DNA from: a virus
Lineage: Duplodnaviria; Caudoviricetes
Direction: 5' to 3' (one strand)
IMG/VR virus record: IMGVR_UViG_3300044556_000086
Location: 1-64,000 of that record
Length of the DNA: 64,000 nucleotides
Part shown: piece by piece, positions 1 through 64,000 of the stretch
Layout: the number at the start of each line of letters is the position of its first letter
Numbering within the stretch: the stretch's first letter is position 1
Notes under the pieces: generated by a model
Seen by the model: only the letters and a program-made list of their open reading frames with translations
What the model was told of the DNA's origin: nothing
The model's database searches: none
Made by a program: the position numbers and the translations under genes

Positions 1-45
1 GTAATGAACCCTTCAGTAATGAACCCTTCAGTAATAAACTATTCA
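1..45 (+). repeat. Tandem 15-bp repeats (GTAATGAACCCTTCA x2 plus a degenerate third copy), iteron-like
   Basis: Seen directly. They lie in an open frame (NEPFS-NEPFS-NKLFN...) that enters from the window edge and stops near 130, upstream of the helicase genes. Confidence 0.6.
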
Positions 46-181
46 ATCATAAAATAATCAATTCAATAAAAATTAAAATAAAGAGAAATAAAATAAGAGT
101 AAGAGATAGAGCGAGAGAAAAAGAACTCTAAATCTTAAAGAAAATCTATCTAATGTCTTAATCAAGAGATGGGGTGAAAGA

Positions 182-439
182 GTGAAGTGGAGTTATCGAA
201 AGTTAAGACACTTGTACACTATCCTGGATAAGAAGTTAATCTACGGGATGAAGAAAGAGGTAATCATACAGGAGTTAAAGGAATATGGGATAGAGGTAAC
301 GGAAAGGGGACTATCTAGGAAGGTACTACAAGAGATGTACTATGTACTAGCCTTGAATCTGGTACTAGATAACGTGGATAAACTAAGGGATAGTAAGGGT
401 GCGAAAGTACGGCAGTGGGATGAAGATAACTACACCTAA
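182..439 (+). CDS. Hypothetical protein (85 aa)
   Basis: ORF track; GGGGTG RBS-like motif upstream. Confidence 0.6.
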   Translation: MKWSYRKLRHLYTILDKKLIYGMKKEVIIQELKEYGIEVTERGLSRKVLQEMYYVLALNLVLDNVDKLRDSKGAKVRQWDEDNYT

Positions 440-586
440 TACTATCCAATGAAACTAGTGACTGGCTTTAATTTCATGGTATTCCTCCATTGTAAAAAAG
501 ATAAAATTATGGTAAAATGGGCATGTAAGGAAGGATAGAGTTAAGAAGTATCACTAAGCATGATTATCTTAAAGGGAGGAATCATC

Positions 587-1225
587 ATGGAAGGAACAAA
601 CGTTAAAGTCAATCGGGATGAATTAACCGTAAAGGTAACAGGACACATGAAAGATACTATTCATGGGTTCAAAGGTAGTTCCTTAACTGAAAAAGCAAGA
701 CGGGTAGTTTCCTTGTTAGAAGACGGTACGAAGTGGTTACTAATCAAGACAGAAAGATATGACAAGAACCTTGCAAAGTCCATGGATTTAGACAGTGGGG
801 AATTACATACTAGGGGTAAGGTACTTACAGGGGTGTTTACTATACTTCTGGTACTATTGCTCTGTAAAGTAGGGTATGTACCCCTAAATATGGGACTGGG
901 CCGGTACCATGTATCTCACTATGTGAATGAAGATGGGTATACCCTAGAAGACGTAATTAATGATGCTTATTTTCCTGGGAACGACGCTGATTACAGTTAC
1001 AGCAGTAATCTGAGTGGTGATATTGTAACGGTAACGGCTGTACACCCGAAGGGTAAGAGATACGGAGAACTAACCCTTGTATTTTCAAAGTCTAAGTATA
1101 AAGGAAACGAGTACTGGAGATGTAACCTCGTAAAGGGTAACGTAGAGGGTAAGGTAGTCTTGGACTATGGAGTCAGTGCCATGTTTGACTCTAACCTATT
1201 CTTAGGGGAGGACGGTACGCTATGA
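587..1225 (+). CDS. Membrane-anchored hypothetical protein, paralogue of the next gene
   Basis: GGAGG RBS before ATG 587; one TM segment; shares GYT(L/I)E(D/N)VIN and WRC motifs with 1222..1629. Confidence 0.7.
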   Translation: MEGTNVKVNRDELTVKVTGHMKDTIHGFKGSSLTEKARRVVSLLEDGTKWLLIKTERYDKNLAKSMDLDSGELHTRGKVLTGVFTILLVLLLCKVGYVPLNMGLGRYHVSHYVNEDGYTLEDVINDAYFPGNDADYSYSSNLSGDIVTVTAVHPKGKRYGELTLVFSKSKYKGNEYWRCNLVKGNVEGKVVLDYGVSAMFDSNLFLGEDGTL

Positions 1226-1629
1226 AACCTTTAGGAGTAAAGAGATGGGCAGTAGTCACTATCTTTCTGTTGGTTTTATTAACGGTACTATTCATAGGGG
1301 GTCATGAGCTGACAGCTTATGATGTACGGACAGCCAAAGATGCTAAGGGGTACACGATAGAGAATGTCATAAATGAAAAGATGTTCTTTGGGCATAAGGG
1401 TCAGTACCACTACCATGTACGGGGGATACTAACTCATGACGTAGTGGTGAATGGGTGCAGTCCCGATGGGGAGGATAGTGGATGGGTAGAGATGAATTTC
1501 AGACACTATCCGGATGACAGTTGGAGATGTGTACGAATAGAGGCCAGACTAGGGTCTCAGAGGGTAGTACAGACGAATAAAGACTTTCTGACCCGTAATT
1601 TCACATACTATGTACATCACATCTTATGA
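1222..1629 (+). CDS. Membrane-anchored hypothetical protein
   Basis: N-terminal TM segment; ATGA overlap with the previous gene; paralogous motifs. Confidence 0.7.
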   Translation: MKPLGVKRWAVVTIFLLVLLTVLFIGGHELTAYDVRTAKDAKGYTIENVINEKMFFGHKGQYHYHVRGILTHDVVVNGCSPDGEDSGWVEMNFRHYPDDSWRCVRIEARLGSQRVVQTNKDFLTRNFTYYVHHIL

Positions 1630-1646
1630 TAGAAGGAGGAGTTCAA

Positions 1647-3572
1647 ATGGTACAGATACCCGACACCTGGAAAACGAAATCTGGGAGAGTGGTTACCTTA
1701 GGGAGTGACCAGAAAGAAGGGGTAGAGTTCCTGTTAAAACATAGACATAGTTTATTATCTTTTGGGACAGGGTTAGGGAAGACCTTGACTAGTGTAACGG
1801 CTGGAAGGTTGATACTAGACCATATACCCGATACTATCCTTATCATTGTATGTCCGGTAAAGGCCAAGAAGGCTTGGAAGAAGGAGATACTGGACACGAC
1901 GCAGTTCCCTAGTTCTGAGTTAGCCATTTATAGTTCTAATGAATCTAAGGCCTATACGTCTAAGACACGGATAATCCTCTGTACGAACACGAACCTGACT
2001 AAGTTAAAGGGGGTTACCGATGAGTTAAAGGAAAAGACGGTATGTCTGATGGTAGATGAAGCTCACATGTTGCAGGATACCAAGAGCCAGTACTATAAGA
2101 GGTTGCAGGGGCTAAGGGATAGGGCCTATGTTGCCTGGGGGATAACAGCTACTCCGATACTAAATGCTCTGGATACTTTATTTACGATTGTAAATTTCTT
2201 TTATCCGGGATATCTGGGAAAGAGGGCTGAGTTCGATAGAAGATACCTACGGTACCATTTCCGTGACCAGTGGGTCCTTGGTGGGCGGAAGGTAAAAGTC
2301 CGTGAAATCGACGGGTATAAAAACCTGGAAGAGTTGCAGGAACGGTTAAAGGGTGTACTTATTGTACGGCAGAGACAGTATAATCTGAAATTCGCGAATG
2401 TAGAGAAGGAATTATCCGAAGATGAGTACAGTGCCTATCAGGAAGTCAGTAAAGGGTTGATAGATGATAGTGACCTTAGGTCTTGGAGCCGTAGGTTACA
2501 TGACTTACAGCGGTTCGTCGATAGGGCCTATGGGGACGATGGGGGTTTAAAGGCTTTAGCTGAAAGGTATCATTTAACGGGTATCAGTACGAAAGAGGAT
2601 GCTTTACTTTCTACTCTGAAAATGACGCAGGATAGGGGATATTCTACGATAATTTATGCCGACTATACAGACACTATCGACCGATTAGATTCTCTGTTAT
2701 CAGGCAGGATAGGGGGTAAGGTATGGAAGATAACGGGCAGTATCAATATCCGTGACCGGGAAAAGATAGAAGATGAGATACAACCTAAGGATGTGGTATT
2801 GATTACCTCTGCTGGTACGGAATCCATTAATCTACAGAAATGTAACTGTATCATCTTCTATGATATTTCTTTTTCTGTCAAGACAAACATCCAGACGATA
2901 GGGAGAATCTGTAGACGGGATACCAAGTTCCCGTATCAGTACATCTTGACGCTGGTAATGAAAGGTACGATAGATGAGTATAAATACAGACTATTCCACT
3001 CTCATCTGGGGATGGTACAGGCCAGTGTGGGTATCTCAAATGAACTGCCTTTGACAGAAGACTATTTAATGGCAGACAGTCGTGACCAGCAACGGTTAAA
3101 GGATGAGCTGTTGTGGGTGTATAAGGGAAAAGGTCGTAAGAAGAGAAAATCTACTAAAAGTTCTGGTGATGGTAAGGAATCTAATTCTTCTGTACGTACT
3201 CTGTTGTCTCAGTTAAAAGGGCAGATGGTAACCGAAGATACGGACGGAAAGGCACCGACCTATTTGTGGGCCATAGAACCTGGGGACTTTCAGGATTTAG
3301 GGGTGACTTATGTAGAAAGTCTGTTTCCTAGTCCGACTGATTTCAATTCCTGGAGTGGGGATAGTTTACCCTATACGATTTATAAAAACCATTATTTGAG
3401 TTTCCTTCACAGTCCCCATGGGCAGTCCTTACTCCGTCAGATAGTACAAGGGTTAGTATCTCATCCAGAACGTTTGATACAGTGGTACAGCTTGAGTGAC
3501 CTAAAGACGGTACTCGTACAGGAAATCTTATCTTATGCTGATAAAATGCTGAAAAATGGGTCTAAAACTTGA
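1647..3572 (+). CDS. SNF2/SF2 helicase
   Basis: GTGLGKT Walker A, DEAH, TATP and QTIGRICR motifs; GGAGG RBS before ATG 1647. Confidence 0.9.
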   Translation: MVQIPDTWKTKSGRVVTLGSDQKEGVEFLLKHRHSLLSFGTGLGKTLTSVTAGRLILDHIPDTILIIVCPVKAKKAWKKEILDTTQFPSSELAIYSSNESKAYTSKTRIILCTNTNLTKLKGVTDELKEKTVCLMVDEAHMLQDTKSQYYKRLQGLRDRAYVAWGITATPILNALDTLFTIVNFFYPGYLGKRAEFDRRYLRYHFRDQWVLGGRKVKVREIDGYKNLEELQERLKGVLIVRQRQYNLKFANVEKELSEDEYSAYQEVSKGLIDDSDLRSWSRRLHDLQRFVDRAYGDDGGLKALAERYHLTGISTKEDALLSTLKMTQDRGYSTIIYADYTDTIDRLDSLLSGRIGGKVWKITGSINIRDREKIEDEIQPKDVVLITSAGTESINLQKCNCIIFYDISFSVKTNIQTIGRICRRDTKFPYQYILTLVMKGTIDEYKYRLFHSHLGMVQASVGISNELPLTEDYLMADSRDQQRLKDELLWVYKGKGRKKRKSTKSSGDGKESNSSVRTLLSQLKGQMVTEDTDGKAPTYLWAIEPGDFQDLGVTYVESLFPSPTDFNSWSGDSLPYTIYKNHYLSFLHSPHGQSLLRQIVQGLVSHPERLIQWYSLSDLKTVLVQEILSYADKMLKNGSKT

Positions 3573-3683
3573 CATTTTCTTTGTTTTAGGTATAAGATTT
3601 AGGAGTAGACCTGTATCAAACGTTCTAAATGAATCTGCAACGTTCTTGATAGGGTCTGACAATCTTAGAGGAGGGTTCTGCTT

Positions 3684-4400
3684 ATGAAAAGGATGTTACC
3701 TGATGAGGTATACCGACCCGTTCAGTATGATGAAAAGCGGGGGATGAGAAACTTCCTGATACAGTATCGGGAGTTCTTCGATAAAGACTATTTACAGAGA
3801 GATAAGGCTGGATATCTGAGACGGTTACACAAAGCTTCTCAGATGGTAAAGGGGGTAGACTGGAACCAGAATGTACTGATACTTCTTAATGACGATTGGC
3901 ATAAGGAGTTGTTCTTGCAGGGGTTCCTTAGTCTGGGTCATTCTGTTTCTTATCTGTACTTAAACTATTTACAAGTCTATGAACTATTCTGGGATGGGCA
4001 TGATAGTACGGGTACAGGGTTACAGACTGTCAGTGATATCAAGCAGAAAGTCTTTTGTGTGTATATCGATAAGAACATGTACTCCACGAAGACGGATGTC
4101 ATTCTAAATTCCATTATGGTGGCTAGGGATACCCTACGGGATAGGGACGGGAGTAAAGTTTATACCTGGGTATTCTACAGGGGTACGAAGAAAAATATGA
4201 CCTGTGATACCCAGATGGGGTGGATACCTAAGTTATTCCAAGAGCACCGACCCGGATACTATTCCTTAGATTTAAATGTACGGATGGGACTACGTTCTTT
4301 TAAATTATCTAAGGATACCACTGAAGATGAAGTAGATAAACGGAAACAGGAAAGGGCTTCTATGGCTCGTCATCCGCATGGGATGGAGGACTTGTACTAA
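3684..4400 (+). CDS. Hypothetical protein, possibly a degenerate helicase loader
   Basis: Own TTGACA promoter at 3569; overlaps the DnaB-like gene by 1 nt; no intact Walker A, so the loader call rests on position only. Confidence 0.55.
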   Translation: MKRMLPDEVYRPVQYDEKRGMRNFLIQYREFFDKDYLQRDKAGYLRRLHKASQMVKGVDWNQNVLILLNDDWHKELFLQGFLSLGHSVSYLYLNYLQVYELFWDGHDSTGTGLQTVSDIKQKVFCVYIDKNMYSTKTDVILNSIMVARDTLRDRDGSKVYTWVFYRGTKKNMTCDTQMGWIPKLFQEHRPGYYSLDLNVRMGLRSFKLSKDTTEDEVDKRKQERASMARHPHGMEDLY

Positions 4401-5881
4401 TGAGAAATATCATATACTCCTGTTTAGGGCAGACGGATAGTGTATATACTGATTGTTTGCAGTTAATGATAGAAGAGGCTGATAACTATGCCAAAAACTT
4501 CAAGGTAAAAGGGTTACTATCCGATACAGAACGTAAATATTTCAAGTATTTCATAAATACTTATGAAAGTAGTCATGCTCTGCCGACGAAAGATTTATTT
4601 TATGGGATGTTCCCTGGTATGCAGGGGGAACTTGACGATAATGTCGTGCAGGTACAGGCTAGGGATTTCCGAGTATACATCTTTAACGTATTGGATGCTA
4701 GGATAAACCTGTACATATCTAAAAGGATGAGTACCTTACAGAAACTCATTGCTGAGAATGGGATTACGCAGGAAATCTCTGATGAGCTAAACCGACTGGA
4801 AGCGTTGTCTAATCGAAATAAAGCGAAAGACGTATCGATACAGATAGATGCTAAATCTGAGTATGAAAACGTAAAGTCCAGACCCGCTGGGTTGCAGACG
4901 GGTATTAAGGCTGTAGATGATAAGATAGGGGGTATGAGTCCGGGTATGGTAACGACTATTGCTGGGTTTACAGGCCAATTCAAGAGTACCTGGGGGATGA
5001 ACATAGCTCATATCAATAGTTATTATCTTGGATATAATATCTGTGTCATCTCTCTGGAAATGCCGAAGAGGGATGTATATTTCAATTTACTATCCTGTCA
5101 TAGTTATTTACCGACGTTATCTAGGTTCAGTTATGTAGGACATGAAAAGATGCGACGGGGTACCATGACGAAAGACGAAGAAGATTTCATCTTTAATGAG
5201 GTGGAACCCGATATGACTCAGGATTATCTGGGGGATGATGGTAAAGTACATCCGAGGGGTAAAGTGGTCATACTGGATGAGTCTGACTTCAAAACTTTTT
5301 CTTTCGGTGAAGTGACAGCTGTATTGGAGAAGGTAGATGATTTGCTTGGTGGACAGTTAGATGCTGTCATCGTAGACTATGTACAGTTGTGTAAATTCTC
5401 TGGGACGGGTATTTCTAGTGATGCTAATAATCAGATTAATGCTTATGTTACTTTTTTCAGACGGTTAGCTCAGAACTTCCGAAAGATACCGAATAAGGAA
5501 GGGGAAGATTCCATACATAGACTTACGATGATACTACTTGCTCAGATTAATCGTACAAGTTGGCAGAAAGCTTCTAAAAATGACGGGGTGTATGATGTGA
5601 CCTGTCTGGCGGATGCTAATGAACTGGAACGAGGTAGTTCTCTGGTATTGACTACCTATACTTCTGAGGAATTAAAGATGAAGGGTACGGCTCAGGTACA
5701 GATTCTAAAGAACCGAATGGGGCAGACGATGTATGAACCTGCTCAGGTGTATGTAAACGGGGAAGCTTATGTATTCCAAGATGAAGATACCGGGGTAAGT
5801 TCTTTCGGTTCTGATGGTACGGCTTCTATTGACAGTGCTCTGGGTATGTTTGATGACTCTGATTTAGACTCCTTATTGTAA
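4400..5881 (+). CDS. dnaB: DnaB-like replicative helicase
   Basis: TGIKAVD, GFTGQFKST Walker A, SLEM, IVDYVQL, LAQINR and KNRMG motifs. Confidence 0.85.
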   Translation: MRNIIYSCLGQTDSVYTDCLQLMIEEADNYAKNFKVKGLLSDTERKYFKYFINTYESSHALPTKDLFYGMFPGMQGELDDNVVQVQARDFRVYIFNVLDARINLYISKRMSTLQKLIAENGITQEISDELNRLEALSNRNKAKDVSIQIDAKSEYENVKSRPAGLQTGIKAVDDKIGGMSPGMVTTIAGFTGQFKSTWGMNIAHINSYYLGYNICVISLEMPKRDVYFNLLSCHSYLPTLSRFSYVGHEKMRRGTMTKDEEDFIFNEVEPDMTQDYLGDDGKVHPRGKVVILDESDFKTFSFGEVTAVLEKVDDLLGGQLDAVIVDYVQLCKFSGTGISSDANNQINAYVTFFRRLAQNFRKIPNKEGEDSIHRLTMILLAQINRTSWQKASKNDGVYDVTCLADANELERGSSLVLTTYTSEELKMKGTAQVQILKNRMGQTMYEPAQVYVNGEAYVFQDEDTGVSSFGSDGTASIDSALGMFDDSDLDSLL

Positions 5882-5887
5882 TATTAT

Positions 5888-5920
5888 GGGATACTCTGTA
5901 GAAGGGTATCCTTTCCCTTT
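5888..5920 (+). terminator. Intrinsic terminator
   Basis: GGATACTCT/AGGGTATCC stem followed by T runs, after the helicase gene. Confidence 0.6.
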
Positions 5921-5930
5921 ATTTTCATAT

Positions 5931-5963
5931 TTACTTTACAATAAGTAAATCATGTGGTATACT
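5931..5963 (+). promoter_or_regulatory. Sigma-A promoter with TTACTT-N6-AAGTAA operator (copy 1)
   Basis: TTTACA-17-TATACT with extended TG; palindrome overlaps the -35 box. Confidence 0.8.
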
Positions 5964-6004
5964 AAGTATATAGAAAGTGGTAACTATCTAAGGAGGAATG
6001 AATC

Positions 6005-6400
6005 ATGAGAGAGCTGAAGAGAGTATATCATATTGGAGATACTATTATGTCTGAAAATATGGTTCTGAATATGGTTGCAGATGGTGGTACTAAGTTTGTT
6101 ATCACACATGTTTATACTAAAGAAGATGGGAATAGGGAATATAATATTTGTAACTTAGTCACTATCAAAGAAAGTGAAATCAGTGGATTAGTAAAGCCTG
6201 GTAAACCTTTACCTCAATACTCTAAAGTGTACGTAGATACCAGAAATAGTTCTATTGAAGACGATTACCATGAAGGAAATATTTTGAGAACCTGGGAGAA
6301 TAACTATGGTGATGTCATGTATGAAGTTTTCTTAGATGACTTAGGTAGGTCTGCCTGGTTCTATTGTAATGATGTCTATACTGTACTAGGAGATAAATAA
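6005..6400 (+). CDS. Hypothetical protein
   Basis: AGGAGG RBS; first gene after promoter copy 1. Confidence 0.75.
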   Translation: MRELKRVYHIGDTIMSENMVLNMVADGGTKFVITHVYTKEDGNREYNICNLVTIKESEISGLVKPGKPLPQYSKVYVDTRNSSIEDDYHEGNILRTWENNYGDVMYEVFLDDLGRSAWFYCNDVYTVLGDK

Positions 6401-6430
6401 TAGTACTGTTCATAAAAGGAGGTTTATACT

Positions 6431-7042
6431 ATGAATACGAGAAAATTCAAAAAAGGGGATAAAGTCTGGGTAGATAGAGACCAGTACCCTTATAACTCTA
6501 GTTTCTTTGGGGAATGGGGTGTTATTGTAGACTATCCGTCTGGTGAAAATAATCTTAAAAACTATACGGTAAAGTTTAAGAAGCGTGGGGGTAGATTCGT
6601 AGTGCAGGAAGACCATTTACATCCTGAGTTTGAAGATGTGTTAAGTGACTCCAATGAAAATGAATTGAGTGACATTCATGAAGATGACTCTTGTTGTGAA
6701 TTGAGTGATATTCACGAAGTAGAAGATACCACTTATAGTACTTCTATGGAAACGGAGTCTATTCATGATATTTCTGTAGATAGTAGTAAGGGCACTAAAG
6801 AAATTAATGATGCAGAAGATGACCACCACGATTCCCACTATAAGGAATGTGTGGTAGAGCCTATTTTAGTCATGTATAAGATGTTTACCAAGGAAGAATT
6901 CATTGGATTCTTAAAGGGGAATATCCTAAAGTATCGGTTGCGATTAGGTCATAAAGATGATATCCAAAAGGAAATGGATAAAATCAAAAGATATGAACAG
7001 TGGCTAGATGAAGTTCAGAATGATAAACCTTTGGGGGTGTAG
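6431..7042 (+). CDS. DUF3310-domain protein with an SH3/KOW-like N-terminus and acidic linker
   Basis: C-terminal SHY...EPI...GFLKGNILKYRLRLGHKD..KEMDK...Y pattern; ELSDIHE repeated twice. Confidence 0.75.
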   Translation: MNTRKFKKGDKVWVDRDQYPYNSSFFGEWGVIVDYPSGENNLKNYTVKFKKRGGRFVVQEDHLHPEFEDVLSDSNENELSDIHEDDSCCELSDIHEVEDTTYSTSMETESIHDISVDSSKGTKEINDAEDDHHDSHYKECVVEPILVMYKMFTKEEFIGFLKGNILKYRLRLGHKDDIQKEMDKIKRYEQWLDEVQNDKPLGV

Positions 7043-7045
7043 ATT

Positions 7046-7309
7046 TTGGAATTCAATAAGTCTAAGTATGAAGATACTAAAGTAGAGTTGAAGGATAATA
7101 TAGATGAAAAAATATCTGATATGTCTGATAGTGTGGATGAAAAAATATCTGAGATGTCCGATAGTATTTATGCGGAATTATCTACATTTAGATTGTGGGC
7201 AGATACTCAGTTCAGTAATGTGGACACGGAGCTGAGGGTACTTCTGTTTTTGGTTTTCATTAATATTATTTTGTCTGCTTTCATTTTAATAAAGATGGGA
7301 TTGAGGTGA
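7046..7309 (+). CDS. Small coiled-coil protein with a C-terminal TM segment
   Basis: 33-bp internal duplication (DEKIS(D/E)MSDS x2); hydrophobic C-terminus. Confidence 0.65.
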   Translation: MEFNKSKYEDTKVELKDNIDEKISDMSDSVDEKISEMSDSIYAELSTFRLWADTQFSNVDTELRVLLFLVFINIILSAFILIKMGLR

Positions 7310-7313
7310 TTCT

Positions 7314-8447
7314 ATGTTCTGTTCTGTACCAATAAAGTTGTGGGTACAGGTTCAGTTGGATGGGTATAGTATAGATTATCATGATTTCTGTACTATACCC
7401 GTAGATTGTCATAGTAGTGAAATATTCCGAAAATCTAAGAAAATCACATACGGGGATAAGGATTTACTGCATTATTTATTTAGAAGTACATTCACAGAAG
7501 ATACGAAAATGCCGGAGTACTATTCTTTTTCTGAGAATAATCTTATAGAAGGTGGATACCAGAATCGATTATTAGTGTTAAAGCAAGGGGTTAGTTATGC
7601 AGTGTTAGTTCTTAAACTAACGAATGCTGTAGGTTTAACTAAGGATAAAAAGTTCTTCTATATCTTGGGTATCTATTTTGTAGGTTCTGTGTTTGATGTT
7701 TCATACCTTTCTAATTACAAGGTTTTTCATGGTATCCGGTTACCTGAAGTCAGTGCTTTAGATAAGGCTGGTAATCTGTATGTACCTAATAATTTCTATA
7801 ATACGAAGGAATCTTTTCAGTCTATTGTAGACAGACCCAGGTATCATAGAAAACACGGTATAGGGGTACTTCAGAAGAATGTAATCGTTAAAAAGATAGA
7901 CTATATTGATTCTTATACAGCTGGGGAAATGGAAACGGTACATTCTTTGTGGGATGAGAGTCGTAAGAAAGATAAAATTATTCGGGGTGGTAAACGGATA
8001 CTCCATAATTTAATCCTGTTAGTCAATAGGGATGATAATTCTTATTTGTACGGATACTATCTACATGATAGGTTATATGGTTTCCTTGGGGTTACTAGGG
8101 TTCATATTCTAGATAAATCTTATGTAATAAACTGGTATGGAAAATCTTTGAATGTACTACCTAAGGAAGACTTGATTCGTTTAGGGTATCTTTATGATAC
8201 AGATTCTAGGGTAATCACGGATAATTTTTCTGAGTATATGTATTATGAAGCTTTTCATGATTCTTTGTGTGATAAAAATGATTCTGCTTTCTACGTGCTA
8301 GGTAGTGTCAGGGATAAGAGTATGTATCAGTGGAAAAGTCGGTTGTGTGGTAAAATCTTGGTGTATCCTGAGAAGTCTTTAGAAGACTATCTAAGAAAGG
8401 AAATGGGCCATGAAGAGGGCTTGGAGTCGTCAATAACTCATGACTAA
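7314..8447 (+). CDS. GNAT-fold / DUF2156-like protein; last residues supplied by the IscB element
   Basis: Weak resemblance to DUF2156 motifs; the C-terminal SITHD is encoded by the element end. Confidence 0.55.
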   Translation: MFCSVPIKLWVQVQLDGYSIDYHDFCTIPVDCHSSEIFRKSKKITYGDKDLLHYLFRSTFTEDTKMPEYYSFSENNLIEGGYQNRLLVLKQGVSYAVLVLKLTNAVGLTKDKKFFYILGIYFVGSVFDVSYLSNYKVFHGIRLPEVSALDKAGNLYVPNNFYNTKESFQSIVDRPRYHRKHGIGVLQKNVIVKKIDYIDSYTAGEMETVHSLWDESRKKDKIIRGGKRILHNLILLVNRDDNSYLYGYYLHDRLYGFLGVTRVHILDKSYVINWYGKSLNVLPKEDLIRLGYLYDTDSRVITDNFSEYMYYEAFHDSLCDKNDSAFYVLGSVRDKSMYQWKSRLCGKILVYPEKSLEDYLRKEMGHEEGLESSITHD

Positions 8448-8615
8448 AGTCACGAGTTTGCTTGTGACTTTATGGTTATTGGGTTATTGAGCAGAGCAGT
8501 GACGTATTGTTCACCTGGTGGTGATTCCAAGCTACCAGCACTGGTTAGGTGCGCCAATGCTATGGAAATTCAACAGATGACGATAGATACGTCATCTGGC
8601 TTACCGCAAAGGAGT
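8429..8615 (+). ncRNA. IscB omegaRNA (HEARO-type) scaffold; guide is the upstream flank (~8409-8428)
   Basis: Structured ~190-nt non-coding region from GTCAA to the iscB RBS, with several hairpins (e.g. CAGATGACG...CGTCATCTG). Confidence 0.8.
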
Positions 8616-8619
8616 TTTT

Positions 8620-10113
8620 ATGAGGTATGTTTATGTGCTTGATAAAAATGGAAATCCGATGATGCCTACCAAACGTTTTGGTAAAGTTCGTCGGATGTTA
8701 AAATCAGGTCAGGCGAAAGTAGTCAGTACGGTTCCCTTTACAATTCGTCTGACATATCAGACAAAAACACATGTTACACAACATGTTACTTTAGGTATTG
8801 ACCCTGGGAGAACAAATATTGGTCTTGCCGCTGTTCGTTCTGATGGTACAGATTTATATCGTTCTCATTGTGAGACACGAAACAAGGATATTCCAAGACT
8901 TATGGAAAAGCGTAAGATTCATCGTAAGTCATCTCGAAGAGGAGAACGTCTTGCAAGAAAACGTCTTGCCAAAGCATTTGGCACAACTGCAAAACATCCT
9001 TTGGAAAGAGTTCTTCCTGGGTGTGATAAACCTATGGAAGTAAAAGATATTATTAATACGGAATCTAGATTCAACAATCGTATTCGTCCAGAAGGGTGGT
9101 TAACACCTACTGCTACGCAACTTCTTAGAACACATTTGAACCTTGTTCAGATGGTAGGAAGTATTCTCCCTATCACAGATATTGCACTAGAAATCAATAA
9201 GTTTGCATTTATGGAGCTTGCAAATCCAGAACAAAAACATTCAAATATTGACTTTCAGCATGGTGCATTGTATGGGACAGGTGGATTAAAAAACGCAGTT
9301 CGAGTACAGCAACAAGGTTTGTGTCTTCTTTGTGGGGAACAGAGTATCGAGCATTTCCATCATATAGTTCCACGTTCTAAACGTGGTAGTAATACGATTG
9401 GGAATATTGTTGGTTTGTGTAAAAAATGTCATACACTAGTTCACACTTCTAAGGAAGCAGCAGATGCTCTTGGAAAAAATAAACAGGGTTTGCAAAAACA
9501 ATATGGTGGCACGTCTGTATTGAATCAGATTATTCCGAGATTAGTTCAGGATCTTGGGAAACTGTATCCGGGGAACGTACATGTAACAACTGGAAGATTC
9601 ACGAAAGTTTTCCGTGAAAAGTACAGTCTGATAAAAGACCATGATATTGATGCGTACTGTATAGCTGCAAGCTGTATGAATGTGTATCCGAAGATACATA
9701 CAGAAATATTTGAAATTCTTCAGTTCCGAAAACATGATAGAGCTAATATTCATTGTCAGAGAGAACGTACATATCAGTTAGACAGAAAAACGGTTGCAAA
9801 GAATCGTAAGAAGCGAATGGAGCAGAAAGACGATTCTCTTGCAGAATGGTTCGAAAATATGGTTAAATTACATGGGACTGAGGAAGCTGAGCATATGAGG
9901 TCACGTTTATCTGTAAAAAAGAGTGTACGATACTATAATACAAAAGAACGTATCATGCCTGGAGCTGTTTTCCAATATGGTGGTAAGAGATATGTCATGA
10001 CTGGACAAATTTCAGGTGGTACATACTATCGTGCATATGGATGTGGAAATCAGAATTTTTCATCCAAAAAAGTTATGATTATTCAACAAAACAGGGGTCT
10101 TGTATATGCATGA
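8620..10113 (+). CDS. iscB: IscB RNA-guided endonuclease
   Basis: PLMP-type motif (PMMPT), RuvC-I GIDPG, Arg-rich bridge helix, RuvC-II LEIN, HNH (HHIVPRSKRGSN...CKKCH), RuvC-III HDIDAYCIA. Confidence 0.95.
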   Translation: MRYVYVLDKNGNPMMPTKRFGKVRRMLKSGQAKVVSTVPFTIRLTYQTKTHVTQHVTLGIDPGRTNIGLAAVRSDGTDLYRSHCETRNKDIPRLMEKRKIHRKSSRRGERLARKRLAKAFGTTAKHPLERVLPGCDKPMEVKDIINTESRFNNRIRPEGWLTPTATQLLRTHLNLVQMVGSILPITDIALEINKFAFMELANPEQKHSNIDFQHGALYGTGGLKNAVRVQQQGLCLLCGEQSIEHFHHIVPRSKRGSNTIGNIVGLCKKCHTLVHTSKEAADALGKNKQGLQKQYGGTSVLNQIIPRLVQDLGKLYPGNVHVTTGRFTKVFREKYSLIKDHDIDAYCIAASCMNVYPKIHTEIFEILQFRKHDRANIHCQRERTYQLDRKTVAKNRKKRMEQKDDSLAEWFENMVKLHGTEEAEHMRSRLSVKKSVRYYNTKERIMPGAVFQYGGKRYVMTGQISGGTYYRAYGCGNQNFSSKKVMIIQQNRGLVYA

Positions 10114-10663
10114 TTTTAAAAAAGGTTCAATGTATCTAACGACTAAATTCATGAGATACAATGTTCCAAAGAATAAAGTACTAACAGACTATATGACAGA
10201 ACACTTTCTAAAGTACTATAAGCAGAATAGGTTATACTTCCGTAAAATAGGGAAGTATATCATAGATTTTCGTTCCTTGGGTAATCTAAGCTGTATTTCT
10301 ATGTGTTCTAAGTGTCCATACTATCTTACTACTCATTGTCAGTATGAAACTTTTCCTATAGACGGGATAGTTATTTCTGATGACCTTATTTTTGTATTTT
10401 CTGCTGATAGTAAGACAGGTAGCTTTTCAAGATATTGGCATACCGATATATCTAGGATATGTAATAACTATAAGTTGTGTAAATCTATAGAAACAGGTTG
10501 TTATCGAAATACTAAATACATACAGACTCTACATATTCAGAAGATTCAGTCTGAACAGTTTTCTGATAAGTACCTTCCAGTGTATTTAGATAGGAAAGAT
10601 ACCTTAATTTCTCTTTTAGGGTATTCTGTGTATCATACGATATGTTCTTGTTTTCGTCAATAA
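10100..10663 (+). CDS. Hypothetical protein whose native 5' end (ATG 8410) is separated by the IscB insertion
   Basis: Joining 8428 to 10173 reads MKRAWSH-KVLTDYMTEH in frame; in-frame ATGs also lie in the element end. Confidence 0.65.
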   Translation: MYMHDFKKGSMYLTTKFMRYNVPKNKVLTDYMTEHFLKYYKQNRLYFRKIGKYIIDFRSLGNLSCISMCSKCPYYLTTHCQYETFPIDGIVISDDLIFVFSADSKTGSFSRYWHTDISRICNNYKLCKSIETGCYRNTKYIQTLHIQKIQSEQFSDKYLPVYLDRKDTLISLLGYSVYHTICSCFRQ

Positions 10664-10677
10664 CCCATAACTAAAGC
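10656..10677 (+). mobile_element. Degenerate IscB-end micro-remnant
   Basis: C|GTCAATAACCCATAACTAAAGC|ATAAA, with the same junction bases as the other two copies. Confidence 0.5.
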
Positions 10678-10753
10678 ATAAAGTTGTACTTGTTATTCAG
10701 TTCTATTATATATACCTATTGTGAGGAGTGGTGTATAAGTTTAGACCGGGAGT

Positions 10754-11257
10754 ATGAGAATGACACAATTTATGGCATATTTTGCAGGTGTGGAAGAGTT
10801 ACAATCCTCAGTGGTTATTACTATAATAGTATTCATATGTATGTTGTCTTCATTGATTCAGATAGCTCCTATTGAGATAAATCCATGGTCTTCATTTTTC
10901 CATATGATTGGTAAATATCTTAATCAGGATGTAGAAAAGCATCTTGATAAGGTGGATTCTACTTTAATGAAGTTACAGGGGGATAGTGAGTCTATTCATA
11001 AGTCTCTTAATGAATTTTCTTACGCTTTATCTGAACATAAGGCGATAGACTGTAGAGTCCGGATACTATCTTTTGAGGATGGGTTACAGCACGGGGAAAA
11101 CTACACCAAAGAGTCCTTCGATAATATCTTAAATGATATTACATTTTATGAGGTGTTCTGTAAGGAACATCCCGATTTCAGAAATAATATAGCTTGGTTG
11201 TCTATTAGTCATATTAAATCTGAATATAAGAAGAGGTTAATAGACCATAATTTTTGA
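10754..11257 (+). CDS. Holin-like membrane protein common in Firmicutes phages
   Basis: N-terminal TM segment; IQIAPIEINPW and YEVFCKEHPDFRNN motifs. Confidence 0.6.
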   Translation: MRMTQFMAYFAGVEELQSSVVITIIVFICMLSSLIQIAPIEINPWSSFFHMIGKYLNQDVEKHLDKVDSTLMKLQGDSESIHKSLNEFSYALSEHKAIDCRVRILSFEDGLQHGENYTKESFDNILNDITFYEVFCKEHPDFRNNIAWLSISHIKSEYKKRLIDHNF

Positions 11258-11263
11258 GGTGGG

Positions 11264-11298
11264 TATAGGTACTCTGTGAAAGGAGTACCTATATTTTT
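11264..11298 (+). terminator. Intrinsic terminator
   Basis: TATAGGTACTC/GAGTACCTATA stem plus TTTTT. Confidence 0.7.
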
Positions 11299-11308
11299 GT
11301 CTGTGTAT

Positions 11309-11341
11309 GTACTTGACATTAAGTAAATAATCTGGTATATT
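11309..11341 (+). promoter_or_regulatory. Sigma-A promoter with operator (copy 2)
   Basis: GTACTT-GACATT-AAGTAA; TTGACA-17-TATATT. Confidence 0.8.
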
Positions 11342-11385
11342 GTAAGTGTGAAGTGAATGTTTCTTATTTGAGGAGGTTGACTATT

Positions 11386-11643
11386 ATGGTAGCTTTGTAT
11401 CATTTGTTTGACCCGTTAGTCCGAAACTATGACAAGACGGGGGTATCTAAGGATAGTTTTTCCAAGTATTTCCATAAGACGAAAGAAAAGGTTTCTTGTT
11501 CCATCAATGATAAGGAACCAAAGAATAGGGTAGTCTGGAGAACTTCTATTCCTGGGTTTGAAGACTATAAGTTTGTTAAAGCTAATAAAAGTGTTTACTA
11601 TGAAGACGATGGTGACGGAAGCTGGGTATTTGATTTGTTTTAA
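11386..11643 (+). CDS. Hypothetical protein
   Basis: AGGAGG RBS before ATG 11386. Confidence 0.7.
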   Translation: MVALYHLFDPLVRNYDKTGVSKDSFSKYFHKTKEKVSCSINDKEPKNRVVWRTSIPGFEDYKFVKANKSVYYEDDGDGSWVFDLF

Positions 11644-11692
11644 CCTTATTCTGAAAGAAGACTCCCACCTGAAAAGGTGGGAGTGTATTTAT
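11644..11692 (+). mobile_element. Single-hairpin IS605 mini-remnant
   Basis: TTTAA|CCTTATTCTGAAAGAAGACTCCCACCT closely matches the left end at 31792; perfect hairpin at 11661-11684. Confidence 0.6.
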
Positions 11693-11713
11693 AAGAATGG
11701 GAGTGAGTATTTG

Positions 11714-12493
11714 ATGATTGAAACTGTTTTAGGCTTGGATAAGGAAAAAGTTCTTTTCATGGTCTATAATATTGTACGTCGTCCTCTAGGGTATGTTGTA
11801 GTTTCTGGTTCTCATGCTTATGGTCTATCTCATTCTGGGTCTGACTATGATATCCGAGGTTTCTACTATGAAACACCTGAAGAAATATTATCTTTTAGAC
11901 CTGATAAAGGGGTTATTCGATTTTCTGTAAAAGATGTTGGTGTTGACTATGATGTTGAAATGTATTCTTTCCGAAAGTTCATGGATGTTCTGGAGGGTGG
12001 TTCTCCGAATATCTTAGAACTTCTGGTAGACCCGTATATCTTGTTCAAAGATAATACAGTTGATTTTCTGAGACAGAATGTTCATAAGTTCATCTCTATC
12101 AAGAGCACTATCTCTCCTATGTTTGGTTGTATTCAGAATGACCTAACTATCTGCCGTAAATTGGATGAACGTTGTGGGAAAAGGGCTAGTAATGCTTTGA
12201 GAACCTGTAAAGAGATGAAGCATGTTCTGGAAACAGGGGAATTAGATATTTCTTTGTCTTCTGGTGATGAATATCTAATTTATCTGAAGGCCAATAGTTG
12301 TGATTTACCCGTTGATTTCAAGAATCGTGTCTGTAGTGAGATTGGCTCTAAGTTAGAGGAGTTACGGTCTTTAGAAAAAGAAAATACTTCTTTACCAAAA
12401 CTCATCGATAGGGATTGGGTAGATTCTGAAACATTCAAAGTTTGTTACGGAAGACTAGTCAGTTCTTCTGAAAAAGTTACAGGGAGTACCTAG
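11714..12493 (+). CDS. Pol-beta-family nucleotidyltransferase (Nuc-transf/RlaP-like)
   Basis: SGSHAYGLSHSGSDYDIRG and GSPNILELL motifs; likely start at ATG 11714. Confidence 0.85.
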   Translation: MIETVLGLDKEKVLFMVYNIVRRPLGYVVVSGSHAYGLSHSGSDYDIRGFYYETPEEILSFRPDKGVIRFSVKDVGVDYDVEMYSFRKFMDVLEGGSPNILELLVDPYILFKDNTVDFLRQNVHKFISIKSTISPMFGCIQNDLTICRKLDERCGKRASNALRTCKEMKHVLETGELDISLSSGDEYLIYLKANSCDLPVDFKNRVCSEIGSKLEELRSLEKENTSLPKLIDRDWVDSETFKVCYGRLVSSSEKVTGST

Positions 12494-12569
12494 GTTAAAG
12501 GGGTGGATACTTAGGTACTTATATCAAACAGACTCTGGGGATACTTTATTTTATGGTATAGATGATGAT

Positions 12570-12602
12570 TTACTTTACATTAAGTAAATAGTATGGTATA
12601 AT
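12570..12602 (+). promoter_or_regulatory. Sigma-A promoter with operator (copy 3)
   Basis: TTACTT-TACATT-AAGTAA; TTTACA-17-TATAAT. Confidence 0.8.
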
Positions 12603-12658
12603 ATAGTTGTGGTAAGGGAGTAGTAAAATCTAAATGACTATCTTAAGGAGGAATTACC

Positions 12659-12904
12659 ATGACTAATATTCTTTTGAAGCTGTATAAGGTATCTGAAACA
12701 TTGTTCAGAACAGAAATGTTCCTTGATGAGGATGACCCGGAAGTTATTAGACTCCGTAAAGAGCTTAAGGATTGTAAGGCTAAGGCTTCTGTCCGTTATA
12801 GTCCTGAAGTTATTGATAAAGTTATTTCTTGTGGTGAAGACTCTGGTTTGGGGAATGGGTCTGAATCTTACTGGTTTCACAAAGTTCAATCTTTAGGTTT
12901 CTAG
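12659..12904 (+). CDS. Hypothetical protein
   Basis: AAGGAGG RBS. Confidence 0.75.
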   Translation: MTNILLKLYKVSETLFRTEMFLDEDDPEVIRLRKELKDCKAKASVRYSPEVIDKVISCGEDSGLGNGSESYWFHKVQSLGF

Positions 12905-12930
12905 GATGATATCTAATAGGAGGGATTACC

Positions 12931-13095
12931 ATGACCGTTGAAGAATTCAGAGAAAAATTAGATAAGATGACTGGGTGTGGTGATTGCCCGTATCCGGAAG
13001 CTACAGGTTTCCGTGATGATAATTGGGTTAACAGAGCTGATTATGTTGTTGGTCCTTGTGGTCAACAGAATTGTTGGTTAGAATTAGATGACTAA
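12931..13095 (+). CDS. Small Cys-rich protein (54 aa, not in the ORF track)
   Basis: GGAGG RBS; MTVEEFREK...CGDCP...CGQQNCW; followed by a terminator. Confidence 0.7.
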   Translation: MTVEEFREKLDKMTGCGDCPYPEATGFRDDNWVNRADYVVGPCGQQNCWLELDD

Positions 13096-13104
13096 GTGTT
13101 TCAT

Positions 13105-13139
13105 AAAGTACCCCAGTCGATATATCTGGGGTACTTTTT
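13105..13139 (+). terminator. Intrinsic terminator
   Basis: AAAGTACCCCAG/CTGGGGTACTTT stem plus T run. Confidence 0.75.
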
Positions 13140-13163
13140 CTATTATAAGTTCTATAAAAGGGA

Positions 13164-13454
13164 GTGGTTACTTTGAATACTATTCATAAAACAATATCTT
13201 TTTCTGACTTGTCGAAAGAAGATAAAGGCATGATAAATCGGGTCTACTATCTGGTAGACGTAGCTTGTCAGTCTGGGAATACTTATTGCTTAATAGGGTG
13301 TACTTTGTCTGATGATGTTCAACAGTTTCTGAAAGGTAGTGGATTTCATGTTCAGAAGATCCAGGAACTCAGTTATTTTGATTATAAGGTAAGTTGGACT
13401 AAGCCTTCATTCTTTCAAAGAGTAAAATCTAAAATTCTAGGTCTATTTCAGTAA
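13164..13454 (+). CDS. Hypothetical protein
   Basis: ORF track; the true start may be the TTG at 13173. Confidence 0.6.
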   Translation: MVTLNTIHKTISFSDLSKEDKGMINRVYYLVDVACQSGNTYCLIGCTLSDDVQQFLKGSGFHVQKIQELSYFDYKVSWTKPSFFQRVKSKILGLFQ

Positions 13455-13470
13455 ATAAATCTTAATATAT

Positions 13471-13503
13471 TTACTTTACATCAAGTAATAAGTATGGTAT
13501 ACT
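13471..13503 (+). promoter_or_regulatory. Sigma-A promoter with operator (copy 4)
   Basis: TTACTT-TACATC-AAGTAA; TTTACA-17-TATACT. Confidence 0.8.
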
Positions 13504-13529
13504 AAGGGTGTAAGAGAGGAGGATGTCAT

Positions 13530-13814
13530 ATGGATTCTGAACGGTTTCTTTCATTATTTGACTCTGGGGATACAGATACCTTAGTCAAGGAATTCCCTTT
13601 CTATACTATGACGGATAGTTCTTGTGTAGAGTCTAAGGTAGAGGATTCCATCTATGATGGGTGTAAAAGATTCAAGGTAGTTCTTTCTATAGGTGGTAGA
13701 CATTTCTACTACTATTACTATACTCTTAGTTATCCTGATTACATTGAAGATTTTGATGTAATCAAGGAAGAAGACCGGTATGATTGGTCTAAATATTCAG
13801 AGTTAGTTTCTTAA
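13530..13814 (+). CDS. Acidic hypothetical protein, paralogue of 32362..32667
   Basis: Shared LFDSGD.DTL.KE(F/Y)PF N-terminus. Confidence 0.75.
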   Translation: MDSERFLSLFDSGDTDTLVKEFPFYTMTDSSCVESKVEDSIYDGCKRFKVVLSIGGRHFYYYYYTLSYPDYIEDFDVIKEEDRYDWSKYSELVS

Positions 13815-13836
13815 TTCATGTTCAGGAGGTGGTTTC

Positions 13837-14187
13837 ATGGCTAAAGATTATGTTACCTGGAATGAAGTACCTTGTACTCTAGGAGATGGGGTAGTATCTT
13901 CTATAGGTAAGGGTTACATCAAGTTTTCTTTCATGTCTTATGTCAGACGTATTCTTACATTGAATGAAGATGTAGATTCTTCTACTTTCTGTTTTGATGA
14001 TAGTATGGGTATTCTTTCTAGGAATCTTCATTTTTCTGGGGATACAGACTATCGTTCATTTCTGAAATCTTTATTTACCTCTAATGAAATTTCTTCTATG
14101 ATAACCTATGTATATCATGAACTTGGTAGTTATGGTATTCATGTATCAGAAGACAGGTTAGATTTTATTACATATTTATACGCATAA
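13837..14187 (+). CDS. Hypothetical protein
   Basis: AGGAGG RBS. Confidence 0.7.
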   Translation: MAKDYVTWNEVPCTLGDGVVSSIGKGYIKFSFMSYVRRILTLNEDVDSSTFCFDDSMGILSRNLHFSGDTDYRSFLKSLFTSNEISSMITYVYHELGSYGIHVSEDRLDFITYLYA

Positions 14188-14281
14188 TATGTATAATTAT
14201 ATGATAAAATATACAATATCTAGGTAAGTAAAAACAAATCGTATGTATCTTAAGTTGTTTTAGTTAAACTTGGAGGGTGTT

Positions 14282-15661
14282 ATGAATACAACATGGAGCT
14301 TGTATTATGAAGATTCTGAACATCGGTTAGCCGGTACTCTAAAGGTACGTCCTTTTATTGACCTTATGGGTGATGGGATGTATCATGCTGAACCTATCTT
14401 ACAGTCCTTGTATAAGATGATAAAGTATCCGATACAGAGTATATCTGATACTATTAAAGATGGGGTCACTGCTTCTGTTATCTATTATCAGTTTGCTAAT
14501 ATGTTAATTGACTCGTATACGAAAGATTGTTCCATTACTATCAATACTGCTAAGGCTTCTCTTCTGGCTGAATTATACTCTTATATAGTAAATGATACCT
14601 TAAAGGTAGACCCGACTTATTATGGTAAGGATGGTTCTCGTCTTTACCTTCAGATTAAGGATGTTCATATGAAAGGTAGTTATAAGGTATCCTTCCAAGA
14701 AGGACATACTCAGATTGGGGTAGGGAAGTATATTAAGTTCAATAAAGATACTATGGATAACTCTTTCTTTTCAAAGAGTAAGGATTCAAGGTTCTATCGT
14801 GGGTTTGATATGAAAGGATTGGATAAGCATATTTTAGATTTAATCTACATAGTGTTCTTTTATGAATGGACTGGATTCACTGGTATAGAAGATAGTACGT
14901 ACTATGCTAATTCTAGGTTAGGTATCGTATACTTACCTCAGGTATTAGGTAATCCAATTACTCCCTTAGGGGATAAGGATGAACCTTATGGGGTATTAGT
15001 AGATGACACTTATTTCTGTATTCCAGAACACCTTGGTACAGGCATCAGTCTTTCTTCTAATAAAGGGTGTATCCGTAAGAGTATCTTAAATGAGTTCCGT
15101 GACACTCTTTTCCATGGTGTCTTACATTATAAGTGTGTTACAGATAGTGGTTCTTATTATGTATTTGACCCTTATGATAGCGGGGATACTCCTCCTGTCA
15201 GACTGAATAAATACCTGGTTTCCCTAGAGTTGTTATTGAATAGTAATATTCAGTTCAAGACCTTAGTCTTAGAATATCCGGGTACAAATTTGACAGTGTT
15301 CCAGCAGAGTCAGTTAGCCCATATCTTATCTAGGTTAAATTCTGAATTAGGTATCCATATCTGGATGGTAACCCCTAATGTAAGTCCTGTCAGGGATTAT
15401 TTCATTACTTTGTTGAGTGCTATGCATTTTGATGAGGACTACTCAAATCCTGATAAGAAGGGTAATATCAAAGATTGCTGGAAGATAGGTACAAATGATG
15501 ATGAGGACTGTTATGTTACAGGGAATCTAAAATCCTATAATACGTCTTTTCATAAAGTGCGGTATTGTAAGGGTTTTGATTTATTTGGAAGGAAGGGTAC
15601 TTATTACTTATCTCCTTATTCTGTAGTTCTAAGTGATGAATCCTGGTTGTATAAGAATTAG
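14282..15661 (+). CDS. Degenerate ABC/AAA_15-like ATPase
   Basis: NTAKASLL (decayed Walker A); LVLEYPGTNL...QQ..LA..L...IWMVTPN (decayed Walker B, D-loop and H-loop). Confidence 0.5.
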   Translation: MNTTWSLYYEDSEHRLAGTLKVRPFIDLMGDGMYHAEPILQSLYKMIKYPIQSISDTIKDGVTASVIYYQFANMLIDSYTKDCSITINTAKASLLAELYSYIVNDTLKVDPTYYGKDGSRLYLQIKDVHMKGSYKVSFQEGHTQIGVGKYIKFNKDTMDNSFFSKSKDSRFYRGFDMKGLDKHILDLIYIVFFYEWTGFTGIEDSTYYANSRLGIVYLPQVLGNPITPLGDKDEPYGVLVDDTYFCIPEHLGTGISLSSNKGCIRKSILNEFRDTLFHGVLHYKCVTDSGSYYVFDPYDSGDTPPVRLNKYLVSLELLLNSNIQFKTLVLEYPGTNLTVFQQSQLAHILSRLNSELGIHIWMVTPNVSPVRDYFITLLSAMHFDEDYSNPDKKGNIKDCWKIGTNDDEDCYVTGNLKSYNTSFHKVRYCKGFDLFGRKGTYYLSPYSVVLSDESWLYKN

Positions 15662-15683
15662 TATAGAAAGGGAGGAAATAGTT

Positions 15684-16631
15684 ATGTCTATCAATACGAG
15701 TCTGGGAGAATTGTTCTATAAGCTTCATACTAAAGATGATACTTCTGTAAAGGTGCATACTTTTCAGAAGAAGGTAGAGAAGGTAAAAGCTTATCAGACA
15801 CCTGTATCTTTAGTAGTACATACCTTGAGAGGATATCAGACAGTAAGTCAAAACCAATTTATTATTACTTCTTACAATGATTATGATATCTTTGAAGTAG
15901 ATGGTTCTAAACTTCCTGATTACTCTAATCTTTATTCTCTTAGACTGAAAGAGATGTTAGGGAAGATAACCAAGGATATGTTCTTTCTCTTCATGGATAC
16001 CCTAGTCACTAAAGGGACATGGGCTAAAGGAATCGAGAACGGTATTTTATCTTATTCTGTAAATGGGTACTTGAGAGTAAATTTACAGGACTTTTATCGA
16101 GATACAAACATCGATTATAATGATATACTCTGTAATGTGTTAGAGGAAATTGCTGAGTTCTATAAGGTACCTACGTATACGATTATCTTACGTATCTTGA
16201 AGGAATATGGGAAGGATACCTACTCTGAAAAGTTCTTTCATAAGTACGTAGATACCACAATTCCTAGTGTAGTATGTACTTCAGATTATTTCTTTTCTAA
16301 TTATCGTATTCTGGATGATGACGATACTCCAAAGTTCAATTTTTCAAAGGCTTTGGATTTATTACAGTCTGGGTATAGTGTTTCTCGTGAGGTATGGGTA
16401 GCCAATAAGAATAGTATTCCTTATCTGACTTATTGTGAAGGTATGATTATCTTAGATATGAATGATACTTCTATTAATGGATGGTCTCCCTCTCAGGATG
16501 ACATGTTTGCTGATGATTGGTTCCAGGTAGACCCGTACTACTCAGATTATTTAGGGGACGATGATGATTTAGAGTATGATAAGAAAGAATTAGTAAAAGT
16601 GACAGATGAGTTCTTATCTTCTTTATCATAG
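15684..16631 (+). CDS. Protein with a split PGDYG-like N-terminus and a C-terminal DUF2829 (Tad2-like) domain
   Basis: FNFSKALDLL..G..VSR..W...WSPSQDDMFADDW; paralogous to 35948..36412. Confidence 0.7.
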   Translation: MSINTSLGELFYKLHTKDDTSVKVHTFQKKVEKVKAYQTPVSLVVHTLRGYQTVSQNQFIITSYNDYDIFEVDGSKLPDYSNLYSLRLKEMLGKITKDMFFLFMDTLVTKGTWAKGIENGILSYSVNGYLRVNLQDFYRDTNIDYNDILCNVLEEIAEFYKVPTYTIILRILKEYGKDTYSEKFFHKYVDTTIPSVVCTSDYFFSNYRILDDDDTPKFNFSKALDLLQSGYSVSREVWVANKNSIPYLTYCEGMIILDMNDTSINGWSPSQDDMFADDWFQVDPYYSDYLGDDDDLEYDKKELVKVTDEFLSSLS

Positions 16632-17002
16632 TTTCGCCAGAAGACTCCTTCCTCTTAGGTGGTTGATGAATGGTGATATTGTGGTATAATATTAGTAGCA
16701 GTTAGACTTCTGCTAGAACAAAAAAGTATTTTAATCAACGGTCTTTGAACCGTTTTTGGAGGAGCACTCCCCCTTGCCGCAGCACGACACGGTATGTGAA
16801 TCGCGACGGGTAGAAAAGAAGTGCAAGTATTATTAAAGTAAGCAGAACTTCGATTTCGAGGGACTGTGTAAGGGGCTTTTGGACAGCCCTTTGAGAATAA
16901 GGATATCCTGACAGCTAACTCCTTTGGAATAGGCTGTCAGGCGTTAGTCCGTATATCAAACTTCTCAAGAATCTCTCGCTTCTATAAGTGGGAGAGGTTC
17001 AA
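16627..17002 (+). mobile_element. Non-autonomous IS605 element / stand-alone TnpB omegaRNA cassette
   Basis: TTTAT then a left end with AAGA guide and hairpin; TGGTATAAT -10; ~16835-16905 is homologous to the tnpB 3' end (41519-41590); right end GAAT-hairpin-TTCAA. Confidence 0.85.
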
Positions 17003-17033
17003 GGTCAGTATAGAAGAAATCAAAAAACATGGG

Positions 17034-17282
17034 TTGTCTAAACGATACTTACAAAGGGTATCTTCTGATACCTTACAAGAACTATCAAAGGAAAAGAAAT
17101 CGAATGGTAGTGCTACTGCTCTTGCTTTGTTAGCTCAGGAAGTATTGTGGGAACGGTCTGGTAGACCTTTTTCCGGTGATATTCAAAGGTACTATTGGGA
17201 CATAGGAGACTATGAAGATGATGAAGATATAGACACGTATCTTGATGACTATGAAGACTATGACGAAGAGGATGATTACTAA
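17034..17282 (+). CDS. Acidic-tailed hypothetical protein; native start codon split by the insertion
   Basis: The empty site TTAT|GGTCAGT gives ATG GTC AGT ATA..., in frame with this ORF. Confidence 0.6.
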   Translation: MSKRYLQRVSSDTLQELSKEKKSNGSATALALLAQEVLWERSGRPFSGDIQRYYWDIGDYEDDEDIDTYLDDYEDYDEEDDY

Positions 17283-17375
17283 TGGTACGTTCGTATTTTA
17301 GTCAGTATGGTCATCTTGATGTGTAGTATACTTCTGGTTCTCGTGATTCTTTTACCGTAAAAGGGGGTTATCTAA

Positions 17376-17777
17376 ATGAAAGATGATACTAAGTGGACTT
17401 ATGCTATTGGTGATGAAGAAGACTATCGAGGTGTGTTCTTCAATACAAAGGAAGACGCTTTAGAAGAAGCCAGGAATGAAATGCAGACAGATGATACCTA
17501 TTCTGGAGATGAGGTCATCTGGATAGGGAAAGTAAAGACTTTCACACCTGTAGTATCTGTAGCAGATGAATTACTTTATGAACTGCAAGACCAAGCTTAT
17601 GATGAAGTTGGTGATTATGGAGATGGATGGCTGGATGATGTAAAGAATGAAGACCAGGATGAATTAGATAATGCTATTCAGAGTTGTTTCATGGAATGGT
17701 TAGAAAAGCACCCTGAATATAAACCAGAGTTCTTCACTATTGAAGAACCTGAATCTTACTCATCAAATAAAGAATAA
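17376..17777 (+). CDS. Acidic phage protein
   Basis: FNTKEDALEEAR motif common in phage accessory proteins. Confidence 0.75.
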   Translation: MKDDTKWTYAIGDEEDYRGVFFNTKEDALEEARNEMQTDDTYSGDEVIWIGKVKTFTPVVSVADELLYELQDQAYDEVGDYGDGWLDDVKNEDQDELDNAIQSCFMEWLEKHPEYKPEFFTIEEPESYSSNKE

Positions 17778-17894
17778 ATCTTAACTAAAATAGGGATAAA
17801 ATATAGACTATAGACTCGCTATATATAGGCTTAGGACTACTCAAAGTTCTAAGCCTTTTCTTTTATTTTCAAGGCAGGTGAGATTTTATATTCT

Positions 17895-18692
17895 ATGGCA
17901 GATAAAGACAGTACGAAGCAGCAGGGGTTAGCTTGGAGATATCCGCTCCAGAGACAGCATGAAGTCAATAATCCGATTATAGTCAATGAAGATATAGACT
18001 TACAGAGAAGAATGTTCTGGGAAGCCGCTATTTCTACGGGGATAGTAGTAGACTTTTATCGGTGTAGAGTAGATGTATCCGATTTTTATCAAGACCCACA
18101 TCTTGAATATGATGAACCGATAAGGGTACCTATTATCTTTGATGACCATCCGAAGGTCAAGATTTTGAAGATGTACGGGTGGTTCACCGAAGATGAAGAC
18201 CATCCTACCATGGCTTACCTACCCATGTACTCTGATTGGAATACAAAGGAACTACTAGACGTCCGGGAAAATTCTTTGATGAGAATTTCTTATTATGGAC
18301 AACCTATGCAGGCAGATTTTCGTATAATGGATAAGAAGATGGATTCCTTATACGGTGTATACTGGGTATGTAAATTAGCACCTGAAAGGAGTAATGAGTT
18401 CACTCTGGTGAATAACCATGGGGAACACTTCTTGCAGAAAGAGCCAGAAGGTCGTCCTATGGGTTCTAAGTATGTACAGGAACATGGGTCTGATGTAGAT
18501 AATCGTAAGTATGAAGACGATAGTTTCGTAGATAATTATACGGTATTGGATTCTAATGATGACTATTTCTCTAAGTTGGTATCTAAGTCGAATACAGAGA
18601 ATAATGTCATAACCAATGACCCGAAAGAAAATAATGATATCGTAGTCGATACTAAGAATAAAGATACTGGTTCCTCATCAGGTGGTGATTAA
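17895..18692 (+). CDS. Putative head-closure/neck virion protein
   Basis: First gene of the structural block; function inferred from position. Confidence 0.55.
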   Translation: MADKDSTKQQGLAWRYPLQRQHEVNNPIIVNEDIDLQRRMFWEAAISTGIVVDFYRCRVDVSDFYQDPHLEYDEPIRVPIIFDDHPKVKILKMYGWFTEDEDHPTMAYLPMYSDWNTKELLDVRENSLMRISYYGQPMQADFRIMDKKMDSLYGVYWVCKLAPERSNEFTLVNNHGEHFLQKEPEGRPMGSKYVQEHGSDVDNRKYEDDSFVDNYTVLDSNDDYFSKLVSKSNTENNVITNDPKENNDIVVDTKNKDTGSSSGGD

Positions 18693-18694
18693 TC

Positions 18695-19282
18695 ATGGAA
18701 CATGATAAGAAAGTAAAGATACTCTATATTTTAGTAGGGGTATTATTTCTGTTACTACTCTGTTTCTGTGGGTATGAGTTATATCAAAGTTTCCATAAAT
18801 CAGACCCGAAGGTATTGACTCCTGAACAGGTATCTAACCCGTATACTTTATCAAAGAAGATACAGGTAACAGAGCCTCAGGCTACGAATATCATACGTGA
18901 GATAGAGCGTACTAGTGGTTCTCCTAATGTATCTTATTATGTAGAGAGTCCAGGTACTTATCAGCAGGCCGCTTCTCAGGTAGCTAAGGATATAGATACG
19001 AAGAAAGATTCTGTACCTGCTATAGCTCTTGAGAAGACAGATAGAACCGTTGTATCCGGGGATGAAGAAAAGAAGAAGGTAGACGTATATAAGATAAATC
19101 TATCTCCAAAGACTTTACATTCTGTATCTTACATGATAAACCCAGTACAACCTACGGAAACAGGTACGATACTATATGAGTACTCTAGGAGGGTTCATGA
19201 GTCTGGGAAATATATAGGGGTTGTATCAGGGTATGATTTCCATAATCAGCAGGTACAGGTAGGGATTAAGTATACCTGGTAA
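18695..19282 (+). CDS. Membrane-anchored, possibly lysis-associated protein
   Basis: N-terminal TM segment, C-terminal aromatic beta-strand (VGIKYTW), adjacent to a holin. Confidence 0.55.
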   Translation: MEHDKKVKILYILVGVLFLLLLCFCGYELYQSFHKSDPKVLTPEQVSNPYTLSKKIQVTEPQATNIIREIERTSGSPNVSYYVESPGTYQQAASQVAKDIDTKKDSVPAIALEKTDRTVVSGDEEKKKVDVYKINLSPKTLHSVSYMINPVQPTETGTILYEYSRRVHESGKYIGVVSGYDFHNQQVQVGIKYTW

Positions 19283-19329
19283 TCGTCAATAAATATATTT
19301 AGTTCATAATAAGGGGATGAATATAAACA

Positions 19330-19677
19330 ATGAGTAGACTAGCTAAAGGTTTTATAAAGAACCTACGAAGTAATATAGCTTCTGTATGTATGATATTCGG
19401 TCTACTGGCTGCTTTTCTGGTACTAACTTCTTGGACATATGGATATTGGTCTAATGGTCTGTATGGTACGAAGTTTCAGATAGATTCTTGCTGGCAGGGT
19501 ATTTCTGCATGTGGGGTAGGTTTGATTGGTTTGTTTAAGTGGCTGATAGAGTCTGTATATAACAGTCCTAAAGGTCAGTCTCCTACCCAGGTCGTCAGTA
19601 ATGAGGTCGTAAATAAGTATGATAACCAGTCTTACACTCATAAGGAAACAGAAGTCACTCCTACTTCTAAGAGATAA
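19330..19677 (+). CDS. Putative holin (two TM segments)
   Basis: Two hydrophobic helices around YGYWSNGLYGTKF; YNSPKG tail. Confidence 0.6.
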   Translation: MSRLAKGFIKNLRSNIASVCMIFGLLAAFLVLTSWTYGYWSNGLYGTKFQIDSCWQGISACGVGLIGLFKWLIESVYNSPKGQSPTQVVSNEVVNKYDNQSYTHKETEVTPTSKR

Positions 19678-19683
19678 AATATC

Positions 19684-20301
19684 ATGGAAATATCGAATGC
19701 TGTATTTCAGATGAAGGTCATAAAAGGTATCTTAGTCTCTGTAACTGGATACCTTTATACACCTGGTACGAAGAAGATAGAATCAGAGTTAGGGGAATAT
19801 CGGTATAAAGACTTTCAGATTTATATGGCTGTACAGTTAGCTGAAGGGTATAGGGATGCTATTACGAATCAAAGATTCCGGTTACGGAAATGGCCTCCCT
19901 TATCTTTATCTTATATGAGGTATAAGAAACAACATCATCTTTCTTTAAAGATATGGGAAGCTACGGGTACACTAAAGAATACTATTCATATATTTAAGAA
20001 AGGTACTCTTATTGTAGTAGGGTTCAAGCAGTCTGATACCTACCATAAAACGGGTATAAAAATCAATACAATAGCTAGGTATCTTGAGTATGGTACGGTG
20101 AAAATGCCGGCACGTCCTTTATTTAGACCTTTGTTAGTTTATATGAGGAAGCATGTGTCTGATTATTATAAGAGGTATCAGAAGGAATTAAAATCAAAGA
20201 AAGTATCTTGTTTATACTTACCTGAATCTGACACTAAATCTTCAAAGTCCTATAAGATAAAGAAATCCTTAGTGAATCATAAAAAGAAAGGAGGACGATA
20301 G
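19684..20301 (+). CDS. Virion morphogenesis / tail completion protein
   Basis: WPPLS..Y...K, TGTLKNTI and YLEYGTVKMPARP motifs. Confidence 0.75.
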   Translation: MEISNAVFQMKVIKGILVSVTGYLYTPGTKKIESELGEYRYKDFQIYMAVQLAEGYRDAITNQRFRLRKWPPLSLSYMRYKKQHHLSLKIWEATGTLKNTIHIFKKGTLIVVGFKQSDTYHKTGIKINTIARYLEYGTVKMPARPLFRPLLVYMRKHVSDYYKRYQKELKSKKVSCLYLPESDTKSSKSYKIKKSLVNHKKKGGR

Positions 20302-20306
20302 TATCT

Positions 20307-20978
20307 ATGCATAATTCCATGTTCCAATATGATTTAGCTATGTATAATCGAATACATGCTATGTACCCGGAAGTAATATTTTCTTCTCCAGAGGAATGTT
20401 TCAAGGTCAATGCCAAGCAGCATGGTGGTAAAGTACTATTACCTTTTATTTCTATCTGGAGGATGCCGGATATTACTTTCAACGCTGAAATGTTCAATGA
20501 TTCTTTTCTACGTACTGGGATGAAGGGCTGGTCTTCTAATGATTCTAAAATAGAGTTTCCGAAGCAGAGATTAAAGATGGCCGGGGTACCCGTAACTCTA
20601 CAGTACCAGGTAGATGTCTATGCTACGAAAAGGGATGTATGTGATGGGATAGCTGCTGAGCTATTCCTAGAAGCTAAGTTACGTCCTTTTATTTCTGTTC
20701 AGATAATGGATTTAGGGGAAAAGTTGATAGAGTTTAATCTGGAAGTAGAAGACACTATTTCAGATGAAACGGATATTTCTTCTTTTGATGAAACAAATAG
20801 GTTCTATCGTCTTACTCTAACCATGAATATACCTGAAGCTGTCTTATTCAGAATCAATGATTTCTATAAGTTAGATAAGATACTGGTAGACTATAAAGGG
20901 AGTCCGTTCCCAGAGGATAAGAAGCCAGTTCATGGTACATACAGTCCTCAGTCTGATACGTCAATAACTCATGACTAA
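20307..20978 (+). CDS. Putative tail terminator / sheath stabiliser; last residues come from a mini-element
   Basis: Directly upstream of the sheath gene; LPFIS and LQYQVDVYA motifs. Confidence 0.65.
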   Translation: MHNSMFQYDLAMYNRIHAMYPEVIFSSPEECFKVNAKQHGGKVLLPFISIWRMPDITFNAEMFNDSFLRTGMKGWSSNDSKIEFPKQRLKMAGVPVTLQYQVDVYATKRDVCDGIAAELFLEAKLRPFISVQIMDLGEKLIEFNLEVEDTISDETDISSFDETNRFYRLTLTMNIPEAVLFRINDFYKLDKILVDYKGSPFPEDKKPVHGTYSPQSDTSITHD

Positions 20979-21004
20979 AGTCACGAGTGTTAGTGTTCCA
21001 AAGA
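20960..21004 (+). mobile_element. 45-bp IscB-family mini-element (one end + one hairpin + other end)
   Basis: First 29 nt are identical to 8429-8457; ends TGTTCCAAAGA|ATAAA as at 10162-10177. Confidence 0.85.
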
Positions 21005-21096
21005 ATAAATAGGTATCTAAAAGTGTTATATATACACTATAGGTTTGAAAGGTTAACCTATTACTAGTAATATGTTAAAATAAAGGAGAGAATGGT

Positions 21097-22887
21097 ATGG
21101 CTGAAAATTATGCAAGCCCTGGGGTATACCTAAAAGAGGTAGATAATAGTCAGTATACATCTGATACTTCTACCTGTATCGTAGGTATGGTAGGGGGAGC
21201 TAGGAGAGGTCCGGTAGGTGTACCGACTCTGATAAAGACCCAGAAGGAAATGCTGGCAATGTTCGGTAACCCTGTACCTTATGAGTATGGGGTATATAGT
21301 GCTTTACGGGCCTTGGAAAATGTATCTGAATTATACTATACTCGTGTTGTCCGGGGTGGTACGAAGGCTTCTGCCGGTTCTATTGGTGTCGATAAGATTC
21401 TATATACGGCAGTCGATTATGGTGAAACCTATAATGGGATTAAGATTGTACAGAGTGCTTTAAGTTCTGATAAAAATACTTTTTCTGTAAAGGTACAGTC
21501 TAAAGAGGGTTCTCAGTTAGAATCCTATGATAATCTTTCTACAGATTCCTCTTCTCCGTCTTATGTAGAAAGGGTCATTAATGGGGTATCGAAGTATATT
21601 ACCGTATCTATTCAGTATAGTGGTACAATTACGGAAAAGACGTTGACTCTGGGTGCTACGGAAGATACCAAGGGTGCCGGATCCGCTTCCTATTCTAGGG
21701 CTGGTCAGGAAGGGGTAGATAAGGTATCCCTAAGGTCTTTGTACTATGATAGTGACTTGAATGGTGCTAAGGCTATCATCAGTGCTGCTGATAGTTTTGG
21801 TTTCTTTGATATTACTATCCTTCAGTCTGATGGGGTAACTTCTATTGAATCATGGACTTCCCTATCCCTAGACCCGACTTCTTCTCGATTTGCTGAAACG
21901 GTAATCAATAATAATTCTAAGAGAGTGGTATGTACTGTCAATACGAAGGATGATATAAGTCTGGTAGAAAAGACTCTGACGTTCTCTGGTGGTGACGATG
22001 GTATCAATGGTATCTCCACCAAGGATATCACAGGAGTTGTTTCTGGTGGTGGGTTACAGAGTTTCTCGAATCCGGAAACTATTTCTATTGATGTTCTGTG
22101 TGCTCCTGGTTGGTCTGATGCTGCTGTTGTTAATGCTGGTATCCATATTGCTGAAACTCGTAAGGATTGTATCTATCTGGTAGATACTCCGTTCGGCCTG
22201 AAGCCTCAGGAAGTCATTAACTGGTCGAATGGTGAAGGTTCTTATATGGGTACTGCCTTTAATTCCTCTTATGCCGCTATTTACTGGCCGTGGATTAAGG
22301 TATCTGATTCCTTTACTTCTAAGGATACCTGGTTACCTCCTTCTGGTTTCATTAGTTCTGTATATGCTTACAATGATTCTGTAGGATATCCGTGGATGGC
22401 TCCTGCTGGTCTGAATCGTGGTATGATATCGAATGCTATTGATATAGAAATGAGTGCTACGCAGGGTGAACGGGATGCTTTGTATGGTAATCGAAACTGT
22501 ATCAATCCTATCGTAAACTTTATTTCTACAGGTATCGTAGTCTGGGGTCAGAAGACTACGCAGAGAGAAAAGACAGCTCTTGATAGGGTCAATGTACGTC
22601 GTCTACTCAACTATCTGAAGAGATATATTGGTAATAAGACCCGTTATTTTGTATTCGAGCAGAATGTAGATGCTACCTGGGAAAGATGGCAGACTATTGT
22701 AGAACCTATTCTAGCTAAAGCCAAGAATGCTAATGGTATCTATGATTATAAGATTACCTTGGATGCTACAGACGAAGACTTTGAAAATAATCGGATGCCT
22801 ATCACGATTTACATCAAGCCTGTCAAGTCTGCTGAATTTATTTCCTTGAATTTCAATATCCAGCCGTATAGTGCTTCATTCAAATAA
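21097..22887 (+). CDS. Contractile tail sheath protein
   Basis: SPGVYLKEVD, WMAPAGLNRG, WGQKT, RVNVRRLL and PVKSAEFI motifs. Confidence 0.95.
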   Translation: MAENYASPGVYLKEVDNSQYTSDTSTCIVGMVGGARRGPVGVPTLIKTQKEMLAMFGNPVPYEYGVYSALRALENVSELYYTRVVRGGTKASAGSIGVDKILYTAVDYGETYNGIKIVQSALSSDKNTFSVKVQSKEGSQLESYDNLSTDSSSPSYVERVINGVSKYITVSIQYSGTITEKTLTLGATEDTKGAGSASYSRAGQEGVDKVSLRSLYYDSDLNGAKAIISAADSFGFFDITILQSDGVTSIESWTSLSLDPTSSRFAETVINNNSKRVVCTVNTKDDISLVEKTLTFSGGDDGINGISTKDITGVVSGGGLQSFSNPETISIDVLCAPGWSDAAVVNAGIHIAETRKDCIYLVDTPFGLKPQEVINWSNGEGSYMGTAFNSSYAAIYWPWIKVSDSFTSKDTWLPPSGFISSVYAYNDSVGYPWMAPAGLNRGMISNAIDIEMSATQGERDALYGNRNCINPIVNFISTGIVVWGQKTTQREKTALDRVNVRRLLNYLKRYIGNKTRYFVFEQNVDATWERWQTIVEPILAKAKNANGIYDYKITLDATDEDFENNRMPITIYIKPVKSAEFISLNFNIQPYSASFK

Positions 22888-22908
22888 TAGGGAAAGGGGA
22901 GATACGAA

Positions 22909-23469
22909 ATGTCACAGTTAAATGCAGCTTTCATGTCCGCTGACTCTAAGTATGAAGTACAGAGGACTAATAACTTTCGGTTTATTGTGGATTTATCTGA
23001 ATTTACGAATAATACTTCTGTAAGTTCTGGGGATATCATAGAATTGGCTTGTGATACTACTGGTCTACCGAACGTTCAGAATGACCCGGTTGAGTTAGAC
23101 TATGGTAACAGTAACGTCAAAGTCGCTGGTAAAGCTACGATTGACGATATTTCAGTTGCTGTAAAGGACTTCATTGAACCTGACGTAGAACAGATTCTAT
23201 GGCAGTGGCGTCTAAAAGTCTATAATCCGAAAACCGGTAAGATCGGGTGGAGTAATTCATACAAAAAAACATGCTACGTAGTTCAGTACGGCCCGAATGG
23301 TGAGGTCGTAAGGAAATGGCAGTGTGATGGATGCTGGCCCACGAGCCTCGACTTGGGCGAACTAGATTACGCAAGTGGGGATAAGAAGCAAATCACCATG
23401 AATCTAAGTGTAGATAATGCTTTCATAGTTCGTGACGGTACAAATAATCATGTGTACGGCACGGATTAA
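22909..23469 (+). CDS. Tail tube protein (T4 gp19-like)
   Basis: Follows the sheath gene; W..DGCWPTSLDLGELDY motif. Confidence 0.9.
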   Translation: MSQLNAAFMSADSKYEVQRTNNFRFIVDLSEFTNNTSVSSGDIIELACDTTGLPNVQNDPVELDYGNSNVKVAGKATIDDISVAVKDFIEPDVEQILWQWRLKVYNPKTGKIGWSNSYKKTCYVVQYGPNGEVVRKWQCDGCWPTSLDLGELDYASGDKKQITMNLSVDNAFIVRDGTNNHVYGTD

Positions 23470-23597
23470 CATTAAACGCTCAGTACATTTCTGGGGTTTG
23501 TAATAGTAGGTAATAAATAAACTTTTCATGTAAGAATACATCATTCATTTGATGTGATAACGTTAAATGCTGAAAATAGAATAAGACACTAAGTCTG

Positions 23598-23637
23598 ATA
23601 AAGGGTGAAGAAATTAGTATCTTCACCCTTTATTTTT
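23598..23637 (+). terminator. Intrinsic terminator
   Basis: ATAAAGGGTGAAG/CTTCACCCTTTAT stem plus T run. Confidence 0.75.
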
Positions 23638-23730
23638 GTGTAAATTCCTTTGCAATCTAGTACCCACTTGTGTTATAATAAGATAGAGGTAGGTAAATAC
23701 TATTCAAATCATTTGTTGGAGGTGGTAAGT

Positions 23731-24063
23731 ATGAGATACTCTAAGACACGTCACGGGTTTCCATTTATTGTGGATGTTTCTCTGTATCTTTCTATTGTGA
23801 GTAAGAAAGATAAGGTCTGTAAATTATGTGAATGCAAGTTTGAAGACTATAACCCGGAAATTTCTATAGAAAAGCTAAACTATTTCTCTAATCAAGTAGT
23901 AGGTAGTACCTTACAGAAGTTAGGGTACTCTGAAGATGAGGTAGATATTTGTTTCTTAGATAAGGATGAGTATGATAAGATAAGTAAATCTACTTACTTG
24001 GAGTACCAGGTAGAAAAAACGGGTGATACTATTCAATGTCGTGTAATTAAGGGGGATGAGTAG
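23731..24063 (+). CDS. Hypothetical protein
   Basis: GGAGG RBS before ATG 23731; upstream TTGCAA...TGTTATAAT promoter. Confidence 0.65.
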   Translation: MRYSKTRHGFPFIVDVSLYLSIVSKKDKVCKLCECKFEDYNPEISIEKLNYFSNQVVGSTLQKLGYSEDEVDICFLDKDEYDKISKSTYLEYQVEKTGDTIQCRVIKGDE

Positions 24064-24066
24064 TCT

Positions 24067-25884
24067 ATGCCTACTAAGCATGGTTCAAAATGGTATAATA
24101 ATGGTAAAATTTCTATTCAAGTAAAGCCAGGGGAAGAGGTACCTGAAGGTTTCAAACCCGGGATGGTGAAAGCTAAATCTAGGTACTATAATAATGGTAA
24201 GGTCAATAAGTTTATTAAAGAAGGTGACTCTATACCTGAAGGTTTTGTTTTAGGTATGGTTCCTTTATCTAAAGAAAAGATTTCAGAAGTTGTAGAGAAA
24301 AGAAGAAAAACCTGTATGAAAAAGTACGGGGTAGATAATCCGGCTAAGAAGCCTGAGTTCATAGAAAAAATGAAGGAGACAAATATCTCTAAGTATGGTA
24401 CTGAACTTCCTTCTCAGAATGATGATATAAAGAAAAAGATATCTAATTCTGTCATATCTACTAATCAGTCTAGGTATGGAACTAATAGTCCTATGCAGTC
24501 TGATGGGTATAAGGAATCTATACTTGAAAAGATGAAAGGTACTAATAAGGGTAGATATGGAACTGACTGGTACATGCAGAGTGATGAAGGAAAGTCTAGG
24601 TTCATAGATACTTGTTTAGATAAGTACGGGGTTTCTAACCCTTCTAAGCTTGAATGGGTAAAAGACAAGAAGTCTAAGACTAGTATAGAACACTATGGGG
24701 TAGACCATCCTCTTAAATCTCCTATAGTAAGAAAGAAGATAGAACAGACTAACTTATCTAAATACGGGGAGAAGAATACATTTCAGGTAGATATCTTCAA
24801 AGAGAAGAGTAAGCATACATTGATTGAAAAGTATGGGGTAGATAACATATCTAAGTCTGAGTATGCTAAAATTAAGAAGATTCAGACTAGTTTAAAGCAT
24901 TTTGGGGTAGAATACCCTATGAAGAGCAGGGAAGTAAGGGACAAGGTTGAGCAAACTAACTTAGAACGTTATGGGGTTAAAAATGTTACTGAAAATGAAG
25001 ATATCAAGCAGAGGATTAAAGATACTTGTCTGGAAAGATATGGTATTTCTTGGCCTTGTATGTTAAATCCTTGTGTTTCTAAGAATGAGAGTAGTAAAAG
25101 TACCCCGAATAGAAAGTTTGCCACTATCTTGTTTGGGTATGAAATGTATTATGAGAGGGAGTACCCTCTAGGTGATTTCCTATATGATTTCAAAGTTGGT
25201 GATTACTTAGTAGAGATTAATCCTACTCCTTCTCATAACTCTGCATTAAGTCCTTTTGATAACTCTTGGGTAAAGGATACAGAGTATCATATAAGAAAAT
25301 CTAAAAATGCTAAGGAGAATGGGTTCTTTTGTATTCATGTATTTGACTGGGATGACCCTTTTCAGGTAGTACGGTTTCTTTCTATGATACGTCCACACTA
25401 CTCTAAAAAAGAATGTTCTATAAAAGAATTTTCTCATGATGGTATATTGGATATTCAGCTAGTTCATAAGTCTAAAGTTCTTGAGTCTATTTCATTAAAG
25501 TCTGAAGATAACAATACATTTTATATTGTAGAGCACTCTAGGGTTAAAAAGGTTATTTGGGGTTTTAAATATTTGTTTGACTATTTCCTATCTGAGCATA
25601 AACCTGATAAAGTTCTAGTAGAAGTAGATAATGCTAAAGTTGATGGGAAATACCTACTAGATAGTGGTTTCAAAGTAGTTTCTGAAACTGGTCCTGTATG
25701 TCATTGGTATAATACTTCCTCTGGGGTACACTATAATAGTCATACAGATGATGTTCCTTACGATTATGATACCATGATTTCTAAGGGGTTCTTGCCAGTA
25801 TATGATTGTGGATATACTATCTATGAATGGACTAAACCTGTATCTAAGTCTAAAATGATATTAAAATCCATATCTAAGATATAG
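24067..25884 (+). CDS. Free-standing homing-endonuclease-like protein
   Basis: Two (W/Y)YNNGK...PEGF..GM repeats; ~12 'T.l.kYGv.np' repeats; C-terminal EY...YDF...VEIN...H...K nuclease (Vsr/DUF559-like). Confidence 0.75.
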   Translation: MPTKHGSKWYNNGKISIQVKPGEEVPEGFKPGMVKAKSRYYNNGKVNKFIKEGDSIPEGFVLGMVPLSKEKISEVVEKRRKTCMKKYGVDNPAKKPEFIEKMKETNISKYGTELPSQNDDIKKKISNSVISTNQSRYGTNSPMQSDGYKESILEKMKGTNKGRYGTDWYMQSDEGKSRFIDTCLDKYGVSNPSKLEWVKDKKSKTSIEHYGVDHPLKSPIVRKKIEQTNLSKYGEKNTFQVDIFKEKSKHTLIEKYGVDNISKSEYAKIKKIQTSLKHFGVEYPMKSREVRDKVEQTNLERYGVKNVTENEDIKQRIKDTCLERYGISWPCMLNPCVSKNESSKSTPNRKFATILFGYEMYYEREYPLGDFLYDFKVGDYLVEINPTPSHNSALSPFDNSWVKDTEYHIRKSKNAKENGFFCIHVFDWDDPFQVVRFLSMIRPHYSKKECSIKEFSHDGILDIQLVHKSKVLESISLKSEDNNTFYIVEHSRVKKVIWGFKYLFDYFLSEHKPDKVLVEVDNAKVDGKYLLDSGFKVVSETGPVCHWYNTSSGVHYNSHTDDVPYDYDTMISKGFLPVYDCGYTIYEWTKPVSKSKMILKSISKI

Positions 25885-26641
25885 TTAAGTGTAATTACAT
25901 TAAAAGTCTATAAAATCCCTTCAGAACGTATTCTACGCAATTCTATGATAGGTCAGGTATTATCTTGTGTAGTACGTTCTAGGTTCGATAATAATACTAA
26001 GGTAGTATATGGTCTTGTGGGTACTATTCTTATTCAAAATTGGGTAGGATAGTACCCTTTCCTTGTAACCTAAATTTTAAGTAAAATCTGTAGCTCACTT
26101 TAAATTTTAAGATACGTGCTTATAGACTTGATATAAAAGTTTTTTGTGATTAGCACATTTCACATTAAAAAATAAAGTTTTGTAGTCTTAAAATAGGGGA
26201 AATATATAATAATTTTTATGATTAACGTACTTCTTTAGGTAAATTTTGAAAATCTTGTAAACTCTGATGACTAATTTATGTTTAATAATTCAATAAAAGT
26301 GTATACATGTTACAAAAATAGGGGATAGTATCAAAAAATATCGTATAAGTATGTAATTCAGTTCTTCTACTTTCAAATTCTACTCTATTGTGGTAAAATA
26401 GATATGTACTTAAAGATAAGTAATATTTTCAGTATCATGAAAGGGAGATGATAAGTATGAAAAAGATGGATTCTATCCGTAGGAATGGAGTAGATACTTC
26501 AACCTTGAAATGGTTAGGGGTTCTATCCTTGGCATGGGGTTGATATCTTTTCTAAGTGTATTCATAAGATGGTTCTTCATATGTATTGTATGTGTGGGAC
26601 TTTGAATATTGTCTTCGTAGTATGTTAGAGAGGGTGGATAA

Positions 26642-27097
26642 ATGAATAAATTTACAGTATCTTCTATACTGGCAGGATATGTGATTACTCTTTTTGTATT
26701 CCCTGTCATGAATAGTAATAGTACTCTAATTCCTGTATTCATCGGGATAAGTACTTCTGTATTGACTTGTGTACTATTCTTATCTTTGTTCATGTTGGTA
26801 CGGTTCCGATATGCTAAGTCTATACAAAGGGTAATAAAGAGGGGTTCAATAGATACATTATTCCATACGTTCTACTCTATATGTAAGACTCAGGGTGTAC
26901 TGTGGTTGTCTTGTATCTGGGTACTATTATTTTCTTCTGATAAATCTCCTAATATTTCTTTTGTTCTATGGATGGTACTGATTGTCATGGTATTTCAGTA
27001 TGCTTACTATTCTATGACCTATATGAACTCTGTAGTGAAATTACTCCATAGGGTATTAAAAGATTCTGTAGTTTCTGGTAAAGGGGATATGGTGTAA
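26642..27097 (+). CDS. Multi-pass membrane protein
   Basis: About four hydrophobic segments; GAGGGTGG RBS. Confidence 0.6.
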   Translation: MNKFTVSSILAGYVITLFVFPVMNSNSTLIPVFIGISTSVLTCVLFLSLFMLVRFRYAKSIQRVIKRGSIDTLFHTFYSICKTQGVLWLSCIWVLLFSSDKSPNISFVLWMVLIVMVFQYAYYSMTYMNSVVKLLHRVLKDSVVSGKGDMV

Positions 27098-27765
27098 TGA
27101 GTAGATACATCATAACTCCTATAGAAGATGAAGATTATTCCTGTATTGTTACAGTACTAGACTATACTCCTCCTTATCAGTCTATTTATGGGTATCTATG
27201 GTCTGTAGACTCCTTACAAGGTAAAAGAGTTGTAGTGGATACTGCTTGTCTGGGTGGGAATGGGTTGTACAGGTTCTTTTCTATACTAGTGAGTGGGGAT
27301 ATAGACAAGGCTGATTCTGAGGCTAAGTATGTGGTAGTGTCAGGGTATATTTCTTATCTAGCTAACAGGATACTCAGACGATATCCTAAATATGTGGTAT
27401 CTTCTACTCTTCCTGACTATAAAAAGGTGGAAATTTTAGAGGACGATTCCTTGTCTACAGATACCCCTCAATCTTCTATCAGTAAGTTACTGAATAAGAT
27501 ACTGCCTTGTAAAGTCTTATACTATGAAGAAGATTTATTTGGTTTCATTCGGATGGGTGTAGATACTTCTTACGGTATTCTATCTGTAGGGAGATATATA
27601 GACCCTATATCTGGAAAGCAGGATATTACGATAGACTTCAGTTCTGAGTTCAATGGATATAATTCTATTGCTAAGTCTGTTCAGTTCTATCAGTCAGATG
27701 GGGATAAGGTAATTAAGACTATAGATACTATTAAAGATTTTCTAAGTCAAAAATATTCTATGTAG
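27097..27765 (+). CDS. Protein with an RnlB-antitoxin-like N-terminal domain
   Basis: Y.I......Y..IV....Y..P...GK.VVVD....GN...RF pattern, recognised by eye. Confidence 0.5.
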   Translation: MSRYIITPIEDEDYSCIVTVLDYTPPYQSIYGYLWSVDSLQGKRVVVDTACLGGNGLYRFFSILVSGDIDKADSEAKYVVVSGYISYLANRILRRYPKYVVSSTLPDYKKVEILEDDSLSTDTPQSSISKLLNKILPCKVLYYEEDLFGFIRMGVDTSYGILSVGRYIDPISGKQDITIDFSSEFNGYNSIAKSVQFYQSDGDKVIKTIDTIKDFLSQKYSM

Positions 27766-27843
27766 TAATATTTACAAATATATAATTCTGTGGTAAAATA
27801 TAAGAATAAAAGTATACTTTCAATTTGAGAGGAGGTTAAAGTC

Positions 27844-28050
27844 ATGGGTGAAAATACTGATTATGTAGCTGCTGATTTGACGCAGGAAGAACGTGACGCT
27901 CTGGAATCCAGAACGAAGCACGAAGACCCGGTTGGTTATTCCGAAAACGGAGATTATCAGGCCGCACCAGCCTTCGATAGTCCGGAAGAAGAAATGAAGT
28001 ACTATCAGGAACATCCGGAAGGTGAACCTGATTCTGGTAAAGGTCAGTAA
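27844..28050 (+). CDS. Small, highly acidic protein
   Basis: Own promoter (TTTACA...TGGTAAAAT) and GAGGAGG RBS. Confidence 0.7.
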   Translation: MGENTDYVAADLTQEERDALESRTKHEDPVGYSENGDYQAAPAFDSPEEEMKYYQEHPEGEPDSGKGQ

Positions 28051-28102
28051 AATCTTAGAAAAGGGTCTTTACCTATTATAGAAAGTGTAGTATAATATAA
28101 GT

Positions 28103-28376
28103 GTAAAGAGATATCTTTACATGCATTGGGACAGGAAGCTCATGGTTAGAACCTTGGGTGGTACAGAAAACTTATCTGTATAAGTTCAGAAAGTCATTCT
28201 TAAGTTACCATTGAACCTAATGGCTATAATCATGGGGGCATGTCAAATGGTTTACCTCCTTTAAGATAGTTTTTTGGTTAGGGCTGTCTGGTTAACATCC
28301 TCCTTTCATGGTAAGATAAGCTCCGGTCAGACAGTAAGGGGAAGCACACTCTAGAGATAGGGTGTGCTTTTCTTTT
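28103..28376 (+). ncRNA. Candidate sRNA with two anti-Shine-Dalgarno segments
   Basis: Promoter TTTACC(28068)-17-TATAAT(28091); no credible ORF; hairpins; CCTCCTT twice; terminator at 28341-28376. Confidence 0.65.
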
Positions 28377-28386
28377 ACCTTAATAT

Positions 28387-28419
28387 TTACTTTACAATAA
28401 GTAAATCATGTGGTATACT
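28387..28419 (+). promoter_or_regulatory. Sigma-A promoter with operator (copy 5)
   Basis: Identical over this span to copy 1. Confidence 0.8.
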
Positions 28420-28469
28420 ATACATGTAGTAAGGAGCTTAGGTAGTGTTATTCAGAAAGGAGTTCTACT

Positions 28470-29285
28470 ATGATGAAGTTTTCTGACTATTCAGTATGCG
28501 TGGTATTCCACGGCAATGAAACTCTTGACCGATTGAAGTACATGGGGTATGTACCTGATATGGGTTTGGAAGTGTATGGTTCTTCTGAAGAGGAAGTCGT
28601 AAAGAAAGCTGCTAACTCAGTTACTATTAATGTGTATCGGAAAGTTTTGTTTGGTGAAGAAGTTCCTGTACCCGGTGAAATCATGGGTTACAGTGGTAAT
28701 CTTTATAAGTTAGTGTATGTGGATTCGTTGCAGAGATGGATTCCTGAAGGGGAAGATATTTCAAAGTATTCTAAAGGGTTCACATATTATGCTGTTCTGT
28801 ATAAGGAAAACGTGGATTATAGACGTTCTCCTGTATGGAGTGTTTATTTCAAAGATTTTGGGTGCCGTATTTACCATTATGATACGAAAGAAGAAGCAAA
28901 GTTAGGTGCTTTACAGACCTTGAAAAGTTATTTATCCTTCAATAGAGATGGCAACCTTTCTGACCCGAGAGACCCGAAAGACATTGTTCTTAAAGCTGGG
29001 GAAGAATTAGTTATGGTAGAATACAGTCTTTCCACTATTCATATTCCTGAATGGGGTAGTTCTTGGACGCCAGCTCTTGGAGAAGAGTATTACTATTTGG
29101 TTCCTTATGGCCATAACGATGAATACCTCATCAGTAAGAGAGTGAATAAGGGGTCTGAAATTGATTACAATAATTTCTGTGGTGATGTCTATAACTGCTT
29201 CAAGACTAAGGAAGACGCTTATGATGAAGCGAACCTTGGGGACACTTTGTACCAGGTAAGATGGGTTGATGTGAGCATGGGGTGA
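28470..29285 (+). CDS. Tandem HicB-like domain protein with a C-terminal phage domain
   Basis: YMGYVPDM..VYGSSEEEV...A...GEEVPVP and YYAV...WSVYFKDF.C...DTKEEA...A..TL patterns. Confidence 0.6.
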   Translation: MMKFSDYSVCVVFHGNETLDRLKYMGYVPDMGLEVYGSSEEEVVKKAANSVTINVYRKVLFGEEVPVPGEIMGYSGNLYKLVYVDSLQRWIPEGEDISKYSKGFTYYAVLYKENVDYRRSPVWSVYFKDFGCRIYHYDTKEEAKLGALQTLKSYLSFNRDGNLSDPRDPKDIVLKAGEELVMVEYSLSTIHIPEWGSSWTPALGEEYYYLVPYGHNDEYLISKRVNKGSEIDYNNFCGDVYNCFKTKEDAYDEANLGDTLYQVRWVDVSMG

Positions 29286-29291
29286 TTTTAG

Positions 29292-29660
29292 ATGGATGTA
29301 TTCTTTTCCTTTCTACTGTTTTTCCTATTCATTGTGGTTGTGGTGTGTATAATTCCTTTCAATAGTAGTCAGAAAGAGTTTTGTGAGTTGTTTGGTGGGA
29401 TAGATGACTACTATAAAACTAAGGGTGACGAAAAGGGAGTCTCTAGTTCAGATGACGAGTTAGTTACTCTATTGGACAGAAAGGCAGACCAGTGGTGTAA
29501 GTTGTATAATTTCTATGATACTAAAGGATGTTATCGTATGTCCGGGGGACATGTGGGGTATTGTCCTAGTCAGATGGGTGATGGTTGTTGTTCCACTCAT
29601 CTGATTAACAAATTGAAATCTAAAGGGAGTGGTTCTAATGGACGATGTCAAGACAGGTGA
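29292..29660 (+). CDS. Membrane-anchored small 4-Cys protein
   Basis: TM segment plus C..C..CP..C motif. Confidence 0.65.
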   Translation: MDVFFSFLLFFLFIVVVVCIIPFNSSQKEFCELFGGIDDYYKTKGDEKGVSSSDDELVTLLDRKADQWCKLYNFYDTKGCYRMSGGHVGYCPSQMGDGCCSTHLINKLKSKGSGSNGRCQDR

Positions 29661-29856
29661 ACTAATACATCTGTTAAAGGAGCAATCTTATGAGTGGTGT
29701 AGTACTTATGGGTTGAGGAAAGATAACTGGTGCTATAATGTGAATCATGGTGATGTAGATTTTTGTCCAGGTAATCTTTGCAGGGGATGTGCTATAGCAC
29801 ATCTTTTGTCATACTTCGATAGGGAAAGGTATAAAGGGAATGGAACATCTAAGTGA
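29629..29856 (+). CDS. Small 4-Cys protein
   Basis: WC..Y...WCY......FCP...C; paralogous to the previous gene. Confidence 0.65.
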   Translation: MVLMDDVKTGELIHLLKEQSYEWCSTYGLRKDNWCYNVNHGDVDFCPGNLCRGCAIAHLLSYFDRERYKGNGTSK

Positions 29857-30022
29857 TATACAGAAGATTCAGTATCTTCATGAACAGCAGGTCAAAGATG
29901 ATTTACATACTTGTACTAAGGTGATAAATCAGTATTGTTATGGTAGGGATTGTATGTATTGTATACTGGAAGACTTCTGTTCTCAGATACGGAGAAAGTT
30001 TAGTTGTTATCATAGGGGGTGA
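29840..30022 (+). CDS. Small Cys-rich protein
   Basis: C...YC...C..C....FC; overlaps both neighbours. Confidence 0.6.
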   Translation: MEHLSDIQKIQYLHEQQVKDDLHTCTKVINQYCYGRDCMYCILEDFCSQIRRKFSCYHRG

Positions 30023-30264
30023 AATCTATGAAGCTGGTAGTACCTGAAAGGGCATTAACTGGGTTAGAAGAGAAGATATTTACTCTTATTGTTATCAAGT
30101 TACAGGGTTACTATTGCCGAAAGAAATACACGAATAAGTGTATGAGAATCAATTCTGAAGGTCGTATTCAGTTATGTCCTTTCCGTATTCCCTGGGATGT
30201 AGGGGATGGGTATGAGTGTAGTCTTTGTGTTTCTCATAAGGTGGTGTCATCTAATCAACTATGA
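30019..30264 (+). CDS. Small 4-Cys protein
   Basis: C..C..CP..C motif. Confidence 0.6.
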   Translation: MKSMKLVVPERALTGLEEKIFTLIVIKLQGYYCRKKYTNKCMRINSEGRIQLCPFRIPWDVGDGYECSLCVSHKVVSSNQL

Positions 30265-30482
30265 AAATCTTGACGTATGAAGAAAAGCACATTGTAGGTA
30301 CCTTACTCAATAAAGTAAAAATGGCCTGTTGTTCTGTGTATCATAAGAATTGTGTAGATGATGCTGGTACTATCTGTCCGTTACGTTCTGAGGGTGACTC
30401 TAAGTATTGGTATTGTTCTTTGTACCATACGGAGAAGATACTTCAACTAAATGAGTACAGTGATGAAAAGAAAAAGTGGTAG
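30261..30482 (+). CDS. Small 4-Cys protein
   Basis: C..C..CP..C motif. Confidence 0.6.
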   Translation: MKILTYEEKHIVGTLLNKVKMACCSVYHKNCVDDAGTICPLRSEGDSKYWYCSLYHTEKILQLNEYSDEKKKW

Positions 30483-30494
30483 GGGTGTTTCTAA

Positions 30495-31007
30495 ATGATT
30501 GATGCAGAGCAGAAATGGAAAGAATATCAGGAACGGATGAGAAAGCAGAAGGAAGAAGAGAAAGAGCATAGGCGTAAATCTATTCCAAAGAAAGTCCGTC
30601 AGAAAGTGTATGAAAAGTATGATGGTCATTGTGCTTATTGTGGTAAGAAGTTAGAGTATAAAGATATGCAGGTAGACCACATTCAGTGTCATTATCTGAA
30701 TGGTTCTGATGAACTGGAAAACTATAACCCAGCTTGCAGACAGTGTAATTTCTATAAGGGTACTATGGATATCGAAAAGTTCCGTGAACAATTAACTAAG
30801 TTAAGGGAACGTCTTAGAAAGGTGTATATTTACAGATTATCTATAGATTACAACTTAATCGAGGAAAAAGATAACCTTATTCAGTTCTATTTCGAGAAGG
30901 TAGGTCAACATGAAGGGAATAAGTATGTTCGTGGTAATAAAACGAATGTTAGACCCGTAACTATTACTCAGAAGGAAAAACCTGCTCCATCTGGGATAAA
31001 GAAATAA
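30495..31007 (+). CDS. HNH endonuclease
   Basis: CAYCG, MQVDH and NYNPACRQCNFYKG motifs. Confidence 0.9.
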   Translation: MIDAEQKWKEYQERMRKQKEEEKEHRRKSIPKKVRQKVYEKYDGHCAYCGKKLEYKDMQVDHIQCHYLNGSDELENYNPACRQCNFYKGTMDIEKFREQLTKLRERLRKVYIYRLSIDYNLIEEKDNLIQFYFEKVGQHEGNKYVRGNKTNVRPVTITQKEKPAPSGIKK

Positions 31008-31049
31008 TTCTATTAAGTCTATTTTTAGAAGGAGGAAACTTAAACAGCA

Positions 31050-31163
31050 ACCTTCTCAAGAATCCCCCGCTTCTATAAGTGGGAGAGGTTCAATTATGAA
31101 GGGTGATAAATTTTTTTGAGTGGGGGAGGTTCAATTATGAAGGGTATTAAATTTTTTGAGTGG
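31050..31163 (+). mobile_element. IS605 right-end remnant with a tandem duplication of its terminus and flank
   Basis: CTTCTCAAGAATCCCCCGCTTCTATAAGTGGGAGAGGTTCAA is nearly identical to 16961-17002; ~41-bp unit repeated at 31078 and 31119. Confidence 0.75.
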
Positions 31164-31247
31164 TTATCTGAAAATCCAGAATGGATAGCCGTCTATCTTC
31201 TTATCATAGGGTGGGTAGTAATTGTTCTTTCAGGTAGCTTAAAGTGA
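31137..31247 (+). CDS. Small membrane protein (36 aa, not in the ORF track)
   Basis: MKGIKFFEWLSENPEWIAVYLLIIGWVVIVLSGSLK; its GGAGG RBS comes from the duplicated element end. Confidence 0.55.
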   Translation: MKGIKFFEWLSENPEWIAVYLLIIGWVVIVLSGSLK

Positions 31248-31265
31248 GGAAAGGGGAGGTATACC

Positions 31266-32153
31266 GTGGAAAAGAAATATTTTACATCTGACGACTATTT
31301 CCATAAGTTGAAGACTGATAGGGAAACTGTCACAGAGGAAAATCTAAATCAGTTCTATTCAGCCTGTAAACAGATAGGGTTGCAGTTCAAAGATACGGGT
31401 CAGACAGATGGACTAAACCAAGTATTATTTCTATTAGACTGTATCGAAAAGGAAAAGAAGCTGTTAGACTTAGGGATAAACCAGTACATTTCTAAGTCCT
31501 TGATTCAGAAGTATGTAGATTCTATTTCCGATGATGATGTGTCTATCATAGAGTTATCTAAATTTTCTAGGGTAGTACCTCTCCATATTAAAGAACGGAT
31601 ACAGAAATGTAAAGACATATTCGATAATATGTACGTACTATACACGGACTACTCAGAGGATAGGTATAGGGAAATCAGAAGAGCAGATGAAAACCGTGAC
31701 CCTATACTATTTGGTACTTTTGAAAAAGGTGATCTAATCAATGAAAGGTTCTACATCATAGGTGACTGGGAAGATAAGTATTGTCATTTAACCTGATTCT
31801 GCAAGAAGTCTCCCGCCTCTTTAGGCGGTGAGATGAATTGCACTGACGTAATCCATAAAATACCGTGGGGCGCACGGGAATCTACGCCTGTGGAGAGAGT
31901 GTAAGCCGCCGTAACTCTTTGGAGTCCGTGGCGCTGTTCTCGTTGAAGCAGGAAGCTCCCGCCTCTATAGGTGGGAGTACGTTCACCTCTTCAGAATATG
32001 ATAGATGTCTGTAAGGATAAAGGGGTAGAGGATATCGTATCAGATTTAGATACTTCTTACTATAGAGAACTGGAAGGTACTCTGAAAACTCCTAATGCTT
32101 CTAAAGAACCGTGGTGGAAGAAAGTGTTAGGTTTATTATTTGGTAAGGGGTGA
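31266..32153 (+). pseudogene. Phage gene interrupted by a non-autonomous IS605 element
   Basis: Removing 31792-31986 joins IGDWEDKYCHL-T-LQNMIDVCKD in frame. Confidence 0.8.
31792..31986 (+). mobile_element. 195-bp non-autonomous IS605 element carrying a TnpB omegaRNA-like scaffold
   Basis: TTTAA target; left guide AAGT plus hairpin; CCGTGGGGCGCACGGGAATCTACGCCTGTGGAGA...GAAGCAGGAAG scaffold; right guide GAAG, hairpin, ends TTCAC. Confidence 0.9.
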
Positions 32154-32361
32154 TATTCATGAAGCCTAAGATACTAGAACCTATATTCTATAATTTCAAT
32201 TCATCTAGTGGGATAGAGGAAGGGATGTCTACTTTCCTAAACTCGTCTATGATGACAATAATCATTTAGTAGCCATTGAGTATAAGGGATATCCAATTAT
32301 CGGAGTGAAACCACTATGACAAATAAGGAAGCATTTCATAAATATGGGGAGGGGTTAAGTC

Positions 32362-32667
32362 ATGAAAAAAGATTATGCTAAGAAATTTTGGGATTTGTTT
32401 GATTCTGGGGATAAAGATACATTAGAAAAAGAATACCCTTTTTCTTTTCTAGTTTGTACTACGGGTGTAGTAGATGAAGAAGTCATTGGTTCTAGTCGGT
32501 GGTATGATTTTGTTAAATCTGTATTAAAACTCGGGGATAGGTATATGGCTGTAGAGTGGAACCGGGGTAAGACAGAGTTGCAGGATGACGATTTTGATGA
32601 CGTTGAATATTATGAGGTAGTTCCGAAGGAAAAGACAATTACCGTACTGGAGTGGGTACAAAAATGA
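32362..32667 (+). CDS. Acidic hypothetical protein, paralogue of 13530..13814
   Basis: Shared N-terminus. Confidence 0.75.
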   Translation: MKKDYAKKFWDLFDSGDKDTLEKEYPFSFLVCTTGVVDEEVIGSSRWYDFVKSVLKLGDRYMAVEWNRGKTELQDDDFDDVEYYEVVPKEKTITVLEWVQK

Positions 32668-32972
32668 ACCTAGATACCTTTGACTTGACAGATAAACAGA
32701 TATTTCATTATACTCATACTCCATTACCTATGTGGGTACGTGGTCATAAGTTCCGTATTATGAACTCGATTATACCTAATAAGGTTAAACCTTCAAATTC
32801 TTTATTGGATAAATTCAAAGAAGAAAGGTATCATAAACTACTAGATACCTATTGTTATCGGTGTGGGAGGAGGTTAGTGGCCTCTAAGACTATGTTATGT
32901 GACTATTGTAATCTGGAATTGACAAACCAGGTAGAGTCTGATAAGGTAAAAGATAGGTTATTTCACTATTAA
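32652..32972 (+). CDS. Zinc-finger protein
   Basis: CYRCG...LCDYC motif. Confidence 0.65.
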   Translation: MGTKMNLDTFDLTDKQIFHYTHTPLPMWVRGHKFRIMNSIIPNKVKPSNSLLDKFKEERYHKLLDTYCYRCGRRLVASKTMLCDYCNLELTNQVESDKVKDRLFHY

Positions 32973-32988
32973 GGGGAGGTGATTTCTG

Positions 32989-33441
32989 ATGGGTTTCGAT
33001 ACAAATAAGGTAGATATCTACACAAGTACCTGTACAATATACCAGTTAATTAAGTCTGGGGTATTGACTCATGAACTAGATACAGGTGACTTCTCAAGGG
33101 AACATGAGTCGTGGGATACAGTTCAAAAGAGTAGGTTCATAGAATCTATACTACTCAGGATACCCATATCTAGTATGTACTTCGATATGACTATTTACAC
33201 GAAGACAATTATTCTTGATGGATACCAAAGATTATCTGCTATAAAGTCTTTTGTAGTAGATAAAGATTTATCACTGGAAGGGTTAGAATATCTCAAAGAC
33301 TTAGAAGGGTGTACGTTTGATACTTTACCTAAGAACTTGAGTAGAAGGATAGAAGAAACAAAGATACTATGTCATTCTGTTCAACCAGGTACTCCAGAGT
33401 CCATTAGTCATACGATATACTATTTACTTCATACTATCTAG
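32989..33441 (+). CDS. Stand-alone DUF262 (ParB-like) domain protein
   Basis: WD..QKSRFIESILLRIPI and ILDGYQRLSAIKSF motifs. Confidence 0.85.
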   Translation: MGFDTNKVDIYTSTCTIYQLIKSGVLTHELDTGDFSREHESWDTVQKSRFIESILLRIPISSMYFDMTIYTKTIILDGYQRLSAIKSFVVDKDLSLEGLEYLKDLEGCTFDTLPKNLSRRIEETKILCHSVQPGTPESISHTIYYLLHTI

Positions 33442-33459
33442 TAGGGAGGGTGTTATTCC

Positions 33460-33657
33460 ATGGAGTGTTATAGAGACCGTACGTATTGTGGGAATGAATC
33501 ATGTGACAAGTATAGTAGTTGTAAAGATGCCTTTCCCTATGCTGTGAAGGACGCTGAATCTCATGGGTTAGATACAAAGTACGTATCTTTTTCTGTATGT
33601 ATGACTCGTGAGTGTTCTAATTATACTAAGAACAGGGAGAACAGGGAGTTGGTATAG
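33460..33657 (+). CDS. Small Cys-rich protein
   Basis: CYRDRTYC...C.....C motif; GGAGG RBS. Confidence 0.65.
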   Translation: MECYRDRTYCGNESCDKYSSCKDAFPYAVKDAESHGLDTKYVSFSVCMTRECSNYTKNRENRELV

Positions 33658-33659
33658 TT

Positions 33660-33890
33660 ATGGTAGATACGAGTAATCTGGTATCCTCATTATTGGATGC
33701 TCAGCTTGGGTATTGTGGGGAGTTCCGTAAAGAGGGTCATTGTTGTAAAGTATTAGATAACGGGGATGTTTCCTATTGTCCTATGTTGTACTATGGGGAG
33801 TTGTACAATGGGTGTACCATTCACATGAAGGAACCTATTAACTGTAGGATAACTGATTTCATACAAGTTTTGATAGGTGGTAGTAACTAG
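33660..33890 (+). CDS. Small 4-Cys protein
   Basis: YC...C...YCP...C, like the 29.3-30.5 kb family. Confidence 0.6.
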   Translation: MVDTSNLVSSLLDAQLGYCGEFRKEGHCCKVLDNGDVSYCPMLYYGELYNGCTIHMKEPINCRITDFIQVLIGGSN

Positions 33891-33913
33891 GTATCTTAAA
33901 GGGGGTATACCTA

Positions 33914-34546
33914 ATGGTAGGTACTAAAATATTCAATAGTCAGGATGTAGTAACGTACTGTTCAGATAGGGTATGGGTTGAATCATTAGTATTTATAGTG
34001 AACGATGAAGGTATTTCTTATAAAGTAAATAATATACGGGATGATGTTATCTTTCATTCTCAGTATACAGGGATAGGGAAAGGGAAAGGGATAAATGCTT
34101 TCATACGTAACGATAATCGTGAGGTATTGATATTCCGATATTCTAATGCTGTGTATGATTGGTTCGTAGACTTTCTATTCAAACTATGGGAAGTCATTAA
34201 GAAACAAGGATTATCTTATTCTGGGGTTTATCATATCTTGGAACATAATTGGTATAATGTACTGGATTATTCTGGAGAAGATAGGGAAATCAATGAGATT
34301 GCAGATATTGATATAGGAATTAATAATTTCATTGTAGCTTTCATCATTATAGGTTTATCTCCTGTATACTCTGTTAATTCTGGAATTAAACTAACTGATA
34401 TGAAGGTATTCTATGGAAAGAAGTTGAAGTCTATAGAATTCCGTAGTACAGTAACTCGTAAAGATGGAGTGACAAATTTCTATAATACTCGTAGATACAT
34501 ACTATCTTATGATTCTAATTCTAGGTCATATTATTTGAAGGAATGA
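33914..34546 (+). CDS. Hypothetical protein
   Basis: ORF track; RBS present. Confidence 0.7.
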   Translation: MVGTKIFNSQDVVTYCSDRVWVESLVFIVNDEGISYKVNNIRDDVIFHSQYTGIGKGKGINAFIRNDNREVLIFRYSNAVYDWFVDFLFKLWEVIKKQGLSYSGVYHILEHNWYNVLDYSGEDREINEIADIDIGINNFIVAFIIIGLSPVYSVNSGIKLTDMKVFYGKKLKSIEFRSTVTRKDGVTNFYNTRRYILSYDSNSRSYYLKE

Positions 34547-34706
34547 TATCTTAGAGGGGAGGATAACTGTATGAAGTATATAGATGTTCATAGTGATGGT
34601 AGAATCGTAAGTGAAGTAATTATGGCTTTAGTTCTAATGATAGGTATGGTTCCTTTCTATATTCTGATGGGGTTGTTGAGTAAAAGAAATACTCAGTAAT
34701 TATACT

Positions 34707-34731
34707 AACCTGCTCTTAGTAGCAGGTTTTT
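34707..34731 (+). terminator. Intrinsic terminator
   Basis: AACCTGCT/AGCAGGTT stem plus T run. Confidence 0.7.
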
Positions 34732-34745
34732 CTCTGATTCTGTAG

Positions 34746-34778
34746 TTACTTGACATTAAGTAAAATATATGGTATACT
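34746..34778 (+). promoter_or_regulatory. Sigma-A promoter with operator (copy 6)
   Basis: TTACTT-GACATT-AAGTAA; TTGACA-17-TATACT. Confidence 0.8.
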
Positions 34779-34806
34779 CTAGGTGTAATAAGAAGGGGGT
34801 AATTAC

Positions 34807-35088
34807 ATGAGTAAACTGCAAGGTGTGTGGACTGGAAGTCTTTATCAGTTGAAGAACTTGAGGAAAGTATTCACAGAGGTAGGTACTGCTTACTATGGCA
34901 GTGAAGATGCTCTGTTTGAAGACGGCGATAACGTTTTGAATAAACCGGCCCTGATGGTTTTCTGGCTGGGTGACTTCGGGAATCAGTTCTCAGACCCGGA
35001 TAATTCAGCCAGTGATACCGAGGATTCTGATACACTAGCCAAGAAATGTTTCCGGGCCGTAAAGAGATACAGAAAATATGTAGGGTAG
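34807..35088 (+). CDS. Hypothetical protein in a monocistronic cassette
   Basis: Own operator-promoter and a terminator at 35098-35131. Confidence 0.75.
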   Translation: MSKLQGVWTGSLYQLKNLRKVFTEVGTAYYGSEDALFEDGDNVLNKPALMVFWLGDFGNQFSDPDNSASDTEDSDTLAKKCFRAVKRYRKYVG

Positions 35089-35141
35089 AGGGGTTACATA
35101 AGGTCTGCTGTTCGTGGCAGGCCTTATTTTTGTATTCATAT

Positions 35142-35174
35142 TTACTTGACATTAAGTAATTACATTGGTATAAT
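35142..35174 (+). promoter_or_regulatory. Sigma-A promoter with operator (copy 7)
   Basis: TTACTT-GACATT-AAGTAA; TTGACA-17-TATAAT. Confidence 0.8.
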
Positions 35175-35202
35175 ATAAGTGTAGTGAGAAGGAGGTAATA
35201 TT

Positions 35203-35565
35203 ATGGGTATCTTAAATGTAGGTGTTATTGCTAGAAAGAATGAAACTGATAGTGATGTTATTCTTAGATTGACTGATTTGATGGAATTTGTAAAAACACG
35301 GGGTAAAGAATTCCATACTTACAATGATTCATTATACTATAAGGTTCATACAGTATCCGATGGAATGGACGAAAGACTAGTAGTCATTCCTAGTGGTGAG
35401 TATCCCGCTGATACTTTCCCGTTTGATGAAGAACATTTGAAATTGAATGTTCAAGCCGTATTGGACGAAGGAGACGTATTCTATACCGAAGGGTATGACG
35501 CTAGAAACGTCTTGGATTCTAGGAACCGGGAATTGATGTTGTACGTATTTGAATGTTACTACTAA
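35203..35565 (+). CDS. Hypothetical protein
   Basis: AAGGAGG RBS. Confidence 0.75.
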   Translation: MGILNVGVIARKNETDSDVILRLTDLMEFVKTRGKEFHTYNDSLYYKVHTVSDGMDERLVVIPSGEYPADTFPFDEEHLKLNVQAVLDEGDVFYTEGYDARNVLDSRNRELMLYVFECYY

Positions 35566-35863
35566 GGAGGTGTTTCTAGTGTTTGGAAAAGGAATGGAAT
35601 TTATCACTAAGCTGGCAGAACGGTTCGAAGGTAGTACGGTACAGGTAGTCAATGAAAACTGTAAGGTATCTCCTAAAGGTACTTTCAAGATGGATTCTGA
35701 TAACAAGAAATTCAATGTAGAGTTTTCTGGCTGTAAAGGAAAACGTACTAAAGGTTATACTCTGAAGGATGACGATTTACTGGTATTCTTGAATGAAGGG
35801 GTCATGGTTCTAAGAAAAGTACACGGTAAGGATATACTAAAGTATATCATTGTAGGTGCTTGA
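35549..35863 (+). CDS. Hypothetical protein
   Basis: AAGGAGG at 35564 suggests a start near GTG 35579. Confidence 0.65.
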   Translation: MNVTTKEVFLVFGKGMEFITKLAERFEGSTVQVVNENCKVSPKGTFKMDSDNKKFNVEFSGCKGKRTKGYTLKDDDLLVFLNEGVMVLRKVHGKDILKYIIVGA

Positions 35864-35947
35864 TTATTTAACTAGAAAGGGTATCCGGGGGTAGACTCTT
35901 CTGGATACCCGTATATTTGTATATGTTTTTAGAAGGGGGTTAAATAC

Positions 35948-36412
35948 ATGGGAAAAATGCATAAGTACGTCAAGATAGAGCCAGTAATGGCCTATCAGGT
36001 GGATAAAGAAGAAACAGTACATACACTATATGGTGAAGCTACAGCTAGTAAAGGGGATTATGTCATTGAAGGGGCTTTTCATGAACTGTACCCTTGTAAG
36101 AAAGGGGTATTTGAGAGTACCTACTGTAAAGTAAGTGATGAAGAGTATGGTTTCAGTTTCAGTGAAGCTTTGTATGCCATTAAGGCCGGGTCTAAGTGTG
36201 CTAGACGTGGTTGGAATGGGAAGAAGCAGTACATTGAACTAGCTAGGGATATCAGTTATGTAAACTCTGATGATAAGGTCATTAATGCTGACCATAAAGC
36301 CATAGGGAATTGTGCTATAGCTTTTGTAGGAACTTCTGGGGTTCAGATTGGTTGGTTAGCTAGTCAGGCTGATATGCTAGCTGATGACTGGTATGTGGTG
36401 GATTTATTATAA
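35948..36412 (+). CDS. PGDYG-like plus DUF2829 (Tad2-like) fusion
   Basis: HTLYG...SKGDYVI...ELYPCKK.VF..TY, then FSEAL..IK.G....R.GWNGK...GWLASQADMLADDW. Confidence 0.85.
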   Translation: MGKMHKYVKIEPVMAYQVDKEETVHTLYGEATASKGDYVIEGAFHELYPCKKGVFESTYCKVSDEEYGFSFSEALYAIKAGSKCARRGWNGKKQYIELARDISYVNSDDKVINADHKAIGNCAIAFVGTSGVQIGWLASQADMLADDWYVVDLL

Positions 36413-36429
36413 GCAGGAGGTATACTACT

Positions 36430-36612
36430 ATGTATGAACGGATACGGAAACGCTATTGTAAAAAAATCATGGAAGCTGATAATATTGAAGCAGCCAATAT
36501 GATTTTGGCTTTACTTAATATTGAAGATGAGGTGGATATAACTAAACCCATATCTGAAGAAGATATGGAAAATCTGTTGGATTGGGATGAAAGCCTAGAA
36601 GGGATGTACTGA
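36430..36612 (+). CDS. Small hypothetical protein
   Basis: AGGAGG RBS. Confidence 0.6.
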   Translation: MYERIRKRYCKKIMEADNIEAANMILALLNIEDEVDITKPISEEDMENLLDWDESLEGMY

Positions 36613-36613
36613 G

Positions 36614-46380: not shown

Positions 46381-46896
46381 ATGGCAGGATTATCTTATAC
46401 GACTTCTAATGTAGCACCGGGAAATCTGATACCCTGTTATATTGTAAATAAGCTGACAGGGGATACGATACAGTTCATGGTATTACCCGAAGAAGTAACA
46501 GAATCTTATTCTGTAAGTATGGAGCCGAAGGAAATCATGGGACGGTCGGCTCCTTATATTTCTTACTCCGGGAATGAGGCTAGGACAGTTGGATACTCTA
46601 TTACGTTACACGAAGATATAGTACCGAATATGATGACGGTCATAGATAAATTGAAACGTTTGGTATATCCGAAATATACAGATAGTCATATACAGCCTCC
46701 CTATCAGTACGTTAAGTTTGGGGATATGATAGACATGATGGCTGTTGTAACGAGTGTATCTTTATCTTGGGGGCAGACTATTATAGAAGACCAGCAACAT
46801 TATTCTCAGTGTGAAGTTTCTTTAGAGTTTATGGAACTAAGAATAAGTAGTCTTCCGAGTGTAGATGCCAACCCATTCCAGGAAGGGAACATGTAA
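46381..46896 (+). CDS. Tail tube initiator / baseplate-tube junction protein
   Basis: PEEVTESYS...GRSAP...R motif; position after the tape measure gene. Confidence 0.7.
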   Translation: MAGLSYTTSNVAPGNLIPCYIVNKLTGDTIQFMVLPEEVTESYSVSMEPKEIMGRSAPYISYSGNEARTVGYSITLHEDIVPNMMTVIDKLKRLVYPKYTDSHIQPPYQYVKFGDMIDMMAVVTSVSLSWGQTIIEDQQHYSQCEVSLEFMELRISSLPSVDANPFQEGNM

Positions 46897-46897
46897 T

Positions 46898-47251
46898 ATG
46901 AAGGATAAACCTTACAAAATAAAAAGTTACTATACCTTAGATGAAACTTCTGGACCTGGGGCTGTGTCTAGGTATAAAAATTACAAGAGGTATACAGATA
47001 CAAACGGAGATACTTATGTAGAATCTCCTGAACGGATAGAAATACAGGAATCTACTGCTGATACGTTCTATTCCGTAGAAAAGCAGAATGAGAATAGACT
47101 AGACCTTATTTCAAATCAATTTTATGGTACTCCTTTGTTATGGTGGGCCATTGCCTCCATGAATCATATCAATAACCCGTTAGATGTAAAAGCAGGTATA
47201 ATCCTAAGGATACCTGCTTTAGCTTCTATTTACGATAGTGGGGTGATTTGA
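46898..47251 (+). CDS. LysM-like baseplate protein (gp53 / P2 gpX-like)
   Basis: RLDLISNQFYGTPLLWWAIA..N.I.NP motif. Confidence 0.8.
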   Translation: MKDKPYKIKSYYTLDETSGPGAVSRYKNYKRYTDTNGDTYVESPERIEIQESTADTFYSVEKQNENRLDLISNQFYGTPLLWWAIASMNHINNPLDVKAGIILRIPALASIYDSGVI

Positions 47252-50200
47252 TGGGGTTTTTAGAGTGGTTAAAATCTGATACAGATGATAATGCTTCCAT
47301 ACTATTAGACCCGATGGGTACAGGTGTCGGACAGGGAACGAAGAATCCTATGGATAATAGTAAGGATGACTCAGATTCAAAGAAGGATGAAAACTCTGGA
47401 AAATCTGACAAAAAAGATACAAGGGCTGAAGATGCTAAGATAGAGAAGCAGGTACAGTCTGTCAATGAGAAGATGATGAAGAACCAGCCATTGACTCCGT
47501 ATGTGACAATATCTATTATGGGAAAGTCCATTACTAGTTATACAGATAAAACATCTGATTGTTTGGTAGGTATCAGTGTCACTAAGATGGGGAGTCAGAA
47601 GAAGGGTTTTGCTTCTTCTAAAGTTCAGATACAGTTGTATGATGATAAGGCTCTTGAAATAGAAGAAATAGTAAGTAATGCTTTAGCCAAGAATACGAAG
47701 CCTAGTAAGTCTACGAATAATAAAAAGAACAACGATAAGTCAGACTCTTCAGATTCTAAGAAAGATGATAGTAAGAAAGATAGTAAGGATAAAAAGAATA
47801 AATCAGATGCTTCTAACTTTACATTACAATATGGTTGGATGGCCAGAGGTGGGGGTGTACTAGCTGAAACTCCTTTAATGAGGGGTAATATTACAAATTA
47901 CACAATTTCTTTTGCTGGTTCCTCTATAGAGTTAAATGTAGAAGGGACTATATCCGGTTTGTATCAGGCTTCTAAAGTAAAGACAGAAGAATATAAGGCT
48001 GATGTATATGGTGGTAAGCCTTCTGTTATTGTTCAAAAGATAGCAACTGACGAGGGGTGGCAGGTAGGTGGTATCACTGAAACAGCTCCGATGATAGGGG
48101 AAGACGGGAAGCCAAGGTCTTTTGTACGGAAGAACCAGTCTGCTACTCAGTTTATAATGAAGGAACTATCTGAAAAAGCCACTTCTACTTCTGGGGTAGT
48201 GGGGTATACGTTCTATTTCGATACTGGGGGTAAAATGTGGTTTGTTCCGGATACGGATTCTAATGAAGCCCAGGTAGTAGACAGTAGGGGGAATAACTAT
48301 GGGTCTATACTGTATGGTACTCCTATAATAGGGGGAGCTGGTTCCGCTGATTGGACGAGGTCTGATGGGAGTACGTATAGTACAGGAACTTCTGAGGGTA
48401 TATCTTATCCTGAATATAGGGCTTCTGCTTCTTCTACAATAAAGGCTGGGGGTTCTAATTCCTATAAAGCTGAAACGACTTCTACCTCTACAACGTCTGG
48501 TACAGGTGATTTGTATATTATTGGTGGTATTCATATCCATAAGATAGATGATGCTGTACAACAGAATAGTCATGTAAAGATGTACTATAATGATGTTGCT
48601 GATGTAAGCTATATTCAGAGTGTAATAGACTCTTTACCTAAAGATATGTCTTCTGGAAGTCGAATCTGTATACTACCAGACTATGCTCCGGGTGGAATAG
48701 AAGGATATACTACAGCTATAAAATCATGGTTACGGGAAATACCCTCTAATTGTTATATGGTGTTTATTACATACCCTCCCATATACGATTCTAAGAATAC
48801 AGACAGCACTATTTCATCTGATTTAATTTCTAAGTATAATGATGCTATAGTGGGTGAACTTCCTGATTCTGTAGAGGTAGTAGACATATTTAAACAGTTA
48901 AAAGACAGAATAACCTCTTATACGACAGATGGAACAGGTAGGTATTATACTACGCAGGTATATCAGGATTTTTATAATATGATAATTTCTTCTACGTATG
49001 TATCTTATGCTGGGTCTGGTCATTCTCAGCATAAGTCTGCAAAGAAGGATTATTCTGGGGTAGAAGACCTTTTAAAGCTGGGTGTATCTATGAGTTCCTT
49101 GAATGGGACAGTATACCAAAGTATCATTAATGATGTACTGGATGATACGATAGGGAGTTCTTCAAACTCTACAGGTAAGACTCGAAAATTGATAACAGAT
49201 GTATTGACCACTGTACTAACTACTTCTAAGTCTACAGGAACTCCCGCCAGCACTACTACCATTCAGGATTTATTAAATATGAGGGGTATTATACTTCATG
49301 ATACTATGAATGATTCGATAGTCCGGAGGATACAGTCTTTAAGTACAGATGCTACAGTACTTAATATGGTTCCGAATAGTTCAATTAAGTCTTTATTAGG
49401 GACTTCTAATTTACTGGGAACTAGTGTATCTGACTATATCAAGAATAATTCTATATTGAACTATGAACAGAAGGATTCTAGTACAGCTACAGAAGGTTCT
49501 GATGATAAAAATGCTTCTGTAGCAGAAGACCCGATGGGTATCGGTATGGGTACAGACTCCGGTTCAAAGTCTGGTAGTAGTTCTGACAGTAAATCAGATA
49601 ATGGTTCTGGTACAGATGGAAAGGATAAGACGCCTGCTAAGAATGAACATTCTGTTATAGGGTATTACGAATACTATACAGGTAGACCTGATGGAGTAGT
49701 CATAAGTTTTTCACCTGAGTTTAAAGGGAACGCTATAGCAGGTAGTAAGAAAGCTGGGAAGAATTTATCCGTAGATGCTGTTCGGAATGAAATGTTAAAA
49801 TGTACCGTAGGTGGGAAAGGTGCTTCTGAATCCGATACGGGGGATGACGGTTCAGAATATCTGGTCATGGGTATGAGTTCTTCTACCTATTCTGATTTGG
49901 AGAAGGCTTCTGTAAGTCTATGGAATAGGTACCATTCTAGTGCTGTAAAGGCTTCTCTTGAAGTACTAGGGAATCCGTTTTTGGAAGTAGGGAAGTGTAT
50001 CAAGCTGGCAGTATTCACAAAGTATGGATTCATGCATCACACCTCTGGGGAATACTTAATAAAATCCATAGAAGATAGTATTGCAGGTGGTTCTTATACT
50101 TCTAGCTTGCAGTTGATTAAGAATGAAAAGAATGCTTCTAAAGGTAAAAAGGGAGAAGGTGCTTCTAGAACACCTGGTTCTGTTAGTGTACCTGACGGGA

Positions 50201-50637
50201 CATACTGGCAGCCTCAGACTTCTGGAATCAACTTTGATGATGCAAAGCCTTGGATGGTAGATATAGCTAATTATCTAGGGGAGTGGTTCTTTAGTCAGAC
50301 AGGTCATAAGTTAGTTATAAACTCTGTAACTACGGGCAGTCATAGTGGTGGTCAATATTCTCATGCTAATGGTTACAAGTTGGATTGTAGTGACTGGGGT
50401 GGTACAGAAGACCCGCTATCTGGTGGTAAATTGGTTACAGATGATAGTGGTGGAGTAGATGAATCTTTTCAATCTTCTTTCATAGAATATGGTCGTGAAG
50501 CTGGTCTTGGTATGAACATTGAAGGTAGTGATGACTCTAACTATCATATTGATGTACAGTCCATGGGTTATGAATGGTCTACAGGAGAAGATCATGGTGG
50601 CTGGCCGGATGCTAAGAGTCAGGAAGGGGACAGTTAA
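47248..50637 (+). CDS. Baseplate hub protein with an SGNH-like insert and a C-terminal M15-like peptidase
   Basis: LQYGW and GNPFL...SGEYLI...D.I.GG.YT hub motifs; H-x6-D (HANGYKLD) and YHIDV. Confidence 0.7.
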   Translation: MMGFLEWLKSDTDDNASILLDPMGTGVGQGTKNPMDNSKDDSDSKKDENSGKSDKKDTRAEDAKIEKQVQSVNEKMMKNQPLTPYVTISIMGKSITSYTDKTSDCLVGISVTKMGSQKKGFASSKVQIQLYDDKALEIEEIVSNALAKNTKPSKSTNNKKNNDKSDSSDSKKDDSKKDSKDKKNKSDASNFTLQYGWMARGGGVLAETPLMRGNITNYTISFAGSSIELNVEGTISGLYQASKVKTEEYKADVYGGKPSVIVQKIATDEGWQVGGITETAPMIGEDGKPRSFVRKNQSATQFIMKELSEKATSTSGVVGYTFYFDTGGKMWFVPDTDSNEAQVVDSRGNNYGSILYGTPIIGGAGSADWTRSDGSTYSTGTSEGISYPEYRASASSTIKAGGSNSYKAETTSTSTTSGTGDLYIIGGIHIHKIDDAVQQNSHVKMYYNDVADVSYIQSVIDSLPKDMSSGSRICILPDYAPGGIEGYTTAIKSWLREIPSNCYMVFITYPPIYDSKNTDSTISSDLISKYNDAIVGELPDSVEVVDIFKQLKDRITSYTTDGTGRYYTTQVYQDFYNMIISSTYVSYAGSGHSQHKSAKKDYSGVEDLLKLGVSMSSLNGTVYQSIINDVLDDTIGSSSNSTGKTRKLITDVLTTVLTTSKSTGTPASTTTIQDLLNMRGIILHDTMNDSIVRRIQSLSTDATVLNMVPNSSIKSLLGTSNLLGTSVSDYIKNNSILNYEQKDSSTATEGSDDKNASVAEDPMGIGMGTDSGSKSGSSSDSKSDNGSGTDGKDKTPAKNEHSVIGYYEYYTGRPDGVVISFSPEFKGNAIAGSKKAGKNLSVDAVRNEMLKCTVGGKGASESDTGDDGSEYLVMGMSSSTYSDLEKASVSLWNRYHSSAVKASLEVLGNPFLEVGKCIKLAVFTKYGFMHHTSGEYLIKSIEDSIAGGSYTSSLQLIKNEKNASKGKKGEGASRTPGSVSVPDGTYWQPQTSGINFDDAKPWMVDIANYLGEWFFSQTGHKLVINSVTTGSHSGGQYSHANGYKLDCSDWGGTEDPLSGGKLVTDDSGGVDESFQSSFIEYGREAGLGMNIEGSDDSNYHIDVQSMGYEWSTGEDHGGWPDAKSQEGDS

Positions 50638-50639
50638 CT

Positions 50640-51977
50640 ATGTCCGTTGTTAGGGATTTAGATACTAGTTTATCGAAGCATGAAAACATGATAGGTGTCT
50701 ATAGAGCTAGGGTAGAGAATAATAAAGACCCTTTAGGGATAGGCAGGGTGCAGGTACGGGTACCCATGTTGCATGGACTGGAAGGAGAAGGGGTTTCTTC
50801 TGATAGTTTACCTTGGGCTAGTATGTGTAGTAATAATGGAGCCGGGTATAACTTCGGTTCCTTTATTGTACCCGAGATAGGGGAGTACGTATTTGTAGTC
50901 TTTGAAGATGGGGATACCAATAAACCTGTATATCTTGGGTCTATCTTTGGTACAGGTTCTTTGACACAGAAGAAATACGGTTCTGGTGATACGTCTTGGT
51001 CAGGGGTAGCTGGGGTATGTGAAGTACCTAATGAAGCCCAGAGGGAAGACCCTACGAATAAAGTACTGTATAAGTCTAGATTAGGTTCTAAGATTTGTAT
51101 GGATACGTCTATATCCACGGAAGGCACTAGTATAGAGGATGAGTACGGTCAAAGATTCAAAATAAATTCCGCTGAATCTGGCAGAAGTATTTGTATGACT
51201 GGTACAGGTGGAGTATCTGTAGTTATACGTGACAGTCATGTGTATATTGGTTCTGGGGCTACCATGATAACCGTAGACCCGAATGATAAAAATGTCATAG
51301 TAGCTAGTGGTAAAGGTAAGATTACCATGGATAGTTCAGGGAATGTAAAGATAGATTCCGCTAAGACGCAGATACTCTCTCCGAATGTAAAGGTATCTGC
51401 TAAGAACTTAAAGATGAGGGGTGCTGATGTACATATTGTAGAATCAGCTAATTCTATAGCTAACCTGGTTTCTGCTGTAGGGGATATCATGAAAAATGGG
51501 ATTACTCCAGAAGGGGCTTTAGAGTACTTAAAGACTACTCCGTTTGGTCAGGATGTCATGGCAGACTTACAATACTATCAGGATATACTAGGACAGTCTA
51601 AAAATTCAGCTATATTGAACGTATTGAATAACTCTGAATATTCCTATTTAATTTCTACAGCTTCCGATAAAGCACAGGAATACAGTAAAGCTTTAAAGCA
51701 GGCTGCTATTACAGCTAGTTTTGAAGTTTTATCTAAAGTATTTAAGGGAAGTGAAATCACTTCTTTATTAAATGAAGGATTGTCTTTATATCAAGCTTAT
51801 CAACAGTTGTCTGAAAAAGCAAAGAATGATGCTTCTATATGGATTAATTATGGTATAAGTTCCATGAGTGGATTACCTTATGATTCTACGGATATAGGAT
51901 ATTTACTAAGTCAGGGGTATTCCGTAGAAGATGCTAAGGGTATACTAGATAGAGCCGAAGTGAAAACAGCTCCATAA
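50640..51977 (+). CDS. Baseplate spike (gp5/VgrG OB-fold)
   Basis: YRARVENNKDPLGIGRVQVRVP, LPWA and VPEIGEYVFVVFEDGD..P motifs. Confidence 0.9.
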   Translation: MSVVRDLDTSLSKHENMIGVYRARVENNKDPLGIGRVQVRVPMLHGLEGEGVSSDSLPWASMCSNNGAGYNFGSFIVPEIGEYVFVVFEDGDTNKPVYLGSIFGTGSLTQKKYGSGDTSWSGVAGVCEVPNEAQREDPTNKVLYKSRLGSKICMDTSISTEGTSIEDEYGQRFKINSAESGRSICMTGTGGVSVVIRDSHVYIGSGATMITVDPNDKNVIVASGKGKITMDSSGNVKIDSAKTQILSPNVKVSAKNLKMRGADVHIVESANSIANLVSAVGDIMKNGITPEGALEYLKTTPFGQDVMADLQYYQDILGQSKNSAILNVLNNSEYSYLISTASDKAQEYSKALKQAAITASFEVLSKVFKGSEITSLLNEGLSLYQAYQQLSEKAKNDASIWINYGISSMSGLPYDSTDIGYLLSQGYSVEDAKGILDRAEVKTAP

Positions 51978-52027
51978 ATTTAGGGTTCTGAATTCTGTAT
52001 AAATAATAGGTAGGGAGGCTGGGAACA

Positions 52028-52495
52028 GTGGCATATTATTATAATACAGATTTTAAACAAACAGTTGCCGGTAGTGGGGCTTCTTTATACAATATGTTTC
52101 AGACAGATGTAAGAGATGGTAAGGGTAAAATGGTATCTATGTCTGGGGAAGATAAGATACATGAAAGTATACGGATGATACTCTCTACTAGAGTAGGGGA
52201 AAGGGCTTTCATACCCGAGTTTGGTTCTAGGTTACATTTAGTGGTATTTGAGCCGAATAGTCTGATTGCTAGGGATTTGTTGAAGATGTATGTAACGGAA
52301 GCCTTAGCTACCTGGGAAAAGAGAATAGATGTGGTGGATGTATCTGTAGGGGATATAGATGATTCTAATAGTATACCCATCACAATAAGTTATAAATTTA
52401 GAAACTCTAATATTTATGGTTCTTACGTGTACCCATTCAATATAAAGGATGGGAATATTGATGTGTACTCTTTGGATGATACAGTCACAGGTTAG
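52028..52495 (+). CDS. Baseplate gp25/gpW-like protein
   Basis: ILSTRVGER...PEFGS.L...FEP and WEKRI motifs. Confidence 0.9.
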   Translation: MAYYYNTDFKQTVAGSGASLYNMFQTDVRDGKGKMVSMSGEDKIHESIRMILSTRVGERAFIPEFGSRLHLVVFEPNSLIARDLLKMYVTEALATWEKRIDVVDVSVGDIDDSNSIPITISYKFRNSNIYGSYVYPFNIKDGNIDVYSLDDTVTG

Positions 52496-52512
52496 TGAGG
52501 TGAGAAGAGAAA

Positions 52513-53952
52513 TTGGCTAATAATTTATCTTATACTGGGAAAGATATAGCAGATATACGTAGGGAACTCATTAACCTAATTCCGCAGTTGACTACGAAAT
52601 GGACAGATTTTAGTGAGTCTGACCTTGGGATGGTGTGGTTGGAATTACTAGCTAGTGTGTCCGATATGCAGAATTTCTATATGGATACACAGGCTTTGGA
52701 AACGTTCTTAGATACCGCCGTACAGAGTAAGAATATAAGGTCTTTGTTAAGGGTAATGAATTATCCAGTTCCGTTGGTACATGCTGCTTCTGGGTATTTG
52801 CAGATAGACTTTGAAAATAATTCTTATAAAGAAATAACGATACCGAAATACACTCCGGTTACAAGCAGTAGTTATACAACCAAGGTAGACTATTGTGTAG
52901 TTGAAGATGTTTCCGTATCTGGTGAGATAAATACTTTAAAAGTACCCATTATGGAAGGACAGCCTAAAGTATTGACAATGACTAGGAGTGATTTCTTAAA
53001 TAATGTCAATACTTCTGGGAATACTTCTAGAAGGGTATATCTAGGGTATACTTCCGTAGCTAGTCGTGGTATTCAAATCATACAGGATGGGTCATATTTA
53101 TGGAAACAGGTAGAAGATGCCTTACTTGAGTATCGAGGGGGCAGGCTATACTCTGTTCATAAAGATTCTGACGGTCAGGTATATGTACTCATGTCTGTAA
53201 ATTTCTTAGATTATTTAACGGATGATAGTACCCTGGTATTTTCTTTTGTCATAAGCTTAGGGTCAGACGGAAATGTTCCAGCCAATACATTAGACACTAT
53301 AGGGGTTCCTTTGTCTGGGGTTACCAGAATAACGAACCCATTGAAGATGTCTGGGGGTGCCGATGAACCTAATCTACAAGACTTGAAGATTCTAGCAAGG
53401 AAAAATGCTGTCACTATGGGCCGGTATATCACGGTAGAGGATTATGAAACAGGAGTACGGAAAAATCCTGCTGTATCTGATTGTTATGTAGTAGATTGGA
53501 AAACTCCGAAGTATGTTTTATCTCCCTATTTGATAAAAGTATGGGCTGTAGGGTATGATGGTCAGGAGTTACCTAGTACCGTAGAAAATGAAATACGGGC
53601 AGACTTAGAAGAAAACGGTATTGTAGGGAATACTATAGAATTTATGCCAGTAGAAACCACGGATTTTGAAATTTCTTGTACGGTATATACTAACTCAAGA
53701 AATGAGCAGGAAAAAGCCTTGATAAAGTCTAATATACGGGCATACTTAGACCAGAAGTTTAAACCAGAAGCTGTTTCTTTTGGACAAGGTGTTTCTTTAG
53801 CTATGTTGTCTTCTGTATTTAGGGCTGTATCTACTACTATAACAGACATAGTATTTACTTCTCCTACAAAAGATATTACAGTAGAGGACACTGGTTTCAT
53901 ACGTCTGGTAAAGTCTGATATACAGGTAGTATCTAATAGGGTGTCGAAGTAG
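52513..53952 (+). CDS. Baseplate wedge protein (gp6/gpJ-like)
   Basis: WTDFSESDLG, ETFLDTA, GGADE and RYIT.EDY motifs. Confidence 0.9.
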   Translation: MANNLSYTGKDIADIRRELINLIPQLTTKWTDFSESDLGMVWLELLASVSDMQNFYMDTQALETFLDTAVQSKNIRSLLRVMNYPVPLVHAASGYLQIDFENNSYKEITIPKYTPVTSSSYTTKVDYCVVEDVSVSGEINTLKVPIMEGQPKVLTMTRSDFLNNVNTSGNTSRRVYLGYTSVASRGIQIIQDGSYLWKQVEDALLEYRGGRLYSVHKDSDGQVYVLMSVNFLDYLTDDSTLVFSFVISLGSDGNVPANTLDTIGVPLSGVTRITNPLKMSGGADEPNLQDLKILARKNAVTMGRYITVEDYETGVRKNPAVSDCYVVDWKTPKYVLSPYLIKVWAVGYDGQELPSTVENEIRADLEENGIVGNTIEFMPVETTDFEISCTVYTNSRNEQEKALIKSNIRAYLDQKFKPEAVSFGQGVSLAMLSSVFRAVSTTITDIVFTSPTKDITVEDTGFIRLVKSDIQVVSNRVSK

Positions 53953-53963
53953 AGGTGTGGTAA

Positions 53964-56900
53964 ATGAACTGGAAAGATGAATTAGCAAAAAGCAGATACC
54001 GAAACTTCGTACCTGAATACTTATGGAATAATGATAACTTCAAGATATGGTTAAAACTCATGGATAGTGAGTTTTCTAGTATCTTTGAAAATATCCGAAC
54101 TTACCCTGATATAGTAAACCCGGATAAGACTCCAAAAGAGTTCTTAGAGTCTCTTGGTTCTTATTCTAATTATACGTATAATACCTTAGGTTCTGTTGAG
54201 TTTAATAGGGAATTACTTACTAGAATGTTCTCTGTATGGAAACAAAGGGGTACAGAACATTCTATTATTATGGCTGCTACTCACGGGAATAATAAAGCTT
54301 ACGTGGGTGGTGACCTTTTTGTACCTGGGTATCCAATATCTAATGACGAAGCTTCTATAAGTATTCCATTCCGTAATATTTTCATACATAATCAGTCTAG
54401 TTTTTCTGGGGAAGACGTATTTGCTGATGGTGACCAGCATATGCCGGGGGTTATTGTATTGACAGTACCTGACTTATCTGAAGCTATTCGTGATAGGGTA
54501 CTTTCTGTCATGCCTGCTGGGGTAAAGGTGTATTATGAAGTATCTAGTAACTTTCCACCGAACACGGATTTACCTGACATAGACCTGGGGGACTTCAATA
54601 TACTATCTTTCTATAAGTGGTTAAGGGTATGGCCGAAGACAGATATAGAAAAGCAGGGGTATAATCATAATGCTGATATAGATGTTACGTACACTATAGA
54701 ATCGGAAGTACTACCTTATTACTTAATAGATACCTTAATTCATAGTCGGAATGATACAGGACGGATGCATAGTGGTTTTTATGAAACCATGTTGCAGACA
54801 GATATGTCTTTATTCACTAGTGTATCTATGTTATCCGTGTCTGGGTTGAAATCACCGTTTAAGGTTAATGGGAAAATTTTAAGTGATGATAAGTACCTTA
54901 AATCTAAGACCGGGGAATACCTGGATACCATAGAAAAAGACGGGGTATCTCAATTATACCATGATTTAGATACAGTTCTGAATGATGATGTAGAAGTAGA
55001 AAAGTATTATAATATCACATTTACTCCTAGCACAAATACAGAAATTAATTCATCAAATTCCGGTACTCCGGAATTGAAGAAGTCTGGAGTACATAGTAGT
55101 TTAGCTAATCGAAGTGGGATGATAACAGGTGATATTACAGTTTATGCTCCTGAATCTCCTATATTTCCAGATGATGCGTTGTATAGTGTGGATACGATAC
55201 AGGATAAAACACCTGAAGATTTAAGGGATGTTTTTTATGCTGATAGTCCAGATGTAACACAAGAAGTATCTTATAATGGGTTATCTGTAGTATCTAATGG
55301 GAAATCATTGTATAATAAGGAACTGGAAGGAGTTACTATCTATGGTAGGAGTTGGCAGAATGAAACTCCTTCATCCACTCACGAAGTTCCTATTAATTAT
55401 ATGGAAGGTACTCTAAGTGCTGGTAGTAGAAACCTTTGTAATAATTATAATCTACTAGACAATACAGATGGGTGGACTTTACAAGGTATTACAAGTCACT
55501 CAGTAGTAACGGAATCAGATGGGTCTAAGTGTTTCCAGTGTATAGGAACAGGAAGAATGTATTATATGTTACCCTTATATAAAGGACAATCTATAGTTAT
55601 GTCTGCTTATATAAAGGGTAAAGGTAACCTCCATATAGAATTAAACGGGTATTCTTATAGTTGGGAATCAGGGGTAGATTCAGAAGTGGTATCTGATTCT
55701 ACTTCTTATCATAGGGTGTATGCTACAGCTGGCCCTGTAAAGAATGATTGTAATGCTTTTTGTTTTGTATATGCAAATGATTCAAACCCGTTAAGTGTGA
55801 AAGATATTCAGATAGAGTATGGAACCTCTATGACTGACTTTGAACCATATTACAATGTTTCTGGTTCAGTATCTGGTATTTCTAATGGTCTGTTAGGTGT
55901 CATGGTTCAAAGTGGTGGCAACTACACGGATAGTACAGGTCAGCAGTGGTTATCTGATACACTTACAGTCCATAAAGATGGTACGGGTGAACTCGTTAAG
56001 AGGGTTTGGAAGGATACGTTTACGGGTTTGACTTATACGAAAACTCATGATGCTTCTACAGGGTATGCTTTATATGGATCATCTTATATACCTAGTTTAG
56101 CTTATTCTAGTGTATATGTTCCAATGTCTTATAATGATGTACTATCTAACTATGGTTCAACTACTTCTTATTCTTCTAAAATTAAAGGAACTCATGATGT
56201 ATGGTCTTCTATTTCTTCTGGGTATGGTATTTATGCAGAAGATAATCATATACAGATACTAGTTCCTACTACGGAAGACTTGACTAAGTATTCTTCATTA
56301 ACTTATCAGTATATACTATGGACTCCTATTGTTACACATTTAACTTCTGAACAGGTAAAGTCTTTCTTGTCTGTATTCTGTTTAGATAATAGTTCCTATA
56401 GTGTGTATAATAGTAGAGGTGCTGGTCTGGATGTAATCCTTTCAGGATACTCTGGGTTAAAGGATACTATCAGTACTTCTAAGGTTTCTGGGACATTAGT
56501 TTCCTTAGATAAAAAGAAGTATGGTGATTTAAGTAAAATCGTAATATATGGTAAAAGTTGGCAGAGTGGTATTCCTACGCAGTCTGTACCTGTACCTATT
56601 CAGTCTTTTAGTAGTGCAAATAAGATATACGCTGGGTCTTTAAATATTCTGGATAATTCCTCATTTGATTCTTCAGATGTATCGAAGTGGGTAGATGTTA
56701 CAGGGGGAACCATGGAGTACAAAAATGAACTAGCTTATGGTATGCCTTCTTGTTTATATTTTACTCATTCTGGTAGTAATTACGTATATACGGAGGTATC
56801 TGTTAAGAAGGGTCAGCCTGTAACTTTTTCTGCTTATGTAGCCGGTAGTTCAAAGGTACATTTAGCTATCAAGTCTGCTAGTGGGAAGGATTTAAAAACA

Positions 56901-57686
56901 ACAGATTCTATATCTTCATCTTCTGGGTATACTCGGTTATCTGTAAGTATGAGTAAAGCTGGTACAGATACTACCTACCTTTTAGCCGTATGCAGTGACT
57001 CTACAGGGGACGTATATATAGACAATGTACAGGTTGAAATCCGTGATACAGTTACTGAATACTTCAGAAAAAACCAGAAGAGTTTTTCATTACCTGTAGA
57101 TTATTTACGGAGTGTTCCAACTTATGAGGAGAATGCTTCGTATGATACTTACTCTTATTCAGATGGTGATACAAGATATGTAAGTGATGAGCTAGTACTA
57201 GATGTAGTTCATAGTGAGTATTATGTCTTAAAGAGAGTAGGTTCTGTACGTCTTACTGGGCATGAGAACTGGATGAGGAATTTTACTTCTGAAGGTACTC
57301 GTGACTATACGTATGAAACGTATATACCCGGGGTATATTCAAGTGATTCTGAAGATTGGAATAGGGTATCCCCTATTTTATGTTCTCTAGGGGTGTCTAG
57401 AAAAGACTCTGATTTAGCTAAGTCTGAGATAGATGAAGGGGTTTTAATTAGATGTGGTGAAAATCATAATCTAAGAGTTAAAACGAATAAATCTACAGTA
57501 GATGAGTTTAAGAATTATTTAAAGACGGTAAATGCTGAGGTATTATATGTACTAGAAAAGCCTGTACGGACAGATTTAACAGATGAACAGGTGGAAAACC
57601 TGTTGAATTTCCTATATAGTGGGTGTCATAACTTATACACAGATATAGGAAATCATATATCGATTCTATTTGAAGAACATGTATAA
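53964..57686 (+). CDS. Baseplate wedge (gpI/gp7-like) with duplicated carbohydrate-binding-like modules
   Basis: N-terminal P...WKQRGT..S motif; two IYG(R/K)SWQ...P....VPI plus beta-sandwich repeats. Confidence 0.65.
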   Translation: MNWKDELAKSRYRNFVPEYLWNNDNFKIWLKLMDSEFSSIFENIRTYPDIVNPDKTPKEFLESLGSYSNYTYNTLGSVEFNRELLTRMFSVWKQRGTEHSIIMAATHGNNKAYVGGDLFVPGYPISNDEASISIPFRNIFIHNQSSFSGEDVFADGDQHMPGVIVLTVPDLSEAIRDRVLSVMPAGVKVYYEVSSNFPPNTDLPDIDLGDFNILSFYKWLRVWPKTDIEKQGYNHNADIDVTYTIESEVLPYYLIDTLIHSRNDTGRMHSGFYETMLQTDMSLFTSVSMLSVSGLKSPFKVNGKILSDDKYLKSKTGEYLDTIEKDGVSQLYHDLDTVLNDDVEVEKYYNITFTPSTNTEINSSNSGTPELKKSGVHSSLANRSGMITGDITVYAPESPIFPDDALYSVDTIQDKTPEDLRDVFYADSPDVTQEVSYNGLSVVSNGKSLYNKELEGVTIYGRSWQNETPSSTHEVPINYMEGTLSAGSRNLCNNYNLLDNTDGWTLQGITSHSVVTESDGSKCFQCIGTGRMYYMLPLYKGQSIVMSAYIKGKGNLHIELNGYSYSWESGVDSEVVSDSTSYHRVYATAGPVKNDCNAFCFVYANDSNPLSVKDIQIEYGTSMTDFEPYYNVSGSVSGISNGLLGVMVQSGGNYTDSTGQQWLSDTLTVHKDGTGELVKRVWKDTFTGLTYTKTHDASTGYALYGSSYIPSLAYSSVYVPMSYNDVLSNYGSTTSYSSKIKGTHDVWSSISSGYGIYAEDNHIQILVPTTEDLTKYSSLTYQYILWTPIVTHLTSEQVKSFLSVFCLDNSSYSVYNSRGAGLDVILSGYSGLKDTISTSKVSGTLVSLDKKKYGDLSKIVIYGKSWQSGIPTQSVPVPIQSFSSANKIYAGSLNILDNSSFDSSDVSKWVDVTGGTMEYKNELAYGMPSCLYFTHSGSNYVYTEVSVKKGQPVTFSAYVAGSSKVHLAIKSASGKDLKTTDSISSSSGYTRLSVSMSKAGTDTTYLLAVCSDSTGDVYIDNVQVEIRDTVTEYFRKNQKSFSLPVDYLRSVPTYEENASYDTYSYSDGDTRYVSDELVLDVVHSEYYVLKRVGSVRLTGHENWMRNFTSEGTRDYTYETYIPGVYSSDSEDWNRVSPILCSLGVSRKDSDLAKSEIDEGVLIRCGENHNLRVKTNKSTVDEFKNYLKTVNAEVLYVLEKPVRTDLTDEQVENLLNFLYSGCHNLYTDIGNHISILFEEHV

Positions 57687-57700
57687 GGAGACAGGGAGTA

Positions 57701-58246
57701 ATGGCAATTTGTACATTAAAAGCACATGTAGCTAGGGCCATGGATTTCTATAATCATGATGACATTTATTTTGCTATAGGGAAGTCTTCTGCTTGGTCTA
57801 GTTCAGACCTTACAGATTTCGATAGTTCTAGGAACTACGATGTAAATCCTCCCGAACCAAAGAATACAGATGATATGAAAGAAGTTATAGGGTATAAGAA
57901 GGCTGAATATAAGTCTTTTGTTGTACAGGATGATACAAATGGTACTCTTGACTATAGAAATACAAAATGGAGAGTAGTCAATAAAGAAGATGCTGCTACA
58001 GCTGGTGCTAGGTGGGTATACGTATCAACCGAACTTTTATATGAAGAACTTCCTACAGAACTACCTTACAGGTGTATAGGGGTATATACAGGTCTTATTC
58101 TGGCTGACGGGGTTAGTTCTTCGAAGTTTAATTTACTTCCGAGTGAAGTAAAGGATGCCGGGTTGTTACAGGTCATTGACTACAGGAAGCCTATTTATAG
58201 GAATACGGATGTAAAAGAAAAGATAAAGTTAATTCTAGAGTTTTAA
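57701..58246 (+). CDS. Baseplate protein (gp8-like)
   Basis: YFAIGKSSAW...PP, RWVYV and RKPI.R..D..E.I.LILEF motifs. Confidence 0.7.
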   Translation: MAICTLKAHVARAMDFYNHDDIYFAIGKSSAWSSSDLTDFDSSRNYDVNPPEPKNTDDMKEVIGYKKAEYKSFVVQDDTNGTLDYRNTKWRVVNKEDAATAGARWVYVSTELLYEELPTELPYRCIGVYTGLILADGVSSSKFNLLPSEVKDAGLLQVIDYRKPIYRNTDVKEKIKLILEF

Positions 58247-58261
58247 GGGGGAACCGGTAAC

Positions 58262-61200
58262 GTGGCAGGATTTGAGGATACATTAAAGAGTAGTCCTTAC
58301 TATGATAGGTACGTAGGGGATTCCGCTCATAAAAATGCAAATTACACCAGAGTACTAGCTCAGCCAGGTCGTGCTGAACAGGCTTCTGAATTTAATGAAA
58401 TACAGTCTATTGCTAGGGATTATACTGAACGGCTGGGGAACGCTGTACTAAAAGATGGGTACGTAGTATCAGGGATAGTTCCGTCTATATCTGATACAGT
58501 TCTAACTCTTACAGCTGGTAAGATTTTTCTTTCTGGGTTGGTTAGGAATACGAACGCTGTTACACTACATGTAAATTCTGTAGGGATGGAATATGTAGTA
58601 GCTTATGTGACAGAAAGTATTGTAACCTATGCTAATGATACTAGTTTACGTGACCCAGCTCAGGGTGCTCAGAACTATAATATGATAGGTGCTGACAGGG
58701 CTAAGGAAGACGTAAATTTTGCTATAGTTACGGATTTGAGTAACGCACCTGAGGGTTCTGCTCAGGTATATGCTTTTTCTGATGGTGTACTAGTAAAAGA
58801 TACGGACACGAATCAGTATGATTTTATTAATGACATTCTCGCTGAGCGAACCTATGATGAAAACGGGAACTATAAAGTAAATGGTCTGGATATTCAAAAG
58901 GCTATGGAAATAGATGGTGACCAGATTAGGGTATATGTTTCTTCTGGTAAGGCTTATGTAAAGGGTTATGAAGTATCTAAGTCTAACATGTCTAGTGTAC
59001 TGTTAGATGCTGCTGTAACCGATAGACTAGTTCAGAGTGAATCTCATTATTATAAGTCTACCTCTAATACGTATGAACTGTCTAATACACCTGTTAAGTC
59101 TATTTCTAACTTTACATGTTTAGTATCTGTATTAAAAGAAAAGCATTACAGGGGTTCTATTGCCGGTGGTGCCGAATCTTTAACAAATACACCGGTAGAT
59201 TCTGTTTCTAAGGTATATACGCTAAATAGTTCTGGTACGATAGAAACCACATACGTTCAGGGTAGGGACTATAATTTATATAATGACCAGATAGACTGGT
59301 CTCCTACAGGGGATAACGTTCAAGAGCCTTCACCTGGTACGACTTACTATGTAGATTATGTGTATAATAAGTCCATGGTAGAAGGAACAGACTATAGCGT
59401 TACGAATGATTCTAATTCTTCTTATATTACGTTCTTGAGTAATGGTGATAAGCCTGACCAGAATTCAAGGATGTATATTTCCTATTACTATACATTAGCT
59501 AGGAGAGACCTAATCCTGTTGGATAAAGACGGGAATTTGTCTGTTTTGAAGGGTACGCCTGCTAAGTATAGTGAGTTGATGACTCCTTATAATGGTTCTA
59601 CATCTTATATTGAGTTAGGTTATGTTACTGTATTTGCTAAGGATATGATTAAAGGTTCTTTGAAAGAAGAACACTTGGCTGAAGTAACGAACTATGATAG
59701 TGTTCGAGTAACGCAGGATAGTATGCTGACAATGATGAGGCGTATAGAATACCTGGAAAATAGTGTAGCTCAGCTGGATATGGAACGGAGTGTAGAAGCT
59801 GGTGCTGACCTAACTTCTTTAGGTGGGTATTTCACAGATGACTTTGATAGTATTAATAAGTCTGATATAGGGTACGTAGATTCTAAGAATAATATCTCTT
59901 ACGATTGTTGTATCGACTATGACAGGAAAGAGTTGACAACAGCTGCTGATATTTCTTCTTATGATTTAACAGTAGATAGTTCTAGTAGTGAATCTTATGC
60001 TGTATATGGGGATGTTATATCGGCTCCTTATACCTTTGGTAAGTCTATCGAGCAGTCTTGGGCTACAGGTACTTACAAGGTTAACCCTTATGCTTCTTAT
60101 GGTCCTATGTGTAAAGTTACTCTAAATCCTGCTAAGGATAACTGGGTAGATACGAAGACCATTAAAGTGTATAATACGATTGAAAACCAGACATATACCA
60201 CAGATACAAAAGTATATTCTCATGGATTCTGGTCTAGAAACGCTAATAAGAATCTTAGAGGGTATATTGGTACGACTACAAATACCACGACTACTTATAC
60301 AGGAACGACTACAAAGACAGATATATCCGATAGAGTAGCAAAAACACTTATTGAGTATATGAGGGTTAAGCAGGTAAAAGTTACAGGGGAAGCCTTCGGA
60401 GCTAACCAGAATAATATCAGTTGTACTTTTAATGGTAAACCCATTGATATTATAGCTTCTGGTACTTCTTCACAGGGTAGTACGTACTCTTCAGGAGGTA
60501 AGAGTTATAAGACCATTAAAGCAGATGCAAATGGTACGTTCACAGGATACTTTACAGTACCTGAAAAGACGCCATGTGGGAATGTACCCGTAGTATTTTC
60601 CGCTACTAATAACTTGGGTGAAAAACATACGGGTCAGGCAACCTACTCTGCTGTAGGGACGTTGCTAACAGACACTATTACTGATACAAAAGTTGTTACT
60701 GACCACTATAAAGTACTAACGGAAGTAGATAATATTTATAAGAGTGACCCGTTAGCTCAGTCTTTTATAATGGATACGGTATATGACAGGAATCTGATGA
60801 AGCTGGATTTATATTTTGCTACAAAGTCTACTACACGTCCTGTCATTGTGCAGATTCGTAATATGGTAAACGGGTATCCAGGTGAGACAGTATATGCAGA
60901 AGTATCCATTAAATCTGAAGACGTAAATATTCCTACAAATAAGAATGTTCCGGTAGCTACTTCTGTAGTATTGAACCAGCCTGTATATTGCTATGCAGGT
61001 AGGTATTATTGTTTCTGTGTTCTGTCCGATAGTAATGATTATTCTATGTACTATGCACAGATGGGTAAGAACCGATTAGGTACTACTAATCCGGTTGTAG
61101 TTAATCCATATGCTACAGGGGTTATGTTTAGTAGTTCTAATGCTAGTACTTGGACGGCTCATCAGGATAGTGACTTGATGTTCACATTGTACAGGTCTGT

Positions 61201-61888
61201 ATATACGGGTTCTGGTGAAATTATATTCAATAATGTAAGTGCTCAGGATGCTACAGGTATTTTCTTGGATGCCGCTTATGAAGTAGATAGTGATAATAAT
61301 TCTTCTAATACGAAGACAGGGTTGACCTGGTACTATCGGTTCATGGATTCTAGGAATGGTAACTCTCTGACAGACTGGTTAGGTATAGATACTTTGACTT
61401 ATCGAGACTTCCAGAGTACGACGAGTAGAATTTCATTGAAGGCTGTCATTACAACAGACTTTAGTACTTCTCCGTTCATAGATTCTGGCAGGGTAAGTTT
61501 AAGGTCGTTCACAGATGGGTTAAATGCTACGTATATCTCTAAACATTTAACGGAATCTGATTTTTATGAACCTTATAAAGCCTTGAAGATAACTTATCAG
61601 GCCGCTCTTCCTTCAGGTTCTTCACACAAAGTATACTATATGGATACTTCTACAGGTACCTGGAATGAGCTGGTAACTGATGCTAATACTGTACTAACTA
61701 CATCTGTAGTAGATGAAGAATTTACGCAGTATACTTGGAATGTGAAGAAGATTCATAAGCTGGTAGCTGATTCCTCATCTAGTGGGGCTACGTTCTTTAA
61801 ACTGAGAATAGACTTATATACGAATATTAGGTATAATCGTCCTAGGATTAGGAAATTGGCTTGTATCTTTAAATATGAAACTGAATAA
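58262..61888 (+). CDS. DUF4815-like baseplate / tail structural protein
   Basis: PYYD, PGRA.QASE.NEIQ, GADR, RTYDENGNY, GKAYVKGYE and DPLAQSF motifs. Confidence 0.8.
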   Translation: MAGFEDTLKSSPYYDRYVGDSAHKNANYTRVLAQPGRAEQASEFNEIQSIARDYTERLGNAVLKDGYVVSGIVPSISDTVLTLTAGKIFLSGLVRNTNAVTLHVNSVGMEYVVAYVTESIVTYANDTSLRDPAQGAQNYNMIGADRAKEDVNFAIVTDLSNAPEGSAQVYAFSDGVLVKDTDTNQYDFINDILAERTYDENGNYKVNGLDIQKAMEIDGDQIRVYVSSGKAYVKGYEVSKSNMSSVLLDAAVTDRLVQSESHYYKSTSNTYELSNTPVKSISNFTCLVSVLKEKHYRGSIAGGAESLTNTPVDSVSKVYTLNSSGTIETTYVQGRDYNLYNDQIDWSPTGDNVQEPSPGTTYYVDYVYNKSMVEGTDYSVTNDSNSSYITFLSNGDKPDQNSRMYISYYYTLARRDLILLDKDGNLSVLKGTPAKYSELMTPYNGSTSYIELGYVTVFAKDMIKGSLKEEHLAEVTNYDSVRVTQDSMLTMMRRIEYLENSVAQLDMERSVEAGADLTSLGGYFTDDFDSINKSDIGYVDSKNNISYDCCIDYDRKELTTAADISSYDLTVDSSSSESYAVYGDVISAPYTFGKSIEQSWATGTYKVNPYASYGPMCKVTLNPAKDNWVDTKTIKVYNTIENQTYTTDTKVYSHGFWSRNANKNLRGYIGTTTNTTTTYTGTTTKTDISDRVAKTLIEYMRVKQVKVTGEAFGANQNNISCTFNGKPIDIIASGTSSQGSTYSSGGKSYKTIKADANGTFTGYFTVPEKTPCGNVPVVFSATNNLGEKHTGQATYSAVGTLLTDTITDTKVVTDHYKVLTEVDNIYKSDPLAQSFIMDTVYDRNLMKLDLYFATKSTTRPVIVQIRNMVNGYPGETVYAEVSIKSEDVNIPTNKNVPVATSVVLNQPVYCYAGRYYCFCVLSDSNDYSMYYAQMGKNRLGTTNPVVVNPYATGVMFSSSNASTWTAHQDSDLMFTLYRSVYTGSGEIIFNNVSAQDATGIFLDAAYEVDSDNNSSNTKTGLTWYYRFMDSRNGNSLTDWLGIDTLTYRDFQSTTSRISLKAVITTDFSTSPFIDSGRVSLRSFTDGLNATYISKHLTESDFYEPYKALKITYQAALPSGSSHKVYYMDTSTGTWNELVTDANTVLTTSVVDEEFTQYTWNVKKIHKLVADSSSSGATFFKLRIDLYTNIRYNRPRIRKLACIFKYETE

Positions 61889-61890
61889 AG

Positions 61891-62109
61891 GTGGTAATAG
61901 GGAAAATGTCCATAAAAACTCACCGTCCGTTCTGTGTTATGTTCAAAAGGTCTGAAGCAGAACGGAACGTAGCTAAGTTAGGAGAAACACAGCAGACGTT
62001 GAGTAATGCTGTAGATATGATTAAGAAGCTTCAGGAAGAAGTCAATAAATTAAAAGAAAGTTCTACAGTAGAAGATGAGGGGACTTCTACTGATACGGAA
62101 CAGAAATAA
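61891..62109 (+). CDS. Small coiled-coil protein
   Basis: ORF track; the start may be ATG 61906. Confidence 0.6.
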   Translation: MVIGKMSIKTHRPFCVMFKRSEAERNVAKLGETQQTLSNAVDMIKKLQEEVNKLKESSTVEDEGTSTDTEQK

Positions 62110-62133
62110 GTTTCTATACTAAGGAGATATAAA

Positions 62134-63075
62134 ATGCTGGTAAAGAACTATTCACATCCATTGGATTGGAACATAGGTAGTTTGTTTGCTCATGATGATT
62201 TTGTGTGGAAAATTCTAGGAATATGTAAGGAACTTGGAATAGACTCAAATATAAAGTATGTGTTTGGGTCTATTCCCTGCAAATTCCAGGGTGGGAGGAT
62301 TCCTGCTCGTACAGCTACGTTAGAAAACGCAAGGAAAATCATAAGACGGTATAACAAAGAATTTGGGGTGTCTTGTAGGTTAACCTTTTCTAACGCACTT
62401 ATCACTAAGGAAGATTTAGGGGATGACTTATCAAACAGTTTATTACAGATTCTTGAAGATAGTAATAAAGAGTTCGGGGTGCAAAATGGGTTAATGATTA
62501 CTCTGGACATGTTGGCTGATTATGTAAGGGAAACATATCCGTCTTTGGAATTAATCTCATCTCAGGTAAAACCTTCTGTTGAAGTAGGGTTTGGGGATGA
62601 TAAAGATACAGTGGATTACTATAATAAATTATTTGATAAATATGATATCGTGGTAGTCAATCCATTCAAAGTACAGGACTATTCTTTCTTGGAACAGATT
62701 AAGTATAAAGATAGGGTGGAATTTATTGTAAACCATAGGTGTATTCCTAATTGTCCGTTAGTAAAGAAGCATTATATTACTCAAATGCTGATATCCGATA
62801 AATTTTTATCTGATGAATCTTGTGATAAGGAAAAAGAAGATTTATCTGAAATTCATTCTTGGTGTGAGTCTAATAGAAAGAAATATCCATTATTAGGAAC
62901 GTCTATGTCCGAAGATGATATAGATTTATTACTAAGTATGGGTTATAAGCACTTTAAAGTAGAGGGACGGGATAATGAAGGTTCTTGTTTCGTACGTGAT
63001 TTAGGGGATTATGTATTTAATCATCATGAGTTTACTAGGGTAAGTCAGGCTATTCTCGGTATGGTAGCTGTATAG
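62134..63075 (+). CDS. Peptidase-U32-like (TIM barrel, putative Fe-S) protein
   Basis: GGR, ISSQVK, VNHRCIPNCP...HY and FKVEGR motifs. Confidence 0.6.
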   Translation: MLVKNYSHPLDWNIGSLFAHDDFVWKILGICKELGIDSNIKYVFGSIPCKFQGGRIPARTATLENARKIIRRYNKEFGVSCRLTFSNALITKEDLGDDLSNSLLQILEDSNKEFGVQNGLMITLDMLADYVRETYPSLELISSQVKPSVEVGFGDDKDTVDYYNKLFDKYDIVVVNPFKVQDYSFLEQIKYKDRVEFIVNHRCIPNCPLVKKHYITQMLISDKFLSDESCDKEKEDLSEIHSWCESNRKKYPLLGTSMSEDDIDLLLSMGYKHFKVEGRDNEGSCFVRDLGDYVFNHHEFTRVSQAILGMVAV

Positions 63076-63086
63076 GGGTGCGAGAT

Positions 63087-64000
63087 ATGGCAACAAGTAT
63101 AGAGAATGAATCTGGGGAACTGTTGTGGAGTCCAAATAATTTTGGCTCATACTCAGTAGAAAAGATTCAGTTAATCGTAGATATTCTAAAATCCTTATTA
63201 CAGGATACAACCTTAAAACTAGATACCTCATCTTCATTATCTGGTGACTATTACACTAAGGAACAGACGAATGAAACGTTTCTGTTAAAGACAGATTTCA
63301 ATAGTCTGGCAACGGCTCTGGTAACTAGTAAATTGAATGAGTACATACAGCAGAAAGAAACTAGTGGTGATTTAGTAGATGCTGAAACAGTTCGTACTTG
63401 TGTAAAAATTCTGAACTGGGTATGTAAGGCTTGTTTTGACCAGTCTTATACAGATACTTCAGAAATTACGGAAATGACAGAGATTACTCCATTTCCAATT
63501 TCTATTCAGAATATAACAAGTAACTTGGCTTCTATGAGTACTTCTGTATCTCACTTGCAGAGTGTAGTGTATGAAGTAAATTCTGATGGTACGGTATCTT
63601 CTATAGTCCGGGTAACCACGAAGTCTGAATTTACTGCTTTGACAGATAGAATAGGCTCAGATACACTAACCACTTCTGCAAAGACTATTACAGGAGCTAT
63701 CAATGAGCTGAATAGTAATGTAGCTACAGGTAGTAGGGTTACTGATTTAGAAACGAAGACGGATAACTTATCTAGTACCGTTACAAACTTAAATAGTTCG
63801 ATAAGTACCTTAAATTCTACAGTAAGTAGCTTGTCTACTGCTGTATCTAATAAGGTGAATACTTCTAGTATTGTAACGAAGAGTACAGATAGTACTACCT
63901 CTGTACCCGCTGCTTCTCTGGAGTATGAGGATAGGGATAATATAAAGTCACTGCAAAATTCTTTAAATTCATTAATCACTAGGGTAACTGCTTTAGAAGC
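63087..64000 (+). CDS. Tail-fibre-like coiled-coil protein (runs off the window; not in the ORF track)
   Basis: Open frame from ATG 63087 (MATSIENESG...) with YYTKEQ, LTTSAKTITGAINEL and heptad repeats. Confidence 0.7.
   Translation, partial: MATSIENESGELLWSPNNFGSYSVEKIQLIVDILKSLLQDTTLKLDTSSSLSGDYYTKEQTNETFLLKTDFNSLATALVTSKLNEYIQQKETSGDLVDAETVRTCVKILNWVCKACFDQSYTDTSEITEMTEITPFPISIQNITSNLASMSTSVSHLQSVVYEVNSDGTVSSIVRVTTKSEFTALTDRIGSDTLTTSAKTITGAINELNSNVATGSRVTDLETKTDNLSSTVTNLNSSISTLNSTVSSLSTAVSNKVNTSSIVTKSTDSTTSVPAASLEYEDRDNIKSLQNSLNSLITRVTALE

Follow-up and report, generated by a model that had tools for sequence, protein, structure and literature searches.

A probable guide-RNA-only mini-transposon of the IS200/IS605 type inserted in the start codon of a phage gene

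The window analysed here is the whole stretch of 64,000 nucleotides at positions 1-64,000 of the IMG/VR record IMGVR_UViG_3300044556_000086 (Caudoviricetes), the full record of which comprises 93 kb and is 45% complete according to CheckV. A gene with a Tad2-like domain (Thoeris anti-defence 2-like, PF11195; 15633-16631) is followed in this window by a small acidic gene (17003-17282), and between the two lies a protein-less, PATE-like element of 376 nt at 16627-17002, of IS200/IS605 type. Both genes, the element and all of its parts are on the plus strand. The extent of the element was deduced from the start codon that is restored on its removal, the alignment of its family and the list of open reading frames. 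A first-pass annotation had described 16627-17022 as a stand-alone omegaRNA cassette that had lost its tnpB ORF and was matched to the phage's TnpB. The loss of the ORF is evident, as the longest internal ORFs of the cassette are 22-31 aa in length and a tnpB remnant of 24 codons is its sole recognisable coding piece. The only full-length TnpB element of the phage is found at 40220-41645, also on the plus strand, with tnpB at 40338-41594, its TAM TTAT at 40216-40219, an omegaRNA at approximately 41515-41645 and a guide from 41646.

The boundaries of the cassette are exact, since its removal restores a start codon placed as in nine homologues of the downstream protein. Excision of 16627-17002 from the window sequence rejoins TTT ATG GTC AGT ATA GAA GAA ATC (MVSIEEI); the homologues, which are 75-96% identical, begin M-V-S/T/R-V/I/T-E-E/D in nine cases out of nine, with a start of the MVS(V/I)EE(I/V)KKH type. 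The right boundary at 17002 is also fixed by the family, in which all 34 complete copies end in GGTTCAA. The cassette lies immediately 3' of the target and TAM sequence TTTAT (16622-16626), the last two bases of which are the start of the split ATG; it ends in TCAA and is accompanied by no target duplication. The start coordinate given in the first-pass annotation therefore stands, but the element stops at 17002, and 17003-17022 is flanking DNA that would serve as the guide, made up of the G left over from the split ATG and codons 2-7 (VSIEEI) of the gene downstream. The guide that had been claimed, GGTCAGTATAGAAGAAATC, does begin at 17003, directly after the right-end TCAA, and would run for 16-20 nt (GGTCAGTATAGAAGAA...) as read from the flank. 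To call it a second guide is apt insofar as it is the DNA that follows the right end, but it is the flank of an insertion site and not a chosen target.

No second site combining the TAM with the guide target is present within the 64-kb window. A search of viral contigs for the empty site TTATGGTCAGTATAGAAG returned one match only, an exact 18-mer (the TAM plus 14 nt of the guide) at L067:4560-4577, which was rejected as a true empty site because its flanks are unrelated and is read as a chance occurrence. TTGAT, considered as an alternative TAM for the cassette, was rejected on the evidence of the family flanks and empty sites. Judging from the proteins of cassette-free relatives, these would carry the TTTATG empty site within an uninterrupted start region, ...TTTATGGTCAGT....

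The left end of the cassette (16627-16676) is 93% identical to that of the full-length elements on viral contigs L010 and L004. The tetranucleotide AAGA at 16641-16644, 14 nt inside the element, is presumed to be the DNA guide for TTAT; as had been reported previously, the phage's full element has the same left guide, 15 nt inside (40235-40238), and the same TTAT target (40216-40219, compared with TTTAT at 16622-16626 for the cassette). Folded as single-stranded DNA, the left end of the cassette has an energy of -2.6 kcal/mol (z +0.26), no better than shuffled sequence; the corresponding energies are -7.5 in L018, a family copy, and -14.4 in the TnpB element of the phage itself. Substitutions from GGAG to GTTG weaken this hairpin and create a TTGATG -35 box; given the weak hairpin, this copy of the cassette may be hard to mobilise. 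The -35 box (16663-16668) belongs to a predicted promoter at 16663-16690, which overlaps the 3' arm of the left-end hairpin and reads towards the omegaRNA, with a 16-nt spacer between TTGATG and a TG-extended TATAAT at 16685-16690. This promoter agrees with the consensus at 10 of 12 positions, in addition to the TG directly before TATAAT, and is a closer match than the consensus of the family, in which the -10 box reads TATAAT in 22 of 26 aligned copies; the extended -10 noted in the first-pass annotation is thus borne out.

Downstream of the promoter is a leader, or mid segment, of ~140 nt (16697-16834) that contains several hairpins and is confined to cassettes. In blastn searches the middle 166 nt, comprising promoter and leader, matched other cassettes only and no full-length tnpB element, and the leader occurs 1-3 times per host genome. 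One of its hairpins, CGA-CAC/GTG-TCG in this copy and CGA-CGCC/GGCG-TCG elsewhere, has its pairing kept through two-sided changes. The conservation of promoter and leader may reflect recent spread and not selection, as the family is ~88% identical overall. Rfam gave no match at gathering score over the whole window and no known RNA for the leader; at E-values up to 10, a search of 16560-17080 returned only a chance-level Bacilli-1 match over the promoter. That 16670-16835 might be a decayed tnpB or a tnpB 5' UTR was rejected, as blastn with a word size of 7 matched no full-length element; a decayed tnpB is also opposed by the lack of any TnpB-like translation in the three forward frames, which were inspected by eye.

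The remainder of the cassette corresponds to the 3' portion of a TnpB element. The tnpB remnant at 16837-16911 lies behind a TAA and consists of the last 24 codons (16837-16908, SKQNFDFEGLCKGLLDSPLRIRIS) and the stop codon TGA (16909-16911). The right end proper (16968-17002) contains AGAAT, a presumed DNA guide, the hairpin CTCTCGC/GTGGGAG and the cleavage motif TCAA at 16999-17002. As single-stranded DNA this hairpin folds with a z-score of -2.9, and its stem covaries over the family, with CCCGC/GCGGG in some copies and CCTAC/GTAGG in others. The right end is 92-96% identical to those of L004 and L005; the two ends of the cassette are asymmetric, with subterminal hairpins that are related to those of full-length elements.

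The predicted omegaRNA scaffold (16835-17002) extends across the 3' end of tnpB into the right end, with the guide starting directly after the right-end cleavage site, as in the omegaRNA of TnpB. When aligned over 16835-17003 with the tnpB 3' end and right end of the intact elements on contigs L005, L009 and L012, this segment has 96.4% identity; its stems are intact, and it differs at 6 positions in 168 nt from an element whose tnpB is intact. The resemblance to the phage's own element, which the first-pass annotation had placed at 41519-41617, is also real: the stretch 16832-16904 is 86% identical over 73 nt to 41515-41587, which covers the last 26 tnpB codons and beyond, and the 20-mer ACTGTGTAAGGGGCTTTTGG occurs in the window only at 16863 and 41546, with 0 occurrences expected in shuffled sequence. 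The match weakens towards the terminus, where 16957-17002 and 41602-41647 are 65% identical. The TnpB proteins of L005, L009 and L012 are 75% identical to that of the phage, and those of L010 and L004 are 64-65% identical. Judged by these identities, the cassette is a mosaic, with the left end of one lineage and the scaffold of another, rather than a deleted form of the element that the phage itself carries.

Minimum free energy folds place the same four helical modules in the cassette scaffold and in the phage's own omegaRNA (41515-41647). These are a GCAG/CUGU stem around a 5-bp hairpin, a GGGGCU/AGCCCU stem, an AGAA/UUCU stem around a variable hairpin, and the terminal right-end hairpin. 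An RNAalifold consensus of seven sequences, including the phage's own omegaRNA, comprises 43 pairs of which 5 are kept through two-sided changes, a modest body of evidence given how close the sequences are. Across the cassette family itself covariation is weak (3 compensatory pairs of 96 among copies that are ~88% identical), so that long-range pairs are not to be trusted. The cassette RNA differs from the phage's own in an extra hairpin of ~40 nt and in the sequence of the terminal stem. The earlier statement that the cassette is matched to the phage's TnpB accordingly holds for the fold and the TAM, which the two elements have in common, but not for the scaffold sequence, which is closer to that of another lineage.

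Nine viral contigs contain the 20-mer. Intact TnpB elements, in a 418/427-aa frame, are present in five of these (L004, L005, L009, L010 and L012); L007 and L008 hold ORF-less cassettes and L006 a cassette cut at the contig end. A 20-mer search also identified the family in the genomes of Megasphaera elsdenii, Megasphaera sp. (three copies) and Dialister succinatiphilus and in a Megasphaera MAG and an Atopobiaceae MAG, and a 23-mer from the cassette-specific middle was found in 52 human-gut metagenome contigs. The family amounts to 52 metagenome loci, 7 isolate-genome or MAG loci and 4 other viral contigs, with up to 3 copies per genome and at least 25 distinct insertion flanks. Each of the 34 complete copies (354-387 nt) is preceded by TTAT, in the form of TTTAT in 32 and CTTAT in 2. 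For one of the insertions, 3 Megasphaera genomes have the precise empty site, CTCTTTTTAT|TGACAG, between homologous flanks of 92-95% identity, and a control with the reversed pattern yielded none. The cassette family is mobile, as demonstrated by these filled and empty sites and its many flanks. The copy in our phage has the left-end variant GGTGGTTGATG in common with L007, where it occupies a different site in a distantly related large phage, so this sub-lineage has moved at least once. A blastn search of the locus against GenBank phages gave no match. On L011 (IMGVR_UViG_3300029544_000031), the ninth of the viral contigs, a derivative at 8289-8459 occupies the same insertion site, with the same flanks, as the intact element of L005; in this derivative a left end of 27 nt abuts the last ~215 nt of tnpB and the right end, a one-step internal deletion that shows how omegaRNA-only elements arise.

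The insertion has come at a cost to the phage of one start codon destroyed and one anti-defence-like gene shortened. The downstream small acidic gene has lost its ATG and is probably silenced or shortened, because no in-frame start precedes the TTG at 17034. The upstream Tad2-like gene, the reading frame of which is now closed by a TAG within the left end of the cassette, is ~54 C-terminal residues shorter than its homologues P0001 (94%) and P0002 (81%), and the similarity to both stops at 16628, at the left junction. The missing ~54 residues are encoded nowhere in the window. Since they are absent exactly at this junction, ~160 nt appear to be missing beside the left end, for which the simplest reading would be that the DNA between two TTTAT(C) sites was deleted, or that a second copy inserted nearby and then recombined with the first; alternatively, the ancestor of the phage may simply have been different there. 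For the same reason, the TAM now adjoining the cassette may not be the one that was first used. A search of viral contigs for related loci with the upstream protein found no relative.

The proteins on which such an element would depend are unevenly distributed between phage and host. The ORF at 40338-41594 encodes a 418-aa TnpB (Pfam OrfB_IS605 and Cas12f1-like TNB) with the RuvC-I motif AIDIG, the RuvC-III motif NADLNGAANI and the sequence EQEESYTS downstream of RuvC-II. It has Gly at the position of the RuvC-II Glu (IICGYN) and no zinc-finger cysteines, as do the proteins of L004 and L005, in which EQEESYTS and NADLNGAANI are likewise kept. These features fit a resemblance to the TnpB clades with a 'rearranged RuvC-II', which are thought to be active in the account given in PMC10691335. 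A sequence search of the PDB with TnpB 40338 found no relative even at an E-value of 1, and among GenBank phages its best TnpB matches stay under 40% identity. Neither a second TnpB nor further omegaRNA copies were found in the other 29 kb of the record, and Y1 TnpA is absent from the 93-kb phage record. In M. elsdenii, Y1_Tnp is present with 8 hits, and the cassette-bearing Megasphaera genomes hold 12-16 TnpB fragments each, 57-81% identical to the phage's TnpB. Four further viral records, each of which carries either the cassette or the L011 derivative, showed no full TnpB, and one of these records is 98% complete; since phage records without a detectable TnpB carry these elements, the cassette does not depend on a phage TnpB. 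At the phage's full-length element, TTGATGG occurs both at the element start (40220-40226) and after the right-end TCAA (41646-41652), an identity of 7 nt that makes the register of its boundaries ambiguous; excision of 40220-41645 would continue ORF 40088 in frame (…AY LMVNLSADLDYVNIYVCEYS*).

Several described systems bear on this arrangement. In the IS608 element of Helicobacter pylori, work by Barabas and colleagues in 2008 reportedly placed the target TTAC 5' of the left end and right-end cleavage at TCAA, with tetranucleotide DNA guides 5' of the foot of each hairpin. The cassette resembles IS608 in its TTAx target, its TCAA and its candidate guides AAGA and GAAT (within AGAAT); it differs in that its target is TTTAT rather than TTAC and in that there is no tnpA in the element or the phage record. 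The general rule for target and cleavage in IS200/IS605 elements is set out in PMC10055086, where PATEs are said often to encode omegaRNAs that need TnpB in trans. With the omegaRNA PATEs of Geobacillus stearothermophilus, as portrayed in the relevant passages of that paper (Meers et al. 2023, PMC10055086), the cassette has in common its lack of protein, subterminal hairpins at both ends, a fixed short motif without target duplication, a presumed need for a transposase in trans, and an omegaRNA kept at the right end that would take its TnpB from elsewhere. Compared with the same passages, the cassette family is distinguished by its TG-extended -10 promoter and 140-nt leader, which are absent from its full-length sisters, and by being a mosaic found in Megasphaera, Dialister and large phages, with the copy described here in a phage start codon.

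Stand-alone omegaRNAs work in trans with compatible effectors (Altae-Tran et al. 2021, in the summary provided by PMC10691335). As presented in that summary, these OMEGA loci are like the cassette in being mobilised guide loci without effector or transposase, with a co-resident effector locus and a flank-derived guide; they have been shown to act in trans, as the cassette may do. The effector found alongside the cassette has only 75% identity with the one whose omegaRNA the cassette scaffold matches at 96%. The working of a stand-alone omegaRNA in trans is therefore already published as a concept, and the cassette adds an example and material to it, not a new principle. What goes beyond the published descriptions compared, in the parts consulted for each, is a promoter and leader found only in cassettes, shuttling of the element between Veillonellaceae and their phages, and its insertion within a start codon. 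IStrons (10.1101/2023.11.20.567912) also consist of an IS200/IS605 element tolerated in genes, with a structured RNA on the 5' side and an omegaRNA on the 3' side; the leader of the cassette is too short by comparison and bears no sign of splicing, and an IStron identity was rejected, as Rfam found no group I intron at E-values up to 10 over the locus.

The best explanation of the locus as a whole, to which we assign a probability of about 0.8, is that cassette 16627-17002 is a selfish, protein-less mini-transposon of IS200/IS605 type, belonging with PATEs and stand-alone omegaRNAs. A host Y1 TnpA, probably from Megasphaera or a relative, would have moved it as single-stranded DNA and inserted it 3' of TTTAT, splitting the ATG of the small phage gene. 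Its TG-extended -10 promoter would transcribe the leader and the complete omegaRNA scaffold, and read-through into the flank would supply the guide. Any compatible TnpB could load this RNA, whether from one of the many copies in the host or, possibly, TnpB 40338, and would then cut uninterrupted TTTAT-plus-guide sites in copies of the phage that had lost or never had the element; recombinational repair would copy the element back, amounting to homing or retention. Transcription, loading by TnpB, cleavage and homing are all steps that we infer from the DNA sequence.

It is possible, though we lean against it, that the cassette is a dedicated second guide gene for TnpB 40338 that widens the targets of the nuclease. 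The phage record holds exactly one intact TnpB and no other omegaRNA copy, TTAT is the TAM of both elements, and both RNAs have the four-module fold with compensatory changes. The scaffold nevertheless has 96% identity to that of the other lineage and only 86%, over 73 nt, to that of the phage itself, with a differing terminal stem and the extra hairpin of ~40 nt, and the hairpins at both ends are unlike those of the phage's TnpB element. How far such differences matter can be gauged from the L004 and L005 lineages, whose TnpB proteins are 72% identical and whose omegaRNA cores are nearly the same; because of this, a TnpB that is 75% identical may tolerate the scaffold, and use of the cassette RNA in trans by TnpB 40338 is plausible, if on balance doubtful. 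That the RNA would be dedicated to this protein is harder to reconcile with the four viral records in which the cassette or the L011 derivative occurs without a full TnpB, and with a guide that is only the insertion flank.

Two further explanations would give the guide little or no part. The degraded left-end hairpin of this copy, the removal of one ATG and the truncation of the neighbouring gene are what would be expected if the cassette were an inert scar, a dead remnant without functional RNA that has damaged two phage genes, and recent spread alone can explain the high identity of the family. We think this quite improbable, as no scaffold stem is broken and no more than 6 positions in 168 nt distinguish the scaffold from that of an element with an intact tnpB, the promoter matches better than the family consensus, and the GGTGGTTGATG sub-lineage has moved at least once, being present at another site in L007. 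To a regulatory insertion, in which an outward promoter and structured leader act on downstream genes or as a small RNA and a TnpB guide is not the main effect, we give very little credence. In its favour, the strong predicted promoter is directed into 17034-17777, and all of the neighbouring genes are encoded on that strand. The downstream gene, however, has been deprived of a start codon, and TTG 17034 has no good ribosome-binding site ahead of it. The 140-nt leader is cassette-specific with its hairpins kept, and a right-end remnant at 31025-31093 provides a small ORF with the ribosome-binding site GGAGAGG; the leader, however, matches no known family, and nothing ties it to a target.

Taking the cassette, then, as a selfish mini-transposon, it constitutes a boundary-resolved example of a guide-RNA-only transposon that shuttles between gut Veillonellaceae and large phages. 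If the phage TnpB does use the cassette RNA, the locus would offer a natural setting in which to study RNA-guided homing among phage genomes in competition, and it would yield a compact omegaRNA with a natural promoter for a TnpB that lacks zinc fingers and has a rearranged RuvC-II. TnpB 40338 and the cassette might even form a phage-against-phage gene drive, in which cassette-free relatives are cut on co-infection and repaired from the cassette genome, spreading the cassette together with the linked Tad2-like truncation; the GGTGGTTGATG sub-lineage, with its weakened left-end hairpin and improved -35 box, would on that account be turning from a transposon into a fixed guide gene. We consider this scenario unlikely. 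Cassette-free relatives do exist, and the guide corresponds to the first codons of the intact allele of the conserved small acidic gene, with TTTAT in front of them.

Other repeated sequences were observed in the window. A third site, at 31025-31152, contains ~69 nt of a right end of the short type (that of L004 and L010) and no left end. This remnant, at 31025-31093, is 93% identical to 16957-17002 over 46 nt, and after it comes a tandem duplication of 41 nt (31071-31111 and 31112-31152) composed of the last 17 nt of the right end and 24 nt of flank; a hydrophobic ORF of 36 aa begins at ATG 31126, with the right-end GGAGAGG as its ribosome-binding site. Seven sites in 5929-35201 represent a family of phage promoters, TTTACTT(G/T)ACATTAAGTAA-N-TGGTATA(A/C)T, in which the -35 box is covered by a palindrome, and the cassette promoter has only the TGGTATAAT part in common with this family. 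Lastly, a 30-nt repeat, CGTCAATAACTCATGACTAAAGTCACGAGT, occurs at 8428-8457, 10655-10684 and 20959-20988, with two of the three copies identical.

Follow-up and report, generated by a model that had tools for sequence, protein, structure and literature searches.

Does the 419-nt gap between the genes at 27844-28050 and 28470-29285 of this phage genome encode an RNA that reads the ribosome-binding sites of the phage's own messages? The window, by which we mean the whole stretch of 64,000 nucleotides analysed here, covers the initial 64 kb of a viral record of 93,433 bp in IMG/VR, whose completeness is estimated at ~45%. The record has a G+C content of ~37%, carries all its real genes on the + strand and encodes a contractile tail sheath, an RNA ligase/kinase fusion, HNH and homing endonucleases and a TnpB-like protein. 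Among cultured phages, Streptococcus phage vB_SagM-GXN1 (40%) and Bacillus and Listeria myoviruses have the closest sheath proteins. This kinship and the strong GGAGG ribosome-binding sites suggest that the phage is a large, apparently lytic myovirus whose host is Gram-positive (Bacillota). The window also holds a 748-aa kinase-phosphatase-RNA-ligase fusion of the RNA repair type at 36614-38860 and a 418-aa TnpB-like protein of the transposase family at 40338-41594.

Extent, coding potential and predicted fold of the unit

The preliminary description had proposed a promoter-to-terminator unit without a credible ORF, and this was borne out, for both strands, at window 28068-28375; every sequence that it quoted lies where it had been placed. 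Its "270-nt unit" consists of a core of ~148 nt that carries an optional inserted domain of 126 nt (Table 1). The promoter opens the gap, and the transcript start was placed at ~28103 from the -10 box. The terminator ends the unit and not the gap, because the next promoter comes after it. A consensus terminator scan did not list the hairpin at 28342-28369, probably since its stem can extend into the T run. The only + strand ORFs in the unit encode 20 and 26 aa, both without a Shine-Dalgarno (SD) sequence, and the only - strand ORF encodes 23 aa. A 5-codon + strand frame at 28247 behind GGGGG, found in long forms of the unit only, was rejected since this SD is absent from the short forms. The folding energy of the whole RNA (z = -3.2) was better than that of all 200 shuffles, and the CCUCC cores are only ~30-60% unpaired in the predicted folds.

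Table 1. Positions in the window of the elements of the RNA unit and of its best predicted pairing sites (TIR, translation-initiation region)
Feature	Position	Strand	Details
Sigma-A-type promoter, TTTACC-17-TATAAT	28068..28096	+	10/12 matches; opens the gap
Putative transcript start and 5' hairpin (7 bp, loop GAUA)	28103..28120	+	predicted fold
Optional structured insert domain, 126 nt	28121..28246	+	from alignments
Arm 1	28247..28271	+	anti-SD core ACCUCCUUU at 28254-28262, then AAGAUAG
Stem CUGUCUG/CAGACAG with a 37-nt loop bearing arm 2	28284..28334	+	stem halves 28284-28290 / 28328-28334
Rho-independent terminator (11-bp stem, 6-nt loop, U tract)	28342..28375	+	hairpin 28342-28369, then TCTTTT
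Best predicted arm-1 site, TIR of gene 33914 (210 aa, no family)	33888..33912	+	duplex -28.8, total -17.9 kcal/mol
Predicted arm-1 site, TIR of gene 12659 (81 aa)	12635..12661	+	total -15.4 kcal/mol
Predicted arm-1 site, TIR of gene 6005 (131 aa)	5981..6007	+	total -15.2 kcal/mol
Best predicted arm-2 site, TIR of gene 13530 (94 aa)	13513..13527	+	total -14.3 kcal/mol
Second predicted arm-2 site, TIR of gene 1647 (SNF2-family helicase, Pfam)	1621..1644	+	total -13.7 kcal/mol

The twin anti-SD motif of the unit and the position of arm 2 in the loop of the CTGTCTG/CAGACAG stem, both described before, were confirmed. Across the 93,433-bp record, the + strand has CCTCCTTT at just two places, 28255 and 28299, both inside the unit; CCTCC, rare on this G-rich strand, has 17 copies there. 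Both arms contain CCUCCUUU, which we take to be identical to the anti-Shine-Dalgarno tail of the ribosome, and they share 9 bases (ACCUCCUUU, CCUCCUUUC) with what is presumably the usual 3' end of bacterial 16S rRNA. Both also contain AAGAUA, which adjoins CCUCCUUU in arm 1 and lies six bases further in arm 2, so that arm 2 is made of the same two elements as arm 1 with CAUGGU between them. The loop thus holds arm 2 as UCCUCCUUU at 28298-28306 and AAGAUAAG at 28314-28321, and a third CUCC at 28321-28324. The shorter motif AGAUA occurs four times in the core: in the 5' hairpin, in both arms and in the terminator loop. Within the arm-2 loop, UAAGCUCC (28317-28324) is perfectly complementary to GGAGCUUA (28432-28439) in the 5' UTR of gene 28470. 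Self-masking through this 8-bp match was considered and set aside; the match is kept in the related contig L008, is broken in L007 and is probably due to chance.

Comparison of the whole window with Rfam 15 at the gathering score gave no match (the families included C4, RsaE, csRNA, pRNA and HEARO/omegaRNA), and the E-value mode gave only chance-level matches on the terminator, with E of at least 2. ARAGORN found no tRNA or tmRNA in the unit, and neither the unit nor its insert domain has a paralog elsewhere in the phage genome. Two mobile-element origins were rejected: the insert domain bears no similarity to the phage's IS200/IS605 elements and has no HEARO match, and the unit as an omegaRNA or guide cassette is unlike the ends of TnpB/IscB elements and likewise matches no HEARO model.

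Long and short forms in related phages

No match to the unit was found by blastn among cultured phages, and exact-pattern scans for the arms returned none from viral contigs and JGI metagenomes. The downstream protein had no relatives in viral contigs, the tail sheath search gave relatives at only 31-33%, and an exhaustive profile search with the 271-aa neighbour protein recovered no distant relatives. Searches with the proteins of both flanking genes reached related contigs in other assemblies. A copy of the unit stands in 7 related metagenome contigs (L007, L008, L009, L010, L011, L012 and, in part, L015), which span several lineages and samples. Promoter, 5' hairpin, both arms, the CTGTCTG/CAGACAG stem and the terminator are common to these relatives, L015 being partial, and the promoter shows small variations (TTTACT/TTTACA and TATATT).

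The window, L007 and L009-L011 carry long forms with 28121-28246, and L008, L012 and L015 carry short forms from which this segment is cleanly absent; the core RNA is therefore ~148 nt long. The insert follows ...CTTTAC in the long forms, and the short forms read ...CTTTGT or ...CTTTGC at this site. The pairings ACAUGC/GCAUGU and CUCAUGG/UCAUGGG close the domain. L012 has another gene upstream of the unit, as would fit an autonomous unit. In L015, arm 1 runs straight into the sequence of window 31851 onward, and the ~3.6-kb deletion (window 28272-31850) removes arm 2, the terminator, the 271-aa gene, Cys-rich small genes and an HNH gene.

Substitutions in the core are unevenly distributed. In an alignment of five distinct core sequences, the arms have 1 variable column among 56 and the remaining positions have 33 among 94 (Fisher p = 4e-7). 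Alignment shifts in L007 account for part of these 33; by our count, ~25 are real events. Arm 1 is invariant at all 8 loci and the arm-2 loop is invariant but for one T/C. Compensatory changes in the hairpins, for which the preliminary description had suggested looking in relatives, are indeed present, though their statistics are not significant: the sequences are few, all the relatives are close, and the shuffle controls for covariation reached no significance. In the terminator, 100% of the cells are paired in four distinct sequences, with two pairs changed on both sides, and the CUGUCUG/CAGACAG stem keeps its pairs when an indel shift in L007 is allowed for. Pair 2 of the 5' hairpin is U-A in the window and C-G in L008 and L012, and the stem is longer in L007. 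RNAalifold on three long forms gave 45 pairs in the insert domain, 6 of them changed on both sides, including three consecutive pairs that turn from GGU/ACC to AAG/CUU. This pattern fits an expressed RNA whose arms would be read by sequence and whose stems would be read by shape.

Several other features of the surroundings were recorded. Window 31797-31990 is a non-coding element that is GC-rich although the genome is AT-rich, and a pair of similar hairpins flanks it (CTCCCGCC...GGCGG at 31811-31833 and 31957-31978); its part 31887-31954 resembles Rfam RAGATH-18 below threshold (28.8 bits, where the gathering score is 44.9; E = 0.0016 when 381 nt were searched). At L015 11045-11178, arm 1 is fused to this kind of GC-rich element, 96% identical to window 31856-31986. 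Near the RNA unit, window 32989-33441 encodes a GmrSD_N-domain protein related to defence or counter-defence, and the 154-aa gene at 35948-36412 matches in size and order the Tad2-like protein of L009 (a precomputed Pfam hit in that contig). A further relative, L019, encodes a Sequestin-domain protein in a stretch related to defence or counter-defence (4777-6188).

Complementarity of the arms to translation-initiation regions

A simple ORF rule that takes the SD into account yielded 102 TIRs, with which the arms were compared. Arm 1 (28247-28271) formed 12 duplexes of -20 kcal/mol or better, compared with 1.2 for shuffled arms that kept CCUCC and 2.9 for those that kept ACCUCCUUU; none of the 200 SD-preserving shuffles reached its observed minimum or its top-5 mean. 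Shuffling with the SD kept, the control that the preliminary description had called for, thus showed complementarity of arm 1 to a subset of TIRs well beyond the SD. Arm 2 had been described as a second arm that matches the phage's own genes; it proved hardly better than a generic anti-SD sequence (p ~0.05-0.1 in shuffles).

The individual matches reported for arm 1 at 12637, 5985 and 565 and for arm 2 at 26436 and 13513 are all real, and the genes behind them ranked unequally. Once accessibility was included, 12659, 6005 and 13530 stood at or near the top, and gene 587 dropped out of the top 12. The site at 26436 is weak against arm 1, the only arm scored for it, lies outside the TIR set and precedes a doubtful ORF of 31 aa. 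The best arm-1 target, gene 33914, is new to the present analysis. Opening arm 1 costs ~3 kcal/mol, and with opening energies included the totals for genes 33914, 12659 and 6005 (Table 1) compare with a median of -4.0 kcal/mol. The predicted targets belong to no family, except the SNF2 helicase at 1647.

The excess pairing of arm 1 arises because a tag, TATCTTA(A/G), stands before GGAGG at a subset of TIRs, and it is to this tag that AAGAUAG of arm 1 is complementary. The tag is found at ~6-10 of 93 TIRs, with genes 587, 3684, 6005, 12659, 12931, 33460, 33914, 34571, 64034 and 74214 as its bearers; it is specific to this subset, and the TIRs have no general upstream consensus. ATCTTA lies no more than 12 nt upstream of the SD core at 6 of 93 TIRs vs 0.5 expected (p = 1.4e-5). 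The 14-mer TATCTTARRGGRGG has 5 matches vs 0.43 expected, and its sole minus-strand match is arm 1. As a foreign control, TIRs of unrelated phages reached -23 to -25 kcal/mol with arm 1, and the share at -20 kcal/mol or better was ~4% among them and 11% among the phage's own. Two other origins of the tag were rejected. TATCTT as a -10 box has a fitting distance to a -35 box only at 33914 and fails as a general explanation, and the tag bases do not pair with the standard 16S tail, taken here in its presumed usual form.

In the relatives, the tags are kept in part. Homologs of 12659 in L018-L020 retain the tag with a C-to-U change that gives a G.U pair, and L021 keeps part of it; the 33914 homolog in L007 has A-to-G and G-to-A changes that are both compatible with pairing, and the TIR of 13530 is unchanged in L018 and L019. 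In L009, the closest relative, the arm is identical but the homologs of 33914 and 34571 have degraded tags.

A second layer of control had been proposed for the same genes. Seven promoters, at 5932, 11310, 12571, 13472, 28388, 34747 and 35143, carry the palindrome TACTT-N-AAGTA over the -35 box (an 18-nt region with 7 matches vs 0.11 expected) and probably form one regulon of a dimeric DNA-binding regulator. The promoter of the unit itself is without this palindrome of the neighbouring early promoters. As the preliminary description had claimed, operator-bearing promoters, three of the seven, precede 6005, 12659 and 13530, and 6005 (behind the promoter at 5932) and 12659 are the first genes behind theirs. 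The four others precede genes that rank lower (35203 at -9.7, 34807 at -8.8) or not at all, and neither 33914 nor most tag-bearing TIRs lie behind palindromic promoters. The overlap between targets and operator promoters is thus real but partial, and a two-layer shut-off by repressor and small RNA stays a conjecture because most tag-bearing TIRs are not behind operator promoters.

A candidate anti-RBS RNA, its alternatives and its relation to known systems

The unit has gene-like boundaries, is conserved, changes in ways that preserve its structure and is complementary in excess to a subset of the phage's TIRs. We give a probability of about 0.5 to the reading that it represents a new family of phage-encoded, trans-acting anti-RBS small RNAs whose arm 1 reads the start-associated tag of a gene subset. 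Host sigma-A RNA polymerase would transcribe it from ~28103 to ~28375 into a predicted RNA of ~274 nt, or ~148 nt in the phages with the short form. This RNA would consist, in order, of the 5' hairpin, which may be of the kind that often protects RNA ends, the optional insert domain, a single-stranded arm 1, arm 2 in the large hairpin loop and the intrinsic terminator. The CCUCCUUU and AAGAUA elements of the arms would mirror the extended tag UAUCUUA(A/G)-GGAGG at ~6-10 of ~100 genes. Pairing in vivo, most strongly at the predicted sites of genes 33914, 12659 and 6005, would extend over the tag, SD and spacer and into the initial bases of the start codon. Ribosomes would then be shut out, so that the presumed direction of the effect is repression, and double-strand RNases might gain access to the mRNA. 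The covarying insert domain could be a regulatory add-on.

The same complementarity might come from a generic anti-SD RNA or mimic of the 16S 3' end, which would bind any strong SD, with global damping of translation or host shut-off as the outcome, or would titrate a factor that recognises the ribosomal anti-SD tail, in either case without a dedicated phage regulon. The nine bases that both arms presumably share with the 16S 3' end, an arm 2 no better than one with shuffled flanks, foreign TIRs that score just moderately worse, and the decay of tags beside fixed arms in L009 all favour it. However, the invariant part of arm 1 runs 14 nt beyond the anti-SD core and mirrors a tag that is enriched at the phage's own TIRs, and a single RNA would have to outnumber every SD-bearing mRNA; we consider this account rather unlikely. 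If this were instead a structured RNA whose arms bind a protein of the phage or the host, or one with another role such as scaffold or decoy, the TIR complementarity would be incidental or secondary. Such an RNA would explain why the arms are more conserved than the stems, why AGAUA recurs four times in the core and why there is an optional covarying insert, which has no role in the pairing model. Yet the reverse-complement relation to the TIR tag is statistically real, and the gene neighbourhood, whose members are unannotated and vary, indicates no protein partner; we consider this reading unlikely.

Simpler origins were also weighed. Since there is no terminator after gene 27844-28050, read-through transcripts would include the unit, which could then be a mere 3' UTR and terminator of this upstream 68-aa gene, or a decaying remnant, of which the variant in L015 that lost half the unit might be a sign. 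The unit has a conserved promoter of its own, however, and L012 retains it although the gene upstream is another one; its arms are near-invariant and its stems change by compensatory substitutions, and we hold this origin to be quite improbable. Read on the minus strand, the arms are perfect SD contexts and could be real ribosome-binding sites of small ORFs, a condition that the preliminary description had named as contrary to its own proposal. But arm 1 would serve only a TTG frame of 6-9 codons that differs between the long forms and is left without any start codon in the short forms, the ATG at arm 2 abuts the SD with no spacer and opens a 6-codon frame, and the + strand carries all the real genes. 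No small minus-strand ORF uses the motifs, and we reject this explanation.

RsaE/RoxS, LhrC, the streptococcal csRNAs and the RNAIII loops pair with SD regions through unpaired pyrimidine-rich motifs present in more than one copy, placed in loops or in linkers between hairpins, and end in a 3' terminator hairpin. These Gram-positive C-rich RNAs are chromosomal, controlled by stress or regulators, and mostly use UCCC or CCCC. The unit resembles them in its repeated pyrimidine-rich motifs in loop and linker and in its 3' terminator hairpin, but it is phage-borne, has the full CCUCCUUU with a phage-specific extension and has no Rfam match. T4 RegA, a repressor, and RegB, a nuclease that cuts GGAG, are proteins that act at the ribosome-binding sites of many early mRNAs. 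The unit would likewise yield a phage factor acting at the ribosome-binding sites of many of the phage's own messages; unlike RegA and RegB, the candidate factor is an RNA.

The c4 antisense RNA of P1 and P7 acts in trans, pairs around the ribosome-binding site of a phage mRNA and blocks translation, with its complementary segments likely in loops (PMC12197685). In the same way, the unit would encode a phage RNA, a candidate for action in trans, that is complementary to phage mRNA around the ribosome-binding site. The c4 RNA uses two short segments, is processed out of a longer transcript and acts on a single target, the icd-ant mRNA; its phages are temperate and infect Gram-negative bacteria. 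Here, in contrast, a large Gram-positive-type myovirus that is apparently lytic carries a unit with its own promoter and terminator and many candidate targets, and this unit has no homology to c4 in sequence or structure, as judged from the absence of an Rfam match.

For the tag, the closest parallel is the Start-Associated Sequence (SAS) of Cluster K mycobacteriophages; conserved and asymmetric, it takes in the SD core, lies a few bases upstream of start codons and marks only some of the non-structural genes, almost always with the same orientation (PMC3203893). Whether its reader is a phage RNA or a protein was left open by its authors, and no reader RNA was described (PMC3203893). The tag found here is likewise asymmetric, includes the SD core and is enriched just upstream of the starts of a gene subset. 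It differs in sequence (TATCTTA(A/G)GGAGG here, GGGATAGGAGCCC in SAS), in its low-GC phage with nearest cultured kin on Streptococcus and Bacillus and hence another host phylum, in its fewer and looser copies, and in that a candidate reader RNA is encoded by the same genome. By homology, the unit belongs to none of c4, the C-rich-seed small RNAs and SAS.

The regulatory RNAs of large virulent Gram-positive phages are, to our knowledge, almost unexplored, and we know of no reader for start-associated phage tags since 2011. If the RNA is made and pairs as predicted, a lytic phage would time a set of its genes through one small RNA that reads an extended ribosome-binding-site tag, and arm and tag together would, if this is true, form a compact and portable translational switch. 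More tentatively, as a possibility that we favour less than the regulatory RNA itself, the RNA and the UAUCUUA-GGAGG tags may work as an RNA-read "address label" by which the phage switches the translation of its own dispersed genes as a block; if so, an address-label RNA would supply the missing reader for the SAS-type tags of other phages.
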